Assembly (NCBI GenBank): GCA_963667465.2
Contig: CAXXDN010000002.1
Location: 384,001-448,000 of the forward strand
Direction: 5' to 3'
Length of the DNA stretch: 64,000 nucleotides
DNA from: Dehalococcoidia bacterium
Lineage (GTDB): Bacteria; Chloroflexota; Dehalococcoidia; UBA2979
Notes under the pieces: model-generated
Told to the model about the DNA's origin: nothing
The model's input: only the letters and a program-made list of their open reading frames with translations
Database searches by the model: none
Position numbers and translations under genes: made by a program
Shown here: piece after piece, positions 1 to 64,000 of the stretch
Position numbering within the stretch: the first letter of the stretch is position 1
Layout of the letters: each line of letters opens with the position of its first letter

Positions 1-277
1 CCAGGAAGTTGACGGCGAAGGCCGCGGCCCAGGGCGGGATGCCGAGGAAGGACCAGGGGCGGTGCCCCACTCGCGTCGCCGCCACCAGGCCGGGAACGAG
101 CTCCTGCGCCGTCGGCTGGGCAAGCGCGACCTCGAGGACGGCCTCGGGGCCTTCGTCCATCAGGTCCGGCTCGCCTTCCTCGGAGCGGCGGCGCTGCTCT
201 GCGAAGGCGCGCCCGGCCGCGGCGCCGAGCAGAGCGAAGATCAAGGTCAGCACGACCGAACGCAGCCATCCGAGCAT
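1..277 (-). CDS. Hypothetical membrane protein, partial (runs off the window edge)
   Basis: Not in the ORF track. ATG at 277 with GGAG upstream; reads MLGWLRSVVLTLIFALLGAAAGRAFAEQRRR...WSFLGIPPWAAAFAVNFL with host-like codon use and hydrophobic segments. Confidence 0.65.
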   Translation of the reverse strand, partial: MLGWLRSVVLTLIFALLGAAAGRAFAEQRRRSEEGEPDLMDEGPEAVLEVALAQPTAQELVPGLVAATRVGHRPWSFLGIPPWAAAFAVNFL

Positions 278-431
278 TGCCGGTCTCCCGTCGCGGCCGA
301 GCCGTACGGCGCTTCGCGCAGCCCTTGGTGGCGGGCTGCGCTAAGGTCTCAGAACGGTACGCGCGCGCGGCGGACGCGGTCAACGATCGCACGGCTCTGA
401 TGCACCGTGGCACGCCCGGAGAAAGGCGCCG

Positions 432-1796
432 ATGTCGGCCGGTCCTCGACGCTCGCGGCCGGCTGACGCCCGCGCGGCCCAGGCCGGCGGCCTCGGGTTG
501 CTGCGTTCCGGGCGCTGGTTCTACGGCTGGACCATCGTCGGCGTCGCCTTCCTCGCGACGTTCGCGCACGTCGGGTACCTCAACTCGGTGCTCGGTATCT
601 TCCAGCCGGCGCTGCACGAGGAGTTCGGCTGGAGCCGCGCGGAGGTCGCCGGTGCGCTGACCATCGGCAGCCTCGCCGGAGGCGTGCTGTCCCCGTTCTT
701 CGGCGTGGTCATCGATCGCTACGGTGCGCGCTGGATGATCGCCGGTCCGGCGGTGGCGCTGGCGGTGGGGTGCCTGCTGCTCGCCGAGCTGCGCGAGCTG
801 TGGCAGTTCTACCTGCTCTTCGCGGCCGGCCGCGCGCTGGCGATCTCCGCGATGATGGCCGCGGCCGTCGTCGCGGTCTCCAACTGGTTCATCCGCCGCC
901 GGCCACTCGCGATCGCGATCGGCACCCTCGGGATGCGCGTCGGGAACGCGGTGATCCCGCTGATCGTCGCGCTCGTGATCGCGGCGCGCGGCTGGCCGGA
1001 CGGCTTCCGTACGCTTGGCGTCTTCTTCCTCGTGTTCGGGATCGTCCCGGCGCTGCTGCTGATGCGCCGCCGGCCCGAGGACATGGGCCTGCGCCCCGAC
1101 GGCGATCCTCCGGCCACGCCTGAGGAGCGCCGGGCGGCTGCGCTGCTCGACCCCTTCTGGACGCTGGGCGCCGCGGTCCGCACCCGCGCCTACTGGCTGG
1201 TCGGCGCCGCCTTTGCCCTCGCGATCTTCGGGAACGGCGCGATCAACTTCCACCAGATCCCGCACCTTGTCGATCGAGGGCTCTCGACGACCCAGGCGGC
1301 GCTGATCCTGACCGTGATGTCGATCGCCGGCGCCGGCGGGGGGCTGCTCGGCGGCGTGGTCGCCTCGCGGGTGCGCTCGCGCTGGACCATGGCCGTTGCG
1401 CTGGTGTTCCAGAGCAGCGGGGTGCTGCTGCTGCTCGCGGTCCACAGCTTCGGCATGGCGATCCTCTACGCCCTCTGGTACGGGTTTTTCTTCGGCGTGA
1501 TGGTGACGCAGCTGCAGGTGGTCTACGCGGAGTACTTCGGGAGGCTGCAACTCGGCCTGATCCGCGGCTCGTTCCAGCCGGTTGCGCTTGGCTTCAATGC
1601 CGCCGGGCCGCTCGTCCTCGGAATCTGGTTCGACCGGGCCGGCGGCTACGAGGGTCCATTCGCGCTGATCATCGCATTCTTCCTCATGGCCGCTCTCGCG
1701 CTGTCCGCCGCGCGCTACCCCACACCGCCGGAGGCAGGCGCGAGGCCGGCGGCCGGGCCGCCATCGCAAGGCCGGCCTACGAGCAGAGCTCGCTGA
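432..1796 (+). CDS. MFS transporter (OFA-like)
   Basis: About 12 hydrophobic segments; N-terminal FYGW; motif A-like GVVIDRYGAR; central loop RRPEDMGLRPDG. Confidence 0.9.
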   Translation: MSAGPRRSRPADARAAQAGGLGLLRSGRWFYGWTIVGVAFLATFAHVGYLNSVLGIFQPALHEEFGWSRAEVAGALTIGSLAGGVLSPFFGVVIDRYGARWMIAGPAVALAVGCLLLAELRELWQFYLLFAAGRALAISAMMAAAVVAVSNWFIRRRPLAIAIGTLGMRVGNAVIPLIVALVIAARGWPDGFRTLGVFFLVFGIVPALLLMRRRPEDMGLRPDGDPPATPEERRAAALLDPFWTLGAAVRTRAYWLVGAAFALAIFGNGAINFHQIPHLVDRGLSTTQAALILTVMSIAGAGGGLLGGVVASRVRSRWTMAVALVFQSSGVLLLLAVHSFGMAILYALWYGFFFGVMVTQLQVVYAEYFGRLQLGLIRGSFQPVALGFNAAGPLVLGIWFDRAGGYEGPFALIIAFFLMAALALSAARYPTPPEAGARPAAGPPSQGRPTSRAR

Positions 1797-3144
1797 TCAT
1801 GTGCTCGGGGTTATGTGGCCCGTAGTTCCAGATCGCGTTGAAGCGTGCCTCCTGGGCCCGCAGGAACTGCTCGATCGCCGAGCAGATCAGACCCGGCGCG
1901 GTAGCCGTCCGCAGGCCCTCGCGATAGATCGCCGCGACCTGCCCGTGCAGCGTCCGGCCAAGGTTGTCTGCCGCCTGATCGAGCAGCGCACCCGTGCCCG
2001 CCTCGTCCCGCAGGCGCTGCGCCGCGAGGGCCGCACGGAACAGCGCGTAGGCGGAAAGCTCCGCCCGGCTTGAGGCGCGCCCCTGCTCGACGCGCCAGTC
2101 GACGAGGGACGTGTCCGCTGCCGCCGACTGGTAGAGAGCGCGCGCCCGCGCGTAGTCACCGCTCCGGAACGCCGTGTCGGCGTCTACGATCGCGTGGAAC
2201 AGGTAGCGGGGCGCGTCCGTCGTGCCCTCGGTGATGAACCCGGCCTCGGTCCAGGTCAGCGCGAGATTCGAGGTGCGGACGGGTCCCGCGGAGGAGTCAG
2301 CCACGGTTTCGTTCTCGATGAGCAGCCGCGTCGCCCCGGCTCCGCCCGCGGTTCCGCCGGAGGTCTCGACGCGCACCCCGGCGGTGGCGCTGACCTCCAC
2401 GCCCGCGGGCATCAGGTCTTCGAGGTTGCCGCGGTGGTTGCTGATGATCAGCAGCCGCCTGTCGCAGGCGGCGTCGTCGCAGCGCAGGGTCGAGATCACC
2501 AGGTCCGGGAAGCGATCGCCGGTGAGGTCGGCGATGGACTCGATGGTCACGCCCTCGAGGGTCGCGTTGACCAGCACGCGCGCAGAGGAGAACAGCCGGA
2601 AGTCCTCTTCGCTGCTCTCGTAGAACCAGACGTCACCGCCGCCGTCGGCGAGGGTGAGGGCGAAGACGAACTCGCTCGCGCCGTCTCCGTCGAAGTCGGC
2701 AAAGAGGCAGCGCTCGCCGCTGGTGGGAGCGAGGCCCCATGCGGAGACGAGGTCCGGCAGACAGCCGGGCAGGTTCGCCTCGCCGGTCAGGAGGTGGTCA
2801 CGGAGCAGCAGCGCGCTCGCGAGCGGCTCGTCGGGCTTCGGCGGCGGCTCGGGGGGCTCGTCTCGCGTGGCCGTCTGGGTCGGCGTCGGTGTCGCCGTGC
2901 CCTCGAGGACGGTGGGGGTGGGCGTTGCGGTGACGATGATCGACGGCCCGCTGTCGTCGCGCACCGGCGTCTCGTCTGGCGCGGGCGTCGGTGTGAGTGC
3001 GATGACGCGCACGTCGCCGCCGTCGCCACAGCCTGCGGTGAGCAGGGCGAGCGTCGCGAGGACGGCCGCCAGCGCGGCCGCGGGTCCGCCGAATCGGCTT
3101 GCGTCAGGGCGTGGGGTCCACCTGTTGATGATTTCAAAAATCAA
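1777..3144 (-). CDS. Putative lipoprotein with Pro/Thr linker, FG-GAP-like Ca-binding motifs and a helical (TPR-like) C-terminus
   Basis: Lipobox-like LTAGC; TPTPT linker; ADFDGDG and ADLTGDRFPDLVI motifs; start codon uncertain. Confidence 0.7.
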   Translation of the reverse strand: MIFEIINRWTPRPDASRFGGPAAALAAVLATLALLTAGCGDGGDVRVIALTPTPAPDETPVRDDSGPSIIVTATPTPTVLEGTATPTPTQTATRDEPPEPPPKPDEPLASALLLRDHLLTGEANLPGCLPDLVSAWGLAPTSGERCLFADFDGDGASEFVFALTLADGGGDVWFYESSEEDFRLFSSARVLVNATLEGVTIESIADLTGDRFPDLVISTLRCDDAACDRRLLIISNHRGNLEDLMPAGVEVSATAGVRVETSGGTAGGAGATRLLIENETVADSSAGPVRTSNLALTWTEAGFITEGTTDAPRYLFHAIVDADTAFRSGDYARARALYQSAAADTSLVDWRVEQGRASSRAELSAYALFRAALAAQRLRDEAGTGALLDQAADNLGRTLHGQVAAIYREGLRTATAPGLICSAIEQFLRAQEARFNAIWNYGPHNPEHMISELCS

Positions 3145-3261
3145 ATTGAAAACCCGTGTTGACTTTTTAGCCGATCCCTGCTTGAATGCCCGCTACGGCC
3201 CCAAATCGGCAGTCCCTCACGTGCTGTCGGCTGCGGGCGTAAGGGTGGGGAGACTCCAACA

Positions 3262-3957
3262 ATGGGGGAGATCGACACCAGGGAGCACGGACGCAAACTC
3301 GCGGCCGAGTTCATTGGTGCCTTCGCGCTCATCTTCATTGGAGCGGGCGCCATCATCCAGACCGGCGGGGGCAACCTCATCGCCATCGCCGTCGCGCACG
3401 GTCTCGCCATCGCGCTGCTTCTCTCCTCGCTTGGCCACATCTCCGGTGGCTTCTTCAATCCTGCGCTGACGATCGGCCTGTGGGCCACCCGCCGCCTTGA
3501 TACGGTCACGGCTGTCGCGTACATCATCGCGCAGTTGCTTGGCGCCGTCGCGGCCGCGCTGGCGCTGGTGCTGCTCTTCCCCGAGGCACTGCGTGACGCC
3601 GTGGCCCTTGGCACGCCGTTGCTCGGGCGCGGCACCGACTTTGCCCAGGGCGTCATCCTTGAGGCGATCGCAACCTTCTTCCTGATGCTGGCCGTGTTCG
3701 GCACCGCGCTCGACCCGCGCGGCCCGAAGCTCGGCGGCTTCGGCATCGGGCTGATTCTCACCATGGGCATCCTCGCGATCGGCACCCTGACCGGCGCCGC
3801 GATGAACCCCGCGCGCACCTTCGGTCCAGCCCTCGTGGGCGGCGAGTGGGCAGACCACCTCGTCTACTGGATTGGCCCGATCATCGGCGCGGTCGTTGCC
3901 GCGCTGGTCTACCACTACCTCTTCGCCGGGGAGGAGATGGAGATGAGCGATGCCTAG
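3262..3957 (+). CDS. Aquaporin / MIP family channel
   Basis: Two NPA motifs (ISGGFFNPALT, AMNPART), AEFIG N-terminal motif, YWIGP. Confidence 0.95.
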   Translation: MGEIDTREHGRKLAAEFIGAFALIFIGAGAIIQTGGGNLIAIAVAHGLAIALLLSSLGHISGGFFNPALTIGLWATRRLDTVTAVAYIIAQLLGAVAAALALVLLFPEALRDAVALGTPLLGRGTDFAQGVILEAIATFFLMLAVFGTALDPRGPKLGGFGIGLILTMGILAIGTLTGAAMNPARTFGPALVGGEWADHLVYWIGPIIGAVVAALVYHYLFAGEEMEMSDA

Positions 3958-4104
3958 ACCTTGCAGGTTCCGGAGCGGAGTGCGCGCCACTCCCCTACGG
4001 GACGAGCGCCGGGCGGGAAGGGTTCCCGCCTGACGCAGCACCTTCCTTAGCAGCCAACATCTGCCGCGAAACCAATCACCCCCGCCGCACGGCAGATGCT
4101 GGTG

Positions 4105-4132
4105 AGAGGGCGGGCCTCCGGGCCCGCCCTCT
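4105..4132. terminator. Strong hairpin between convergent genes (terminator-like)
   Basis: AGAGGGCGGGCC-TCCG-GGCCCGCCCTCT, a 12-bp perfect stem; no clear U-tract. Confidence 0.5.
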
Positions 4133-4163
4133 GCCTTGTCCGGCGATCGAACGATTGAGTGCC

Positions 4164-4622
4164 TCAGCGCCCCGTGCTGCCGTGGCCTCCCTCGCCGCGC
4201 TCGGTCGCGTCGAGGTCCTCGACCACCTCGAACGCCGCCGGCGCGAGCCGGCCGACGACGAGCTGCGCGATGCGCTCGCCGTCCTCGATCACGTAGCGAC
4301 CGTCCTCGCCGGCGCCGGGCAGGCAGTACATCGTCACGAACAGCTCGCCGCGGTAGTCGGCGTCCAGGGTGCCGAGCACTGCCAGCACCCCTCGTGAGGC
4401 GAGGCCGGAGCGCGGCCGGAGCTGCACGTCCAGCCCCTCGGGCGCGGCCACGGCGATGCCCGTCGGCACGAGCACGGGCGACGTTCCCAGCTCGATCGCG
4501 CCGCTCTCGAGGCAGGCGTGCAGGTCAAACCCGCTGGCGAGCGCGCTCTGTCGCTGCGGCAGCCGTGCGCCGGGGCGCAGCAGTTGCACCTGCAGGACCG
4601 TGGAGTCGGGAGTCGTACTCAT
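4164..4622 (-). CDS. dut: dUTP diphosphatase (trimeric dUTPase)
   Basis: Motifs ASGFDL, RPRSGLA, GTLDADYRGEL, ERIAQL, RGEGGHGSTG. Confidence 0.95.
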   Translation of the reverse strand: MSTTPDSTVLQVQLLRPGARLPQRQSALASGFDLHACLESGAIELGTSPVLVPTGIAVAAPEGLDVQLRPRSGLASRGVLAVLGTLDADYRGELFVTMYCLPGAGEDGRYVIEDGERIAQLVVGRLAPAAFEVVEDLDATERGEGGHGSTGR

Positions 4623-4643
4623 TGCGCCGGGCCGAGGCGGGCG

Positions 4644-5165
4644 CTAGCCGGCGGTCGTGGCCTTTCGCTCCTGTGCGCGTGCGATGCCGCGGCCCTTCTT
4701 GGGGGTGAGCACCTCGACCGGGTAGACGTCCCGCTTGAGCATCTCGCGCGGCGGGTCGATGTAGATCGAGCCCCAGCCGCAGGCCTGCTCGCAGAGGCGG
4801 CAGCCGACGCACTTCTTGTCGTCGACGACGGCCACGCCGTAGAAGTCGTGGCTGTTCGGCGCATCCGTCAGCGAGAGCGCGTCAAACGGGCAGATGTGGA
4901 TGCACAGCTCGCAGCCGGAGCCGATGCAGTTGTCATCGATCACCTTCGCCAGCGGCAACTCGCGGCGCGGGAACGTGCGGCACTGGTCGCCGAGTTCATC
5001 GAGGATCGACTCGGGCGGGCAGACCGCGCCGCAGGCGCCGCAGTCGATACAGAGGTCCGGGTCGATCACGTGCAGCTCGTCGCGCACGCCGGTGATCGCG
5101 TTGACCGGGCACTTCTTGACGCAGGCCGTGCAGCCGATGCACGTCTCGATGATGGAATACGCCAA
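4644..5165 (-). CDS. 4Fe-4S polyferredoxin (four cluster motifs)
   Basis: CIGCTACVKKCP, CIDCGACGAVCP, CIGSGCELCIHICP, CVGCRLCEQACG. Confidence 0.9.
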   Translation of the reverse strand: MAYSIIETCIGCTACVKKCPVNAITGVRDELHVIDPDLCIDCGACGAVCPPESILDELGDQCRTFPRRELPLAKVIDDNCIGSGCELCIHICPFDALSLTDAPNSHDFYGVAVVDDKKCVGCRLCEQACGWGSIYIDPPREMLKRDVYPVEVLTPKKGRGIARAQERKATTAG

Positions 5166-5339
5166 CGCTGCCTCCCGTCGGGGCGCCGCTCGCCGGACCT
5201 TGCGGCGAATCTACCACGCCCGGCGGCACAGGGCGACGCCTCGACTGGTATTCGATCGCCCAACGCGCGTTTCGAGAGGCTCGAGGGCGCCGCGGGAGCC
5301 GCGCTGGAGCGGGGCCGGCGCCGCTGGTACGATGACTCC

Positions 5340-5690
5340 ATGATGCGCCGCCTCCGGATCCACCCTCGCCGCCTGCTCACCGCGCCACGCCTGCGCGTCT
5401 CCTCCGGGGACGAGCGGCGCAGCGTACTGGCGATCGACGGCCTGGTCTGCGGCGTCTGCGCAAGCCGCACGGAGCGCGCCCTGCGAAGTGTTCCCGGTGT
5501 CGAGCGCGCAAGCGTCGACCTCGCGAGCGGATGCGCGACGATCGAGCACGGCGAAGCGGCCCCCGACCTCGCGCAACTCGCCGACGCGGTCGACGGGGTC
5601 GTCATCGCGCGCCCGTGGCGCGTGAGGATCGAGGCCTGGACGGCGGGCCTCGGCGCTTGGGGCCGCCGCCTTGTGCGGGGGAGCGGCTGA
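5340..5690 (+). CDS. Heavy-metal-associated (HMA/CopZ-like) domain protein
   Basis: IDGLVCGVC...ALRSVPGVERASVDL; ATG at 5340 inside the longer ORF. Confidence 0.8.
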   Translation: MMRRLRIHPRRLLTAPRLRVSSGDERRSVLAIDGLVCGVCASRTERALRSVPGVERASVDLASGCATIEHGEAAPDLAQLADAVDGVVIARPWRVRIEAWTAGLGAWGRRLVRGSG

Positions 5691-6574
5691 TACCGGCCGC
5701 GGAGGGCGCTCCGCCCCCGCTCGCGATCGGAGCGCACTGCTCGGCCTCCGGCGGCCTCTGGCGCACGATCGAGCGAGCGATCGCTATCGAGGCGGAGGCC
5801 GTGCAGTTCTTCGGCTCCTCGCCGCGCGCCTGGCGTCCCACGAACCACAAGCCCGAGGCCTTCGAGCGCTTCCGCGAGCTGCGTGCGGAGTCCGGCATCG
5901 GCCAGGCGTGGCTGCACGGCAGCTACCTGGTCAGCCTCGCCCCCCGTAACGAGGAGCACTACGAGAAGTCGATCGCCTCGGTGGTCAACGCACTCAGCGT
6001 CGCCGCCCGGGCCGGGGCGGAGGGCGTGGTGCTGCACAGCGGCTCGCACCTCGGACGGGGCTTCGAGGCAGTGCTGCCGGAGGTGGTCTCCGCCATCGGG
6101 CGCATCTTCGACGAGGCGCCGGAGGGTCCGTTCCTCGCATTGGAGAACGCGGCCGGCCAGCAAGGCCCGATCGGCGGCACGTTCGGCGAGCTCGGCGCGA
6201 TCCTCGATGCGGCCGACTCGCCGCGGCTGCGCGTCTGCCTCGACACCTGCCACACCTTCGCCGCCGGCTACGACATCACGACGCCCGAGGGCATGGCGGA
6301 GACCCTCGAGGAGTTCGGGCGCGAGATCGGCCTCGACCTGCTGGCCGTGATCCACGCGAACGACTCGAAGCAGGAGCTGGGCAGCGGGCGCGACCGCCAC
6401 GAGAACATCGGTGAAGGCCACATCGGCTACGAGGGCTTCCGCACCATCCTCGGTGAGCCCGCGTTCGCCGGCCGGGCGTTGCTGCTGGAGGTACCCGGCT
6501 TCGAGGGCGACGGGCCGGACCTGGAGAACGTGCGGCGCCTCAAGCGCATCCGTGACGAGGTGTCGCAGGGGTGA
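5687..6574 (+). CDS. nfo: Endonuclease IV (AP endonuclease)
   Basis: IGAH, HGSYLVSL, VLHSG, LENAAG, CLDTCHTFAAGY, HANDS, DRHENIGEG motifs; start uncertain (CTG at 5687 overlapping the upstream TGA). Confidence 0.93.
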   Translation: MIPAAEGAPPPLAIGAHCSASGGLWRTIERAIAIEAEAVQFFGSSPRAWRPTNHKPEAFERFRELRAESGIGQAWLHGSYLVSLAPRNEEHYEKSIASVVNALSVAARAGAEGVVLHSGSHLGRGFEAVLPEVVSAIGRIFDEAPEGPFLALENAAGQQGPIGGTFGELGAILDAADSPRLRVCLDTCHTFAAGYDITTPEGMAETLEEFGREIGLDLLAVIHANDSKQELGSGRDRHENIGEGHIGYEGFRTILGEPAFAGRALLLEVPGFEGDGPDLENVRRLKRIRDEVSQG

Positions 6575-6861
6575 TGATGCACCGACGTATGCGCCTGCGG
6601 CGCTGGAAGGTCATGGCCTGCGCGACGATCTTCGCGCTCGCGCTGCTCAGCGCCGCCTGTGCGGAGAGCGGCGGGCACCTCGAGGGCGATCTCCACGATC
6701 AACTGCACGAGATCGCGCACCTGGCCTGCGCGCGGGTCGAGGGCGGCGCCGCTGCCGGCGACGTGGTCGCCGAGACGGTTGCTGAGGCCGTCGCGCTTGG
6801 CGCGACGGAGGCGCAGATGCGCGACATTCTCGAGGAAGAGTGCTCGGATCTGCTCGAGTAG
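6571..6861 (+). CDS. Small putative lipoprotein
   Basis: Basic N-terminus, hydrophobic stretch, LSAAC lipobox-like motif; overlaps the nfo stop. Confidence 0.6.
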   Translation: MMMHRRMRLRRWKVMACATIFALALLSAACAESGGHLEGDLHDQLHEIAHLACARVEGGAAAGDVVAETVAEAVALGATEAQMRDILEEECSDLLE

Positions 6862-6876
6862 TCCCTGCCGGCGCCG

Positions 6877-7238
6877 CTAGCGCGGACCCCCGCCGTGCGG
6901 GCGGACGCGGCGCGGGCGCCCTGCCAGCCCGCGGAACTCGTCCTCCAGAAGAGGATCTCCATGAGCAGGTGCGGGGTTACGCCCCAGCGCTGATCCGTCG
7001 GTGCGCCCTCCTCGGCGAGCCGCTCCAGCAGGCGCTCGGCCATCGAGGCGTGGTCCATGCCGGGGTCGTTCCCGGCGATGCGGATGTCGGCCTCGAACTC
7101 CAGCACGGCGTCGATCACCTCTGCGGCGATGAAGCCGCCGAACTCCTCGGACAGCTGCTCGGCCACCCAGTTCGCGCACTCGGTCGAGAGTTGCTCGTCG
7201 AGGCGGATGTCGTCGGCGTCAGGTGTGTCGTTGCTCAT
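6877..7238 (-). pseudogene. Acidic hypothetical protein with an apparent 1-nt frameshift near 6945
   Basis: MSNDTPD...LMEILFW continues naturally as EDEFRGLAGRPRR* in another frame (TTCTGGAGGAC lacks one G); GGAGG RBS upstream. Confidence 0.55.
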
Positions 7239-7248
7239 CGCGCCTCCG

Positions 7249-7668
7249 TTACGCGCCGGGCATGGGCGCCCATGGCCCGAGCCCGGCGAGCCGATCGGCG
7301 GCGATGCGGACGATGAGCCGCTGCTCGCCGGGCTGGCGGAAGGGGTAACTGTCCAGGCCGAGGAAGCGCCCCGCGAGCATGTCGATGTGCGCGTCGGCGC
7401 CCTCGGCGGTGATCTCGGTGACGCGGCCGTGGATCAGCAGGTAGTGCTGCGGCTCGTCGCGGTCCTGCACGGAGAGCAGGACGCGCGGATCGCGGCGCAT
7501 GTTGCGCGTCTTGGCGCGACCCTCCGAGGTGTTGATCACCAGCTCGTCACCCTCGACGTCGACCCAGAGCATCGAGAGCTGGGGCGTGCCGCTGGGGTTC
7601 GTCGTCACGAGGTGGCCGTAGGCGCGGTCGGCGAGCAGCGTACGGGCGGACTCGGGCAGTGCGGCCAT
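7249..7668 (-). CDS. PPOX-class putative F420-dependent oxidoreductase
   Basis: GHLVTTNPSGTPQ, GRAKTRNMRRDPRV, GADAHID; ATG at 7668. Confidence 0.88.
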   Translation of the reverse strand: MAALPESARTLLADRAYGHLVTTNPSGTPQLSMLWVDVEGDELVINTSEGRAKTRNMRRDPRVLLSVQDRDEPQHYLLIHGRVTEITAEGADAHIDMLAGRFLGLDSYPFRQPGEQRLIVRIAADRLAGLGPWAPMPGA

Positions 7669-7899
7669 GTTGGGGCGGCTCCGTTCGTGGTCTCGCGTCG
7701 GTGCGGCGATCGTACCGCCGCGCCTGCCAGAGGCGCCAACCTCACGTTGACGGAGGGATCGGGCGAATCTACGCTGAGGCCGCTTGCGAGGCAGTTCCGA
7801 GCCACATTCCTCCGGCGCGATGAAGCGGGCAACAAGACGGACGAGGGACCGGGCGGTCGCCTCGCCGACGCAGGCGCGCCGGGTTCGATTGGAGCGCGC

Positions 7900-9327
7900 A
7901 TGGCCCAGGGGACGACGCGACCCGCACCCGCGGATCGCGAGGAGTCGCCCGCCCCGCAGGGGCCTGCCGGGCCGAACGGGGACGGGCCCGGCGAGCCGGG
8001 CTCGCCGCCGCGAGCGATGGCCGCCGCAGGCGCTCGTCCACCGCTGCGCCGCACGTTCAGCGCATTCCGCTACCCGGACTACCGCCTGCTCTGGGCCTCG
8101 ATGGCCATGGCGATGGTCGGCATGCAGATGCAGATGATCGCGCGCGGGCTGCTCGCCTTCGAGCTGGCGGGCAACTACTCGGCGGTCGGCGCGCTGGCTG
8201 CGGCGTGGGGTATCCCGCAGTTCTTCCTCGCACTGCCTGGCGGCGCGATCGCCGACCGCATGGACAAGCGCGTCGTGCTGCTGTTCACGCAGGGCGCGGT
8301 GTTTCTGCAGGCGCTGGCCGTCGGGCTGCTGATCGCCTTCGACGCGATCTCGCTGCAGCTGCTGTTCCTGTTCGGCATCGTGCTCGGCGGCACCTTCTCC
8401 TTCAACATGCCCGCCCGCCAGGCCTACATCCCCGAGCTGGTCCCGAGGGACGAGCTGATGAACGCGATCGCCCTCAACAACACGGCGATGAACGCGACGC
8501 GCCTCTTCTCCCCCGTCGCCGCGGGGGTCTTCATCGCGGCGTTCGGCTTCGCCACGACCTACCTCATCACCGCCGCCATGTACCTCATCGCCTGGGGCGC
8601 CGTGTGGCTGCTGCCGCGCGGCCGCGGCCACCTCGCGGGCGCCAGCGAGCGCAAAGGGATGTTCGAGGAGATCCGGCTCGGCCTGCGCTACGTCCGCCAG
8701 AACCGCGCGCTACGCGCGTTGATGCTCATGGCGCTGGTGCCGATCACCCTCGGCATGCCGTTCGTGACGATCTTGCCCGCGTTCGCGGCAGGCGACCTCG
8801 GGCTCAACTCGCTCGGCTTCGGGCTACTGACGGCCGTGAACGCCGTGGGAGCGCTGGCCGGATCGCTGCTGATCGCGGCGCTGAATCCTTCCGGCCGGCT
8901 GGCCCGCCGGCAGGCGCTGCTTGGTATGGGCTGGGGCGTCGGGCTGATCCTCCTCGGTGTCGGCTCGCTCTCGTTCGGGTTGCCCGGCGCGTTCCTTGCG
9001 ATGATCGTGATCGGCGGCTGTTCGATGGCCTACATGGCGCTGAACAACGGGATGATCATGACCAGCTCGTCGCAGCAGTACCACGGGCGGATCATGAGCC
9101 TCTACATGCTGACGTTCGGCATCTTCCCGCTCGTGGGCTTGCCGCTCGGCATCCTCGGAGACGCGATCGGCGGCTACGCGACCTTCACGCTGCTGGGCGC
9201 GAGCATCCTCGCATTCGTCCTCGTGCTCCTGCTGGTCGTCCCATCGGACCTGATCGACCGCGCCGCGAGCGCCGGCCCACGAGAGCCGGCCGAAGCGGAG
9301 GCGCAGTCCGAGGCGCGAGCCAGCTGA
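7900..9327 (+). CDS. MFS transporter (DHA3/EntS-like)
   Basis: GGAIADRMDKR, PARQAYIPELV, MNAIALN, GRIMS. Confidence 0.9.
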   Translation: MAQGTTRPAPADREESPAPQGPAGPNGDGPGEPGSPPRAMAAAGARPPLRRTFSAFRYPDYRLLWASMAMAMVGMQMQMIARGLLAFELAGNYSAVGALAAAWGIPQFFLALPGGAIADRMDKRVVLLFTQGAVFLQALAVGLLIAFDAISLQLLFLFGIVLGGTFSFNMPARQAYIPELVPRDELMNAIALNNTAMNATRLFSPVAAGVFIAAFGFATTYLITAAMYLIAWGAVWLLPRGRGHLAGASERKGMFEEIRLGLRYVRQNRALRALMLMALVPITLGMPFVTILPAFAAGDLGLNSLGFGLLTAVNAVGALAGSLLIAALNPSGRLARRQALLGMGWGVGLILLGVGSLSFGLPGAFLAMIVIGGCSMAYMALNNGMIMTSSSQQYHGRIMSLYMLTFGIFPLVGLPLGILGDAIGGYATFTLLGASILAFVLVLLLVVPSDLIDRAASAGPREPAEAEAQSEARAS

Positions 9328-9352
9328 GGCGTGACGCGGCCGAGGCCCGCGC

Positions 9353-10195
9353 TTACTCGAGGACCAGCTGGAACTCCATGACGCCGCGGTCCTCGACCGA
9401 TACCACGATCGGAGCGCTCGGCGCAGTGATGTCGTAGTCGGCGAACGCGATCTCGAGCGAGCCCACGACCACGACGAGCCCGCCCGTGAACTGGCCCTCG
9501 AGGGGAATCTCGACGCGCTGCGTTACGCCATGCAGCGTCAGATCGCCGACGGCCGTGACCGAGATCGTCTCGCCCTCGGCGGGCACGGACTCGATCGGGA
9601 TCGGTTCGGCAAGGACGAAGGTCGAGGTCGGGAACCTGTTCGTCTCAATCGCCTGGCCGCGCAGGGCGCGGTCGCGCCGCGAGTCGTCCGTCTTCAGCTG
9701 GGTCATGTCGACCTCGACGGTGACGGCGGTGATCGCGCTGCCGTCGAACTCGAGCGAGGCGGTGAGCGCCGTCGAGCGCCCGACGGCGGTGAATGCACCG
9801 ATGCCGACGAGTTCCTCGCGGACGCGGAAACCGGCGAAGGACTCGCCCTGCCCGGAAAGCTGCCAGGCACCGGTCAGCTCGCCCTCGGGGCGCGCCGGGG
9901 CAGCCTCGGCGGTTGCCTCGGGCGTCGCTGGCGGTGTGGGGGTGGCGGTCGCCGTCGGCGTGCGTGTGGTCGCGCTGGTCGGCGCCGGCGTTGGTCTGGA
10001 AGTCGGAGTCGAGGCAGCGGCGGTGGCGGTCGCCGTCGCGGTCTCCCGCGTGGTGGCGACGGCGCCCTCGATGCTCACCGGCGGCGGGGCGTCGTCGCGG
10101 AGGAAGAAGTACCAGCCGCCGACGGCCACCACGGCGACCACGATCACCGCGAGCACCGCTGCGAGTACGAGGCGGGGCCGACCGAGCATCATCAT
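9353..10195 (-). CDS. YceI-family protein with N-terminal membrane anchor and Thr/Ala/Pro linker
   Basis: SFAGFRVREEL, DDSRRD, GDLTLHGVT. Confidence 0.88.
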   Translation of the reverse strand: MMMLGRPRLVLAAVLAVIVVAVVAVGGWYFFLRDDAPPPVSIEGAVATTRETATATATAAASTPTSRPTPAPTSATTRTPTATATPTPPATPEATAEAAPARPEGELTGAWQLSGQGESFAGFRVREELVGIGAFTAVGRSTALTASLEFDGSAITAVTVEVDMTQLKTDDSRRDRALRGQAIETNRFPTSTFVLAEPIPIESVPAEGETISVTAVGDLTLHGVTQRVEIPLEGQFTGGLVVVVGSLEIAFADYDITAPSAPIVVSVEDRGVMEFQLVLE

Positions 10196-10282
10196 CCTCC
10201 TGCACGCACGGGAACCGCTGGCGCGCAGCCTGTCAGAACGCGGATAACATCAGCGTAAGGCCACCCGGGCGCTGGTTACAGA

Positions 10283-10333
10283 TGCATCCGGGAGGCGGCT
10301 GCATCCGGGAGGCGGCTGCATCCCGAAGACAGC
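10283..10333 (+). repeat. 17-bp tandem repeat, three copies
   Basis: TGCATCCGGGAGGCGGC twice, then degenerate TGCATCCCGAAGACAGC; a partial copy TCCGGGAGGCGG recurs near 10430. Confidence 0.8.
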
Positions 10334-10504
10334 CGTATTCGAAGGGCGCCGCCGCGGTGTAGCGGGTTCCAGGGCTCCTCGTGACGTCCGCCCACCCACG
10401 AGTGGTGGCGGCGCGGGTCGCAAGCCGGGTCCGGGAGGCGGTGTAGTATACGGCTCGGTTCGGACCCCGAACCATGATCCGCGGAGGCGCCGCTACGGGG
10501 CGTC

Positions 10505-11482
10505 GTGGGCGAGGTGGGCGCCACGACCGACTTCATGACGCCAGAGCAGCGAGCCGAGGTGGAGGCTCTGCGAGCGCAGCGGTTCGACACGAAGCGCGCC
10601 ACTGTCCCAACCCTCGAAGACCTGTTGTACACGCCCGTCCAAATCCTCGATCACGGGTTCGTGCGGGTCATCGACTACATGGGCGACGACGGCGCCATCG
10701 TGCAGGCGGCCCGCGTCTCGTATGGACGAGGCACCCGGCGCACCTCGGATGATCGAGGGCTGATCCGCTACCTCATGCGTCACCGGCACACGACGCCCTT
10801 CGAGATGTGCGAGATCAAGCTGCACGTCAAACTCCCGATCTTCGTCGCGCGGCAGTGGATCCGGCACCGCACGGCCAACGTCAACGAGTACTCCGCCCGC
10901 TACTCGATCCTCGATCGTGAGTTCTACGTGCCGGGCGCGGACGTCATCCGGTCTCAATCCCGAACCAACCGCCAGGGCCGCGGCGCGCAACTCTCCCCGG
11001 ACGAGGCCGCGCGGGTCCAGGAGCTGCTGCGCGAGGACGCCGAACGCGCGTACGGGCACTACGAGGAGCTATTGAACGAGTCGCCCGCCGGAGAATCGGG
11101 TGACGAGGAGCAACGTGGCCTGGCGCGTGAGCTCGCCCGGATGAATCTCTCGCTCAACTTCTACACGCAGTGGTACTGGAAGATTGACCTCCACAACCTG
11201 CTGCACTTCCTGTCGCTGCGAGCGGACGAGCACGCCCAGTACGAAATCCGCGTGTACGCGGACGCAATCCTCGAGGGCGTCGTGAAGCCCTGGGTGCCGT
11301 TCGCCTACGAGGCGTTTTGCGACTATCGGATGAACAGCGGGGTGCTCTCCGCCGGCGCTCTTGCGGTCGTGCGTGCACTTGTCGAGGGTCGGCGCGCCGA
11401 AGCGGAAGCGCTGCGCAAGGCGTCCGGGATCTCCGGACGCGAGTGGCGAGAGCTGATGGAGACGCTCGAGCTCGGCGACTGA
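10505..11482 (+). CDS. thyX: FAD-dependent thymidylate synthase
   Basis: ThyX motif [40 protein letters not shown]. Confidence 0.96.
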
Positions 11483-11510
11483 CCGGCATCCGTACGAGTC
11501 GAGGTGAGCG

Positions 11511-11531
11511 CGCTACCAGGACACCCGTCGC
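11511..11531 (+). repeat. Left copy of the 21-bp direct repeat flanking the R-M cassette
   Basis: CGCTACCAGGACACCCGTCGC, identical to 14153-14173. Confidence 0.92.
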
Positions 11532-11535
11532 TCGG

Positions 11536-12453
11536 TCACTCCCGTGTCGCCGCCACGAACGACAACAGCTCGTCAAGGGAGTGAGCCCAGAAGAGCGTGA
11601 GGCCGCGCTCCTGTGCCTCGATGAGGTGCGGTAGCCCGAACACGCCACTCAGGACCGCCACCGGAACGACGTTGCTGCGCCCCAGATCTTCAGTCCAGAT
11701 TCGGGCCTTCACGGCTGCGTCATTCGTCAGCCGTTTGATGGAGTTGACCTCCGAATTGCTGACCTTGCACTCGATTGGCATGACGCGCCCGTCCCACAGA
11801 CGAATGACGACATCGGCCTTCCGCGATTCACCCACGACGCACTCACCGGTGAAGCGCCCCGGCGCCGGAGCTGCAAACATGTTCGGGAGCGGGCGCGGCT
11901 TCTCTTCGATGAAGTCGTGAGCAGCGAGCCGCGTCTTGACCAGACTCTCTTGCTGTTGCGGGGCGTCGTTCATACGGCTAGTGCGCGCTCGCTGGGATGC
12001 TATCAGAGCGGCGGTCGCCACGACCGCCGCACGTCGTTCGGCGGGGCTTGGTGCCCTCCGCTCGGAGACCCACGCGAAGCGCTCGCGGTCCAGCCCCCGC
12101 AGGATCATCTCGACCACGCCGCGAGCTCCCTCGGGGTCCGACCGGATTCTCGATGGCGCGAGCGACACATCCGAAAGGGTCCGCAAGTCATCGGTGGACA
12201 GCGGAGGTCCTGCAAGGTAGCGAGAGACATATAGGAGATCCTGGTCCGCAAGGACATCTGACGCCTGTGCCGCAAGAGTGGAGAGATCGGCAGTCGTGTC
12301 GAGGAGGCGTTCGATTCCCTCTCGGTAGCGGGCGAAGTTCTCCAGATAGACGCTGAGCGACTCGCTCAGACGCTCGTCGCGGAATTCCTGGATGGCGACT
12401 TGGCGATCGGCTTCGAGCCTCTGTTCGTCCCAGCGGGGAGGCTGTGCGGGCAA
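11536..12453 (-). CDS. Type II restriction endonuclease, XamI family
   Basis: PD-(D/E)xK-type core KADVV...IECKVSNSEVNSIKRLTNDAAVKA, RYLAGPPLS and FWAH, recalled as typical of RE_XamI; directly downstream of a methyltransferase. Confidence 0.85.
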   Translation of the reverse strand: MPAQPPRWDEQRLEADRQVAIQEFRDERLSESLSVYLENFARYREGIERLLDTTADLSTLAAQASDVLADQDLLYVSRYLAGPPLSTDDLRTLSDVSLAPSRIRSDPEGARGVVEMILRGLDRERFAWVSERRAPSPAERRAAVVATAALIASQRARTSRMNDAPQQQESLVKTRLAAHDFIEEKPRPLPNMFAAPAPGRFTGECVVGESRKADVVIRLWDGRVMPIECKVSNSEVNSIKRLTNDAAVKARIWTEDLGRSNVVPVAVLSGVFGLPHLIEAQERGLTLFWAHSLDELLSFVAATRE

Positions 12454-14067
12454 TCAATCCTCCAAGAGCAGTTCCAGCGAAGGTACGGGGATCCGTTCCA
12501 TCTCCCGAGGTTCGAACTTTACCAATCCACCCGCGTAAGTCCGGCCCATCCCCATACTGACGCTGCCCTGCAGCGCCGCAGCAAGCCGATCGAGTGCGCG
12601 GTCCGGTAGTGGCTCCCGTGGGTAGATTCCGTGCGCGATGTTGATGTGACGAGCGCCGGCGATGTTCCGCACGAAGGCCGGGGGACGCCGGGCCATGTAG
12701 GTGGCGAGGATAGGCGCTGGGTCTCGCAGGCCGACTGACCACCACGCCTTGCGGTTGCGCGCGACATAGCCATCCGGAACTCCGGCAGCCTCTGCGGACT
12801 TGAGGAAAGCCTCTACCGCACGACGCTCTCCCGGCTCCAGTTCGTCGAGATCGGCGGGAAGGTCGATCACGCGGCGCAGCGAAGCAGTTGATTCCAGCCG
12901 ACTACCTACGTCAATCAACTCGCGCGCCCGCGTCACAGACGGCACGAGGTAGCCTTCTGGGACGGGCGAGTGCTCACCGTGCGGGATCACCCAAGTTCCA
13001 TTGGCTCCGGTCACCTGACCACGGTGGACGCGGCAAATCTCGCCTAGGTCGACATAGCCCTCGGGCACGGCCGGCGTCGAGCGCACCAATGGGGTCCAGC
13101 GGGCGGTTTGCTCGAGGTCTTTGCGGTCCACCACGCGCCCGGCGCTCAGGGGCGTCAAGCCGGCGACGTCCTCGACCATGCGCATCCGCACGGAGCGAGG
13201 CTCCAAACCGATTTCGAAGCACGTCACGGCTGCCGTCGTTGCCGCATCGCCGAACGGCAACGCCGACGGGTCGATGACGTGGATCGAGTGGCCGCCCAGC
13301 CCATCGAGCAGCAGGTGCCTGACGGCCCCGCCGTAGTTCACATCGAGCCACTCGGAACTGGTAACGAAGCAACCAACGTCACCAGGCTGCCCGTGCAGCG
13401 CAGTCGCGAGGAAGAAGTACGTGTGCAACCCGGCGAGGCCCGAGAGTCGAATCCCGAAGCGTCCGGCCGCGAGACGCCCCCAAGCCTTCGCATCCGCGCT
13501 GAGGTCATGGTGCCGGACGTATGGGGGGTTCCCTATGAAGGCGGTTCGGCCATCGCAGCGGGGAATGGACGCCTGCGTGTAGTCGGTGTTGAGCACGGTC
13601 GCGTCTCGATCGCGCGCAAGCGCGGCAAGGCCGCCACGGGTCAAGAGCGTCGCCAGCGGGTCCGTGTCCACCGCCACAATTTCGGCGTTGCTCCGGCGAG
13701 CGACTTCAAGGGCGAAACGCCCGCTCCCACATCCGGCGTCGATAACGCGCGCAGGCGATTGCGCAAGGATCCAGTCCACCATGGGCCCGGTGATCGCATC
13801 CGGGGTGAACACTTGGCCGAGGAGTCGCCGTTCTTGCTGGGGCCGCCCTGCGATCAGGCGCTCTCCGAGTGGATCGTTGCCCGCACGGATCGACTCGGCG
13901 GTCTCGCGCACCTCGCCATCGAGTGGGGCGGGGGACGCTTCCGCCTCGCGGATGAGTCGTTCCTCGCCGTCGGAGAGCGGACCGCCATGCTCAGTTGCAC
14001 CGAGTGCGACAGCCAAGCTGGCGAGTGCGAGTTCGATACTGGTCCAACGCTGGATGTCCCCAGCCAC
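12454..14067 (-). CDS. N6-adenine DNA methyltransferase (gamma class; cognate of the XamI-like REase)
   Basis: GQVFTP (motif X), IDAGCGSGRF (motif I), IGNPPYVRH (motif IV), C-terminal GRTYAGGLVKFEPRE. Confidence 0.92.
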   Translation of the reverse strand: MAGDIQRWTSIELALASLAVALGATEHGGPLSDGEERLIREAEASPAPLDGEVRETAESIRAGNDPLGERLIAGRPQQERRLLGQVFTPDAITGPMVDWILAQSPARVIDAGCGSGRFALEVARRSNAEIVAVDTDPLATLLTRGGLAALARDRDATVLNTDYTQASIPRCDGRTAFIGNPPYVRHHDLSADAKAWGRLAAGRFGIRLSGLAGLHTYFFLATALHGQPGDVGCFVTSSEWLDVNYGGAVRHLLLDGLGGHSIHVIDPSALPFGDAATTAAVTCFEIGLEPRSVRMRMVEDVAGLTPLSAGRVVDRKDLEQTARWTPLVRSTPAVPEGYVDLGEICRVHRGQVTGANGTWVIPHGEHSPVPEGYLVPSVTRARELIDVGSRLESTASLRRVIDLPADLDELEPGERRAVEAFLKSAEAAGVPDGYVARNRKAWWSVGLRDPAPILATYMARRPPAFVRNIAGARHINIAHGIYPREPLPDRALDRLAAALQGSVSMGMGRTYAGGLVKFEPREMERIPVPSLELLLED

Positions 14068-14116
14068 GCGTCGCCCCTGCCACTACCCCGGCCCGGAGGA
14101 TATATACCACAGACGT

Positions 14117-14130
14117 AGAACATTTGTACA
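14117..14130. promoter_or_regulatory. Putative LexA (SOS) box upstream of the R-M operon
   Basis: AGAAC-ATTT-GTACA, one core mismatch from GAAC-N4-GTTC, next to an AT-rich -10-like tract (14100-14107). Confidence 0.45.
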
Positions 14131-14152
14131 GGGCGTGCCAACGGATGGCGTC

Positions 14153-14173
14153 CGCTACCAGGACACCCGTCGC
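14153..14173 (+). repeat. Right copy of the 21-bp direct repeat (3' end of the CoA-transferase gene)
   Basis: Identical to 11511-11531; includes the codons for RRVSW and the stop. Confidence 0.92.
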
Positions 14174-16239
14174 GCCTCGAGGTCACTCAACCCCTCGGCG
14201 TCGATAGCGAGCAGCTCCGCGAAGACGGAGGCGGTGTGCTCGCCGAGCCAGGGGGCGCGCCCGCGCACGTCGATGCGCTGGCCGCCGAGCACCCAGGGCG
14301 AGGCGAAGTGGAGGTGCGTCTCGCCCTCGGGGACGTGGAGCTGGCCGCTCGCCGTGAGCTCGCCGCCGCGCACCACCTCGCGGACGTCCCGCACGCGCTC
14401 CGCGATCACGCCGCGCTGGCGCAACGCGATCTGCAGCGACTGCGCGTCCCAGACCCGCGAGCCCGCGGCCAGCGCTGTCGCGGCGTCGCCGTCATCGAGG
14501 TTCACTCGCAGCACAGCGGCGACCGCGGCGAGGTCGGCGGCGTCTCGGCAGGTGACGGCGATCCACTCCTCGTGCTGGCAGGGCAGGCAGCCCTCGTACG
14601 CGGCCTCGCTCGCGCGGTCCACGCTGAACTCGCGCATCAGCGCCGCCGAAACGCCGAACAGCGTCGACTCGACGAGGGCGCCGCGGCCGCTGCGGTCGCG
14701 CTCCTCGATGGCGCGCAGCAGGCCAAGCGTGAGCGCTGCGGCGCAGAGCGGGTCCGGGTAGGCGATGCTGCGGTCGCTCCAGGGCCGGTCCGGCCCGGCG
14801 TAACCGAAGCCGCACATCAGCAGCATCCCGTAGCCGTAGCCGGTCATGCCCTCGAGGTGACTACCGGGCTGGTACGCGGAGAGCCGCCCGATCACGAGAC
14901 CGGGGTTGGCTGCCCAGAGCTCGTCCTCGTGCAGCCCGAGGCGGCGCGCACGCTCGGCGCCCGGCGTCAGGTTGGAGAGCAGCACGTCCGCCTGCGCGAC
15001 GAGCCGGTGGAGCAGCGCCCGGCCCTCGGCGGTCGTGAGGTCCAGCAGGACGCTCTCCTTGCCGCGGTTGACTTCGCGGAACCCGCCGGAGCGGTCCCAG
15101 TCCGCCTCGCCCCCGGCGTGCGGGTCGAGGTAGGTCATGATCGGCCGCACGTCGTCGAGACGGCGCTGCGACTCGATCTTGATCACGCGCGCGCCGAGCT
15201 GCCCGAGCAGCTGCCCGACGTAGGGCGTCGCCCAGACCGAGCTGACGTCAATCACGAGCATGCCGTCGAGCGGGCGGTGGGGGTGGCGGGCGGCGCGCGC
15301 CTCGGCGGCATCACGCTCCGCTGCGTCTCCCAGAGGCGCCGGGGTGGTGCGGTAGAGCCACTGGGCGTGGTCGGGTTCGCCGTCGAGCTGTTCCTGCAAC
15401 GCGGCGGCCTGGTCGGGCCGGTTGGCAAGCGCGAACGGCAGCCGGTACCGCAGCGAGAGATCGAGGATCTCCTCGCGGGTGTGCTCGGCCAGCCAGCCGG
15501 CGATGCGCGGGGCGAGCAACTCGACGCCGTCGAGGCGTCCCTGCTGGCTGCCGAAGATCTCCCAGCTCGCCCACCCCGGCTCGCCCATCGCCTCCCGCAG
15601 CCGCGCCCACTGCTCGTCCCGCACGATGATCGTGTAGACGGGGCCGTCCTTCGCCTCGAAGACGCCGGACGGCTGGTAAACGGAGACGCCGAGCCGCGAG
15701 GGCGCGACGCCCGTGTAGAGCCACTGGATCGCCGCCCACGACGTGGCGATCGCGAGGCACTCGAGCTTCGTGAGCTCCGTCACCCCGGAGGTCGCCCCGC
15801 TGAGCGCCAGCGCGCCGATCCAGAGCGCCGCGAACGAGCCGGCGAGTGCGTCCGCCTGGTGCGCAGAGAGCACCGCTGGCCGCTGCTCGGGGTCCGAGGG
15901 GGTGCCCGTGGTGTGCAGCAGACCGGCAGCGGCGGAGACGGTCAGGTCGCTGCCGCGTTGAGCGCCGGGCTCACGGCCGAACGCCGAGAGCAGCAGCAGC
16001 GGGCAACCGGCCGCCTCGGCGGCGCGGGTCGCCTCCTCGTCGCGCCCGCGCCACGCCTCGTCGTCGAGGTCAGCGAGCAGTGCGGCCGCGGGCGGCGGGT
16101 CGGCGTCCGGGTCGAGGGGGCGCGGCTCGAGGCCGGCGCGGCGCAGGTGCAGCGCCGCCCACTCGATGGCGGGCGTGCGCCCGGCGAGCAGTACGGCCGG
16201 GCGCTCGCCCTCGCTGCGTCCGCGGGCCGCTGTGCTCAG
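14155..16239 (-). CDS. Family III (CaiB/BaiF) CoA-transferase, two-domain
   Basis: PLDGMLVIDVSSVWATP, GARVIKIES, NRGKESVLLDL, AYPDP, APWLGEHT; degenerate N-terminal domain; start uncertain (CTG at 16239). Confidence 0.85.
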   Translation of the reverse strand: MSTAARGRSEGERPAVLLAGRTPAIEWAALHLRRAGLEPRPLDPDADPPPAAALLADLDDEAWRGRDEEATRAAEAAGCPLLLLSAFGREPGAQRGSDLTVSAAAGLLHTTGTPSDPEQRPAVLSAHQADALAGSFAALWIGALALSGATSGVTELTKLECLAIATSWAAIQWLYTGVAPSRLGVSVYQPSGVFEAKDGPVYTIIVRDEQWARLREAMGEPGWASWEIFGSQQGRLDGVELLAPRIAGWLAEHTREEILDLSLRYRLPFALANRPDQAAALQEQLDGEPDHAQWLYRTTPAPLGDAAERDAAEARAARHPHRPLDGMLVIDVSSVWATPYVGQLLGQLGARVIKIESQRRLDDVRPIMTYLDPHAGGEADWDRSGGFREVNRGKESVLLDLTTAEGRALLHRLVAQADVLLSNLTPGAERARRLGLHEDELWAANPGLVIGRLSAYQPGSHLEGMTGYGYGMLLMCGFGYAGPDRPWSDRSIAYPDPLCAAALTLGLLRAIEERDRSGRGALVESTLFGVSAALMREFSVDRASEAAYEGCLPCQHEEWIAVTCRDAADLAAVAAVLRVNLDDGDAATALAAGSRVWDAQSLQIALRQRGVIAERVRDVREVVRGGELTASGQLHVPEGETHLHFASPWVLGGQRIDVRGRAPWLGEHTASVFAELLAIDAEGLSDLEARRVSW

Positions 16240-17114
16240 GCGGACAGCCCGCTGCTGCTGCGCGCGGCGGGCTGGATCGGGCGGCGCTCGCTGCTGACGC
16301 CGAACTCGGGCGTGCCGATCGCGGCGGCGCCCTTCGTCACCTCGGCCCAGTGCGCGTGGTTTGCCTCGTGGATGCTGAAGCAGGCCTTGAGCGCGGTGTA
16401 GAAGCCCTGCGCGTCCTGCGTCTGGTTGACCGACTCTTTGATCAGCAGTGCGGCGAACGAGGGCACCTCGGCGATCCGCCTGGCGAGGTTCAGCGTCTCC
16501 TCGTCCAGCACATCGCGCGCGAAGACCTTGTTCACCATGCCGAGCCGGTAGGCCTCGGCGGCGTCGATCGAGTCGCCGGTCAGCAGCAGCTCCTTCGCCT
16601 TGCGCGGTCCCAGCTCCCAGGGGTGCGCGAAGTACTCGAGGCCGCACATGCCGAGCCGCGCCCCGACCACGTCCACGAACACGGCGTCGTCCGAGGCGCA
16701 GATCAGGTCGCAGCACCAGGCGAGCATCAGCCCGGCGGAGATGCAGTAGCCGTGGACCTGCGCGATCGTGATCTTGCGCAGGTCGCGCCAGCGGCGCGTG
16801 TTCTCGAAGTAGTGCCGGAACTCGCGCAGCCAGCGCTCCTCCGTGCCTCGGCGGTCGGTGGCCGCGGCCAGCGCTTCGTTCTCTGCGAGGCGCTCCGGTG
16901 TGCCGAGGTCGTGCCCGGCGGAGAAGGCGGGGCCGAGGCCGCCGAGGATCACGACGCGCACGTCGTCGTCCGCCTCGGCGCGGAGGAATGCCTCGTCCAG
17001 CTCGCCGAGGAGGCCGTAGTTCTGCGCGTTGCGCGCATCGGGGCGATTGAGCCAGATGCGGGCGATCCGGCCCTCGTGCAGCGTCTCGTAGGTGACAAAG
17101 CGCCCGTCGGCCAT
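16236..17114 (-). CDS. Enoyl-CoA hydratase/isomerase (crotonase family)
   Basis: LNRPDARNA, FSAGHDL, IAQVHGYCISAG, AKELLLTG. Confidence 0.92.
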   Translation of the reverse strand: MADGRFVTYETLHEGRIARIWLNRPDARNAQNYGLLGELDEAFLRAEADDDVRVVILGGLGPAFSAGHDLGTPERLAENEALAAATDRRGTEERWLREFRHYFENTRRWRDLRKITIAQVHGYCISAGLMLAWCCDLICASDDAVFVDVVGARLGMCGLEYFAHPWELGPRKAKELLLTGDSIDAAEAYRLGMVNKVFARDVLDEETLNLARRIAEVPSFAALLIKESVNQTQDAQGFYTALKACFSIHEANHAHWAEVTKGAAAIGTPEFGVSSERRPIQPAARSSSGLSA

Positions 17115-17229
17115 CCGTCTGCTCCGTTCCTCGCAGCCCGGCCGTGTGTGCCGGGGCGCTGCGGATGATAGCGGAGCGCCGTCTTGACGAGATCGCCGGG
17201 GGCGGGCCAGTGTGCGCGCGAGGCGCGCG

Positions 17230-17457
17230 ATGCCCGGTGAACACGTCCAAACGCCCATCGTCTACCTCCGGGAGATGCCCGATCGCATCGAGATCGGCTG
17301 GTTCGGGAACCCCTACCTGGTCTGCCCGACCTGCGACGAAGGCGCCCTCGTCACGATGCAGGATCCGCGGGGCCAGGGATCGATGCTGATCTGCGCGCGC
17401 GGCTGCGGTCAGCGCTTCTGGGTCGACGCGGCCGACCCGAAGGACGCCTCCGGCTAG
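17230..17457 (+). CDS. Small zinc-ribbon-like protein
   Basis: CPTC...CARGC pairs; host-like codon use. Confidence 0.6.
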   Translation: MPGEHVQTPIVYLREMPDRIEIGWFGNPYLVCPTCDEGALVTMQDPRGQGSMLICARGCGQRFWVDAADPKDASG

Positions 17458-18047
17458 TCCACCGAGGCGGTCCAGCGCTCCTGCATCACGACCTCGTCGA
17501 GGTGCGCCCGCCGGTTCGGGCCGTAGTCGCGAGTCGGCCAGCCGAGCGGGATGATCGCGGCGCTCTCGATGCCCTCGGGAATGCCGAGCACCTCGTGCAG
17601 CTCCTCCTTGCGGCGGCGGTGCAGGGTGGTCAGCACCGTGCCGAGTCCGAGCGAGCGCGCCGCGAGCATCAGGTTCTGGCAGGCCGGGTAGATCGAGGCC
17701 CCCGTCTGGAAGCCCGCGCGCCCCGAGGGCGGCGTCCGCACGCAAGCGACGATCAGCACCGGCGCCGCGTCGAGTGGCTGCCGGTCGTCCTCGGACGACA
17801 CGGGCGCGCCGCGCGCGATCCGGGAGATGTCGGCGCGAGCCCGGTCGTAGACCTCGCGGATCCGCGCCTTCTGCTCCGCGTCGCGCACGACGATGAAGCG
17901 CCACGCCTGCGTGTTGGATCCCGAGGGCGCGTGGATCGCCGCCTGCAGCACGGCGCGCACAGCTTCCTCGCTGACCACACGCTCGGACCAGGCGCGGACG
18001 GCGCGCTGGTGGCGGAACAGATCGCCCGCGTCCTCGATCGGTCTCAT
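17454..18047 (-). CDS. Nitroreductase family protein
   Basis: RAVRAW, APSGSNTQAWRFIVV, QNLMLAARSLGLG, LGWP. Confidence 0.92.
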   Translation of the reverse strand: MRPIEDAGDLFRHQRAVRAWSERVVSEEAVRAVLQAAIHAPSGSNTQAWRFIVVRDAEQKARIREVYDRARADISRIARGAPVSSEDDRQPLDAAPVLIVACVRTPPSGRAGFQTGASIYPACQNLMLAARSLGLGTVLTTLHRRRKEELHEVLGIPEGIESAAIIPLGWPTRDYGPNRRAHLDEVVMQERWTASVD

Positions 18048-18052
18048 CGTCG

Positions 18053-18982
18053 CTAGATCGTCTCGACGAGCCCGCTGTAGGTCGCCATCACGCGGCCAGG
18101 CTGGCCCCAGCGCTCGGGTCGGCCGGCGGCCATGTCGTCGAGCTCGATGAGCCCTCGCTCGACGGCGAACTCGGGCGCGAAGACTGTCAGGCCGGAGTAG
18201 TACATCGGGTGCGGCGAGCTGGCGATGTGGGCGCAGCTGCGCCCGGCCGCGAGCGCCGAGTCGTGGTTCGCGGGGTCGTACGCATCGCCGCGCTGGACGG
18301 CCTTGCGCTCCACGCCGACGTCGCCGGGCTCGAGGTTGACGATCGCTACGTTGTGCTCGGCGATCTCCTTGGCGAGTCCGGGCGCGATGCGGTTGAAGGC
18401 CGCCTTGCTCACCGCGTAGGAGAGCCCCGGCCGCCCCGTCCAGTCGCTCGTCGGCTGCTTCGAGGACTCGACGATGCCGTTGCGCGAGGTGATGTGCACG
18501 ACGACGCCTCCGCCCTGCCCGATCATCACAGGGACGACCTTCTCGAGCAGGTAGAGCGGCGCGAGCGCGTTCACGCGCAGCGAGAGCTCGAAGACCTCGT
18601 GGGGCGTGATCAGGAACGGGTCCTTGTAGCCCCGGCCCACCCAGCGCGCGTTGTTGACCAGCACGTCGATCCGGCCGAACTCCTCGAGCGTGCGATCGAC
18701 GAGGGCGTCCATGTCGCCCTGTTCCAGCAGGTCGACACGCACGGCGAGGGCGCGCCGGCCGAGCGCCTCGACCTCGGCGACCGTCTCGGCAAGGCTCGTG
18801 CCGGGGACTGGGCGCACGTCCGAGTCCGTCACGGACTCGGACATCTCCTGCGGCTCGCCCGGCTCCAGCGTGCGTGCGGCAACGGCGAGGTCGTAGCCGG
18901 CCTCGGCGAGGGCGATCGCGCAGGCCTTGCCGACGCCGCGGCTGGCGCCGGTGACGATCGCGACGGGTGCGGACTCTTGCAC
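18053..18982 (-). CDS. Short-chain dehydrogenase/reductase
   Basis: TGASRGVG, GRIDVLVNNA, YAVSK; GTG start at 18982 after GGAGG. Confidence 0.9.
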   Translation of the reverse strand: MQESAPVAIVTGASRGVGKACAIALAEAGYDLAVAARTLEPGEPQEMSESVTDSDVRPVPGTSLAETVAEVEALGRRALAVRVDLLEQGDMDALVDRTLEEFGRIDVLVNNARWVGRGYKDPFLITPHEVFELSLRVNALAPLYLLEKVVPVMIGQGGGVVVHITSRNGIVESSKQPTSDWTGRPGLSYAVSKAAFNRIAPGLAKEIAEHNVAIVNLEPGDVGVERKAVQRGDAYDPANHDSALAAGRSCAHIASSPHPMYYSGLTVFAPEFAVERGLIELDDMAAGRPERWGQPGRVMATYSGLVETI

Positions 18983-18996
18983 GGCGGCCTCCTCGG

Positions 18997-19818
18997 CTAG
19001 TCGGAGCGGATCGAGGACGAGTAGGTAGGCAGGCGGTCGAGCAGGAGGTCGTCCGCGCGGCTGCGCACCCGCTCCCTGGTCGCCTGGGGGTGGGTGAGGA
19101 TGTAGAAGCGCTCTTCGCGGATGGCGTTCACCACGAGGTCGCCGACATCCGTGGGCAGCATGCGGCGGCCCTGGCCGTCGAGCTGCTCGGCGCTGCGCGG
19201 CTGGCGCGGGCGCTGGTAGCCGCCCATCTGCACGGGCGTGCGGATGCGGCCGGGGCAGAGCACCGAGGCGCGCAGCTTCGAACCGGCCCGCAGCAGCTCG
19301 TGGTGCAGTGACTCCGTCAGCGCGACCACGCCGGCTTTCGTCGCGACGTAGGTACTGATGCCCGGCCGGGAGCCGAGGCCGGCCGCCGAGGCGGTGTTGA
19401 CCACGTGCCCCTCGCTGTCCTGCTCGATCATCAGCGGCACGAAGACATGCATGCCGTTGAGCACGCCCCAGAAGTTCACGCCGACGACGGCCTGCCACTC
19501 CTCGTGTGGCAGCTCCCAGAGCGCGGGCTCGGGCCGCGAGTTGAGACCGGCGTTGTTGCAGAGCACATGCACAGCGCCGAACTCGTCGAGCACGCGCCGC
19601 GACAGCGCCTCGACGCTGTCGCGATTGGTGACATCGGTCGGCACGCCGATCACGGCGCCGTACTGGCCGAGCGCCTGCTCCGCCTCCTTGAGGCCATCCG
19701 CGTCGATGTCGGCGAGGGCGACGCGCATCCCCGCCTCGAGCAGGCGCTGCGCGATCCCGCTGCCGATGCCACCCGATCCGCCGGTGACGACGGCGACCTT
19801 GTCCTGGAAGTCGCGCAT
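18997..19818 (-). CDS. Short-chain dehydrogenase/reductase
   Basis: TGGSGGIG, NNAG, NTAS, YVATK. Confidence 0.93.
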   Translation of the reverse strand: MRDFQDKVAVVTGGSGGIGSGIAQRLLEAGMRVALADIDADGLKEAEQALGQYGAVIGVPTDVTNRDSVEALSRRVLDEFGAVHVLCNNAGLNSRPEPALWELPHEEWQAVVGVNFWGVLNGMHVFVPLMIEQDSEGHVVNTASAAGLGSRPGISTYVATKAGVVALTESLHHELLRAGSKLRASVLCPGRIRTPVQMGGYQRPRQPRSAEQLDGQGRRMLPTDVGDLVVNAIREERFYILTHPQATRERVRSRADDLLLDRLPTYSSSIRSD

Positions 19819-20037
19819 CGGTGCCTCCTCTTCTCAGCTCATTCGGAGCAGTGGCGCCGAGTGTAGTCCCTGCTATCCGGCGATGCGCCCTCTCCCGGGC
19901 GCTGCTGCCTCGTGCGAACCGGCCAGGAGCGGGCGTCCGGGCTCCCTCCGGGCGCGAGGTTGGGCGGGGAGTGGTGGGGCGCAACCCCCAGCCGCAGAGG
20001 CGCGAACTGGCTCGGAGGCCCGGTGTATGCCGGAGTG

Positions 20038-20210
20038 GCGGGCTGCGCCCGCTCCCCCTCACCCCCGCCCTCTCCCGCGAGGGGAGAGGGGGCCGGAGGG
20101 GACGCTACTCGCGTGGGTGTGCTCGATAGCCGCGGAGTTGGCCGCGGACCGAGGGGGGCGTGCGGCGCAGCCCCCACAGAAAGAACATCCGAGGGCGGGT
20201 GGGTGGGCCA
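20038..20210 (+). repeat. REP-like palindromic repeat plus G-rich tail module
   Basis: CCCTCACCCCCGCCCTCTCCC-N-GGGGAGAGGGGGCCGG and AGCCCCCACAGAAAGAACATCCGAGGGCGGGTGGGTGGG; near-identical copies at about 43215 and 52775. Confidence 0.85.
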
Positions 20211-20356
20211 GAGGCGCCCTGCGGGGTATCCCTCGCGTCCTCGACACGACCATGCGCGTGCTCGTCCGGGATGGGGGTGTGGGGGCCTGCGAGTTGTCCT
20301 CGCATCCGATCGAAACAGCGCCCCCCGCAACAGACTCGTGCGAGGCCGTGGAAGGG

Positions 20357-21508
20357 CTAGAAGCCCTGCCAGTCCGGCGCGCTCGTGGGCAGCGCGACCT
20401 GCGCGCGGCCCTTCGCGGTTGTCTCGCCGACCTGGTTCTCCGCCCACAGCTCGAGGTCCACGAGGTGGTCCGAGCCCTCGATCTGCTTGCCGCTCACCCG
20501 GCCCTTGAGCCAGGTGGTGTCGCCGAGGTAGTTGAAGCGCCGGACCTCGCCGTAGAGGCGGGTCATGAATCCGTCGTTGCCCATCCAGTTCGTCACGGGG
20601 TGGCCGAGCCAGCACATCCGCTGCGAGCCGTAGTCGTAGGCCATCGGCAGCCCGGCCTGGCCGGCGGTGCCGGAGGCGGCGTGCACGCGGATCACCGCTT
20701 CGAGCGCCCCCGTGTTCGGGTCGCGGTACCAGAAGGCCGGGTGGCGGCGCGACTCGCGCACGGAAAAGACGTGCGCCATGCCGCCGATGCAGCCCGCCTC
20801 GAAGGCGGCGATGTCGCCGAGGCTGAGCGGGCCCTTGACCACGGGGGGCACCTCGTCGCCGATCTCGACGTCCTCCCAGAAGCGAGGAGTCGCGCCGCGG
20901 ATCTCCTCGTTGAGCATCTGCTCCTCGATCTCGAACAGCTCGTCCTCGCTGTAGGAGTACGGCTCGCGTTGGTACTTGCCGCGCTCGCGCGCGGCGCGGC
21001 GCTCGGCGCGGAACTGCCAGCCCTTGCACTCGGCGATCACCTCGCCTCGCTGGTTGCGGTAGGTGGAGATGCTGGACTGGATCATCGTGCGGCCGGCGAA
21101 CTCGCCCTGGCGCTCGTCGAGGCCGGTGAACTGCTCCTGCACCGTGATCCGGTCGCCGAGCATGATCGGGCGATGCCAGACCCAGTCGTTGCCGGCGTGG
21201 AAGCCGTGCACGCCGGGCAGCCCGCCCGTCCGGCCCGAGGTCCAGTAGACGCTGTAGAGGAAGGTCGGCGGCGCGATGATCCCGCCCCAGCGCGTGGAGG
21301 CCGCGTACTCGGCGTCCACCCACAGCGGGTTGGGGTCGCCGATGCCGCGCACGAAGTGGCGGATGCTGTCGCGCGTCGCCTCCTCGTGCAGCGGCCCCAG
21401 GCCGTAGAAGCTCGGCCGGTTGTAGCTGCCGAGGCGCGAGCGCAGCCGGTCGAGGGCCTCCTCGGTGATCAGGCCCTCGCTGATTTGGGGCGCGTCCTGC
21501 TCGGCCAT
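20357..21508 (-). CDS. Double hot-dog (MaoC/FAS1-like) dehydratase
   Basis: IRHFVRGIGDPNPLW, IIAPPTF, second domain FWEDVEIGDEVP. Confidence 0.85.
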   Translation of the reverse strand: MAEQDAPQISEGLITEEALDRLRSRLGSYNRPSFYGLGPLHEEATRDSIRHFVRGIGDPNPLWVDAEYAASTRWGGIIAPPTFLYSVYWTSGRTGGLPGVHGFHAGNDWVWHRPIMLGDRITVQEQFTGLDERQGEFAGRTMIQSSISTYRNQRGEVIAECKGWQFRAERRAARERGKYQREPYSYSEDELFEIEEQMLNEEIRGATPRFWEDVEIGDEVPPVVKGPLSLGDIAAFEAGCIGGMAHVFSVRESRRHPAFWYRDPNTGALEAVIRVHAASGTAGQAGLPMAYDYGSQRMCWLGHPVTNWMGNDGFMTRLYGEVRRFNYLGDTTWLKGRVSGKQIEGSDHLVDLELWAENQVGETTAKGRAQVALPTSAPDWQGF

Positions 21509-21647
21509 CGCTGCCTCCTTGCCGCCTCGTGGGGCAAGCCTACCGCGATGCGCGCCCGAAGGGGGCAGCGGGGGCGCCCGGTCGCTCACGCGTGGGGGCG
21601 TGGGTATGATGCGGGCGCCAATCGAGCACCGGGAAAGGGCCGTGCGC

Positions 21648-22817
21648 ATGCACTACGGCTGGACCGACGAGCAACTGCAGTTCCGCGACGATCTGCGTGC
21701 CTTCATCGCCGAGCACCGCACCGAAGAACTCCTCGGCGAGCTCGAGGAGTACCACCTGACCTACGTGCATGGCCCCGCCATGAAGCGCTTCCGCAGCGCC
21801 CTCGACGCTGCCGGGTTCTCGACGATGGCCTGGCCGAAGGAGTACGGGGGCCAGGACAGGGGCGCCTTTTATCTCTTCATCCTCAAGGAGGAGCTGGAGT
21901 ACTGGGGGATGCCCTACGACGCGCTCTCCGTGCTCTCGGTGGGCACGACGATCATGCGCTTCGGCAGCGAGAGCCAGAAGCGTGAATGGCTGCCGAAGAT
22001 CCAGACCGGCGAGATGAACTTCGCGATCGGCTACACCGAGCCGAACGCCGGTACCGACCTCGCCTCGCTGCAGACGCGCGCGGTCCGCGACGGCGACGAG
22101 TGGGTGCTGAACGGGCAGAAGATCTACACCTCGGCGGCGCACAACGCGAGCCACCTCTTCATGGCTGCGCGCACGGACCCCGAGGCGCCCAAGCACCGCG
22201 GCATCTCCGTCTTCGTCTTCCCCATGGACACGCCCGGCATCACCGTGCGCCCGCTCTGGACGATGGGCGGCGGCCGCACCAACGAGACCTTCTACGAGGA
22301 CGTGCGCATCCCCGCCAACTCGATCATCGGCGAGGAGAACCGCGGCTGGTACACGATCATGAACGCGCTCGACCTCGAGCGCGTCACGATCGGCCCCTAC
22401 GCGCCGATCAAGCGCGTGCTCGACCTGATGGTCGGCTACGTCCGCGAGGAGCGCACCGAGCTGCGCGACGATCCGATCGTGCGCACGAAGCTCGCCGAGA
22501 CGAAGCTCGACTACGAGATATCGCGGGCGCTGGCGACGACCAACGCGGCGATCATCGACGGCGGTCACACGCCGACCATGGAGGCCTCGATGACGAAGGT
22601 CTGGTCGACCGACATGAAGGAGCGTGTGAGCAACCTGGCGATGGACCTCCTCGGCTGGGAGGGCGCGCTGCAGGGGGCCAGCGGTCCGGTCGCGCCCCTC
22701 GGAGGGGACTTCGAGGAGCGCTGGCGCGGCGCGCCGGCGGTGCGCTTCGGCGGCGGCACGAACGACGTCCAGCGGCAGATCATCGCCACGCGCGGCCTCA
22801 ACCTGCCGCGCGGCTAA
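21648..22817 (+). CDS. Acyl-CoA dehydrogenase
   Basis: WPKEYGG, YTEPNAGTDLASLQTRA, NGQKIYTS, GGTNDVQR. Confidence 0.93.
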   Translation: MHYGWTDEQLQFRDDLRAFIAEHRTEELLGELEEYHLTYVHGPAMKRFRSALDAAGFSTMAWPKEYGGQDRGAFYLFILKEELEYWGMPYDALSVLSVGTTIMRFGSESQKREWLPKIQTGEMNFAIGYTEPNAGTDLASLQTRAVRDGDEWVLNGQKIYTSAAHNASHLFMAARTDPEAPKHRGISVFVFPMDTPGITVRPLWTMGGGRTNETFYEDVRIPANSIIGEENRGWYTIMNALDLERVTIGPYAPIKRVLDLMVGYVREERTELRDDPIVRTKLAETKLDYEISRALATTNAAIIDGGHTPTMEASMTKVWSTDMKERVSNLAMDLLGWEGALQGASGPVAPLGGDFEERWRGAPAVRFGGGTNDVQRQIIATRGLNLPRG

Positions 22818-22831
22818 CGGGAGCGTACCCA

Positions 22832-23905
22832 GTGGACCTCCAACCAACAGACCTCCAGGAGCTGTTGCGCGGCAACGCCGAGGACGTCCTCGGGCGCGAG
22901 GCGCCCGCCGACCGCGTCCGCGAGATCGAGCAGGCAGGCGAGCCCGACGCCGCGCTCTGGTCGACGCTCGTCGACCTCGGCTGGACCGGGCTCGCGGTGC
23001 CCGACGAGCACGGGGGCCAGGGCGGCTCGCTGCTCGACCTCGCCGTGATCGTCGAGCAGCTCTGCCGCCACGCCGTGCTGACGCCCTTCGTCCCGACCGC
23101 CCTCGCCGCGATCGTGGTCCAGCGGCACGGCGACGAGGCGCTGCAAGCCGAGCTGCTGCCCCGCATCGCCGAGGGTGCGACGGTCGCGATCGCTCTCGCC
23201 GAGGGCCACGGCGAGCTGCGCGACCTCGCGGCGACGTACGCGGACGGCGCGGTCAGCGGCGAGAAGCGTTTCGTCGAGTACGCGCGCAGCAGCGACCTGC
23301 ACCTCGTCGCCGCGAGCCGCAACGGCACACCGGGCCTCGCGATCGTCCCGGCCGGCGCCGCCGGTGTGCGCGTTGAGCAGGACCTCGTGAGCATCGGCAA
23401 GACGCCGCAGGCGATCGTCGCCTACGAGGGCGCACCGGCCGACGCCTGGATGGAGGGCGAGGCAGCCGTAGAGGATCTGCGGCGGCTCGGATCGGCGCTG
23501 GCCTCGCTGGAGTCGTACGCGCACGCGCAGCGCGCGCTCGACATGACGGTGGACTACGTGCAGACGCGCGTGCAGTTCGGGCGGCCGATCGGGTCGTTCC
23601 AGGCGGTGCAGATGCGGCTCGCGGACCTTGCGACGCGCGTGCAGGCGAGCAACTTCCTGGTGCACGAGCTGCTCTGGCACTTCGATGAGGGCAGCGACGA
23701 CCCGGAGCAGATCGCGGTCGTGAAGGCGGTGACGGCGCAGACGGTGGCGCAGGTCACGCAGGACTGCCACCTGCTGCACGGCGGCATCGGCTTCATCACG
23801 GAGTACGACCTCTACTTCCACACGATCCGTGGCAAGGAAGCCTCGCTGCGCTTCGGTGGCGCCGGCGAGGCGCTGCGCACCGTCGCCGACGCCCTCCTCG
23901 ACTAG
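22832..23905 (+). CDS. Acyl-CoA dehydrogenase (degenerate partner subunit, heteromeric-ACAD type)
   Basis: RVQFGRPIGSFQAVQ, HGGIGF; lacks the TEP motif; tandem with the previous ACAD. Confidence 0.88.
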   Translation: MDLQPTDLQELLRGNAEDVLGREAPADRVREIEQAGEPDAALWSTLVDLGWTGLAVPDEHGGQGGSLLDLAVIVEQLCRHAVLTPFVPTALAAIVVQRHGDEALQAELLPRIAEGATVAIALAEGHGELRDLAATYADGAVSGEKRFVEYARSSDLHLVAASRNGTPGLAIVPAGAAGVRVEQDLVSIGKTPQAIVAYEGAPADAWMEGEAAVEDLRRLGSALASLESYAHAQRALDMTVDYVQTRVQFGRPIGSFQAVQMRLADLATRVQASNFLVHELLWHFDEGSDDPEQIAVVKAVTAQTVAQVTQDCHLLHGGIGFITEYDLYFHTIRGKEASLRFGGAGEALRTVADALLD

Positions 23906-23920
23906 CCGCGCGCACGCGCG

Positions 23921-23982
23921 ATCCGGTCCCCTCGCCCCTTGCGGGAGAGGGCGGTCCGGCTCCCTCGCCCCTTGCGGGAGAG
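23921..23982 (-). repeat. Two REP-like copies; the second is split by IS110
   Basis: CCCTCGCCCCTTGCGGGAGAG occurs twice; the second copy resumes at 25473 (GGCGGGGGGTGAGGGG). Confidence 0.85.
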
Positions 23983-24003
23983 ACACCCCAGGGTGCTAAG
24001 GCG

Positions 24004-25227
24004 TCAAGCGGCGAGCTGTTCGCGGTCGTGGCGGTGCGCCCAGGCGGTGGCCTCGTCGTAGGGGCGACGTGCCTTCAGGCAGCCGTGGAGGTAGCCGACG
24101 AGGCGGTTGCCGAGAGCGCGCAGCGCCTGGTGGTGGAGGTCGCCCGCGGCGCGGCGGCGGTGGTAGAAGTCATGGCAGCCGGGGCTCGCCTGCAGCGAGC
24201 AGAGCGCCCAGCGGTCCACGGCGTCGGCGAGCCGGCGGTTGCGCACGAAGCGGGCGCGCACGCTGCGCTTGCGGCCCGATGCTACGGTGAGCGGCGAGGT
24301 GCCGGCGTAGTTCCTGCGGGACTTCGCCGACTCGTAGCGTTCGGGGTCGTCCCCGAACTCGCCGAGCACCCGGGCGCCGAGCACGACACCGAGACCGGGC
24401 AGGGAACGGTAGATTGCGGCGTCCGGGTGCTGCTCAAAATGGCTCGTGAGCGCGGCCTCGAGCTCCGTAAGCTGACGGTTGATCTCGCTGATCTGCGCGA
24501 CCGCCGCGCGGGTGCTCGCGGCGAACGCCCGGCTCACGGCAGGCGGCGCCTCGAGTTGCGGGGAGCGCAGCGCGTCGCGCACCGCGGCGGCGCGCCGCTC
24601 GAGGTTGCGCTGACGTCCGCCGCGGCGCAGCGCCGAGCGGATCTTCGACGTGCTCAGGCGCGCCGCCTCGCGCGGCTCGCTCGCCCGCGCCAGCACGCCC
24701 AGGGCGTCGCCGTGCGCGAGGCTGGGGAAGGCCTGCAGGGCAGCCGGGAAATACTCCCTGAGGGCGTTGCGCAGCCGGTTGGTCTGGCGCACGCGGTCCC
24801 AGATCAGCTGCTGGTGGGCGCGGGCGAGGATGCGCACCGCGGCAGCCTCGTCGCTGTCGCCGGCCAGCGGACGGTGGTTGTGGCGGTCGGTGCGCACGAG
24901 GTCGGCGAGCAGCTTCGCGTCGGCGGCGTCGGACTTGGCGCCGCCCAGGTGGTGACGCTCACGGTAGCGCGCCGCCGAGCGGGGGTTGATCGCGTAGACG
25001 CGGTAGCCGGCCGCGAGCAGGGCCGTGACCCAGGGTCCGCGGTCGGTCTCGATGCCGACCACGACCGCGCCCGGGTCTGAGGCGTGCTCGGCAACCAGTT
25101 CGTGCAGCACGGCGACGCCCGCGACGCCCTCGGGCAGCCGCCTGGCGGCGAGCCGTTCGCCGGCCTCGTTCATGAGCTGGACATCGTGGTGGTCTTCGGA
25201 CCAGTCGTCACCGACGTAGAGGGTCAT
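24004..25227 (-). CDS. IS110 DEDD recombinase/transposase
   Basis: VGDDWSEDHHD, GIET, KSDAADA (RuvC-like DEDD); C-terminal SLPGLG...YAGTSP...ASG. Confidence 0.95.
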   Translation of the reverse strand: MTLYVGDDWSEDHHDVQLMNEAGERLAARRLPEGVAGVAVLHELVAEHASDPGAVVVGIETDRGPWVTALLAAGYRVYAINPRSAARYRERHHLGGAKSDAADAKLLADLVRTDRHNHRPLAGDSDEAAAVRILARAHQQLIWDRVRQTNRLRNALREYFPAALQAFPSLAHGDALGVLARASEPREAARLSTSKIRSALRRGGRQRNLERRAAAVRDALRSPQLEAPPAVSRAFAASTRAAVAQISEINRQLTELEAALTSHFEQHPDAAIYRSLPGLGVVLGARVLGEFGDDPERYESAKSRRNYAGTSPLTVASGRKRSVRARFVRNRRLADAVDRWALCSLQASPGCHDFYHRRRAAGDLHHQALRALGNRLVGYLHGCLKARRPYDEATAWAHRHDREQLAA

Positions 25228-25264
25228 CGTGCCTCGCTTTCCTGCGCTTCGTGCTGCTGTTTGC

Positions 25265-25460
25265 GACCTGCCGGGCTGGTCCTGCGACGGCCTAATGGAC
25301 CAGTGCTCTCGGGCACGACACCCCAGGAGTGCTGTGGACCACCCGGACGCACCAGCCGGGGCACGGTCTCTCCCTGGAGATCGCAGTGTCTCGGGGAGGG
25401 GCAGTGCTCACCGGCCGGCCGGTCCAAGACCAGTCTCCCAGATCGCTCCAGGGTCCGGTC
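25265..25460 (-). ncRNA. Putative IS110 bridge RNA (target-binding and donor-binding loops)
   Basis: Guide segments match the REP target (25393-25401, 25368-25374) and the circle junction (25317-25327, 25292-25298); each pair flanks an internal hairpin and is closed by a stem; RNA ends are approximate. Confidence 0.8.
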
Positions 25461-25600
25461 GAACCCCATTAGGGCGGGGGGTGAGGGGTCGCCGCGCGCC
25501 AGCGCGGCCAGCAAGGCCGGTAGGGGCTTGTGAGGGCGGAAGCCACAGGTCCCGCGCGTTGACCGCGCACGCGGGGCGTGCGTTCAATGGCCAGGCAGGT

Positions 25601-25676
25601 GCGGGGGTAGCTCAGCTGGTAGAGCATCTGCCTTCCAAGCAGAAGGTCGCGGGTTCGAGACCCGTCCCCCGCTCCA
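25601..25676 (+). tRNA. tRNA-Gly (TCC)
   Basis: GCGGGGG/CCCCCGC acceptor stem, D arm AGCTCAGCTGGTAGAGC, anticodon loop CT-TCC-AA, GGTTCGA T arm, encoded CCA. Confidence 0.97.
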
Positions 25677-25803
25677 CTCACCCACCCGCTGGACCCCGCC
25701 CACAGCCACCATGCGAGATTACGCGCGCGCCCCGGCGACGCCTGTCGGTGGTAGGTTCGCCCTCGTGGCACCGGGTGCACGACGAAGATTCGAGGAGGAC
25801 GGC

Positions 25804-27126
25804 ATGGCGGACGACGGATTTGCGCCGGACTGGGACGCGCTGACCGAGGAAGCGACGGAGCTGCTCTCCGCCTACATCCGCGTCGACACCGTCAACCCGC
25901 CGGGCAACGAGACGCGCGCTTGCGACTTCTACGGCGAGATCCTCGATCGTGAGGGCATCCCCTACCGCGTCTACGAACCCGCTGACGCTCCCGGCCGAGG
26001 CACCCTTGTCGCCACGCTGCCTGGCGACGGCACGGGCGGCAAGCAGTTGATCCTGCTCAACCACACCGACGTCGTCCCTTTCGAGCGTGAGTACTGGACG
26101 GTCGACCCGCTCGGCGGCGAGGTCAGCGACGGCTACATCTGGGGTCGCGGCACCCTCGACATGAAGGGGATGGGCATCATGGAGCTCATCACCTTGCTGC
26201 TCCATCACCGCCACAAGCTGCCGCTGCGGCGTGACCTCACCTTCATCGCCGTCGCCGACGAGGAGGCGGGCAGCGTCTATGGCGCGGAGTTCCTCGCACG
26301 AGAGCACCCGGAGGTCATCGACTGCGTGTGCGTACTGAACGAGGGCGGGCGTGGCAGCACGCGCGCGTTCGGCGTGGAGCGGCCGCTGATGCAGATCGGG
26401 GTGGCGGAGAAGATCCCCTTCTGGGTGCGACTGAGTACGCAGGGCCGTCCCGGCCACGGCTCCGTTCCGACCCCGGACAACGCCGCCGACCGCCTCGTGC
26501 GCGCGTTGCAGCGGATCCAGGACTGGGAGCGGCCCCCGCAGATCGGCCCGGAGCTGCGCGCCTACTTCGAGGGGCTGCACGCTGCGGGCCTCCTCGACGA
26601 GGAGCCGACCGCGGAGACGATCGAGCAGGTCGCCGCGCGTCAGCCGCGAGTCGGGGCGCTGCTCCGGAACACCATCTCCCTGACCACGTTCCAGTCCGGT
26701 GTGAAGCACAACGTGATTCCCGCCGAGGCGAACGCGACCCTCGATTGCCGCTTGCTGCCGGGCTCGGACCCGGACGCCTTCCTCGCCGAAATGGTCGAGG
26801 TGATCGACGACGACCAGGTCGAGGTGGAGGTGGTGCTGCGCAGCTACGGGCCGCCCTCGCCGATCGACTCGGAGCTGTACGAGACGCTGTCCCGGTCGGT
26901 GCGCAACGCGGTCGAGGACGCGGTCGTCGTCCCCTGGACCTCCACGGGGTTCACGGACTCGCGGGTGTTCCGCCGCATGGGCTACCCGGCGTACGGTTTC
27001 ACGCCGGTCTTCGTGCCGCCCTCGGATCAGGCGCTCGGGCACGGCAACGACGAGCGCATCGCGATTGACGGCCTGCGGATGGGGATGCAGATCCTGCATG
27101 ACACCGTGCGCCGCATCTGCGGGTAG
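25804..27126 (+). CDS. M20 family metallopeptidase/acylase
   Basis: NPPGNE, HTDVVP, GRGTLDMKG, ADEEAG, GFTDSR, HGNDE. Confidence 0.92.
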   Translation: MADDGFAPDWDALTEEATELLSAYIRVDTVNPPGNETRACDFYGEILDREGIPYRVYEPADAPGRGTLVATLPGDGTGGKQLILLNHTDVVPFEREYWTVDPLGGEVSDGYIWGRGTLDMKGMGIMELITLLLHHRHKLPLRRDLTFIAVADEEAGSVYGAEFLAREHPEVIDCVCVLNEGGRGSTRAFGVERPLMQIGVAEKIPFWVRLSTQGRPGHGSVPTPDNAADRLVRALQRIQDWERPPQIGPELRAYFEGLHAAGLLDEEPTAETIEQVAARQPRVGALLRNTISLTTFQSGVKHNVIPAEANATLDCRLLPGSDPDAFLAEMVEVIDDDQVEVEVVLRSYGPPSPIDSELYETLSRSVRNAVEDAVVVPWTSTGFTDSRVFRRMGYPAYGFTPVFVPPSDQALGHGNDERIAIDGLRMGMQILHDTVRRICG

Positions 27127-27136
27127 GCGGTCGGCG

Positions 27137-28078
27137 ATGACGCTGCCCGAGGTGATCGACGTGCATGTGCACCTGACGCGGGATCCCGCGCAGGAGCGGC
27201 TCGTCTTCCCCAAGCCCGGCTACCCGGACGAGTGGTACCGGGTCAACGAACCGCGCGTCATCGACTGGATGGACGAGGAGGGCTTCTCGCACCTCTTCAT
27301 GATCAACTACATGGACACCAACCGGATGATCGCGAGCCGCCTGGCTCGCATGCCGGATGCCTCCGGGGCCGAGCTCGAAGGGGCGCGCGAGCAGCTCCGC
27401 GAGGAGAACGTGGAGCGCCTGCGGCGCTTCAACGCCTGGTGCTGCGAGCTCGGAGCGCGCGAGCCGCGCCTCATCCCCTTCCCCTGCGTCGACATCGGCA
27501 TCTTCTACGACGTGACGGTGATGATGGAGGAGCTGGAGACGCGACTGGCCGAGGGCGCTCGCGGGATCAAGCTGCACCCTGGCCTCGGCCACTACTTCCC
27601 CGCCGACGAGCGGATGTTCCTGCTCTACGAGCGGCTGCAGGAGGCGGACGTCCCGGTGCTCAGCGACACCGGCGCGCTCTCCCCGGCGCCCGAGGGTGGC
27701 GTCTACGGCCAACCGCTGAACTTCGTGCCGGTGTTCGAGCAGTTCCCGCGGTTGCGCTTCATCATGGCGCATGCCGCCAGCGCCTTCTGGGACGAGCGTG
27801 TCCCGATCGCCGAACGCTTCCCGCAGGTCTACTTCGACCTCGCCGGCGGCTTCCAGGGCCCCGGCCACCACGCTCGCGACGGGCACCGCGCCTGCCCGAT
27901 CGATGACGCGCCGCGCTTCCTGCGCGCGCTCGGGATCGACCGCGTGCTCTGGGCCTCGGACGCTCCGGGCCACGAGGCGGGCCCGCAGCTGCGGAGCTTC
28001 ATGAGCATCCCGCTCACCGACGAGGAGCGCGAGCGGATCCTCGCCAGGAACGCCCGGGAGTTCATCGGGCTCGACTAG
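27137..28078 (+). CDS. Amidohydrolase_2 family protein
   Basis: IDVHVH, GIKLHP, IMAH, VLWASD, ILARNA. Confidence 0.88.
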   Translation: MTLPEVIDVHVHLTRDPAQERLVFPKPGYPDEWYRVNEPRVIDWMDEEGFSHLFMINYMDTNRMIASRLARMPDASGAELEGAREQLREENVERLRRFNAWCCELGAREPRLIPFPCVDIGIFYDVTVMMEELETRLAEGARGIKLHPGLGHYFPADERMFLLYERLQEADVPVLSDTGALSPAPEGGVYGQPLNFVPVFEQFPRLRFIMAHAASAFWDERVPIAERFPQVYFDLAGGFQGPGHHARDGHRACPIDDAPRFLRALGIDRVLWASDAPGHEAGPQLRSFMSIPLTDEERERILARNAREFIGLD

Positions 28079-28150
28079 CCGGAGCGCCGCACAGGGCCGG
28101 TTGACAGCGCTCGGCGCGCCAACCTGGAAGGGCAACGTCCCGCCGGCGAT

Positions 28151-28330
28151 TTGATTCGCACGCTGCTGCCGCACATGAACGAACGCATCAGGTTCGGCTC
28201 CGACGGGCCGGGCGGCGGCTCCGGCGAGGACATCCGCGAGATGGCCGCGCAGGTGATGGCGCTCGACCGCAGCGACCGTGAGAAGGAGCTCATCCTCGCC
28301 GGCAATGCGAGGGCGTTCCTCGGTCTGCAG
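28151..28330 (+). pseudogene. C-terminal remnant of a second amidohydrolase
   Basis: ERIRFGSDGP...SDREKELILAGNARAFLGL parallels the C-terminus of the upstream gene; no N-terminal part. Confidence 0.6.
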
Positions 28331-28363
28331 TCAGCGGTCTGTAGTCAGTGGTCTGTAGTCAGC
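28322..28363 (+). repeat. 14-bp tandem repeat, three copies
   Basis: GGTCTG(C/T)AGTCAG(C/T) three times. Confidence 0.8.
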
Positions 28364-28382
28364 CCGTCCGGCCAGGGGTCCC

Positions 28383-30761
28383 TCAGCGGACGACGCCGTC
28401 CGCGCGCAGGGCGGCGATGCGCTGCTCGTCGTAGCCGATCTCCGCGAGGATCGCGTCCGTGTGCTCGCCGAGGGTCGGTGGCGCGAGGCGCACTGATCCC
28501 GGCGTGTCCAGCTTCCAGGGCAGGCCCCACGTCCGGACCTCGCCGCGCGTTGGATGCTCCACCGTGAGCAGCATGTCCTGCTCGAGGATGCCCTCGTCGT
28601 GGAACATGCTGTCGTAGTCGTGCACCGGCGCGCACATCAGACCGAACTCCTCGAGAAGCTGCAGCACATCCTCGCTGCTGCGGTCGAGGAACGCCCGGTC
28701 CAGGTAGGGCTGAAGCGCGATCTGGTCTTCCGCCACCAGCTCGCGGTCCGCGAACCGCGGATCGGCCTGCACCTCGTCGAGGATGCCGACGCGCTCGAGC
28801 AGTAGCTGGAACGCGCCCGGGTCGCGGGCGTAGGAGGCCGTGAACTCGATGTTGCGGTCCTTCGTGGGGTAGCCCCGCACGGGGGATCTCAGGTGCGCGG
28901 AGTAGAAGGGGCCGCTGAAATCGTCGGGGTCGCTGTGCGCGGCGAGGTAGTTCTGCTGCGACGCGATCATCGCCCGCAGGCAGGAGGTCTCGACGTACTG
29001 GCCCTCGCCGCTCTGGCGCCGCCAGAAGAGCGCGGCGAGGATCGCCTGCACCGCGTACATTGCGGCGGTCACGCCGGCGTAGTTGCTGCCGAAGCGCAAC
29101 GGCTCCTTCCCGCGCTCGCCGATGAAGCGGGTCAGGCCGCTCAGTCCCTGCACGATCAGGTCCGTCGCCGGCTTGTCGGCGTCCGGCCCACGCCGCTCGA
29201 GCAGCGAGAGGTCGCAGTAGATCAGGCTGCGGTTCGCAGCCGAGAGCGTTTCGTAGTCGAGACCCAGGCGCTCGGCGTCGCCCGCCCTCGGGAAGCACTC
29301 GACGAGGATGTCGGCGCCCGCCGCGAGGTCGCGCACGACCGCGCGGCCCTCGTCGCGCTCGAGGTCGAGCGCGATGCTGCGCTTGTTGCGGTTCATGCCC
29401 ATGAACAGCGGGCCGTCAGCGCCGTCGAAGGGCGGCCCGAGGGGGCGCGCCCAGTCGCCCGCAAGCGGCTCGACCTTGAGGACGTCGGCGCCGGCGTCGC
29501 CGAGCTGCATGGCGCTGAAGGGAGCGCCATCGCCCTCGGTCAGATCGAGGACGCGGATGCCCTCAAGCGGGGCGCTCATCGCCGGGCGTCGCCGCCCGTG
29601 GTCGCGGCGGCGCGGTCGCGGGACGCCGAGCTCGGCCAGCAGCTCCTCGCGGTCGCGGTCCATCGCCACCGCCAGCTCGCCGTACTCGGCGGGCGTGCGG
29701 CTGAACAGCCAGGGCACGGCGTTGGTGCGCACGGCGCCCATCTCCGGGTGCTCTCGATCGACGAGCAGCTCGTTCGCCACGACCTGCGGCTCGCCGTAGA
29801 GGTCCTCGATGTCCCGGCGCGCGGGTCCGCAGGGCACGCCCGCCGCCTCCAGCCGCTCGATCCAGCGATCGCCGCTGTGGCACAGGAACGCCTGCTTGAG
29901 GATCGGCAGCAGCTCCTCACGGCGCTCGACGCGCTGCGCGTTGGAGTCGAACCGTGGGTCATCCGCCAGCTCCGGCAGCTCGAGCGTCTCGCAGAGCGCG
30001 CGCCAGGTGTCCTCGGCAGGGCACTCGACGAGGATGTACCCGTCGGCTGCGAGGAAGGCCTGGCTCGGCACGACGTGCGCGCTGCCGCTGCCCCACGGTT
30101 GCGGCGTCTCGCCGCTCGCGAAGTACTCCGCGGCGCGCACCGCACCGACCGCGATCATCGTCTCCGTCTGCGAGCAGCGCGCCCACTGGCCGCGGCCGCT
30201 GTCCTCCCGCGCCAGCAGCGCGAGCAGGATCGCCTGCACGAAGGTCAGCGGAGAGGTGAAGTCGATCGCGATGAAGCGCGGGCGCTCGCCGGGGCCGCCC
30301 TCGGGGCCGGTCAGCGAGAAGTAGCCGCCCATCGCCTGCGAGATGTAGTCGACCGTCGCCTTGTGGGCGTACTTCCCGGTCTGGCCGAAGCCGCTGGCCG
30401 AGGCGTAGATCAGGCGCGGATTGATCGGGGCGAGCACGTCGTAGTCCACTTGCAGGCGCTCCGCGACGCCTCGCCGCCAGTTCTCCATGAAGACGTCGGC
30501 GTCGCGAATCAGGCGCAGCAGGATCTCGCGTCCCGCCGGGTCCTTGAGGTCGAGCACGATGTTGCGCTTGCCGTGGTTAAGGCCCGCGTTGGGGAGCGCG
30601 TGCCCGCCCTTGAGCGGACCGGAGCGCCGCATCATCTCGCCCCCGGGCTTCTCGACCTTGATCACGTCGGCGCCGAGGTCGGCAAGCAGCGCGCCGGCCC
30701 AGGGGCCCTGCGCGCCCTCCGTCACGTCCACGACCCTGATTCCGGCGAGTGGCCCGGTCAT
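28383..30761 (-). CDS. Family III CoA-transferase, two full domains in one ORF (second domain has its own ATG at 29579)
   Basis: MTGPLAGIRVVD...GADVIKVE and MSAPLEGIRVLD...GADVLKVE...NRNKRS. Confidence 0.88.
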   Translation of the reverse strand: MTGPLAGIRVVDVTEGAQGPWAGALLADLGADVIKVEKPGGEMMRRSGPLKGGHALPNAGLNHGKRNIVLDLKDPAGREILLRLIRDADVFMENWRRGVAERLQVDYDVLAPINPRLIYASASGFGQTGKYAHKATVDYISQAMGGYFSLTGPEGGPGERPRFIAIDFTSPLTFVQAILLALLAREDSGRGQWARCSQTETMIAVGAVRAAEYFASGETPQPWGSGSAHVVPSQAFLAADGYILVECPAEDTWRALCETLELPELADDPRFDSNAQRVERREELLPILKQAFLCHSGDRWIERLEAAGVPCGPARRDIEDLYGEPQVVANELLVDREHPEMGAVRTNAVPWLFSRTPAEYGELAVAMDRDREELLAELGVPRPRRRDHGRRRPAMSAPLEGIRVLDLTEGDGAPFSAMQLGDAGADVLKVEPLAGDWARPLGPPFDGADGPLFMGMNRNKRSIALDLERDEGRAVVRDLAAGADILVECFPRAGDAERLGLDYETLSAANRSLIYCDLSLLERRGPDADKPATDLIVQGLSGLTRFIGERGKEPLRFGSNYAGVTAAMYAVQAILAALFWRRQSGEGQYVETSCLRAMIASQQNYLAAHSDPDDFSGPFYSAHLRSPVRGYPTKDRNIEFTASYARDPGAFQLLLERVGILDEVQADPRFADRELVAEDQIALQPYLDRAFLDRSSEDVLQLLEEFGLMCAPVHDYDSMFHDEGILEQDMLLTVEHPTRGEVRTWGLPWKLDTPGSVRLAPPTLGEHTDAILAEIGYDEQRIAALRADGVVR

Positions 30762-30916
30762 CCCTGCACCTCCTCGCGGCCGGATGCGGGCGGTGTCCCG
30801 CAACGAGCATAGCGAGGCGGCGAGCGGCTGCCATCCGCCGTGCGGCGACGCTTGCCTGAAGCTCGGGGAAGATTGGCTATGCTTGGGGCCGCGTTTCGGC
30901 CGCACGGGGAGCGATC

Positions 30917-32056
30917 ATGAGTGTCACCGAGTTGAGCAAGCTGCGTGATCAGGTCGCGATCGTCGGCGTCGGCACTACCCGGCAGGGCACGATCCCGGGC
31001 AAGGACGGCAACGAGAACGCCGTCGATGCCTTCAAGCTGGCGCTCGACGACGCCGGGCTGCAGAAGGAGGACATCGACGGGCTGCTGACCTGCCGCTCCT
31101 TCGGCGACCTCGGTGTGGACACGCAGATCGCCCCGCTCATCGGGCTCAACCCGCTCTACAGCGCCACGCTCGACTACGGGACGTGCAACTTCTCGCTGCA
31201 CGTTGCGGCGATGCTGATCGCGGGCGGGTTCGCCCACACCGTGGCCTGCATGTACGGCACGAACCAGCGCTCCAACCGCAACTTCTTCGCCGGTACGTCC
31301 GCTGCCGATTACGCCCTCGCGCACGGCCTCTTCAACATCGCCGGCCCGGCCTCGATGGCGCTCCGCCGCCACATGCACGAGTACGGGACCACCGAGGAGC
31401 AGATGTCGGCGATCGCCCTCACCGAGCGCGCGCACGCCCGCCTCAACCCAATCGCGGTGATGCGCGACGAACTGACGAAGGACGACTACCTCAACTCGCG
31501 CTACATCGTGGAGCCGCTGCACCTCTTCGACATGTGCCTGATCACGGACGGCGGCGCGTGCGTGATCCTCACCTCGGCGGAGCGGGCGCGGGACATGAAA
31601 CAGCCGCCGGTCTACATCATGGGGATGGCCGAGAACACCTCGCTGCGCAACTTCCAGAACCAGGACCAGTTGATGCGCCCGTTCATCCAGACCGTGCGGG
31701 ACCAGATCTACCCGGCGGCCGGCGTCAGCCGCGACGACGTGGACGTGCTCTTCATCCAGGACCCGACCAGCGTCTGGGTGCTGCAGATGCTGGAGTGGTA
31801 CGGCTTCTGCGAGGTGGGCGAGGGCGGCTCCTTCATCCAGGACGGCCGGATCGGCCTCGGCGGCGAGTTGCCGCTCAACACCAACGGCGGCCAGCTCTCG
31901 GAGAGCTACATGTGGGGCTGGCTGCACATCCCGGAGGCGGTCCGCCAGCTGCGCGGTCAGGCCGGCCCGCGACAGGTCGAGGGCGCCGAGATCGCCCAGT
32001 ACTGCTCGACCATGGCCTTCAGCAAGGCCGCCTCAACGATCATGAGGAGGGACTAG
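30917..32056 (+). CDS. Thiolase-like (SCP2/Ltp2-type) protein
   Basis: AIVGVG, DIDG, PLHLFDMCLITDGG, NTNGGQLSESY, VRQLRG. Confidence 0.88.
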   Translation: MSVTELSKLRDQVAIVGVGTTRQGTIPGKDGNENAVDAFKLALDDAGLQKEDIDGLLTCRSFGDLGVDTQIAPLIGLNPLYSATLDYGTCNFSLHVAAMLIAGGFAHTVACMYGTNQRSNRNFFAGTSAADYALAHGLFNIAGPASMALRRHMHEYGTTEEQMSAIALTERAHARLNPIAVMRDELTKDDYLNSRYIVEPLHLFDMCLITDGGACVILTSAERARDMKQPPVYIMGMAENTSLRNFQNQDQLMRPFIQTVRDQIYPAAGVSRDDVDVLFIQDPTSVWVLQMLEWYGFCEVGEGGSFIQDGRIGLGGELPLNTNGGQLSESYMWGWLHIPEAVRQLRGQAGPRQVEGAEIAQYCSTMAFSKAASTIMRRD

Positions 32057-32060
32057 CGCG

Positions 32061-32474
32061 ATGGCCGACTACGCGAAGCCGCTCCCCGACATCGCGGACC
32101 CGAACATGGCGCCGTACTGGGAGGCCGCGAAGCGGCACGAGCTGCGGATGCAGCGCTGCACCAGCTGCGACTATGTGCGTTTCCCCGCGGCGAAGCACTG
32201 CCCCGAGTGTCTCGAGGAGAACGACGACTGGGTGGAGCTGAGCGGGCGGGGGACTGTCTGGTCGTTCGGCGTCTACCACCACCTCTTCAACCGGGCGTTC
32301 GCGGACGACATCCCCTACAACGTCGCCCTCGTCGAGCTCGAGGAGGGGCCGCGGCTCGTCACCAACATCGTCGGCGTGGCGAACGAGGCGATCGAGCTGG
32401 GGATGCCCGTCGCGGTCGAGTTCGACGACGTGACGGACGAGGTGACGCTGGTCAAGTTCCGCCCGCGTGGGTAG
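32061..32474 (+). CDS. DUF35 Zn-ribbon/OB-fold protein
   Basis: QRCTSC...HCPEC, SGRGTVWS, VELEEGPR. Confidence 0.92.
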   Translation: MADYAKPLPDIADPNMAPYWEAAKRHELRMQRCTSCDYVRFPAAKHCPECLEENDDWVELSGRGTVWSFGVYHHLFNRAFADDIPYNVALVELEEGPRLVTNIVGVANEAIELGMPVAVEFDDVTDEVTLVKFRPRG

Positions 32475-32585
32475 CGGGGCGCGCCCTTCAGGTTTGTTAT
32501 GCTCGCCTTGGCATCGGCGTCCGGCCACGCGGCTGATCGCGCCGCCCCGTACCCCGGCCCGCCCGACGCCGATCGGAGGTGCGCG

Positions 32586-33782
32586 ATGAGTAACGGACCG
32601 CTGGATGGGGTTCGCGTCTTCGACCTCACGATGTGGATGGTGGGGCCGTGGTGCTCCGTCCAGCTCGGCGCCCTCGGCGCGGAGGTGGTGCACATCGAGC
32701 AGCCGGACGTGGACTGGAGCACGCTCGGAGCGGGCGTACCGCCGCTGATCAACGGCACCTCGATTGGCTACATCACCTGGAACATGAACAAGCGCGGCCT
32801 CTCGCTGGGCATGAAGTCGCCCGAGGACCGCACCGTTGCGTACGAACTGCTGAAGACGAGCGACGTCTTCCTGATCAACATGACGCCTGGCGTCGCCGAC
32901 CGGCTGGGCGTGGGCTACGACATCGTCTCCGGGATCAACCCGCAGATCGTCTACTGCGCCATCACCGGCTGGGGCGAGGACGGGCCGATGGCGCTCCTGC
33001 CCGGCGCGGACACGCCCGCGCAGTACGTCACCGGCTTCTCGACAGGCACCGGCGTGCCGGACGGCGACGACGAGATCAACCGCCACTTCACCCAGATGGA
33101 CGCGACCAGCGGCAACTACGCCGCTCAGGCGATCCTGATGGGCCTCCTGGCCCGCAAGCGCACCGGCGAGGGCCAGCGGATCCACGTCTCGATGCTGAAG
33201 GCCGGCTCGGCGCTGCAGAGCGTGCGCATCGCCGAGTACCTCGCCAGCAGCCACCAGCCGCAGCGGCTCGGCTCCGGCTCGCAGAACACCGCGCCGGACC
33301 GCGCCTACGAGTGCGCCGACGGCAAGCTCCTCGGCGTCTCCGTCACCAGCGAGGACGAGTGGCGGGGCTTCTGCGAGGTGATCGGCCAGCCCGATCTTGC
33401 GGCCGATCCACGCTTTGCCGTCAACGCCGATCGCGTCGACAACCGCGAGGAGCTCGACGGCCTGCTCGATCCAATCCTCGCGGGCATGGTGCGCGATTAC
33501 TGGCTGATGCACCTCAACCGCGCCGGCGTCCCCGTCGGCTACCCGATGACGTGGGCCGAGCTTCGCCACCACGCGCAGGTGCTGGAGAACGACTACATCG
33601 TGCCGGTGGAGACGGCGGCCTGGGGCCCGGTCTGGACCGGCGGCCCGCCCTGGCAGCTCTCGGAGACGCCCGCGCGGATGTTCAGTCCGCCGATGCCCGG
33701 CGAGCACTCGCAGGAGATCCTCGCCGATCTCCAGCAGCAGCGCGCTGCCGCGGAGCAGCCGGCTGCCGCGCGGGAGTCCTAG
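32586..33782 (+). CDS. Family III CoA-transferase
   Basis: PLDGVRVFDL, NMNKRG, QMD, PGEHS. Confidence 0.9.
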   Translation: MSNGPLDGVRVFDLTMWMVGPWCSVQLGALGAEVVHIEQPDVDWSTLGAGVPPLINGTSIGYITWNMNKRGLSLGMKSPEDRTVAYELLKTSDVFLINMTPGVADRLGVGYDIVSGINPQIVYCAITGWGEDGPMALLPGADTPAQYVTGFSTGTGVPDGDDEINRHFTQMDATSGNYAAQAILMGLLARKRTGEGQRIHVSMLKAGSALQSVRIAEYLASSHQPQRLGSGSQNTAPDRAYECADGKLLGVSVTSEDEWRGFCEVIGQPDLAADPRFAVNADRVDNREELDGLLDPILAGMVRDYWLMHLNRAGVPVGYPMTWAELRHHAQVLENDYIVPVETAAWGPVWTGGPPWQLSETPARMFSPPMPGEHSQEILADLQQQRAAAEQPAAARES

Positions 33783-34985
33783 GTGGGCGGCCCGCTCGAA
33801 GGCCTGCGCGTCGTCGAACTCGCCGAGGGTGTCGCCGGGCCGTACTGCGCACAGGAGCTGGCCGACGCGGGCGCGAGCGTGGTCAAAGTCGAGAAGCCGG
33901 GCGGCGACCGCACGCGCGGCTGGGGCTCGCGCAAGCGCGGCGACGTCGGCGTCGCGTTCCTCGCGATCAACCGCGGCAAGCGCGGCGTTGCGCTCGACCC
34001 GGACAGCGAGAAGGGCGCCGCGATCCTGCGCAAGCTGATCGCCAGCGCGGACATCGTGATCGCGGACGCCGGCTGGTCTGCCGACGCCGCTCTGCAGTAC
34101 GACTCGCTCGGTGAGCTCAACCCGCAGCTGGTCTACTGCCGCTTCTCCGAGTACGGCAAGGCGGGGCCGTGGGCCGACCAGCCGCCGTATGGCGAGCTGG
34201 TCGCGCAGCTCGCGGGCGACGGGACCGGCTCGCTGGGCGCGATCGGGCAGCCACCGGTGCGCATGGCGACGGACATCGCGAGCATGTACGCCGCGATCTA
34301 CGCCGTGATGAGCATCTGTGCCGCCGTCTACGCACGCGACGAGAGCGGCGGCCAGCGCATCGACGTTTCGCTCTTCGGGAGCATCCTCGCGATGCGTTCC
34401 ACGCTCTGGGTGGCGCTCTCCAACCCGGACGAGTGGTGGGGGTTCCACCTCGACAGCTACATCAAGCCTCCGGACACCGGCTACCACTGCAAGGACGGCG
34501 CGATCTACTTCTCGCTGGCGCGCACGAGCCCCGAGCAGCGCGAGGAGCTGTACCGCGAGCTGGGCATGGAATGGGTCGAGGACGACCCGCTGTTCGAGCT
34601 GGTCAACATCGACACCGGCGGCGGGGGTGGGCGCTACTCGCACCTCGCGCGGCCGGTCTGGGAGCGGGCGCTCGCGAACTTCAGCATTGACGAGGCGATC
34701 GAGATCACTCGCCGCTACGGCGGCTGGGCCTACCCCAAGAACGACTACGAAGCGCTCGTCGCGGATGAGCAGGCGCAGCACGTCGGGTTGATCGAAACGG
34801 TAGCGCAGCCCGGCGCAGGTACGCTGAGCCAGGTGGCGCCGCCGTGGGACTTCGAGGGCACTCCCGCCGCGATCCAGGGCCCGGCCCCGCAGCTCGGCGA
34901 GCACAACGCCGCCGTCCTCGCCGAGGCCGGCTACTCCGAGGCCGAGATCGCGCGCTTCCGCGACGAGGGCGCCCTTAGCGGCTAG
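33783..34985 (+). CDS. Family III CoA-transferase (apparently lacks the catalytic Asp)
   Basis: PLEGLRVVEL, GASVVKVE, NRGKRG, APQLGEH. Confidence 0.9.
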   Translation: MGGPLEGLRVVELAEGVAGPYCAQELADAGASVVKVEKPGGDRTRGWGSRKRGDVGVAFLAINRGKRGVALDPDSEKGAAILRKLIASADIVIADAGWSADAALQYDSLGELNPQLVYCRFSEYGKAGPWADQPPYGELVAQLAGDGTGSLGAIGQPPVRMATDIASMYAAIYAVMSICAAVYARDESGGQRIDVSLFGSILAMRSTLWVALSNPDEWWGFHLDSYIKPPDTGYHCKDGAIYFSLARTSPEQREELYRELGMEWVEDDPLFELVNIDTGGGGGRYSHLARPVWERALANFSIDEAIEITRRYGGWAYPKNDYEALVADEQAQHVGLIETVAQPGAGTLSQVAPPWDFEGTPAAIQGPAPQLGEHNAAVLAEAGYSEAEIARFRDEGALSG

Positions 34986-36166
34986 CCGATCACGCCCGCC
35001 GATCGCAAATCGGCGACCCGCTGGGCCTCGTAGCCGAGCGATGCGAGGACAGCTTCCGTCTGCTCGCCGGGGGAGGGCCCGACGGTCTGCGGTCGTCCGG
35101 GCGTCCCGGACAGCTTCGGCCCAACGCCGATCTGCGCCACCTGCTCGCCGCCGGCGCTCGCGACACTGGAGAGCATGCCGCGATGGCGGTTGTGCGGATC
35201 CTCCAGTGCCTCATCGAGCGAGTAGACGGGCGCGATGCAGAGCTCGGTTTCCTTGAGCTGCTCGAACCACTCGTCGCGCGTGCGCCCCCGGAAGGTCGCC
35301 TCCAGGTGCGCGCGGATCTCGGGGTGGCGGTCGGTGTCGTGCTGGAGCGGCTTGAAGTCCTCGCGGCCCACCACCTCGCAAAGGTTCTCCCAGAAGTGCG
35401 CCTCCTGGGTGCCCAGCGAAATGTAGCCGCCGTCCGCGGTCTCGTAGACATCGTAGTGGGGGTTCACGCCGGAGTAGCTGCTGGCGCCCGGGCGCGGCGG
35501 CTCGCCCCCGGCGAGCATGCGCGAGACCGCAGCGGCGAGCAGGTACATCACGCCGTCCGACATCGCAAGGTCGATGTACTGGCCTCGGCCGCTGCGCTCG
35601 CGCGCGAGCAGGGCGGTGGCGACGGAGAAGGCGGCCATCGTCCCGCCGCCCGCGTAGTCGGCGAGGATGTTGAGCGGGATCGCCGGTTTCTGGCCCGGCC
35701 GGCCGATCGCGCCCAGCGCGCCGGCCATCGCGATGTAGTTGATGTCGTGGCCGACCATCAGCCGGTAGGGGCCGTCCTGCCCGTAGCCCGACAGCGAGCA
35801 GTAGACGATGCGCGGGTTGATGCGCGAGACCGTCTCGTAGTCCACCCCGAGCCGCTCGACCACGCCCGGCCGGAAGCCCTCGAGGACCACGTCCGCGTCC
35901 TCGCAGAGGCTGTAGAAGATTGCCTTGCCCGCGTCCTCGCGCAGGTTGAGCACGATCGAGCGCTTGTTGCGCCGCAGCGCGTCGTGGCGGAGCTCGCGCG
36001 CCTCGGCCTCCTCGTCGCGCTCTGCCGCCGCGCCGCGCGTGACGAGGTGCCGCGGCCCCTCGACGAGCAGCACGTCGGCCCCGAAGTCGCTGAGCAGCAT
36101 GGTGCAGAACGGTCCCGGCGCCAGCCGCGACAAGTCCAGAACCTTCATGCCCTCGAGTGCGCTCAT
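34982..36166 (-). CDS. Family III CoA-transferase / alpha-methylacyl-CoA racemase-like
   Basis: GHDINY and NILADYAGG motifs typical of the AMACR/Mcr branch; EGFRPGV. Confidence 0.88.
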   Translation of the reverse strand: MSALEGMKVLDLSRLAPGPFCTMLLSDFGADVLLVEGPRHLVTRGAAAERDEEAEARELRHDALRRNKRSIVLNLREDAGKAIFYSLCEDADVVLEGFRPGVVERLGVDYETVSRINPRIVYCSLSGYGQDGPYRLMVGHDINYIAMAGALGAIGRPGQKPAIPLNILADYAGGGTMAAFSVATALLARERSGRGQYIDLAMSDGVMYLLAAAVSRMLAGGEPPRPGASSYSGVNPHYDVYETADGGYISLGTQEAHFWENLCEVVGREDFKPLQHDTDRHPEIRAHLEATFRGRTRDEWFEQLKETELCIAPVYSLDEALEDPHNRHRGMLSSVASAGGEQVAQIGVGPKLSGTPGRPQTVGPSPGEQTEAVLASLGYEAQRVADLRSAGVIG

Positions 36167-36285
36167 GGCGGCCTCCCTTCCCGGGCGGTGCGGCGGTCAG
36201 TCTAGCGGCGCAATGCCCGGCCCGGCGCGCCGGCCAGAGCGGATCGGCGTTGTGATACCGTCGCGCCGCCTGTGAGGGGGCGCGC

Positions 36286-37494
36286 GTGGCGGCTCAAGCG
36301 GACCTCGATCGGCTCCGTCCCCTCAAGGATGTGGCGGCCATCGTCGGCGTCGGCGAGACCGACTACGCGGCGGACTACCGCACCGCGCGAGGCGAGGCGG
36401 CGGCGGTCGGGAGCGGCGGCGGCGACTCATACGTGCTCGCGGCCCGCGCCTTCCGGCGCGCCCTCGACGACGCCGGCCTCGAGAAGAGCGACATCGACGG
36501 GCTCTGCGTGGGCGGGCCGATCGCGCACGAGCGGATCGCCGAGGTGCTGGGCCTCAATCCGCGCTGGAGCAGCGGCGGCGACGCGCCGCGCAGCGTGATC
36601 GACGCCGTGCAGGCGATCCAGGCAGGCCTCTGCACGACCGTCGCCTGCGTCTACGGCAACGCCCAGCGCTCGGCGAACATCCAGTACGGCGGTCCCGAGG
36701 CGATGGGCGGCGGCGGGATCCTCTCCTACGTCTACTACGCGCCCTGGGGCCTGACCTCCCAGGGCGCGCTCTACGCGCTGATGTTCAAGCGTCACCAGCT
36801 CGTCTACGGCACCACCGAGGAGCAACTGGCCGCGATCCCGGTCGCGCTGCGCAAGCACGCCACGCTCAACCCGAACGCGATCATGCGCGAGCGCCCGCTG
36901 ACCACCGATGACTACCTGAACGCCCGCTACATCGTCGAGCCGCTGCGCCTCTTCGACTACTGCCTCGTCAACGACGGCGGGGTCGCCCTGATCGTCCAGC
37001 GCGCCGACCTCGCCCGCGAGCGCAGGCACGAGCCCGTGCTGGTCAGCGGCTTCGGCTGGTCCGAGCTGAGCGTGGACGCCACCCAGCTGCGGCCGCGCAT
37101 CAAGGACTTCTACTTCCCCGCCCACCACGACGTCGTCGAGCAGGTCTACCCGATGGCCGGCGTCAGCCAGAGCGACATCGACGTCTACGCGACGTACGAC
37201 AGCTTCAGCGTCCACCTGCTCTTCACCCTCGAGGGCTTCGGGTTCTGCGGCGAGGGCGAGAGCGGCGCCTTCATCCAGGACGGGCGCATCGAGGTCGGCG
37301 GCGAGCTGCCCTGCAACACCAGCGGCGGGATGCTCTCGGAGAGCTACATGCAGAGCTGGAACCAGCAGGTGGAGCTGGTGCGCCAGCTGCGCGGCGGCCT
37401 CGGCGACCGCCAGGTCGAAGGCGCCGAGGTGGCGCAGTATGCCCACGACGTGGCCGGCAAGTGCATGAGCCTGATCTACACGAAGGGCGGCTAG
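36286..37494 (+). CDS. Thiolase-like protein (Ltp2-type aldolase candidate)
   Basis: AIVGVGET, PLRLFDYCLVNDGG, YDSFS, NTSGGMLSESY. Confidence 0.88.
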   Translation: MAAQADLDRLRPLKDVAAIVGVGETDYAADYRTARGEAAAVGSGGGDSYVLAARAFRRALDDAGLEKSDIDGLCVGGPIAHERIAEVLGLNPRWSSGGDAPRSVIDAVQAIQAGLCTTVACVYGNAQRSANIQYGGPEAMGGGGILSYVYYAPWGLTSQGALYALMFKRHQLVYGTTEEQLAAIPVALRKHATLNPNAIMRERPLTTDDYLNARYIVEPLRLFDYCLVNDGGVALIVQRADLARERRHEPVLVSGFGWSELSVDATQLRPRIKDFYFPAHHDVVEQVYPMAGVSQSDIDVYATYDSFSVHLLFTLEGFGFCGEGESGAFIQDGRIEVGGELPCNTSGGMLSESYMQSWNQQVELVRQLRGGLGDRQVEGAEVAQYAHDVAGKCMSLIYTKGG

Positions 37495-37496
37495 CC

Positions 37497-37907
37497 GTGG
37501 CCACGGAGCGCCCTCCTCGGGTGATGGACCCCTATGCCGAGCGCTTCTGGGAGTTCACCGGGCAGCAGGAGCTGCGCCTGCAGCAGTGCGGCGACTGTGG
37601 CCGCTTCCGCTGGCCGCCCGGCCCGATTTGCGATGGCTGCCTCTCCGAGGACTACGCCTGGGAGGAGGTGAGCGGCCAGGGCACGTTGCTGACCTGGGTG
37701 ACCTACCGCCGCCAGTACTTCCCGCAGTACCCGACCCCGCACACCGTGCTCATAGTCGAGCTCGACGAGGGCCCGCTGTTCGTCACCCAGCCCCTCGACC
37801 TCGAGGCCGACGGGTTGCGCGACGGCCTGGCGATGGAGCTCGACTGGCTCGACGGTGAGGATCGCCACGGCGAGTACCGGTTGCCGGTCTTCCGGCCCGC
37901 CGGATAA
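37497..37907 (+). CDS. DUF35 Zn-ribbon/OB-fold protein
   Basis: QQCGDC...ICDGC, SGQGTL, VELDEGP. Confidence 0.9.
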   Translation: MATERPPRVMDPYAERFWEFTGQQELRLQQCGDCGRFRWPPGPICDGCLSEDYAWEEVSGQGTLLTWVTYRRQYFPQYPTPHTVLIVELDEGPLFVTQPLDLEADGLRDGLAMELDWLDGEDRHGEYRLPVFRPAG

Positions 37908-37935
37908 CGCCGGGCCACCGCGAGAGGGGGACACC

Positions 37936-38898
37936 ATCGAGCGCATCGGCTTCGGCGCGTTCTACTCGCACCGCTCCGGACTCACGCCCGGCGAGTTCGC
38001 ACGCCGCATCGAGGAGCTCGGCTTCGACGGCTTCTGGGCGGGCGAGACGCCCACGAACCGCGATCCGTCGTACGACTCTTTCGCGACACTCTGTTTCGCG
38101 GCCGCCGCCACCTCGCGCATCACGGTCGGCTCGGACGTGCTGCTGCTGCCGCTGCACCACCCGGCCTGGGTGGCGAAGCAATTCGGCACCCTCGACGTGC
38201 TCTCCAACGGCCGCGCCATCCTCGGCGTGGGTGTGGGCGGCGAGTTCCCGAAGCAGTTCGAGGGCTTCGGCATCCCGTTGCGCGAGCGCGGCCGCCGCAC
38301 CGACGAGGGCATCGAGATCATCCGCAGCCTCTGGACGGAACAGGAGTCCAGCTACCACGGTCCGCACTTCGAGTTCGAGGGCATCACGATGGAGCCCAAG
38401 CCCATGCAGCAGCCGCACCCACCGATCTGGGTCGGCGGCCGGCCGGGAGGCATCGAGACCGGCCCGGACGGCGAGCCGCGCTTCAAGAGCACGACCGGCG
38501 CGATCGAGCGCGCCGCGAAGTACGGCGACGCCTGGGACCCCTACTACATGACGCCCGGGATGTACCGTGAGAGCGTCACGGCGATCCGCGCGCACGCCGA
38601 GGAGAACGGGCGCGACATCTCGAACATGGGGTGGGCGCTCACCACGTTCTGGCAGCTGCGCGATTCCTATGACGAGGCATTGGAGACGGCCGCCGGCAAG
38701 CTGCGCTACGGCCGTGACCTCTCGGCCCGCGTCGCGCGCTACGACATCCTCGGCAGCCCCTCCGACGTGATCCGGCGGCTGGAGACGTTCATCGACGCCG
38801 GTGTGCGTTACTTCATCTGCAACTGGTCATGCGACCCCTCGGAAGTACCGCGCCACATTGAGCTGATCGGCAACGAGGTGATCCCGCACTTCCGCTAG
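37936..38898 (+). CDS. LLM-class flavin-dependent oxidoreductase
   Basis: EELGFDGFW, LDVLSNGRAILGVGVG, PKPMQQPHPPIWVGG; the best RBS points to an ATC start at 37936. Confidence 0.9.
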   Translation: MERIGFGAFYSHRSGLTPGEFARRIEELGFDGFWAGETPTNRDPSYDSFATLCFAAAATSRITVGSDVLLLPLHHPAWVAKQFGTLDVLSNGRAILGVGVGGEFPKQFEGFGIPLRERGRRTDEGIEIIRSLWTEQESSYHGPHFEFEGITMEPKPMQQPHPPIWVGGRPGGIETGPDGEPRFKSTTGAIERAAKYGDAWDPYYMTPGMYRESVTAIRAHAEENGRDISNMGWALTTFWQLRDSYDEALETAAGKLRYGRDLSARVARYDILGSPSDVIRRLETFIDAGVRYFICNWSCDPSEVPRHIELIGNEVIPHFR

Positions 38899-38905
38899 GG
38901 GGCGG

Positions 38906-39682
38906 CTACCCCTGCCGTCGAGGCCGCGTTGCGAGCCGGACGATGAGCAGGGCTATGGCGAAAGCTGCGAGGAATGCGATCGCCCGGGCGGGCGGCCCGG
39001 CGGACTCGTTGGCCGCTGCCGCCATGTTGGCGGCGCCGGGGCCGGCGATGCGCTCGCCATCCTCGGACGCCGGGCCGTGGCCAGTGGATGCGAGGGCCGG
39101 GCCCGGTTGTGTGGCTTCCGAGGTTGGCGCCGGGTCGGGTGTCTCGCCCTCGGCGCTCAGTGCGGGGTCGGTGCCGGCGATGCCGGGCTCCGCGGCCTGT
39201 CCTTCGCCGAGTGCGTTGAGGTCGTCCTCCGCCCGTTCGAGGGGTTGCGTGCGGCTGCAGGAGCTGACGAACAGGGTGGCGCCGTCGACCTGCTCGTACA
39301 TGCGCTGGTCGGCGTAGACGAGGAAGTCCCCGCCAATCTCGAAGTTCCCGTACCCGCATGCCGGACCGTGCCACACGTACACGAACGTCGCCGACGCCAC
39401 GGACCCCTTCCAGACGGCGCCGACCTCGAACTCAACCGACCAGTACGACTCCGTGCGATCGGACCCGAAGTCCAGCTCGAACTCGTATGTCTCGAGGGAG
39501 ACGACCGTCCCCGAGAAGACGGCGGCGGCCTCTTCGAGAGCCTCGAGGGGCGGTGGCGGCTCGGCGCAGGAGCACGCCTGCACGCGCCCGGCGCCCGCAG
39601 CGAGCTGCATGGTCAGCAGCGGGGCCAGCAGCAAGGCGCTGGCTGCGATCATGAGTACCAGCCGTCGCGGCATCGAATCCAT
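38906..39682 (-). CDS. Secreted/anchored TIMP-NTR-like protein
   Basis: Signal peptide ending VQA then CSC; VFSGTV, VWKG, CG, LVYA and CSRT pattern; C-terminal hydrophobic helix with a basic tail. Confidence 0.7.
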   Translation of the reverse strand: MDSMPRRLVLMIAASALLLAPLLTMQLAAGAGRVQACSCAEPPPPLEALEEAAAVFSGTVVSLETYEFELDFGSDRTESYWSVEFEVGAVWKGSVASATFVYVWHGPACGYGNFEIGGDFLVYADQRMYEQVDGATLFVSSCSRTQPLERAEDDLNALGEGQAAEPGIAGTDPALSAEGETPDPAPTSEATQPGPALASTGHGPASEDGERIAGPGAANMAAAANESAGPPARAIAFLAAFAIALLIVRLATRPRRQG

Positions 39683-39852
39683 GGCAACTACCTCCCGCTG
39701 CACTCCCGGCCGAGCGCTGGAGATCCGGTGGCCCGTGTCTACCAATACGCGATCCGGCACTCCTTCGTTCCATCGGGACGGTGCGGGCGCTGGACAGTCG
39801 CACGAGGCGCGCGTACGAATGGCGGGCAATCACGCGCGGGAGGGATACGCAC

Positions 39853-40887
39853 ATGACCGACTCACTGCTCTGGGAAGACGTCAACGAGGGCGACGAGCTG
39901 CCCGTGCTTGAGTACCCGATCACTGTCAAGAACCTCGTCATGGGTGTCGTCGGCACGCGCGACTTCATGCCCTACCACCACGACTCCGAGTACACGAAGT
40001 CGATCGGCAGCCGTGACCAGTTCGTGAACACGATGTTCAACCAGGCGCTGTTCGGGCGCTTCGTGACCGACTGGTGCGGCCCGGACGCCGACTTCCGCGC
40101 CACCACGCTGCGCATGATCGGCCAGGTCTGTCCCGGCGACACGGCGATTATCGAGGGCCGCGTCGCGAAGAAGCACCGCGACGGCGACGACTACCTCGTC
40201 GAGCTGGAGCTGAACTCTCGCAACCACCTCGGGACGGCCTGCCTCTCGACGGCGACGATGGCGCTGCCGTCTCGCGAGGGCGGCGCGGTGAAGCCGCGGC
40301 TGGAGCTGGAGAAGCCGCAGATCGAGCTGGACCCGGAGTTCCCGGACTTCGCCCGCGAGTGGCTCGGCAAGGAGTCGGAGCCGCGCTCCGGCGCCTACCC
40401 GGTGAGCGAGGTCCAGATCATGTACTGGGCGGACATGGTGGAGGACGCCAACCCGCTCTACGAGGACACGGAGTACGCGCGCAACAGCCGCCACGGCGGG
40501 ATCATCGCCCCGCCGATGGGGCTCATCACCTGGACGATGGATCGCCCTGGCCGCAGCGGCGTCAACCCGGAGGCCCCGGACGTCAGCGAGCCCGACCGCG
40601 GGCCGTGGCCGCCTCGCAGCGAGCCGCGCGCAACGGCGGAGCGCTTCGACCCGCCGGGCGCGACGGCGACGATCGCGACGATCTCGGAGCAGGCGTACGG
40701 CAAGCCGCTGCGTCCGGGCGACCGCGTGTCGGCCTCGACGGAGGTGGTCAACTGCTCCGGGCTGAAGCAGACGCGGCTCGGGCCGGGCTACTTCACGACG
40801 GTGCTCAACAACTACTACAACCAGGACGGTGACCTGGTCGGTACGAACCTGTTCACGCTGCTGCGCTACACCGCGCAGGAGGGCTAG
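39853..40887 (+). CDS. Double MaoC-like hot-dog dehydratase
   Basis: WEDVNEGDELP, RDFMPYHHD, EDANPLY, IIAPP. Confidence 0.85.
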   Translation: MTDSLLWEDVNEGDELPVLEYPITVKNLVMGVVGTRDFMPYHHDSEYTKSIGSRDQFVNTMFNQALFGRFVTDWCGPDADFRATTLRMIGQVCPGDTAIIEGRVAKKHRDGDDYLVELELNSRNHLGTACLSTATMALPSREGGAVKPRLELEKPQIELDPEFPDFAREWLGKESEPRSGAYPVSEVQIMYWADMVEDANPLYEDTEYARNSRHGGIIAPPMGLITWTMDRPGRSGVNPEAPDVSEPDRGPWPPRSEPRATAERFDPPGATATIATISEQAYGKPLRPGDRVSASTEVVNCSGLKQTRLGPGYFTTVLNNYYNQDGDLVGTNLFTLLRYTAQEG

Positions 40888-40993
40888 CGAGGCCCGCTCT
40901 CGATTCCGCGCCGCGAGAGCGTCCGGCGAGGCCGCTCCTGTGTAATAATGCGCGCAAGCCCACGGATCGGATCCGCGGCCTGCACGGAAGGCG

Positions 40994-42229
40994 ATGACGA
41001 TGGCGATTGCACCTCCTCCTACCCCGACGAACCGCTCCACGGGCACAACCGTGATGGGCGAGTCCGGGATTCCGACCTCGGAGATCCGTGACCGCTACTT
41101 CATGGTCTCGGCGGACAACCACATCAACGGCCCGCCCGACCTCTTCGAGAAGCGCGTCGACAAGCGCTTCCGCCACCGCCTGCCTCGCCAGGAGGTGGAC
41201 GAGAACGGCGTGAAGTGGTCGATCACCGAGGGCCTGCGCCCGATGAAGATCCGCGACTTCAAGCTCTCCGGCGAGGACCGCGAGCGCTCGATGGGCGGTT
41301 ACTTCGACTGGGAGAAGCGCTGGGCCGACCACGGCCGCGACGGCGTGGATGCCGAGATCGTCTTTCCCAATGGCGGTGGCCTCATGGCCTGGGCGACACC
41401 CGACCCGCGGCTCGCCACCGCGCTCTGCCGCGCGCAGAACGACTGGTACTACGAGGTCATTGGCGATCACTTCGATCGGACCATGCCGGCCGCGCTGATC
41501 GCCCCCGCCGACGTGGACGAGGCGATCAAGGAGGTCGATCGCGCCGTCAAAATGGGCTTCCGTGCGCTCAACATCCCGGTCCGCCCGTTCCATGAGAGCG
41601 CGGGCGCGAAGAGCTCGCAGATCGGCTACAACTCGCCGATGTTCGAGCCGCTCTGGAGCGCCATCGAGGACGCGGACGTGCCGCTGACCTGCCACGTCGC
41701 CACGGGCAAGGACCCGCGCACGGCGAGCGGCGAGGGCGGCGCGGTAATCAACTACGTCACGCACGCGCTGACGCCGGCGATCGAGCCGTTCACGCACTTC
41801 TGCGCCTCGGGCATCCTGGAGCGGCACCCGAAGCTGCGCTTCGGGACCGTCGAGTCCGGCATCGGCTTCGTGCCATGGATGCTCTCCGGCATGGACGAGG
41901 CGTACGAAAAGCACCACTTCTGGGTCTTCCCGAAGCTGAAGATGCTTCCCAGCGAGTACTTCCGGCAGCAGTGTTTCGCGACCTTCCAGGAAGACCCGGC
42001 CGGGATCCTGCTCGCGCGTGACTACCAGATCACGAAGAACGGGCTCTGGGGCAGCGACTACCCGCACCACGAGGGCTCCTGGCCGCACTCGGACGAGGCG
42101 ATCGCCCGCACGATGGGCCACCTCACCGAGGAGGAGCGCCGCGACGTGCTCGGCCTCAACGCCGCGCGCCTCTTCGGCTTCGACGTGCCGGAGCAGTACG
42201 ACTACGACATCGACGGCAACGACCGCTAG
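40994..42229 (+). CDS. Amidohydrolase_2 family protein
   Basis: VSADNH, HV, ESGIG, WGSDYPH; -10-like TAATAAT at about 40943. Confidence 0.9.
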   Translation: MTMAIAPPPTPTNRSTGTTVMGESGIPTSEIRDRYFMVSADNHINGPPDLFEKRVDKRFRHRLPRQEVDENGVKWSITEGLRPMKIRDFKLSGEDRERSMGGYFDWEKRWADHGRDGVDAEIVFPNGGGLMAWATPDPRLATALCRAQNDWYYEVIGDHFDRTMPAALIAPADVDEAIKEVDRAVKMGFRALNIPVRPFHESAGAKSSQIGYNSPMFEPLWSAIEDADVPLTCHVATGKDPRTASGEGGAVINYVTHALTPAIEPFTHFCASGILERHPKLRFGTVESGIGFVPWMLSGMDEAYEKHHFWVFPKLKMLPSEYFRQQCFATFQEDPAGILLARDYQITKNGLWGSDYPHHEGSWPHSDEAIARTMGHLTEEERRDVLGLNAARLFGFDVPEQYDYDIDGNDR

Positions 42230-42340
42230 GGCCGTACCGGACGCAGTCGAGGCGAGCCGCCCGCGAGGGCGGCTCGTTCGTGTCCGGGGACAGCGAGGGC
42301 GCGCGATGCCTGCTACGCTGCGCGCCGATCCGGGGGGTGC

Positions 42341-43015
42341 ATGATGGCAGACGAGAACACGAGCGTGAGCCTGGCCGAACGATTCGACGCCGGAGCACGT
42401 GACTACGGCGGCTGGCTGGCCGCTCTCCCCGCCCATCGCGAGGAGTTCGAGCGTCACTACAAGGCGTACGAGCCGGTCGAGGACGACCACGGGCGCATGG
42501 AGCGGGCGGTCGAATTCGTTGGCGGCTCGCTCCGCGCGCTGGTCATCACCGACCCCACAACCCCTGACGACTGGCGCGGCGTCGCCGTCATGGCGAAGAT
42601 CGCCGACATATTCGGCGTCGATCTCTCGATCCTGCCCGCCGATGGCAACGAGGACCTCGTGGAGTCACGTACCAATAGCTACGGCGAGACGGGCACGCCG
42701 ACGATCGTCTTCCTCGATGGAGACGGGACGGAGCTCGGGCATCTCTCGGGGCGTCCGGACCAGGTGGAGATGGACGTCAACCGCGCGATCGAGGAAGAGC
42801 ACGGGTTCGACTTCCCGCTCGAGGGGCCCGAGTTCGAGGCTGCGGTGCAGGTCTACTTGCAGGGCGACGGCCGCAAGCGCGAGTCAGCCTGGCGGCACGC
42901 GCAACTGTGGGACACGGTCGGCGTCGTCGCTCCGGTGGTGCAACGCATCAGCCGCGGCACCATCGGCCCGATCGGCGTGCTGAAGCCGGACGCCTCACCG
43001 GCCCGCGAGGGGTAA
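42341..43015 (+). CDS. Thioredoxin-fold (Thioredoxin_9-like) protein without cysteines
   Basis: LVITDPTTPDD at the usual WCxDC position; TPTIVFLDGDG.ELG...RP; no Cys in the translation. Confidence 0.65.
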   Translation: MMADENTSVSLAERFDAGARDYGGWLAALPAHREEFERHYKAYEPVEDDHGRMERAVEFVGGSLRALVITDPTTPDDWRGVAVMAKIADIFGVDLSILPADGNEDLVESRTNSYGETGTPTIVFLDGDGTELGHLSGRPDQVEMDVNRAIEEEHGFDFPLEGPEFEAAVQVYLQGDGRKRESAWRHAQLWDTVGVVAPVVQRISRGTIGPIGVLKPDASPAREG

Positions 43016-43120
43016 GCCCCGGACCCACGTCGCGCGGGGAGCGCTCCACACCGGCGCACCACGGCAGACACGCGAGTTGCCTCGGAGGGTGGGTGTGCCC
43101 TCGGAGCGGCGCTGCGCGCC

Positions 43121-43335
43121 GGGCCCTCACCCTCCGCCCTCTCCCGCGGGGCGAGGGGACCGGATCCGCCATCGCACGTCCCGTGTGCGCCCTCGATGGT
43201 TCCGAGCGTTGCGCGCGGGCTGCGCCCGCTCCCCCTCACCCCCGCCCTCTCCCGCCGGGGGAGAGGGGGCCGGAGGGGGGTGGGGGCGCAGCCCCCACAG
43301 GAAAGAAACTCCGAGGGTGGGTGGGTGGGTCCGAG
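43121..43335 (+). repeat. REP-like cluster (two palindromes plus G-rich tail)
   Basis: Copies at 43124-43165 and 43215-43277; GGGTGGGTGGGTGGG at 43315-43329; lies between convergent genes. Confidence 0.88.
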
Positions 43336-43366
43336 CGGCGCGCAGCGCCCGCTCGTCCGGGCGGCG

Positions 43367-43723
43367 CTAGTCGTCGATGCCGCGCACGGCGCTCTTCGGA
43401 TCGGCCGGGATGCGGGCGAACCGCTGCTTGCGGTCGAAATCGAGCTGCTCCGCCCAGACCTCACCCGGATCGTCAGCGAGCAGCACGTCCGCGTACTCCG
43501 CCTCGAGGCCCTCGGACGGCCAGCGCCGGATTCGCACGCCGATCGCCTCCGGGGGAATCGGCGCGATCTGCGTCTCGCCGCCGCGCCCGCTGTAGAACCA
43601 CTCGCCCTCGACACCCTCGTCCTCGTCGACGATCCAGGAGGCGAACCAGAGCAGGCCGAAGCCTTCCTCGTTCATGAGCTCCGGCCAGTGCAGCGTCAGC
43701 GCCGTGTTTCCGTTGTCTGCCAT
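43367..43723 (-). CDS. Hypothetical acidic protein
   Basis: ATG after GGAGG; 118 aa, Trp- and acid-rich, host-like codons. Confidence 0.65.
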   Translation of the reverse strand: MADNGNTALTLHWPELMNEEGFGLLWFASWIVDEDEGVEGEWFYSGRGGETQIAPIPPEAIGVRIRRWPSEGLEAEYADVLLADDPGEVWAEQLDFDRKQRFARIPADPKSAVRGIDD

Positions 43724-43784
43724 GACAGGGTGCCTCCACCAGGAACGCCGGACGCTGCGAGGATGGCGAGCGCGCCCGTGCCCG

Positions 43785-44264
43785 TCAACCGCCGTCGCTC
43801 TCGCCGCCGACGTCGACCACGAGGCTCCCGTGCAGGCCCTCGTGGCCGGGTAGGACGCAGAAGAAGCTGAGTGCGCCCTGCTGCGGTGCGTGGATGCGGA
43901 TGACCGTGTCGCCGTCCGGCGCGACCCGCTCGTCGATCTCCGCGCCGCCGAGCCCGCTGAGCACGAAGAGGTGCGGCGCGCCGGCGCTGCCATCGAGCAC
44001 GAAGTCGATCACCTCGCCGGGCCGCACCGCCAGCCCGCGCAGGTCCAGCTGGCCGGTCGAGGCGTCCACGATGATCGTGCGCGCGGCCGTTTCCGCGCCG
44101 AGATCGCGCTCGATCGGCGCGAGCCCGTCGTGGGAGTGCGCGCCCTGCCACACGGCCCAGACGAGCGCGGCGCCGAGGACCAGCAGGGCGGCGACCCGGC
44201 GTGGGCGAAACGCCCCGGGGCGGAGCGGGGAGCGGTTACGCAGGGTCTGGCTGAGACTGCGCAT
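43785..44264 (-). CDS. Cupredoxin-like membrane-anchored protein
   Basis: TM helix, VRPGEVIDF, PHLFV, FFCVLPGHEGLHGSLVV. Confidence 0.75.
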   Translation of the reverse strand: MRSLSQTLRNRSPLRPGAFRPRRVAALLVLGAALVWAVWQGAHSHDGLAPIERDLGAETAARTIIVDASTGQLDLRGLAVRPGEVIDFVLDGSAGAPHLFVLSGLGGAEIDERVAPDGDTVIRIHAPQQGALSFFCVLPGHEGLHGSLVVDVGGESDGG

Positions 44265-44345
44265 GCCTCGGACTTCCTCGTGCCTCCAGAGTACCGCCTC
44301 GTGGAGCGGGTGGCGTGGCAGCGCAAGCAGCGCCAGACTTGCGGC

Positions 44346-45491
44346 ATGAACCTGTCGCTCTCGAGGCTGCAGACGCTCGTCTACCTCGCAATCGGCCTGC
44401 TGCTGCTCGTCTTCGTCGTCGCACTGCCCGCAGCCGGCGTCTTCGAGACGCCCTCGATCAACCCCTTCGATGGCGAGAGCAGTGAGGCTGTCGTCGTGAC
44501 CGTCGAGGAGACAGCGCGGGAGCAGACCGCCGGTGGCATGGCGCTCGTCTTCCAGCGGGTCGGGCTGCGCCTCGATGACGGCGAAACGGTGACCATCGAC
44601 CGGCAGATCGCACGGGACGACGCGTTCGCGATCCGGGTCAAACCCGGAGACGACGTGCTCGTCACGGCCTACGACGCCGGCGGCGGCCAGACGGCCTACT
44701 TCATCGCCGATCGGCTGCGGACGTTCCCGCTCTGGGTGCTGGGCGCCGTCTTCGCGGCGGCGGTCGTGCTGGTCGGACGCTGGCGAGGGGTCTGGTCGCT
44801 GGTCGGGCTGGTCGCGAGTTTCCTCGTGATCGTGCGCTTCATCGTGCCGGCGATCCTCTCCGGGATGAGCCCGCTGGTCGCCACGCTGATCGGCGCGAGC
44901 GTGATCATGACCACCACGCTCGTTCTCGCCCACGGTGCGAGCAGGAAGTCGGGGACTGCCCTCGTGGGGACCGTGCTCAGCCTGCTGCTCGCGGTCCTGC
45001 TCGCGACGTTCGCGGTCGAGGTCACGGCGCTGACCGGCCTGGCCGGCGACCAGGAGGCGACACTGCAGCTGCTCTCGGGTGGCTCGATCGACGCTCGCGG
45101 CGTGCTGCTCGGCGGCATCATCATCGGCGCGCTCGGCGTGCTCGACGACGTCACGGCCACGCAGTCCTCGGCGGTCTTCGAGCTGCGGCGCGCGAACCCG
45201 CTGCTGGGCGCTGGCGAGCTGTTCGCGCGAGGGCTCAACGTCGGCCGCGACCACATCGCCTCGACGGCGAACACGCTGGTGCTGGCTTACGCGGGCGCGG
45301 CGCTGCCGCTGATCGTGATCCTCTCCGTGCAGCCGGAGCCGCTCGGCCTGCTGATCAGCCGCGAGCAGATCTCCACCGAGATCGTGCGCACGCTCGTCGG
45401 CAGCATCGGCATCGTTGCCGCCGTGCCGATCACCACCGCCATCGCGGCGCTCGCCGCGGGCGCCCTCGAGGAGGGCGAGGCGCCGGCATGA
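44346..45491 (+). CDS. YibE/F family membrane protein
   Basis: GIIIGALGVLDDV, GRDHIASTANTLVLAYAG, EIVRTLVGSIG. Confidence 0.92.
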   Translation: MNLSLSRLQTLVYLAIGLLLLVFVVALPAAGVFETPSINPFDGESSEAVVVTVEETAREQTAGGMALVFQRVGLRLDDGETVTIDRQIARDDAFAIRVKPGDDVLVTAYDAGGGQTAYFIADRLRTFPLWVLGAVFAAAVVLVGRWRGVWSLVGLVASFLVIVRFIVPAILSGMSPLVATLIGASVIMTTTLVLAHGASRKSGTALVGTVLSLLLAVLLATFAVEVTALTGLAGDQEATLQLLSGGSIDARGVLLGGIIIGALGVLDDVTATQSSAVFELRRANPLLGAGELFARGLNVGRDHIASTANTLVLAYAGAALPLIVILSVQPEPLGLLISREQISTEIVRTLVGSIGIVAAVPITTAIAALAAGALEEGEAPA

Positions 45492-45946
45492 CGGCGCACT
45501 GCACCTTCTGCGCGATCGCGGCGGGCGAGGCGGAGGCGGAGGTCGTTCTCGAGGACAAGCGGTTTCTCGCCTTCCTCGATCACCGCCCCGTGTTCCACGG
45601 CCACGTGCTGCTGATCCCGCGCGAACACGCCGAGACGCTGCCGGACCTGCCGCGAGGGGACGCGGGTCCGCTGCTGGAGCGCGCGCAGCTGCTCGCGCGC
45701 GCCGTCCCGCAGGCGATGGGCGCCGAGGGCACGTTCGTGGCGATCAATAACGGTGTCAGTCAGAGCGTGCCGCACCTGCACGTGCACGTCGTCCCGCGCT
45801 CGCGCGGTGACGGTCTGCGAGGCTTCTTCTGGCCGCGCCACACGTACGAAAGCACCTCGCAACTGCGCGACACCGCCGAGCGCGTCCGCGCCGCTGTCGA
45901 GCGCCTGAGCGCGGGCGGGGACGGCGAGCCCGAAGCGCGCGCGTGA
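45488..45946 (+). CDS. HIT family nucleotide hydrolase
   Basis: CTFCAI, GHVLLIP, QSVPHLHVHVVPR. Confidence 0.93.
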   Translation: MTAHCTFCAIAAGEAEAEVVLEDKRFLAFLDHRPVFHGHVLLIPREHAETLPDLPRGDAGPLLERAQLLARAVPQAMGAEGTFVAINNGVSQSVPHLHVHVVPRSRGDGLRGFFWPRHTYESTSQLRDTAERVRAAVERLSAGGDGEPEARA

Positions 45947-45988
45947 CGTAGACTCTGGCCGCGCGGCGGGCGCTGGGAGGCAATCAGG

Positions 45989-46222
45989 ATGGCGGAAGCG
46001 CTACAGGTCATCGAGCTGCCCGAGACGCACGTGCGCATCGTCGTGGAGGGCGACGCGACCCCGCTGCTGCGTCGCGGCGGCGGCGACAGCTTCGGCTGCG
46101 GCGCCTGCGGCGCCACGCTCGTCGAGGACGCCTGGAGCTGGGAAATCTACAACCTCGTTCTGCATTGCCCTGGCTGCGGGGCGCACAACGAGGTCGGGAA
46201 GCCGGCCACGGAAGGCCGCTAA
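45989..46222 (+). CDS. Small zinc-ribbon protein
   Basis: CGACG...CPGCG; GGGAGG RBS. Confidence 0.65.
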   Translation: MAEALQVIELPETHVRIVVEGDATPLLRRGGGDSFGCGACGATLVEDAWSWEIYNLVLHCPGCGAHNEVGKPATEGR

Positions 46223-46252
46223 GGGACCGCCACGGAGTCGCTGAGGAGCACC

Positions 46253-47278
46253 ATGCAAGTCTGGGCCTCGAAACCGCGCGACATGCCGCCGAAGGAGGTG
46301 GGTGATTACGCCCGCCGCGTCGAGGCGCTGGGCTACGACGGGCTGACCGTCTCCGAGGGCGTCCACGACGGCTCCGTCAACGCCTGGGCCGCCCTCGCGG
46401 CGACCACCGAGCTGCGGGTCGCCGTCAGCGTCTTCGTCGCCTTCTCGCGCAGCCCGATGTCGCTCGCCTACGCCTGCTGGGACTTGCAGGATTTCGCCGG
46501 TGGGCGCTTCGTGATCGGCCTCGGCACGCAGGTCAAGGCGAACATCGAGCAGCGCTTCTCGATGCCGTGGACCCCGCCCGTGCCGCGCATGCGCGAGTAT
46601 GTGCGGTCGCTGCGCGCGATCTTCGACACCTGGGCGGCGCAGGACGGCACGCGCCTGCGTTTCGAGGGCGAGCACTACCGCTTCACGCGCATGCAGCCGT
46701 ACTTCACTCCCACCCCGATCGAGCACCCCGAGATCCCGATCTACCTCGGCGCCGTCGGCCCCGCGATGACGCGCCTCACCGGCGAGGTCGCCGACGGGTT
46801 CTTCACGCACAGCTGCAATAGCGACCCGCGGGCCATCCGCGAGCTCGCGCTGCCGGCCGTCGAGGCTGGCGCGCAGCGCTCCGGCCGCTCGCTGGACGAT
46901 GTCGACGTCATGGTCTCGCCCTACATGAACACCGGCTCGACGGCCGAGGAGATCGCGGAGGCGCGCGAGGCCAACCGCCGCCAGATGGGGATCATGTACT
47001 CGACCCCGAACTACTGGGGTCCGCTGCGCCTGCGCGGGATCGAGGACCTCGGCACGCGGCTCCGCGAGCTCACCCGCGAGAACCGCTGGGGTGAGCTGGC
47101 AGACCTGCTCGACGACGACCTCGTCGACGAGATCGCGATCACCGGCGATTACATCGACTCGGCGCACCTGCTCAAGGAGCGCTACGGCGAACTGCCGGTC
47201 TCGCTGCGCTTCCCGCTGCCGGACGACCCCGCCGACGACGGACAGATCGCGAGGGCGCTCGAGATCCTCCGGGACTGA
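46253..47278 (+). CDS. LLM-class probable F420-dependent oxidoreductase (TIGR03617-like)
   Basis: AFSRSPM, WDLQ, GLGTQVKANIEQRF, FEGEHYRFT. Confidence 0.88.
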   Translation: MQVWASKPRDMPPKEVGDYARRVEALGYDGLTVSEGVHDGSVNAWAALAATTELRVAVSVFVAFSRSPMSLAYACWDLQDFAGGRFVIGLGTQVKANIEQRFSMPWTPPVPRMREYVRSLRAIFDTWAAQDGTRLRFEGEHYRFTRMQPYFTPTPIEHPEIPIYLGAVGPAMTRLTGEVADGFFTHSCNSDPRAIRELALPAVEAGAQRSGRSLDDVDVMVSPYMNTGSTAEEIAEAREANRRQMGIMYSTPNYWGPLRLRGIEDLGTRLRELTRENRWGELADLLDDDLVDEIAITGDYIDSAHLLKERYGELPVSLRFPLPDDPADDGQIARALEILRD

Positions 47279-47279
47279 C

Positions 47280-47735
47280 GTGACCCCCCCGGACCAGCTG
47301 GACAACCGCTCTCCGAGCCGGCCACGGCCGGTCCTCGACGCGCTCTCGCGCGCGTACTGGGAGGCGGCAGGCCGGGGCGAGCTGGCGATCCAGCGCTGCG
47401 AGGAGTGCAGCCACTATCAGCACCCGCCGCTCCCGATCTGCCAGCGCTGCACCTCGGCGAACTTTGGCTACCCCGCCGTCAGCGGGCGCGGGGTCGTGCA
47501 CAGCTTCACCACGAACCACCAGCGCAACGTCGCCGGCTTCGAGCAGGCCGTGCCCTACATCAACCTGATCGTCGAGCTCGAGGAGCAGCCGCAGCTCTAC
47601 CTGCTGAGCGACCTTCCGGCCGGCGAGTCGGAATGGGTCGCGATCGGCGTACCCGTCGAGGTCATGTTCGAGCCGATCGAGGCGGCCGAGGGTGAGGCGA
47701 TCGCGCTGCCGCAGTTCCGCCCGGCGGACGGGTAG
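47280..47735 (+). CDS. DUF35 Zn-ribbon/OB-fold protein
   Basis: QRCEEC...ICQRC, SGRGVVHSFT, VELEEQ. Confidence 0.9.
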   Translation: MTPPDQLDNRSPSRPRPVLDALSRAYWEAAGRGELAIQRCEECSHYQHPPLPICQRCTSANFGYPAVSGRGVVHSFTTNHQRNVAGFEQAVPYINLIVELEEQPQLYLLSDLPAGESEWVAIGVPVEVMFEPIEAAEGEAIALPQFRPADG

Positions 47736-47745
47736 GGACTCCGCC

Positions 47746-48930
47746 ATGTGGGAGGCCAGGGGCAAGACCGCAGTCGCCGGCATCGGCTTCTCGCAGTTGA
47801 CGCGCACGCACGACCGCCCGCTCGGGCAGCTCGCGATCGAGGCCTGCCGCGCCGCGATCGCCGATGCCGGCATCGAGGCCTCGCAGATCGACGGGCTGGC
47901 GACGCACCCGGACCAGCCGTTCCGCGGCGCGGGCAACCGCGCGGGCGAGGACCTGGTTCCGGCGACCTTCCTGATCGACCACCTCGACATTGGCAACGAG
48001 ATCGAGTGGTACGCGCAGGTCTCGGCGGGCTTGATCCCGAGCGCGATCATCGAGGCGCTGAACGCGCTGCTGGCCGGCGCCTGCAACTACGCCCTCGTCT
48101 GGCGCGCGATGCACCGCCCGGCTGGCGCCTACGGTGCGTGGCGCGAACCGTTCGCCGGCGGCGATAGCCAGTTCACCGCGCCTTACGGCTACACCAGCCC
48201 CTTCCAGCTCCACGCCGTGGCCTACCAGCGCTACATGCACCGCTACGGCGCGACCCGCGAGGAGATGGCCGCGCTGGTCACGAACAGCCGCGCCAACGCC
48301 CAGCGCAACGAATCGGCCTTCTTCTACGGCACGCCAATGTCCGTCGACGACTACCTCGCGGCGCGTATGATCTCGGAGCCGATCTGCCTCTTCGACTGCG
48401 ACATTCCCGTCGAGGGCTGTGCGGCGCTTGTGCTCACCACCGCCGAGCGCGCCCGCGACTTGCCGAGGCCGCCCGCCTACGTCGCCGCCTGGGGGCAGCA
48501 CACCGCGCCGCGGCCGACGTACGTGAACTACATGCTCGACGACTACATGGCCTGCGGCGCCTCGACGGCGGGCAAGCTCTGGTCACGCTCGGGCCTCGGG
48601 CCCGGCGACGTGGACGCGGCGCAGCTCTACGACGGCTTCAGCCCCTCGACCTACTACTGGCTGGAGTCGGCCGGATTCTGTCCCGAGGGCGAGGCGCACC
48701 GCTTCGTGCAGGACGGCCGCGTCGCCCTCGACGGCGAGTTGCCGGTCAACACGTTCGGCGGATCGCTTTCCGAGGGCCGCCTGCACGGCATGGGCCACAT
48801 CGCCGAGGCAGCGCGCCAGGTCTCCGGCCGCGCCGGCCCGCGCCAGGTCGAGGACGCCGAGGTCTCGGTCGCCCTCGACGGATCGCCGCTGCTGCGCGGC
48901 GGCGGGCTGCTGTTCACGCGGGAGCCGTAG
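47746..48930 (+). CDS. Thiolase-like (SCP2/Ltp2-type) protein
   Basis: AVAGIG, CLFDCD, LYDGFS, NTFGGSLSEGRLHG. Confidence 0.88.
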   Translation: MWEARGKTAVAGIGFSQLTRTHDRPLGQLAIEACRAAIADAGIEASQIDGLATHPDQPFRGAGNRAGEDLVPATFLIDHLDIGNEIEWYAQVSAGLIPSAIIEALNALLAGACNYALVWRAMHRPAGAYGAWREPFAGGDSQFTAPYGYTSPFQLHAVAYQRYMHRYGATREEMAALVTNSRANAQRNESAFFYGTPMSVDDYLAARMISEPICLFDCDIPVEGCAALVLTTAERARDLPRPPAYVAAWGQHTAPRPTYVNYMLDDYMACGASTAGKLWSRSGLGPGDVDAAQLYDGFSPSTYYWLESAGFCPEGEAHRFVQDGRVALDGELPVNTFGGSLSEGRLHGMGHIAEAARQVSGRAGPRQVEDAEVSVALDGSPLLRGGGLLFTREP

Positions 48931-49052
48931 GGGCAGGCGGCGGACTACGCGGAAGCGCCGCGACGCCAGCCGTGCGCGCACTCTCGACGAGGTTTGGCCG
49001 GTCCGAAGCGTAGCGCGTGGCCGAAGGATCTGAGTCTCAGGCGGGAAGACCG

Positions 49053-49223
49053 CTACGTGGACGAGGGGACCGGCGGCTCCTCGAAGTGGAGTTCCAGCGC
49101 CTCGCGGAGGTTGGCGAGGGCGTCATCGATCGATTCGCCCTGGCTGGCGACGTCGACATCCAGCGCCTGTGCGACGTACCACTCGCCCTCGCGGCACACG
49201 CTTGCAGTGAACACTCGCTTCAT
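49053..49223 (-). CDS. hicB: HicB-like antitoxin (short, orphan)
   Basis: EGEWYVAQALDVDVASQGESIDDALANLREALELHF; ATGA overlap with the upstream gene. Confidence 0.8.
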   Translation of the reverse strand: MKRVFTASVCREGEWYVAQALDVDVASQGESIDDALANLREALELHFEEPPVPSST

Positions 49224-51691
49224 CGCAAATCGCCTCCGCCTCCATCCTGCCACACCGCCACCGCCCCCGCCTCCGCGAGGCGGGCGATCTCGGCGGCGGC
49301 GTAGCCGAGCTCCGCGAGGACCTCGGCGGTGTGCTGGCCGAGCACGGGGGGCGGGCGGCGCAGCGCGGTCCACGGCTCCTCGAAGGTCCAGGGCGGGGCG
49401 ACCGTCTCGAGGTCGCCGAGGGTGGCGTGGCCCTCGAGGCGGCGCACCATCTCGAGCGCCGCGACCTGCTCGCTCTTCAGCAGTGACTCGATGGTATGCA
49501 TCGGCACGATCGTGCCGCCGAGCTCGTCCTGCACGATGCGGCGCAGATCCTCGTAGCGCCAGTTGCGCAGGGTGCCGTTTACCTCGTCTGGCAGGTAGCG
49601 AAGGTTGTCCATCATCCCCCGCGGCCCGCTGAAGCGTTCGTCGAGCAGCACCTCGGGGCAATCGATGGCGATGAGGAAGGCGTTCCAGCCGCCCTCGTCG
49701 CCGCGCAGCGTGATCAGCGCGGGGCCGTCGCTGGTTTCGAAGCCGTAATCGGGCGGGTCGGTCAGCCCGAGGATCGCCCGGCCCTCGAGCGAGTCCTGCG
49801 AGCGCTCGGCGGTGAAGGTCCACTGGTGGATCGCCGTGAGCGCCGCGAGCATCGAGGTCTCGACGTGCTGGCCGACGCCGTGGCGGTCGCGCCAGAGCAG
49901 CGCGGTGAGGATTGCCTGGAAGCCGGCCATGCCCGCCGCGTGCTGCGCGAAGTCGTATCCGAAGCGCAGCGGGGGCTCGCCGGGCCGGCCGAGGTGGCGG
50001 TTCGAGCCGACGATCGCCTGGATGTCGAGCTCGCTCGCGGGCGCGCCGGCCAGCGGGCCGCGGCTGCCGTACCCGCTGATCGAGCAGTAGACGAGGCGTG
50101 GATGGCGCTCGCGCAGCGCCTCGTAGCCGAAACCGAGTCGCTCCATCACGCCCGGCCGGTAGCCCTCGACGAGCACGTCGGCGTCCTCGAGCAGTCGCAC
50201 GAGGATCTCCGCGCCGGCCTCGCGCTTGAGATCGACGGCGATGCCGCGCTTGTTGCGCTGGAACTGCAGGAACAGCCCGCCCTCCGGCGTGGCGCCGCCC
50301 GGCGCCTCCACGAACGGTCCGATCGTGCGCAAGAAGTCCCCCGAGGGCGGCTCGAGCTTCACTACTTCGGCGCCGAGGTCGCCGAGCTGCATCGCGCAGA
50401 GCGCCCCGGGGATGCCCTGCGAGACATCGACGACTCGCAAGCCATCGAGGGGGAGCTGCGAGTGCGACCGGCTGTCGGCCGGGCGCGCGCTCGCGCCGTT
50501 CGGCTCGTCGGCTGCGGCGAGTTCCGCGAGCACCTCGGAGGTGTGCTCGCCGAGACGGGGGGCGGCGCGCGTGATCCGCGCCTCGGTCGTGCCGAAGCGC
50601 CAGTGCGGCTTGGCGCTGGCCATGCCGCCGTAGGGTGTGTCGAGCACCGTCACGAGGTCCTCGGCGATCGCCTGCGGGTGTTCGAGCAGGCTCGCGCTCA
50701 GCGTCGGGCCGCGCTGGAAGGCGGCAGCGGGTACATCGGCGTCATGCAGGCGGCGCTCCCAGTCCTCTGCGCTGCGCTCGCGGAAGCAGGCCTTGAGGAG
50801 CGGCAATAGCTCGGCGCGGTGCTCGACGCGCGCGGCGTTGGTCGCGAAGCGGGGGTCGTCGCGAAGCTTCCGCAGGCCGAGGGCGTCGCAGAGCTTCGGC
50901 CAGAAGCCGTCGTGCGGTGTGCTAATGGCGACATAACCATCGGTACACGCGAACGCCTGGTCCGGCACGAGGTTGGGGCGGGCGCTGCCCATCGGCACGG
51001 GCGCGCGGCCGCTCGCGAAGTACTCGGCGATGCGGCTTGTCGCGCCGACGATCGTCGATTGCAGCTGCGAGGTCTGGATGAACGTGCCGCGCCCGGTACG
51101 CGCGCGCGCGTAGAGGGCGACGAGGAGTGCCTGCAGGTTGGTAAAGGCGCCGCTCCAGTCGAGCGTTGCCGTGCCGCGCGAGAACTCCTGCTGGCCGCCG
51201 GCCTCGCCGGTGACGCTGGTCAGGCCGGCCGCGGCCTGCGAGAACCACTCGTTACTGGTCATGCCGTGCATCGGCCCGCGCGGACCGTAGGCCGAGCTCT
51301 GCAGGTAGATCAGCCGTGGGTTGTGCTCGCGCAGCAGCTCGTAGCCGAGGCCGAGGCGGCGCATCACCTCGGGCGAGCGGAAGTTCTCGACGAGCACGTC
51401 GGCGCTCGCGATCAGCCGCAGCGCCTGCGCGTGGTCCGCCGGCTCCTTGAGGTCGAGCATGACCCCGCGCTTGCCGAGGTTGTTGCCGAGGAACGTGTGC
51501 CCGGTCCCGCGCAGTCGCGGCCTGGTGCCGCGCACGGTGTCGCCGCGCGGGGACTCGACCTTGATCGCGTCGGCGCCGAGCCAGCCGAGGTACTCGGCGG
51601 CGATCGGCCCGACGGCGGCCTGGCCGAAATCGAGCACGCGCAGGCCGTTGAGCGGCCCTGTCCAGCCCTCACTGCTCAGTTGCTCGGCCAT
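49220..51691 (-). CDS. Family III CoA-transferase, fused double domain
   Basis: PLNGLRVLD...NLGKRG...TLD and PLDGLRVVD...RNKRG. Confidence 0.9.
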   Translation of the reverse strand: MAEQLSSEGWTGPLNGLRVLDFGQAAVGPIAAEYLGWLGADAIKVESPRGDTVRGTRPRLRGTGHTFLGNNLGKRGVMLDLKEPADHAQALRLIASADVLVENFRSPEVMRRLGLGYELLREHNPRLIYLQSSAYGPRGPMHGMTSNEWFSQAAAGLTSVTGEAGGQQEFSRGTATLDWSGAFTNLQALLVALYARARTGRGTFIQTSQLQSTIVGATSRIAEYFASGRAPVPMGSARPNLVPDQAFACTDGYVAISTPHDGFWPKLCDALGLRKLRDDPRFATNAARVEHRAELLPLLKACFRERSAEDWERRLHDADVPAAAFQRGPTLSASLLEHPQAIAEDLVTVLDTPYGGMASAKPHWRFGTTEARITRAAPRLGEHTSEVLAELAAADEPNGASARPADSRSHSQLPLDGLRVVDVSQGIPGALCAMQLGDLGAEVVKLEPPSGDFLRTIGPFVEAPGGATPEGGLFLQFQRNKRGIAVDLKREAGAEILVRLLEDADVLVEGYRPGVMERLGFGYEALRERHPRLVYCSISGYGSRGPLAGAPASELDIQAIVGSNRHLGRPGEPPLRFGYDFAQHAAGMAGFQAILTALLWRDRHGVGQHVETSMLAALTAIHQWTFTAERSQDSLEGRAILGLTDPPDYGFETSDGPALITLRGDEGGWNAFLIAIDCPEVLLDERFSGPRGMMDNLRYLPDEVNGTLRNWRYEDLRRIVQDELGGTIVPMHTIESLLKSEQVAALEMVRRLEGHATLGDLETVAPPWTFEEPWTALRRPPPVLGQHTAEVLAELGYAAAEIARLAEAGAVAVWQDGGGGDLR

Positions 51692-51779
51692 GCCCGCACC
51701 ATGCGCGGGCGCGGCATGGTGGTCAAGGCGCAGACGGCAGGCGGGGCGCTATTATCGGCGCGGCCGGAAGGGGGCCCCG

Positions 51780-52709
51780 ATGAGCAACGAAGAGCGGCCG
51801 CTGCCGACGAGCGAAGAGGTGAACTCCTGGCTGACCGAGCGGCGCAACTGGGGCCGCTGGGGCGACGACGACAGCCGTGGCGCGGTGAACCTGATCACGG
51901 ACGAGAAGCGTCTCGCGGCGTTCGGTCTCGTGCAGCAGGCACACGTTGTCTCGATCAGCCGCGACTACCCGAAGGACCCCGGCCCGACGAACCCGGTGCC
52001 GGCGCAGCACTTCCTGCGCCGCAACGTTCGCGTGCCCGATGGCGGGTCGGTCGTCGACTACTACGGCTTCATCTTCCACGGCCACACGCACACCCACCTC
52101 GACGCGCTCTGCCACGTCTGGGACAAGAACGGGGCGTGGCAGGGCCGCGATCCGTCCGAGTTCATCACCGGCGACGGCGTCACCTACGCCGACGTGACCG
52201 CCTGGGACACCGGCATCATCACCCGCGGCGTCCTGCTCGACGTGCCACGCCACCGCGGGACGGACTACGTGACGACGGACCGCCCGGTGCACGGCTGGGA
52301 GCTCGAGGAGATCGCCGAGGCACAGGGCGTGACCGTCGGGTCCGGCGACGCGCTGCTCGTGTACAGCGGCCGCGAGGCCTACCAGGCCGATCACCCGGAC
52401 CAGTTCCTCGGCGAGGCGGGCAGCACGACGCCCGGGCTGCACGCCTCGTGCCTGCCGTTCGTGCGCGACAACGATGTCTCGCTGCTCGGCTGGGACATGA
52501 TGGATGCGAAGCCGAACGACTACGACTACCCGTGGGCGATGCACGGCGTGATCTACGCCTACGGCGTGCCGCTGCTCGACAACGCGCTGCTGCAACCGCT
52601 CGCGGAGGCGTGCGCCGGGCAGGGCCGCTACGAGTTCCTGCTGATCATCTCGCCGCTGCGAGTGCCCGGCGGCACGGGCAGCCCCGTCAACCCGCTCGCC
52701 ATCTTCTAG
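51780..52709 (+). CDS. Cyclase family metal-dependent hydrolase
   Basis: NWGRWG, HTHLDALCH, TRGVLLD, GTGSPVNP. Confidence 0.92.
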   Translation: MSNEERPLPTSEEVNSWLTERRNWGRWGDDDSRGAVNLITDEKRLAAFGLVQQAHVVSISRDYPKDPGPTNPVPAQHFLRRNVRVPDGGSVVDYYGFIFHGHTHTHLDALCHVWDKNGAWQGRDPSEFITGDGVTYADVTAWDTGIITRGVLLDVPRHRGTDYVTTDRPVHGWELEEIAEAQGVTVGSGDALLVYSGREAYQADHPDQFLGEAGSTTPGLHASCLPFVRDNDVSLLGWDMMDAKPNDYDYPWAMHGVIYAYGVPLLDNALLQPLAEACAGQGRYEFLLIISPLRVPGGTGSPVNPLAIF

Positions 52710-52774
52710 CGGGCGGCCGGACCCGCGCCTGCGCCCTCCTCTGAGGGGTGGGTCGCGGTGCGCTGCACGCCGCA

Positions 52775-53070
52775 CGGGCTGCGCCCGCCCCCCTCACCCC
52801 CGCCCTCTCCCGCCAGGGGAGAGGGGGCCGGAATGTGCGCCCGCGGGGCTCCGAGGCGAGCAGCAGCCGTGGGCGAGCGCCCTCACCCCCGCCCTCTCCC
52901 GCGGGGAGAGGGGGCCGGAATGTGCGCCCTCGGGGCTTCGGGGCGAGCAGCAGCGGGGGTGTGGGGGCGGAGCCCCCACAGGAAAGAAACATCCGAGGGT
53001 GGGTGGGTGGGCCGAGCAGCGCGCCGCGCCCGCTCTCCGGGACGGGGTGTGGGAGCGCAGCCCCCCGCAC
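52775..53070 (+). repeat. REP-like cluster (tandem ~90-bp units plus G-rich tail)
   Basis: Units at about 52791-52867 and 52880-52954; GGGTGGGTGGGTGGG at 52997-53011; lies between convergent genes. Confidence 0.88.
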
Positions 53071-53098
53071 ACGGCGGCAGGAGTTGCTCAGGTGGCGG

Positions 53099-53755
53099 CT
53101 AGCCGTGCGAGTGGCCGCCGTGCCCGTGGCCGGCGGAGGGCTGGTAGTAGGGGTTGCGGCCGGACGCATGGTCGGTCGCGTCCATGATCTCTTCGATCTC
53201 GGGCACCGCCTCTTTCATCATGCCCTCGATGCCCTCGCGCAGGGTCACGTTCGCCATCCCGCAGCCCTGGCAGCCACCACCCATGCGGATGAACGCCACC
53301 TTGTCCTCCACGCCGAGGAGGTCGACTGCGCCGCCGTGCGCCGCGATCGCCGGGTTGACCTGCTCGTCGAACAGCACCTGGATGCGCTCGGCCAGCGGAT
53401 CGCGCCAGCGCGGGTTGGGGTTGTCGAACTCGAAGCCGTTGACGCCCTCGCCCTTGTACGCCCAGTGCACGGCCAGCCCATCAAGGTAGTCCGCGTGGTC
53501 ACTGTCGACATAAAGCGCGAGTCCGTCGAAGTCCAGCTCGAAGTCTTCTTCCGGCTCGCGTCCCGCGTCGACCATCGTGAGCAGATGCTCGAGGCCTTCC
53601 TTGCTGCGACGCGCCACCTGCAGGCGGATGCCGGTGACGGGCGGTTCGCCGGCGGACTCCATCAGGTGCAGGAGGCGGGCGATCGCCTCGTCGGTCATTG
53701 CGATCTCGGGGCCGTACTCGTCAACGTCGGTGTCGAGGTCAAGGTCGGTCGTCAC
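53099..53755 (-). CDS. nfuA: Fe-S carrier NfuA (degenerate A-type domain plus NifU-C), His-rich tail
   Basis: GFEFDNPN, VNPAIAAHGG, GGGCQGC, DATDHASG.NPY. Confidence 0.9.
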   Translation of the reverse strand: MTTDLDLDTDVDEYGPEIAMTDEAIARLLHLMESAGEPPVTGIRLQVARRSKEGLEHLLTMVDAGREPEEDFELDFDGLALYVDSDHADYLDGLAVHWAYKGEGVNGFEFDNPNPRWRDPLAERIQVLFDEQVNPAIAAHGGAVDLLGVEDKVAFIRMGGGCQGCGMANVTLREGIEGMMKEAVPEIEEIMDATDHASGRNPYYQPSAGHGHGGHSHG

Positions 53756-53930
53756 GATTGCTCCTCCGCTGTTGCTTAAGCCTAGCGGATTCGTCTACAG
53801 GGCGCTGCCGGTGCGGCGGGCGCGGGCTCGCAACGAGGGCCCATGCTACGCTCGCACACCCCGTGCGTCATCGTCCGGGCGCGGCGCCGGCCGAGGCGCG
53901 GGACGTGCCCGCACGCGCGAATGGACGGCC

Positions 53931-55244
53931 ATGAGCGTCGCGCCCAGCCCCGCTCCCCAGACGCCTCGCGACGAGCGCGCCGGCGCCAACGGCGGCCGCG
54001 GGCCGCGGCTGCCCTTCGCGGGGCGCGCGGGCGAGTTGCGCACCTTCGAGTCGCTGGGCGACCGGAATTTCCGCTGGTTCTTTGTCTCCACGCTGGGCCA
54101 GTTCGGGGGAATCCAGACGCAGATGCTGGCGATGGGCTTCATCGTCTACGAGCTGACCGGATCGCCGGGACGGCTCGGCCTCGTCGCGCTCGTCAACGCG
54201 ATTCCCTCGCTCGCCTTCTCGCTCTACGGGGGGATGCTCGCGGACCGCGTGCCGAGGCGGCTCGTGCTGCAGGTGGGGCAGACCTTCCAGGCGCTGCTCG
54301 CGGGCCTCGTGGCCGCGCTCCTCTTCCTCGGCGTGCTGCGCTACGAGCACCTGATCGTGATCGTCTTTTTCCAGGGCGCCGGTATGGCGCTGATGATGCC
54401 GGCGCGGCAGGCGATGATCCCGGAGATCGCGGGCGAAGAGCGGTTGATGAACGCGATCTCGCTCGGCGCCGCCGGGATGACGACGATGCGGCTGATTGCT
54501 CCTGCTATCGGCGGCGCGTTGCTCGTGATCGCGAACAGCGCCTGGCTCTACAGCGCGGTCGTGATCTACTACCTCATCGCCATCGGCGCGCTCGTCCCGA
54601 TGCGGCTGGCGGCCGCGCGTTCGGCCGGCGCGCCGGCCCGGGACGCGCAGGGCTGGGCGGGCGTGCGCGACGGGATCCGTTACACGCTGCGGCACACTGC
54701 GATCCTGCAGGTGCTGGCGGTCAACCTGCTGATCGTGTGCGCCTCGATGCCCTGGATGTTCCTGCTCCCCGGCTGGGTCGAGGACGTGCTCGGCCTGGGC
54801 GGCTTCCACCTCGGACTGCTGCTCAGCGTGATGGGCGTCGGCTCGCTGTTCGGCTCGCTCGTGATCGCCTCGCTGCCGCCGCGCCACCGCGGGCTGCTCT
54901 ACCTGCTGAGCGCCGTGCTGCTGGCGAGCGGGGTGCTCGCGTTCGCGGTCTTCGATGCGTTCCTGGTGGCCGTGCTGCTGACCGTGGTGATCGGCGTGGC
55001 GCACGCCGTGCGGATGTCGCTCAGCACCGTCCTGCTCCAGACCTACGTCGATGCCGAGTACCGCGGCCGCGTGCTCTCGATCTACATGATGGAGTTCGGC
55101 CTCGTCGCCCTCGGCGTCTTCGCTGTCGGCGCGATTGCCGAGGTGGTGGGCCTGCAGCTCGCGATCGGTGGCGCGGCCGCCTTCCTGCTCCTCGTTGCGC
55201 TGGCGCTCTTCCCCGCCTTCCCGACGCTGCGCCGCCTCCAGTAG
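53931..55244 (+). CDS. MFS transporter (DHA3-like)
   Basis: GGMLADRVPRR, PARQAMIPEI, MNAISL, GRVLS. Confidence 0.9.
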   Translation: MSVAPSPAPQTPRDERAGANGGRGPRLPFAGRAGELRTFESLGDRNFRWFFVSTLGQFGGIQTQMLAMGFIVYELTGSPGRLGLVALVNAIPSLAFSLYGGMLADRVPRRLVLQVGQTFQALLAGLVAALLFLGVLRYEHLIVIVFFQGAGMALMMPARQAMIPEIAGEERLMNAISLGAAGMTTMRLIAPAIGGALLVIANSAWLYSAVVIYYLIAIGALVPMRLAAARSAGAPARDAQGWAGVRDGIRYTLRHTAILQVLAVNLLIVCASMPWMFLLPGWVEDVLGLGGFHLGLLLSVMGVGSLFGSLVIASLPPRHRGLLYLLSAVLLASGVLAFAVFDAFLVAVLLTVVIGVAHAVRMSLSTVLLQTYVDAEYRGRVLSIYMMEFGLVALGVFAVGAIAEVVGLQLAIGGAAAFLLLVALALFPAFPTLRRLQ

Positions 55245-55334
55245 GGGAGGCCGCGCCGCCGACCGCCTCCCATCCGCCCCATGCGCTACAGTGCCCGCGC
55301 GACTGCGCCCGCGAGGGCGCGCGAGGAGGTCCGG

Positions 55335-56462
55335 ATGGCGAACATACCCGCGACGTGCCGCGCCGCACTGCTGGTCGGCCATCAGCAACCGCTGGACATC
55401 GCCGAGGTGCCGGTTCCGCAGGATCTGGAGCCGGGCGCGCTGCTGGTGCGCAACACCGCCGCCACGATCTGCGCCAGCGACGTGCACCTCTGGGAGGGCG
55501 AGTCGGGCTCCTCGACGGACCGCTTCCCGCGCATCCTCGGTCACGAGATGACGGGGCGTGTCGCCGCCATCGGCGAGGGCGCCGAGCGCGACTCGCTCGG
55601 CGAGCCGCTGCGCGTCGGCGACCGCATCATCTGGACGCACGGCTTCTGCGGGCAGTGCGTGAACTGCGTCATCGAGCACGAGCAGACGCTCTGCGACAAC
55701 CGCCGCGGCTACATGCGCGGCCTTGCCACTGAGTACCCGTACCTCACCGGCGGCTTCGCCGAGTACGGCTACGTCTACCCGAGCTCCGGGCGCGTCAAGG
55801 TACCCGACATTGTCCCCGACGAGCTCGCCTCGGCGGCGGCCTGCGCGCTGCGCACGGTGGTGCACGGCTTCGACCGCCTCGGACGGCTCGACGACCGCCA
55901 TACGGTGGTGATCCAGGGCTCCGGGCCACTCGGGCTGTTCTCGACGGCCGTGGCCTCGCGCAGCGGGCCTTCGAAGATCATCGTGATCGGCGGGCCGGCC
56001 GCGCGGCTCGAGGTCGCGCGCCGCTGGGGCGCCACGCACACGATCGACATCGCCGACATGCCGGACGCCGCCGATCGCGAGGCGCAGATCCGCGAGTGGA
56101 CGGACGGCCGCGGCCCGGACGTGGTGATCGAGGTCTCCGGCGTGGTCCCCGCCTTCCCCGAGGGCTTCTCGATGATCCGTCGCGGCGGCCGCTACCTGAT
56201 CATCGGCCAGCTGCACGAGCAGGAGGTGCCGATCAAGCCGGGCGAGGTCACGCGCAAGCACGTGCGCATCATCGGCTCGATCTCGGCGAGCGTGGCGCAC
56301 TACCACCGCGCGCTGCAGTTCATCGCCCACAACTGGGAGCGTTTCACCTGGATGGACATGATCTCCAACCGCTACCCGATCGAGGAGATCAACGAGGCGA
56401 TGGTGCGTATGCAGAGCTGGGACGAGATCAAACCCGCAATCATCTTCGGAGACTCGCGATGA
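55335..56462 (+). CDS. Zinc-binding (MDR) dehydrogenase
   Basis: ICASDVH, GHE, CGQCVNC...C, GSGPLG. Confidence 0.92.
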   Translation: MANIPATCRAALLVGHQQPLDIAEVPVPQDLEPGALLVRNTAATICASDVHLWEGESGSSTDRFPRILGHEMTGRVAAIGEGAERDSLGEPLRVGDRIIWTHGFCGQCVNCVIEHEQTLCDNRRGYMRGLATEYPYLTGGFAEYGYVYPSSGRVKVPDIVPDELASAAACALRTVVHGFDRLGRLDDRHTVVIQGSGPLGLFSTAVASRSGPSKIIVIGGPAARLEVARRWGATHTIDIADMPDAADREAQIREWTDGRGPDVVIEVSGVVPAFPEGFSMIRRGGRYLIIGQLHEQEVPIKPGEVTRKHVRIIGSISASVAHYHRALQFIAHNWERFTWMDMISNRYPIEEINEAMVRMQSWDEIKPAIIFGDSR

Positions 56463-57439
56463 GCGCCGCCTCGCCGCCAATCGGTGTCGTCGCGTCCGCT
56501 GCGGAGGCAGGCGACGCCCTCGCCCAGATCGAGGAGGCCGAGCGCCTCGGCATTCCGGCCGCCTGGATGACCACGGGGGGCACGAGGGCGGACGCGCTCA
56601 CGATCTTCGGCGCGGCGCTGGCGCGGACCGAGCGGATCATCCTCGGCAGCTGCATCGTGCCAACCTGGCCACGCCACCCGGTGCTGCTGGCGCAGCAGAC
56701 ACGGGCGCTCGAAGAAATCTCGCCGGGCCGCTTCCGGCTCGGCATCGGCCCCGGCCACGAGCCGGGGATGGTGCACACCTTCGGCGTCGAGTGGCGCACG
56801 CCGCTCACCCACCTGCGTGAGTATCTGCACGTGCTGACCACGCTGCTGCACGAGGGCGAGGTGGAGTTCGAGGGCAGCCACGTCACCGCGCGCGGCCGCC
56901 TCGATGAGCCGCTTTCGACGCCGGTGCTGGCGTCCGCGCTGCAGTTGCGCTCCTACCGGCTCTGCGGCGAGCTGGCGGACGGGGCGATCTCCTGGAACTC
57001 GCCCGCCGCCTACCTGCTGGAGCGCGCGCTGCCCGCGCTGCGCGAGGGCGCCGCCGCGGCCGGGCGCGAGCCGCCGCCGCTGATCGCGCACGTCCCGGTC
57101 TGCGTCAGCGAGGACCGCGAGCTGGTCCTGGCCGCCGGCAAGACCCAGCTCGGGCGGTCCGCGCGACTGCCGTTCTACGCGGGGATGCTCGCCGCCGCCG
57201 GCTACCCGGACGCCGCCTCGAACATTGAGGAGGCGCTGGTCGACGCGCTGATCGTCGCCGGCAGCGAGCAGCAGGTCGCCGATCGGCTGGCTGAGCTCGC
57301 GGGGAGCGGGCTCGGTGAGCTGCTGGTGCTGCCGATCGGCCCGGGCGACCCGCAGCCGTGGATCGAGCGCGGCTTCGCCGCGGCCGCGAGGGCGGTGGAC
57401 CAGCTCCGCGCCGCGCAGGCCAGTTCGGCAGGCCTGTAG
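56459..57439 (+). CDS. LLM-class flavin-dependent oxidoreductase
   Basis: AERLG, PTWPRHP, GRFRLGIGPGH, GELADG. Confidence 0.88.
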   Translation: MSAASPPIGVVASAAEAGDALAQIEEAERLGIPAAWMTTGGTRADALTIFGAALARTERIILGSCIVPTWPRHPVLLAQQTRALEEISPGRFRLGIGPGHEPGMVHTFGVEWRTPLTHLREYLHVLTTLLHEGEVEFEGSHVTARGRLDEPLSTPVLASALQLRSYRLCGELADGAISWNSPAAYLLERALPALREGAAAAGREPPPLIAHVPVCVSEDRELVLAAGKTQLGRSARLPFYAGMLAAAGYPDAASNIEEALVDALIVAGSEQQVADRLAELAGSGLGELLVLPIGPGDPQPWIERGFAAAARAVDQLRAAQASSAGL

Positions 57440-57485
57440 TACGTTACGCCCGTGACCGTTCCCGGACCGGCAGGAGGAGGGCAAA

Positions 57486-57806
57486 ATGCCCAGGTATCTG
57501 GCCACAGCGTCGTACAGCATCGAGGGAGTCGGGGGCTTGCTCGCGGAGGGCGGTACATCCCGCCGCGACGCCCTCAGCGCCGCGATCGCCTCCGTCGGGG
57601 GCACGGTGGAGGCCTTCTACTACGCCTTCGGTGACGACGACCTCTACATCATCATGGACGTCCCCGACCAGGTCTCGGCGGCTGCGCTTGGCCTCGCCAT
57701 CGGCGGCGCCGGGGCGATTAGCTGGAGCACCACCGTGCTGCTGACCGCCGAGGAGATCGACGAGGCTGTCGGCACGTCCGTCGAGTACCGGCCGCCCGGC
57801 GCGTAG
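57486..57806 (+). CDS. GYD domain protein
   Basis: GGTVEAFYYAFGDDD, TTVLLT.EE; strong AGGAGG RBS. Confidence 0.85.
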   Translation: MPRYLATASYSIEGVGGLLAEGGTSRRDALSAAIASVGGTVEAFYYAFGDDDLYIIMDVPDQVSAAALGLAIGGAGAISWSTTVLLTAEEIDEAVGTSVEYRPPGA

Positions 57807-57945
57807 GACCGGGCGCGGCCCGGGAGGGTCGCGGCAGAGTACGACGCACGCAGCCCCGAGTCAGACTCGAGTGCGTCGCGGCCCATCGTGAGAGGCTGCG
57901 ATATACTCGGCTCCGCCGACACGCCCAACGGGGGAGGGATTCGTT

Positions 57946-59694
<1,749 letters not shown>

Positions 59695-59785
59695 TTCGCT
59701 CAGCCGGCTGGCTGCGCGCCGCGGCCCCTCGGGGCTCGCGCGGCGCGCCCCGGCCGCGCTGGAGCCGAAGGCGGAAGGCGGCGAG

Positions 59786-60925
59786 ATGACATCGGCCGAC
59801 GAGATCCAGATCCATCGCGGCTTCAACGGCGTCTACTTCGATCGCAGCGAGACCTGCTTCATCGACGGACGCGCCGGGAAGCTCCAGTACCGCGGCTACT
59901 CGATCGACGATCTCGCCGAGCACTCGACGTTCGAGGAGACCGGCTACCTGCTGCTCCACGGCGGCCTGCCGACGGCCGATCAACTCGCGGCGTTCGAGGC
60001 CGAGCTGAAGTCGGCCCGCACGCTCCCCGGCGAGATCCTTGACGTGATCCGGGTGGTCAAGGACGCGCACCCGATGGACGTGCTGCGCACGGCCGTCTCC
60101 GCGCTGTCCGCGATCGACCCGGAGACGGCGGACAAGTCGCACGACGCCACATTGCGCAAGGGCATGCGCCTCACCTCGCAGGTGCCGAGCATCGTGATGG
60201 CGCACCACGCGATTCGCGAGGGGCGCGACCCGATCGAGCCGAGGGACGACCTTTCGCACGCGGCCAACTTCCTCTACATGCTCGATGGCGAGGTTCCGAG
60301 CGAGGACTCGGCGCGGCTGATGGACAAGGACTTCATCCTCCACGCCGAGCACGGCTCCAACGCCTCGTCGTTCACGGCGCGCGTGGTGACCGGCACGCAG
60401 GCGGACCTGCACAGCTCGATCACGGCCGCGATCGCGGCGCTCTCCGGGCCCTCGCACGGGGGCGCGGCGGAGAACGTGATGAAGATGGCGCAGGAGATCG
60501 AGGAGCCGGAGCGCGCCGCCGCCTACGTCAAGGAGCTGCGCTCCCGCTCCGAGCCGATCATGGGCTTCGGCCACCGCGTCTACCGCGCCGAAGACCCCCG
60601 CGCCCGTCACCTGCGCGAGGGCGTCCAGCGGCTCAGCGCCGAGAAGGGCCAGCCCAAGTGGTACGCGATCCTCGAGGCGGTGCAGGAGGCGATGCGCCCC
60701 TACGGGCGGCTCGGCGTGAACGTCAACGTCGACTTCTTCGCGGGCGTGATCTACTACCTGCACGGCATCCCGCAGGATCTGTTCGTGCCGATCTTCGCGG
60801 TCGGGCGCGTGCCGGGCTGGACGGTGCAGGTGCTGGAGCAGATGGAGAACAACATCCTGCTGCGCCCCCTCCTCCAGTACGTCGGTCCCCTCGACCAGCC
60901 CTACATCCCGATCGAGGAGCGCTAG
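59786..60925 (+). CDS. Citrate / 2-methylcitrate synthase
   Basis: HAEHGSNAS, GPSHGGA, MGFGHRVY, DPR, NVDFF. Confidence 0.93.
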   Translation: MTSADEIQIHRGFNGVYFDRSETCFIDGRAGKLQYRGYSIDDLAEHSTFEETGYLLLHGGLPTADQLAAFEAELKSARTLPGEILDVIRVVKDAHPMDVLRTAVSALSAIDPETADKSHDATLRKGMRLTSQVPSIVMAHHAIREGRDPIEPRDDLSHAANFLYMLDGEVPSEDSARLMDKDFILHAEHGSNASSFTARVVTGTQADLHSSITAAIAALSGPSHGGAAENVMKMAQEIEEPERAAAYVKELRSRSEPIMGFGHRVYRAEDPRARHLREGVQRLSAEKGQPKWYAILEAVQEAMRPYGRLGVNVNVDFFAGVIYYLHGIPQDLFVPIFAVGRVPGWTVQVLEQMENNILLRPLLQYVGPLDQPYIPIEER

Positions 60926-60940
60926 AGACGCGAAGGCGCG

Positions 60941-61090
60941 CTACGAGCCCCCCTCCCCCTCGTCGTCCCCGCGCCTGACGCAGCCGAGGAAGACGTCCCT
61001 GAGGATGTTGGACTCGCGGATCGACTCGGGCCTGCCGTCGTGCGCGATGCGGCCGCGGTCGAGCACGTACGCCCGGTCCACGATTTTCGT
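60941..61090 (-). pseudogene. C-terminal remnant of a LivF-like ABC ATPase
   Basis: IVDRAYVLDRGRIAHDG...RDVFLG with no Walker motifs upstream. Confidence 0.65.
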
Positions 61091-61288
61091 ACTGCGGCAA
61101 AGTCGCGTTAACGGGCTCACGCCAGCACAACGAGCGGCATGCCGTGAGCCCGCGCCCGCTGTGCTGGGAACGTCGGGAAACGCCCCGTGAGGTATGGCGG
61201 AATGGGACGCCCCAGCGTGGACGAGCGCGGATAATCTGCGCGCTACCGGCGCATGCATCACGATGGCGCTGGAGTCTTGGAGTAGCCG

Positions 61289-62650
61289 ATGAAACCGATC
61301 GTCGCCCCGGCGTCTGTTGAGGCCCGCTTGCTGCGCTACCTCGCCACGATAGCGGTCTGCGTCCTGCTTGCCGCCGCCTTGCCTGCCTGCACCGGTGGAG
61401 GCGGCGATTCCACCAGCGACGAGCGAGTGATCGAGTTGGATGCGACCGTCCAGTCCCTCGAAGCGTCCGTCGAATCACTTGCCGGGGAAAACGCTGATCT
61501 GAAGCGTGAAGTCGCAACCCTCCGACAGCAACAGAGCGACCTCGTCGACGCGCAGCCCGCCGCCGGGGCGGCCGGGCAGCGTGACGGAGACGCAGCGGAC
61601 TCCGAGGCAGAACGAGACGAGCGACTCGCGGCCCTGGAACAAGGCCAGGTCCACACTGGCGAGCGGCTGGACGGTCTGGACGCCCGGATTGGGGAACTCG
61701 AGGCGGTCGCCGTCAGGATCGAGTCGGTCTTCCCTGCCGGGAAGGACTCGACCGAGAGCAAGGACGAGGAGGTGTCGCCGCCGGACGGGAGCCCCCTCGC
61801 GAGGACCGTTGGGTTGATCGAGGAGTCTGGAGGCGAGGTCTCGTACGTGGCGCACGCCGGACGGGGAGATCGCTCGGTCCTGGTGATGCCGCGTGAGTTC
61901 GTGGACGGGGAGACTCCGCTGATCGTCTCGCTGCACGGCTTCAGAGGAGATTCCGCCACCCAGAGCGCCTCCGTGCCGCTCCACGAGCGCGTGAACAGCG
62001 ACGGGTTCGCGCTCCTGCTGCCGAACGGACAACTCGGCCGCACGGGAAACCGCTTCTGGAACCCCACCGACCAGTGCTGCGAGCCCGGCAAGGCCGGCGA
62101 GGATGACGTCGCCTACCTGACCGAGCTGGTGGCGAGCGCGAGGGAGGTCAGGGACTTCGGGCCGGTCTACTTCTTCGGCTACTCCAACGGCGGGTTCATG
62201 TCGTACCACATGGCCTGCAAGGGGCTGCCCGGCCTTCGCGCCGTCGCCAGCCTGGCGGGTACGAGCTACGTCGAGGATACGAGCTGCGACGGCGCACCCC
62301 CTGTGTCCGTGTTGCACATCCATGGCACCGCGGATCGAGTGATCCTGTTCGACGGCGACGAGAGTGATCGCGGCGATGGCACGCCGGCGTTCTACGCCGG
62401 GGCTCGGGAGATGGTGACGCGCTGGAGCCGGCGGGCCGGATGCGACTGGCCCGAGCAGCCCCAGCCCCATGCCACCCTCGACCTCGACCGGTACGTGCCC
62501 GGCGCGGAGACCCAGGTGTTCCGGTTGGAATCCGGGTGCGCCGAAGGGATCACCATCGAGCTGTGGATGGGCTTGGACAGCAGCCATGCTCCCGGCTACC
62601 GCGAACCCTTCGTGGATGCGTTGCTGGGCTGGCTGCTGTCACAGCAGTGA
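61289..62650 (+). CDS. Lipoprotein: coiled-coil stalk plus alpha/beta hydrolase (PHB depolymerase/LpqP-like esterase)
   Basis: LPAC lipobox, heptad region, LIVSLHG, DDVAYL, GYSNGG, HIHGTAD, SSH. Confidence 0.85.
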   Translation: MKPIVAPASVEARLLRYLATIAVCVLLAAALPACTGGGGDSTSDERVIELDATVQSLEASVESLAGENADLKREVATLRQQQSDLVDAQPAAGAAGQRDGDAADSEAERDERLAALEQGQVHTGERLDGLDARIGELEAVAVRIESVFPAGKDSTESKDEEVSPPDGSPLARTVGLIEESGGEVSYVAHAGRGDRSVLVMPREFVDGETPLIVSLHGFRGDSATQSASVPLHERVNSDGFALLLPNGQLGRTGNRFWNPTDQCCEPGKAGEDDVAYLTELVASAREVRDFGPVYFFGYSNGGFMSYHMACKGLPGLRAVASLAGTSYVEDTSCDGAPPVSVLHIHGTADRVILFDGDESDRGDGTPAFYAGAREMVTRWSRRAGCDWPEQPQPHATLDLDRYVPGAETQVFRLESGCAEGITIELWMGLDSSHAPGYREPFVDALLGWLLSQQ

Positions 62651-62940
62651 TTGAGGACGTGATGAGGATTCCGCCGCGGGATCGCCAGGACACCCCGTCT
62701 GGCTGGCGCGGGACGCGAACAGGTCCGCAACCTCGATTGCGGCGCTGTGGCCACTGGAGAGGGCGCCGTTGACCGACGGCACGCCCATGTAGTCGCCTGC
62801 CAGGAACAGATTGTCGATGCGCCTGCAAGCTGCCCGGGGGTGGTCGCCCCCGTGGCGAGCATGCCGGGCCATGCACAACGCCTCTTCCCGGCGGTACACG
62901 TGATAGAACAAACCCTCGTCGTCGCCGGGAAGCGCGGAGC
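62639..62940 (-). pseudogene. C-terminal remnant of an FAD-dependent (amine-oxidase/HemY-like) oxidoreductase
   Basis: NLFLAGDYMG.PSVNGALSSG..AA motif; upstream frame broken. Confidence 0.6.
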
Positions 62941-63425
62941 CGGCTGAGCCGCTCCTGCTCGTTGCTCAGCGCTCACTGCGTCTTCACTGTCGCCATCTTC
63001 CCGCGCGCGTAGCACCGCCCTGTTTACTGTCCTGCGACCGCAGAGCGGACGTCTTCTGGCTCCAGGGTCGGAGGTGGGCAGCCGGCTTGACCATCCCCTG
63101 CAGGAGATGTCGCGCGTGAAGCCCCCTTGAGCCATCCCCGCTTCGCTCGGCGGGGAATCCTCCCGGGATGATGGCTATGGCTGGCCCCAAGTCAACGTCG
63201 CTCATGAAGTGATCCAGTCATCGCTCAGCGCCCAGCTGGCATCCGGGACTGTGGCTGGTTGCTGCGGCGAGCGCGGCGGCTGGCTCGTCGCCGTGGGGGC
63301 GATGGCAGGGCGGATTTGGCGTGCGAGGACTGGGGCGCTGTGGCGTAAGCCCGCAGCCCAGAGAGAGCCGGTATCCTTCCAGCAGTCCATTCGGCAGGCG
63401 TCCAGACAACCTGGGAGGTGGTCCC

Positions 63426-64000
63426 GTGGATATCCGGCTCAGGCTGCCGTTCGCCCTCGTCCTGCTCGTCCTCCTTGCCCTGCTCGCCGCCTGTGAGGAC
63501 GCGCGCGAGGAGACACCGGCGGAGCCCGAACGCGTGCTTACGTTGCGCTACTGGCAGGCGCCGTCGACCCCGAACGCCTACCTCTCCGCTGGCGGGAAGG
63601 ACATCGACGCGGCGGCCGTCACGCTCGAACCGCTCGCGAGCTACGATCCCGATGGCCAGCTTGTGCCGAGGCTCGCCGCAAGCATCCCGACTGTTGGAAG
63701 CGGTGGCGTGGCCGCGGACCTCGCCTCGATCACCTGGACGCTGCGCGAGGGTCTGACGTGGTCCGACGGCAGCGACGTGAGCGCCGGCGATGTCGTCTTC
63801 ACGTGGCGGTACTGCACTGACGAGGCGACGGGCTGCACCGGAAGCGACGCCTTCAACGGCATCGCCTCGGTCGAGGCCATCGATGCGCTGACCGTGCGCA
63901 TCACGTTCGAGACCCCCACGCCCTATCCGTACACGGCGTTCGTGGGAGCCGGCAGCCCGGTGATCAGCCGCGCGCAGTTCGGCGACTGCATCGGCGCGGC
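63426..64000 (+). CDS. Peptide ABC transporter substrate-binding lipoprotein (family 5), partial
   Basis: Not in the ORF track. GTG after GGAGG; LLAAC lipobox; EPLASYDPDGQLVPRLA, TWTLREGLTWSDG, DVVFTW. Confidence 0.9.
   Translation, partial: MDIRLRLPFALVLLVLLALLAACEDAREETPAEPERVLTLRYWQAPSTPNAYLSAGGKDIDAAAVTLEPLASYDPDGQLVPRLAASIPTVGSGGVAADLASITWTLREGLTWSDGSDVSAGDVVFTWRYCTDEATGCTGSDAFNGIASVEAIDALTVRITFETPTPYPYTAFVGAGSPVISRAQFGDCIGA

Follow-up and report, generated by a model that had tools for sequence, protein, structure and literature searches.

As read directly from the sequence, positions 23983–25470 of the window (the whole 64-kb stretch of DNA analysed) are occupied by an IS110-group element of 1488 bp; its transposase is encoded on the minus strand, and the element very probably moves by bridge-RNA-guided serine/DEDD recombination, as has been shown for IS621 (activity is predicted). 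The interpretation as an RNA-guided recombinase, proposed in an earlier note on this DNA, is supported; transcription, a circular form, binding of the RNA by the protein and activity are predicted from sequence. In the proposed mechanism, the element would exit as a circle in which the right and left ends are joined at one CT, and this junction would set a -35 element of the right end (TTGACG) beside the left end, from which an RNA of ~180–190 nt would then be made. This bridge RNA, in which a 5' stem-loop is followed by two more stem-loops that contain internal loops, would bind the circle junction through its donor loop and a REP-like site through its target loop, and a recombinase tetramer would swap strands at CT, aided by two handshake dinucleotides. 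The element, its gene and its insertion site comprise the following features:

23983..25470, minus strand: IS110-group insertion sequence, 1488 bp without the flanking core copies; 10 full-length copies in the genome
25471..25472, minus strand: left CT core copy (AG on the plus strand), with the left target CCCCGCC ahead of the core; CT precedes AATGG in 10/10 copies
23981..23982, minus strand: right CT core copy, followed by the right target CTCCC; CT follows GGGGTGT in 10/10 copies
25473..25490, minus strand: left half of the REP-like unit that the element splits, reading CCCCTCACCCCCCGCC on this strand, according to the flanks of the copies and the empty-site census
23918..23982, minus strand: right half of the split REP-like unit and one further tandem unit (direct repeat D1, 32 nt, 91% identity)
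24004..25227, minus strand: gene of the 407-aa recombinase, made up of a DEDD RuvC-like domain and a Tnp domain that bears a catalytic Ser, according to Pfam, NCBIfam and the predicted fold
24002..24007, minus strand: -35-like TTGACG, located in the right end where it overlaps with the stop codon; the position of TTGAC is kept in relatives

Ten full copies are present in the genome, nine of them identical and one with a single change, and an eleventh is truncated by a contig end. In the window, the left flank terminates in CTTGCGGGAG-AG at 23981–23982, and the right flank opens with AG-GGCGGGGGGTGAGGGG at 25471. The coordinates given in the earlier note were confirmed on re-reading. The same CT core is found at both junctions in 10/10 copies, insertion being specific for site and orientation. 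The non-coding ends measure 243 nt on the left versus 21 nt on the right; in the IS110 group, as described in the available part of PMC11208160, the left non-coding end is the longer one, and the relative length of the ends therefore puts this element in the IS110 group and not in IS1111. Members of the IS1111 group belong to the same recombinase family and use the same guide-RNA principle, although according to that same partial source their RNA lies in the right, longer end, whereas here the RNA lies in the left end.

The left end shows the bridge-RNA layout of IS621, with a target loop followed by a donor loop, and contains these predicted parts:

25228..25470, minus strand: left non-coding end, 243 nt, encoding the predicted bridge RNA (about 25461–25272); stem pairing on 29 sequences
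25351..25419, minus strand: target-binding loop module, outer stem 25419–25404 with 25364–25351 and inner hairpin 25392–25377, from pair counts
25393..25401, minus strand: LTG CCCCUCCCC, in the same sense as the left target and core CCCCGCC-CT (7/9); register set by relatives
25366..25374, minus strand: RTG GGGAGAG, complement of CT-CTCCC, and handshake AC, complementary to donor positions 6–7 (GT), from 23 programmes
25272..25345, minus strand: donor-binding loop module, outer stems 25345–25329 with 25288–25272 and inner hairpin 25316–25303, from pair counts
25317..25327, minus strand: LDG CCUGGGGUGUC, which repeats the final 10 nt of the element together with the core C, from shuffles and relatives
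25290..25298, minus strand: RDG CCAUUAG, complement of CT-AATGG, and handshake GC, its G pairing with the C at target position 7, from changes in the loci L088 and L090

On the minus strand, the DNA of these guides reads CCCCTCCCC for the LTG (25401–25393), GGGAGAG for the RTG (25374–25368), CCTGGGGTGTC for the LDG (25327–25317) and CCATTAG for the RDG (25298–25292), with the hairpins GAGA..TCTC (25392–25377) and GTGC..GCAC (25316–25303) between the guide halves. The handshake dinucleotides, absent from the earlier note, are present as well. According to the available part of PMC11208158, handshake guides are complementary to positions 6–7 of the non-cognate DNA, not of the cognate DNA; here, AC of the target loop matches the donor GT at 2/2 positions, and GC of the donor loop matches the target CC at 1/2. 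In 20000 mononucleotide shuffles of the left end, from which the first 12 nt had been removed, the 11-nt LDG was contained in three, the 7-nt RDG in 99 and the 7-nt RTG in 810, and none held all four guides in the right order; both the matches in the donor loop and the arrangement as a whole therefore go far beyond what chance would give. On the other hand, the 8-nt LTG was found with at most one mismatch in 8437 shuffles (42%). Its match alone is within chance because the sequence is C-rich, and comparison with relatives was therefore needed. At position 5 the LTG has a U, mismatched to the commonest target letter G, which would give an rU:dC mismatch, and its ninth letter is C where the core has T, so that the second core base would remain unpaired on the LTG side. 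A register one nucleotide to the left, ending at the core C, was considered because of the C-richness and was excluded by relatives whose LTGs are not C-rich (L018, L074, L086, and L089); these set the ninth letter opposite the core T.

The comparison comprised 80 loci, mostly from Dehalococcoidia MAGs, of which 78 have a readable left end and 72 both flanks (6/78 rows lack one flank); L020 and L026, with an unrecognisable left end, and L083, cut at a contig start, were left out. Among these relatives, 23 different target-loop programmes track their own flanks. Over 12 non-core positions, the match between guide and target was 9.7 for cognate versus 4.5 for non-cognate pairs, with 0/10000 permutations as high, a figure that overstates the significance because programmes from related copies are not independent. 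In the per-position profile, from which L096 was excluded because its right end is apparently mis-called, the signal covers exactly nine LTG positions and 4–5 right-target positions, LTG positions 10–12 being at background. Right-target positions 1–4 match the guide in 23/23 programmes and position 5 in 74%; LTG position 5 is paired in 78% of the programmes, or in 96% counting wobble. Poor fits amount to 2/23 programmes, namely L061 (1/7 LTG positions) and L096 (2/5 RTG positions; the end may be mis-called). The donor-loop segments are almost invariant among relatives, and donor covariation is limited, with L018 and L036 among the mismatched cases; the donor guide follows changes of the donor end from GGGGTGT to GGGATGT in Actinomycetota loci, and of A/C nine nucleotides ahead of the core. 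The donor-loop handshake G is replaced by C in L088 and L090, both of which have G at target position 7; the identical replacement occurs in L096, but the flanks of this locus are unreliable. Covariation of the guides with target and donor, on which the earlier note had staked its reading, has thus been found both in the 23 target-loop programmes and in the donor-end changes. Despite the weak LTG match in the present element, the 80-locus comparison settles the bridge-RNA reading.

Records from Actinomycetota, among them Smaragdicoccus, Mycobacterium and Pseudonocardiaceae, contain relatives at 67–71% identity whose left-end RNA is laid out in the same way. The ~400-aa actinobacterial IS110-family elements of the IS110, IS116 and IS900 type may be of this kind. 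A broader reading, which we put forward tentatively and regard as possible rather than probable when all its parts are taken jointly, would make this ~400-aa clade, common to Chloroflexota and Actinomycetota, a natural reprogramming series, in which a near-constant donor loop is combined with a target loop that has undergone at least 23 rewritings. Two programmes with a shared RTG and different LTGs would target both strands of the same REP hairpin; the U that the LTG carries at a normally paired position would be an adaptive loosening for several REP variants; and the natural guides (9 + 6–7 nt for the target and 10–11 nt for the donor) would be longer than those of wild-type IS621.

All ten full copies sit inside one REP-like hairpin family, with ...CC-CT before the element and CT-CTCCC (9/10) or CT-AACCC (1/10) after it, the earlier note having asked whether other copies lie at sites unrelated to the REP. 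The right half of the split unit and its tandem neighbour belong to the same family as 42 empty CCCCNCC-CT-CTCCC sites of the genome that have a hairpin after them; composition predicts ~0.2 exact 14-mers versus these 42. Four of the empty sites are in the window (20063, 43240, 52798, and 52887, plus strand), and a fifth candidate with two mismatches is found at 43132, in agreement with the previous description of a REP split by the element, of empty repeats at about 20054, 43231 and 52791 and of at least five sites. Only one site in the genome is a perfect match to the guides, and it carries a copy. The target letter at LTG position 5 is G in 5/10 occupied and 40/42 empty sites, and non-G variants are commoner among occupied sites (3/7 versus 2/42 empty; Fisher p = 0.017). 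The core of a REP-type target is part of a hairpin, on its 5' arm (CCCTCTCCC-loop-GGGAGAGGG; 243 such units in the genome), and it might be argued that the target is chosen partly by this hairpin itself, a DNA stem-loop beside the core being read as a second gate alongside RNA pairing. Such a gate would supplement the bridge RNA and not replace it. The LTG position 5 mismatch is tolerated in at least 5/10 insertions, which suggests another determinant, and a target stem-loop has been reported as a second layer of specificity for ISPpu10, as far as the available part of that report describes it (10.64898/2026.03.19.712850). However, relatives with other programmes, for example L043, L063, and L074, use sites unlike the REP hairpin, from which it follows that the hairpin is not required by this recombinase clade, and we consider a second gate rather unlikely.

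In the predicted circle, TTGACG would lie 18 nt before T-CT-AAT, and TTGAC is kept at equal distance from the element end in 25/28 representatives, including loci in which it lies in non-coding DNA. The -10 candidate formed at the junction, TCTAAT, is weak, without the conserved A at position 2; together, TTGACG and TCTAAT may act as a promoter. A promoter and terminator scan of the integrated locus gave 0 sites. The sequencing-run data, which consist of assembled contigs of 21 DNA-type runs, include a related-strain contig in run X9 that joins 23980 to 25471, skipping 1490 nt (1488 + 2); one related strain thus appears to have this site empty, the short side of the joint having just 24 letters, all of them REP sequence. 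Among the joints listed for these contigs, none leads from the right end back into the left end. In three runs, the depth of the element is ~6–14 times that of its flanks. The identical copies might alternatively result from assembly collapse or gene conversion in an element that is no longer mobile, and not from recent transposition, considering that the assembly is of metagenome type, has two contigs and ends one of them inside a copy. This explanation is highly improbable, since each of the 10 copies lies on a long contig between unique flanks of its own, the ORF and its catalytic residues are intact, and the element depth, the apparently empty site of the related strain and the occupation of the one perfectly guide-matching site also count against it.

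The predicted left-end RNA consists of a 5' stem-loop and two stem-loops carrying internal loops, in a consensus structure for which the guides were kept single-stranded. Across 29 sequences, its stems show pairing in 96.8% of the cells, versus 26.8–45.3% when the partners are slid, and compensatory change is found in 14/34 pairs, with 0/500 shuffles as high. In the target module, five of the 14 pairs of the outer stem and three of the four pairs of the inner hairpin show compensatory change; in the donor module, the outer helices have three, two and one such pairs, and the inner hairpin is invariant. These changes support the predicted RNA stems. The minimum free energy fold of the unconstrained single 243-nt sequence is no better than that of shuffles (z = -0.48) and pairs the guide segments with each other; it was therefore replaced by the consensus fold. 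Unconstrained RNAalifold on alignment A1 paired the first five nucleotides of the element with the RDG, which reflects the complementarity between RDG and donor and not an RNA helix; alignment A2 is without the 5' nine nucleotides. When 23000–26500 was searched against Rfam with E values up to 1, nothing was returned for 25228–25470, the library being without a matching model. Across the genome, model R1 recovers the 10 copies of the element and nothing else, and no orphan bridge RNA outside them.

The protein is, by family models, catalytic residues and predicted fold, a bona fide IS110 recombinase, as the earlier note had it. PF01548 matches residues 5–161 (6.9e-38) and PF02371 is also found (7.1e-11), and the NCBIfam model NF033542, "IS110 family RNA-guided transposase," scores 185.8 bits versus a cut-off of 140. 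In 11 relatives D8, E60, D100, D103 and S317 are invariant; D8, D100 and D103 line up with the IS621 residues, E60 is displaced by one position in the alignment by HMMER, and S317 aligns with the catalytic Ser of IS621 (8wt6 chain residue S243, native S241, with the same +2 offset as D11). The AlphaFold model (pLDDT 80.1, pTM 0.71) has a predicted helical insert at about residues 160–225, between two long helices, and the best 10 Foldseek matches in the PDB are chains of ISCro4 and IS621 (E 1e-11 to 1e-9), the closest being chains of their synaptic complexes (E ~1e-11; TM 0.66–0.68 on target). The description as divergent was apt, as identity to IS621 is ~18% and phmmer against PDB sequences gave no match at E up to 0.001, so that a profile search was needed. 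That the internal copies of the element ends are DNA sites (e.g., sub-terminal repeats bound by the transposase) without any guide RNA, their resemblance to the target being incidental, is exceedingly improbable: the donor-loop segments are so nearly invariant across relatives that they offer little covariation by themselves, but the guide-flanking stems keep pairing through compensatory and G-U changes (61 cells), which is expected of RNA and not of DNA bound by a protein, both halves of the target loop vary with the flanks in the strand pattern of IS621 (LTG in the same sense, RTG complementary), and the nearest solved folds are RNA-bound bridge recombinases.

Comparison with IS621 of E. coli, as described in the available parts of PMC11208160 and PMC11208158, shows in both elements a CT core, a longer left end that encodes the RNA, the order 5' stem-loop, target loop and donor loop, a 9-nt LTG in the sense of the left target and core, an RTG and an RDG that are complementary to the top strand and extend over the core, an LDG that stops at the core C, handshake guides of 2 nt that follow RTG and RDG on the 3' side and fit the non-cognate DNA, natural targets of REP type, a DEDD and Ser active site and a -35 element (here a candidate) in the right end. 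According to the same partial sources, the RTG is 6–7 nt including the core here versus four in wild-type IS621, the RDG is formed by seven contiguous nucleotides versus a split pattern, and the LDG match extends over 10–11 nt versus eight. In addition, the protein has 407 aa versus ~326, with the predicted helical insert, the host genome has 70.7% GC and the target repeat family is different. In the protein comparison, ISCro4 (PDB 9t56) is the best fold match (E 1.1e-11, TM 0.68 on target) and the best profile match (6.6e-12), and differs from this element in the same ways as IS621. ISPpu9 and ISPpu10 of Pseudomonas putida (PMC12288879; 10.64898/2026.03.19.712850) are likewise multi-copy IS110-family elements inserted in REP or conserved intergenic hairpins; the likeness is one of description, and their hosts and repeat families are unrelated to those found here.

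The element thus provides a new, well-preserved case of the mechanism that was described in 2024, an ordinary one and not a new kind of system, given that NCBIfam already has a family named for RNA-guided IS110 transposases. Our literature search found no paper linking bridge RNA with Chloroflexota, Dehalococcoidia, sponge symbionts or named actinobacterial insertion sequences, and the orthologue tables of Durrant 2024 and later screens may already list the clade. The picture of how IS110 elements work is unchanged, and what is gained is a clean natural case of targeting by a bridge RNA in a lineage that is uncultured, rich in GC and associated with sponges. Its 10 insertion sites, the empty-site census and the relatives with other target loops form a natural data set that bears on how mismatches are tolerated, on the length of guides and on the pairing of handshakes. 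In annotations, the non-coding end of 243 nt should be given as a bridge RNA, and the REP family as the site at which the element lands; and, if the joint reading of the clade were true, these elements could offer longer natural guides than wild-type IS621.

All testable family features place the element in the IS110 family, IS110 group, with a predicted bridge RNA of the IS621 type encoded in its left end. Non-coding DNA takes up 243 nt before the minus-strand gene and 21 nt after it. The element and its predicted RNA, with left and right target guides (LTG, RTG) and donor guides (LDG, RDG), are laid out as follows:

23983-25470, minus-strand gene: element, 1488 bp
25227-24004, minus: recombinase ORF, 407 aa
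First in left end, minus: 5' stem-loop
25419-25404 with 25364-25351, minus: target-loop long stem, enclosing LTG, hairpin and RTG
25401-25393, minus: LTG, CCCCUCCCC
25392-25377, minus: hairpin between LTG and RTG
25374-25368, minus: RTG, GGGAGAG
25345-25329 with 25288-25272, minus: donor-loop second stem, enclosing LDG, hairpin and RDG
25327-25317, minus: LDG, CCUGGGGUGUC
25316-25303, minus: hairpin between LDG and RDG
25298-25292, minus: RDG, CCAUUAG

The recombinase matches the Pfam families DEDD_Tnp_IS110 (6.9e-38) and Transposase_20 (7.1e-11), and scores 185.8 bits with NCBIfam NF033542, 'IS110 family RNA-guided transposase' (cut-off 140). A single-sequence search with the protein gave no match; a profile of its relatives matches the recombinases of IS621 (1.7e-11) and ISCro4 (6.6e-12) in two stretches. 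D8, E60, D100, D103 and S317 are invariant in 11 relatives, and S317 falls on the IS621 catalytic serine in the profile alignment. The predicted structure (pLDDT 80.1) most resembles the chains solved in the synaptic complexes of ISCro4 and IS621, with 17-19% identity, E about 1e-11 and a TM on the target of 0.66-0.68; TIGR-Tas and Nop5 proteins come next. About 80 additional residues lie between the RuvC-like and Tnp parts; residues ~160-225 (window ~24750-24553, minus) are predicted with pLDDT above 90 to form a small helical bundle, inserted between two long helices at their end, which in this model is lacking in both IS621 and ISCro4. At 24322-24403 (+), opposite the best-conserved stretch of the gene (the LPGLG...GEFGDDPERY region), there is an antisense match to the Rfam family Ms_AS-4, an antisense sRNA of Actinobacteria (65.1 bits, gathering score 50, E 5.6e-9). 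It may represent a genuine antisense RNA of IS110-type genes or merely conserved coding sequence caught by the model.

The host genome (2.97 Mb, 70.7% GC, two contigs) carries 10 full-length copies, nine of them identical and one differing by a single change in the segment that links the RNA loops; an eleventh is interrupted by a contig end. On the transposase strand, all ten read ...CC-CT|AATGG...GGGGTGT|CT-, followed after the core by CTCCC in nine copies and AACCC in one. Directly preceding the core are seven letters that read CCCCGCC in five copies and, once each, CCCCTCC, CCCCACC, CCCCCCC, CCCAACC and CGCCCCC. These sites belong to a REP-like family, ..CCCCTCAC-CCCCGCC-CT-CTCCC-loop-GGGAGAGGG-GGCCGGA, with 243 hairpin units in the genome. 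The earlier note held that the element splits such a repeat and that empty copies are present, and this is borne out: five window sites (20063, 43132, 43240, 52798 and 52887) lie within two mismatches of the guide-implied target. Here the element stands between the stop codon (23903-23905) of an upstream plus-strand ORF and a tRNA-Gly(UCC) gene (25601-25676, +) 129 nt away, and the site is therefore intergenic. Elsewhere, empty sites and copies cluster densely near the contig ends (G000 C2:1885000-1904564 and C1:1-5100), with about 11 empty sites, two full copies and a truncated one; contig C2 itself terminates within a copy, so the element is probably where the assembly breaks. Another copy (G000 C1:864347-864372, minus) lies about 11 nt downstream of the end of an empty-type site, CCCCCCC-CT-CTCCC, and this better-matching site has been left unused.

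In IS621 (PMC11208160, PMC11208158), LTG and LDG, which have the top-strand sequence, base-pair with the bottom strand, RTG and RDG complement the top one, and the core takes part in the pairing. The guides of the element show the same sense relations, and its LDG, like the 8-nt LDG of IS621, halts at the core C. As in IS621, the dinucleotide 3' of each right guide has, by sequence, the character of a handshake guide: the AC after RTG is complementary to donor positions 6-7 (GT) and the G after RDG to target position 7 (C), neither pairing with its own DNA. The earlier note lists neither this nor the end of the LDG at the core C. On the other hand, the element differs from IS621 in size, in the predicted helical subdomain, in base composition and host, and in its longer RTG, contiguous RDG and longer LDG match. 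When the left end was shuffled 20000 times, the 11-nt LDG arose in 3 shuffles, RDG in 99 and RTG in 810, an 8-mer with at most one mismatch from the left target in 8437, and all four guides in order in none. These counts make the donor loop and the overall layout secure; the LTG assignment is not secure from this C-rich element alone.

The single-sequence minimum-free-energy fold of the left end was uninformative (z = -0.48), and a consensus fold of 29 distinct left ends, guides kept unpaired, gave a two-module structure. In this alignment, standard pairs occupy 96.8% of cells, against 26.8-45.3% with partners slid by 1-3 columns, and 14 of the 34 pairs show both-sided changes (61 cells); none of 500 shuffles equalled the observed values. 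The covarying helices are the target-loop stems and the donor-loop outer stems, and the donor inner hairpin, being invariant, is uninformative on pairing. A covariance model built from the alignment matched exactly the 10 element copies in the genome, with no orphan bridge RNA outside them. Among 101 related genomes it matched in 11, the window's own included (1-15 matches each): by rank, matches occur in 8 of the 18 others from the genus, in 10 of 60 from the family and in none of 41 from the other families searched, many genomes without a match being fragmented. This patchy distribution fits a mobile element.

In 25 of 28 representatives, the right end has a TTGAC(G/A/C) motif at a fixed spacing from the end of the element, even where the motif lies outside coding sequence (L084, L087-L093). 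In the circular form it would stand 18 nt before T-CT-AAT, whose hexamer TCTAAT agrees with the consensus at 5 of 6 letters, the missing one being the conserved A of position 2; the integrated locus showed no promoter-like site. By analogy, a junction promoter like that of IS621 is plausible, and excision may follow the less efficient or half-match routes reported for IS621. The stretch, whole or in part, occurs as contigs in 20 public runs (sponge metagenomes and coded organisms), with the element at about 6-14 times the flank depth in three. In one run with a related strain, a contig joins 23980 to 25471, omitting 1490 nt, i.e., the element and one core copy; the resemblance to an unoccupied site is weak, because the short side comprises only 24 letters of REP sequence.

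Bridge RNAs have been predicted in 85.7% of catalogued IS110-group elements, and thousands of insertion sites reconstructed, according to Durrant et al. (PMC11208160); a literature search, supplementary lists aside, found no paper linking bridge RNAs with this lineage. Relatives were taken from a scan of one genome per species, as the best 80 of 243 stretches encoding one. They are mostly Dehalococcoidia MAGs (75-92% protein identity), the others (67-72%) coming from Acidimicrobiales, Pseudonocardiaceae, other Actinomycetota, Smaragdicoccus and a Mycobacterium MAG. A recognisable left end beginning CT|AATGGG is present in 78 of the 80; L020 and L026 are recombinase genes without such a start, and in the decayed L079, L080 and L097 the reading frames are cut after 59, 140 or 8 codons. 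The donor loop is nearly invariant and the target loop variable, the 72 rows with both flanks yielding 23 target-loop programmes. For example, the LTG of L074 (CAACAACCT) is that of its own flank (CAACAACCT); L089 has TGTCAGCCT against CGTCAGCCT and an RTG complement CT-AGACG against AGACG; and in L043 the RTG complement CT-TCGTG meets TCGTG. Over the 12 non-core positions, the mean match is 9.7 for cognate and 4.5 for non-cognate pairs, and 0 of 10000 permutations reach the observed sum, a generous figure because programmes from related copies are not independent.

With L096 left out, the per-position signal covers exactly nine LTG letters, the three letters upstream being background; on the right, every programme matches its guide at positions 1-4 and 74% do so at position 5, with no match at positions 6-8. 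The LTG register is therefore fixed, with the ninth letter opposite the core T, and the target is 7 + 2 + 4-5 bp. This ninth letter is U in about 70% of programmes and otherwise A or C, so this clade can seemingly do without LTG pairing at the second core base. Where the donor end differs, the donor guide changes with it (GGGGTGT to GGGATGT in Actinomycetota loci, and an A/C alternation nine nt before the core); L018 and L036 are among a few mismatched exceptions. In place of the donor-loop handshake G, L088 and L090 carry C, and target position 7 in their flanks is G; L096 carries C too, but on unreliable flanks. The fit is poor for two programmes, L061 (1 of 7 LTG positions), perhaps because of a one-nt offset, and L096, probably because of a mis-called right end. 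At the level of sequence, the comparison of relatives settles the bridge-RNA reading, including the LTG assignment.

LTG position 5 is U in the element and G in close relatives with the same target (CCUUGCCC or CCUCGCCC), and most sites carry G at the corresponding letter. Of the 42 empty CCCCNCC-CT-CTCCC sites in the genome, N is G in 40 and C in two; no empty site anywhere in the genome is a perfect match to the guides, the only perfect site, CCCCTCC-CT-CTCCC, being occupied. At exact-pattern sites, a letter other than G is found in 3 of 7 that are occupied and in 2 of 42 that are empty (Fisher p = 0.017), which hints, on small numbers, that this U matters.

In five of six copies of one relative (L043-L045, L047, L048), the target CCGACCC-CT-TCGTG is bordered on each side by over 40 nt of shared, identical sequence; their programme seems to use a different repeat from the REP hairpin. 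Finally, in a group of the same genus (L018, L019, L021-L024, L072), the RTG is that of the element, the LTG is UGGCUCCCU, and insertion falls at CGGCTCC-CT-CTCCC, which is that REP hairpin read on its opposite strand; in L023 and L024 the right flank goes on into the CCCCTCAC...CT-CTCCC unit in reverse complement. Rewriting of the LTG alone has thus reversed insertion within one repeat.
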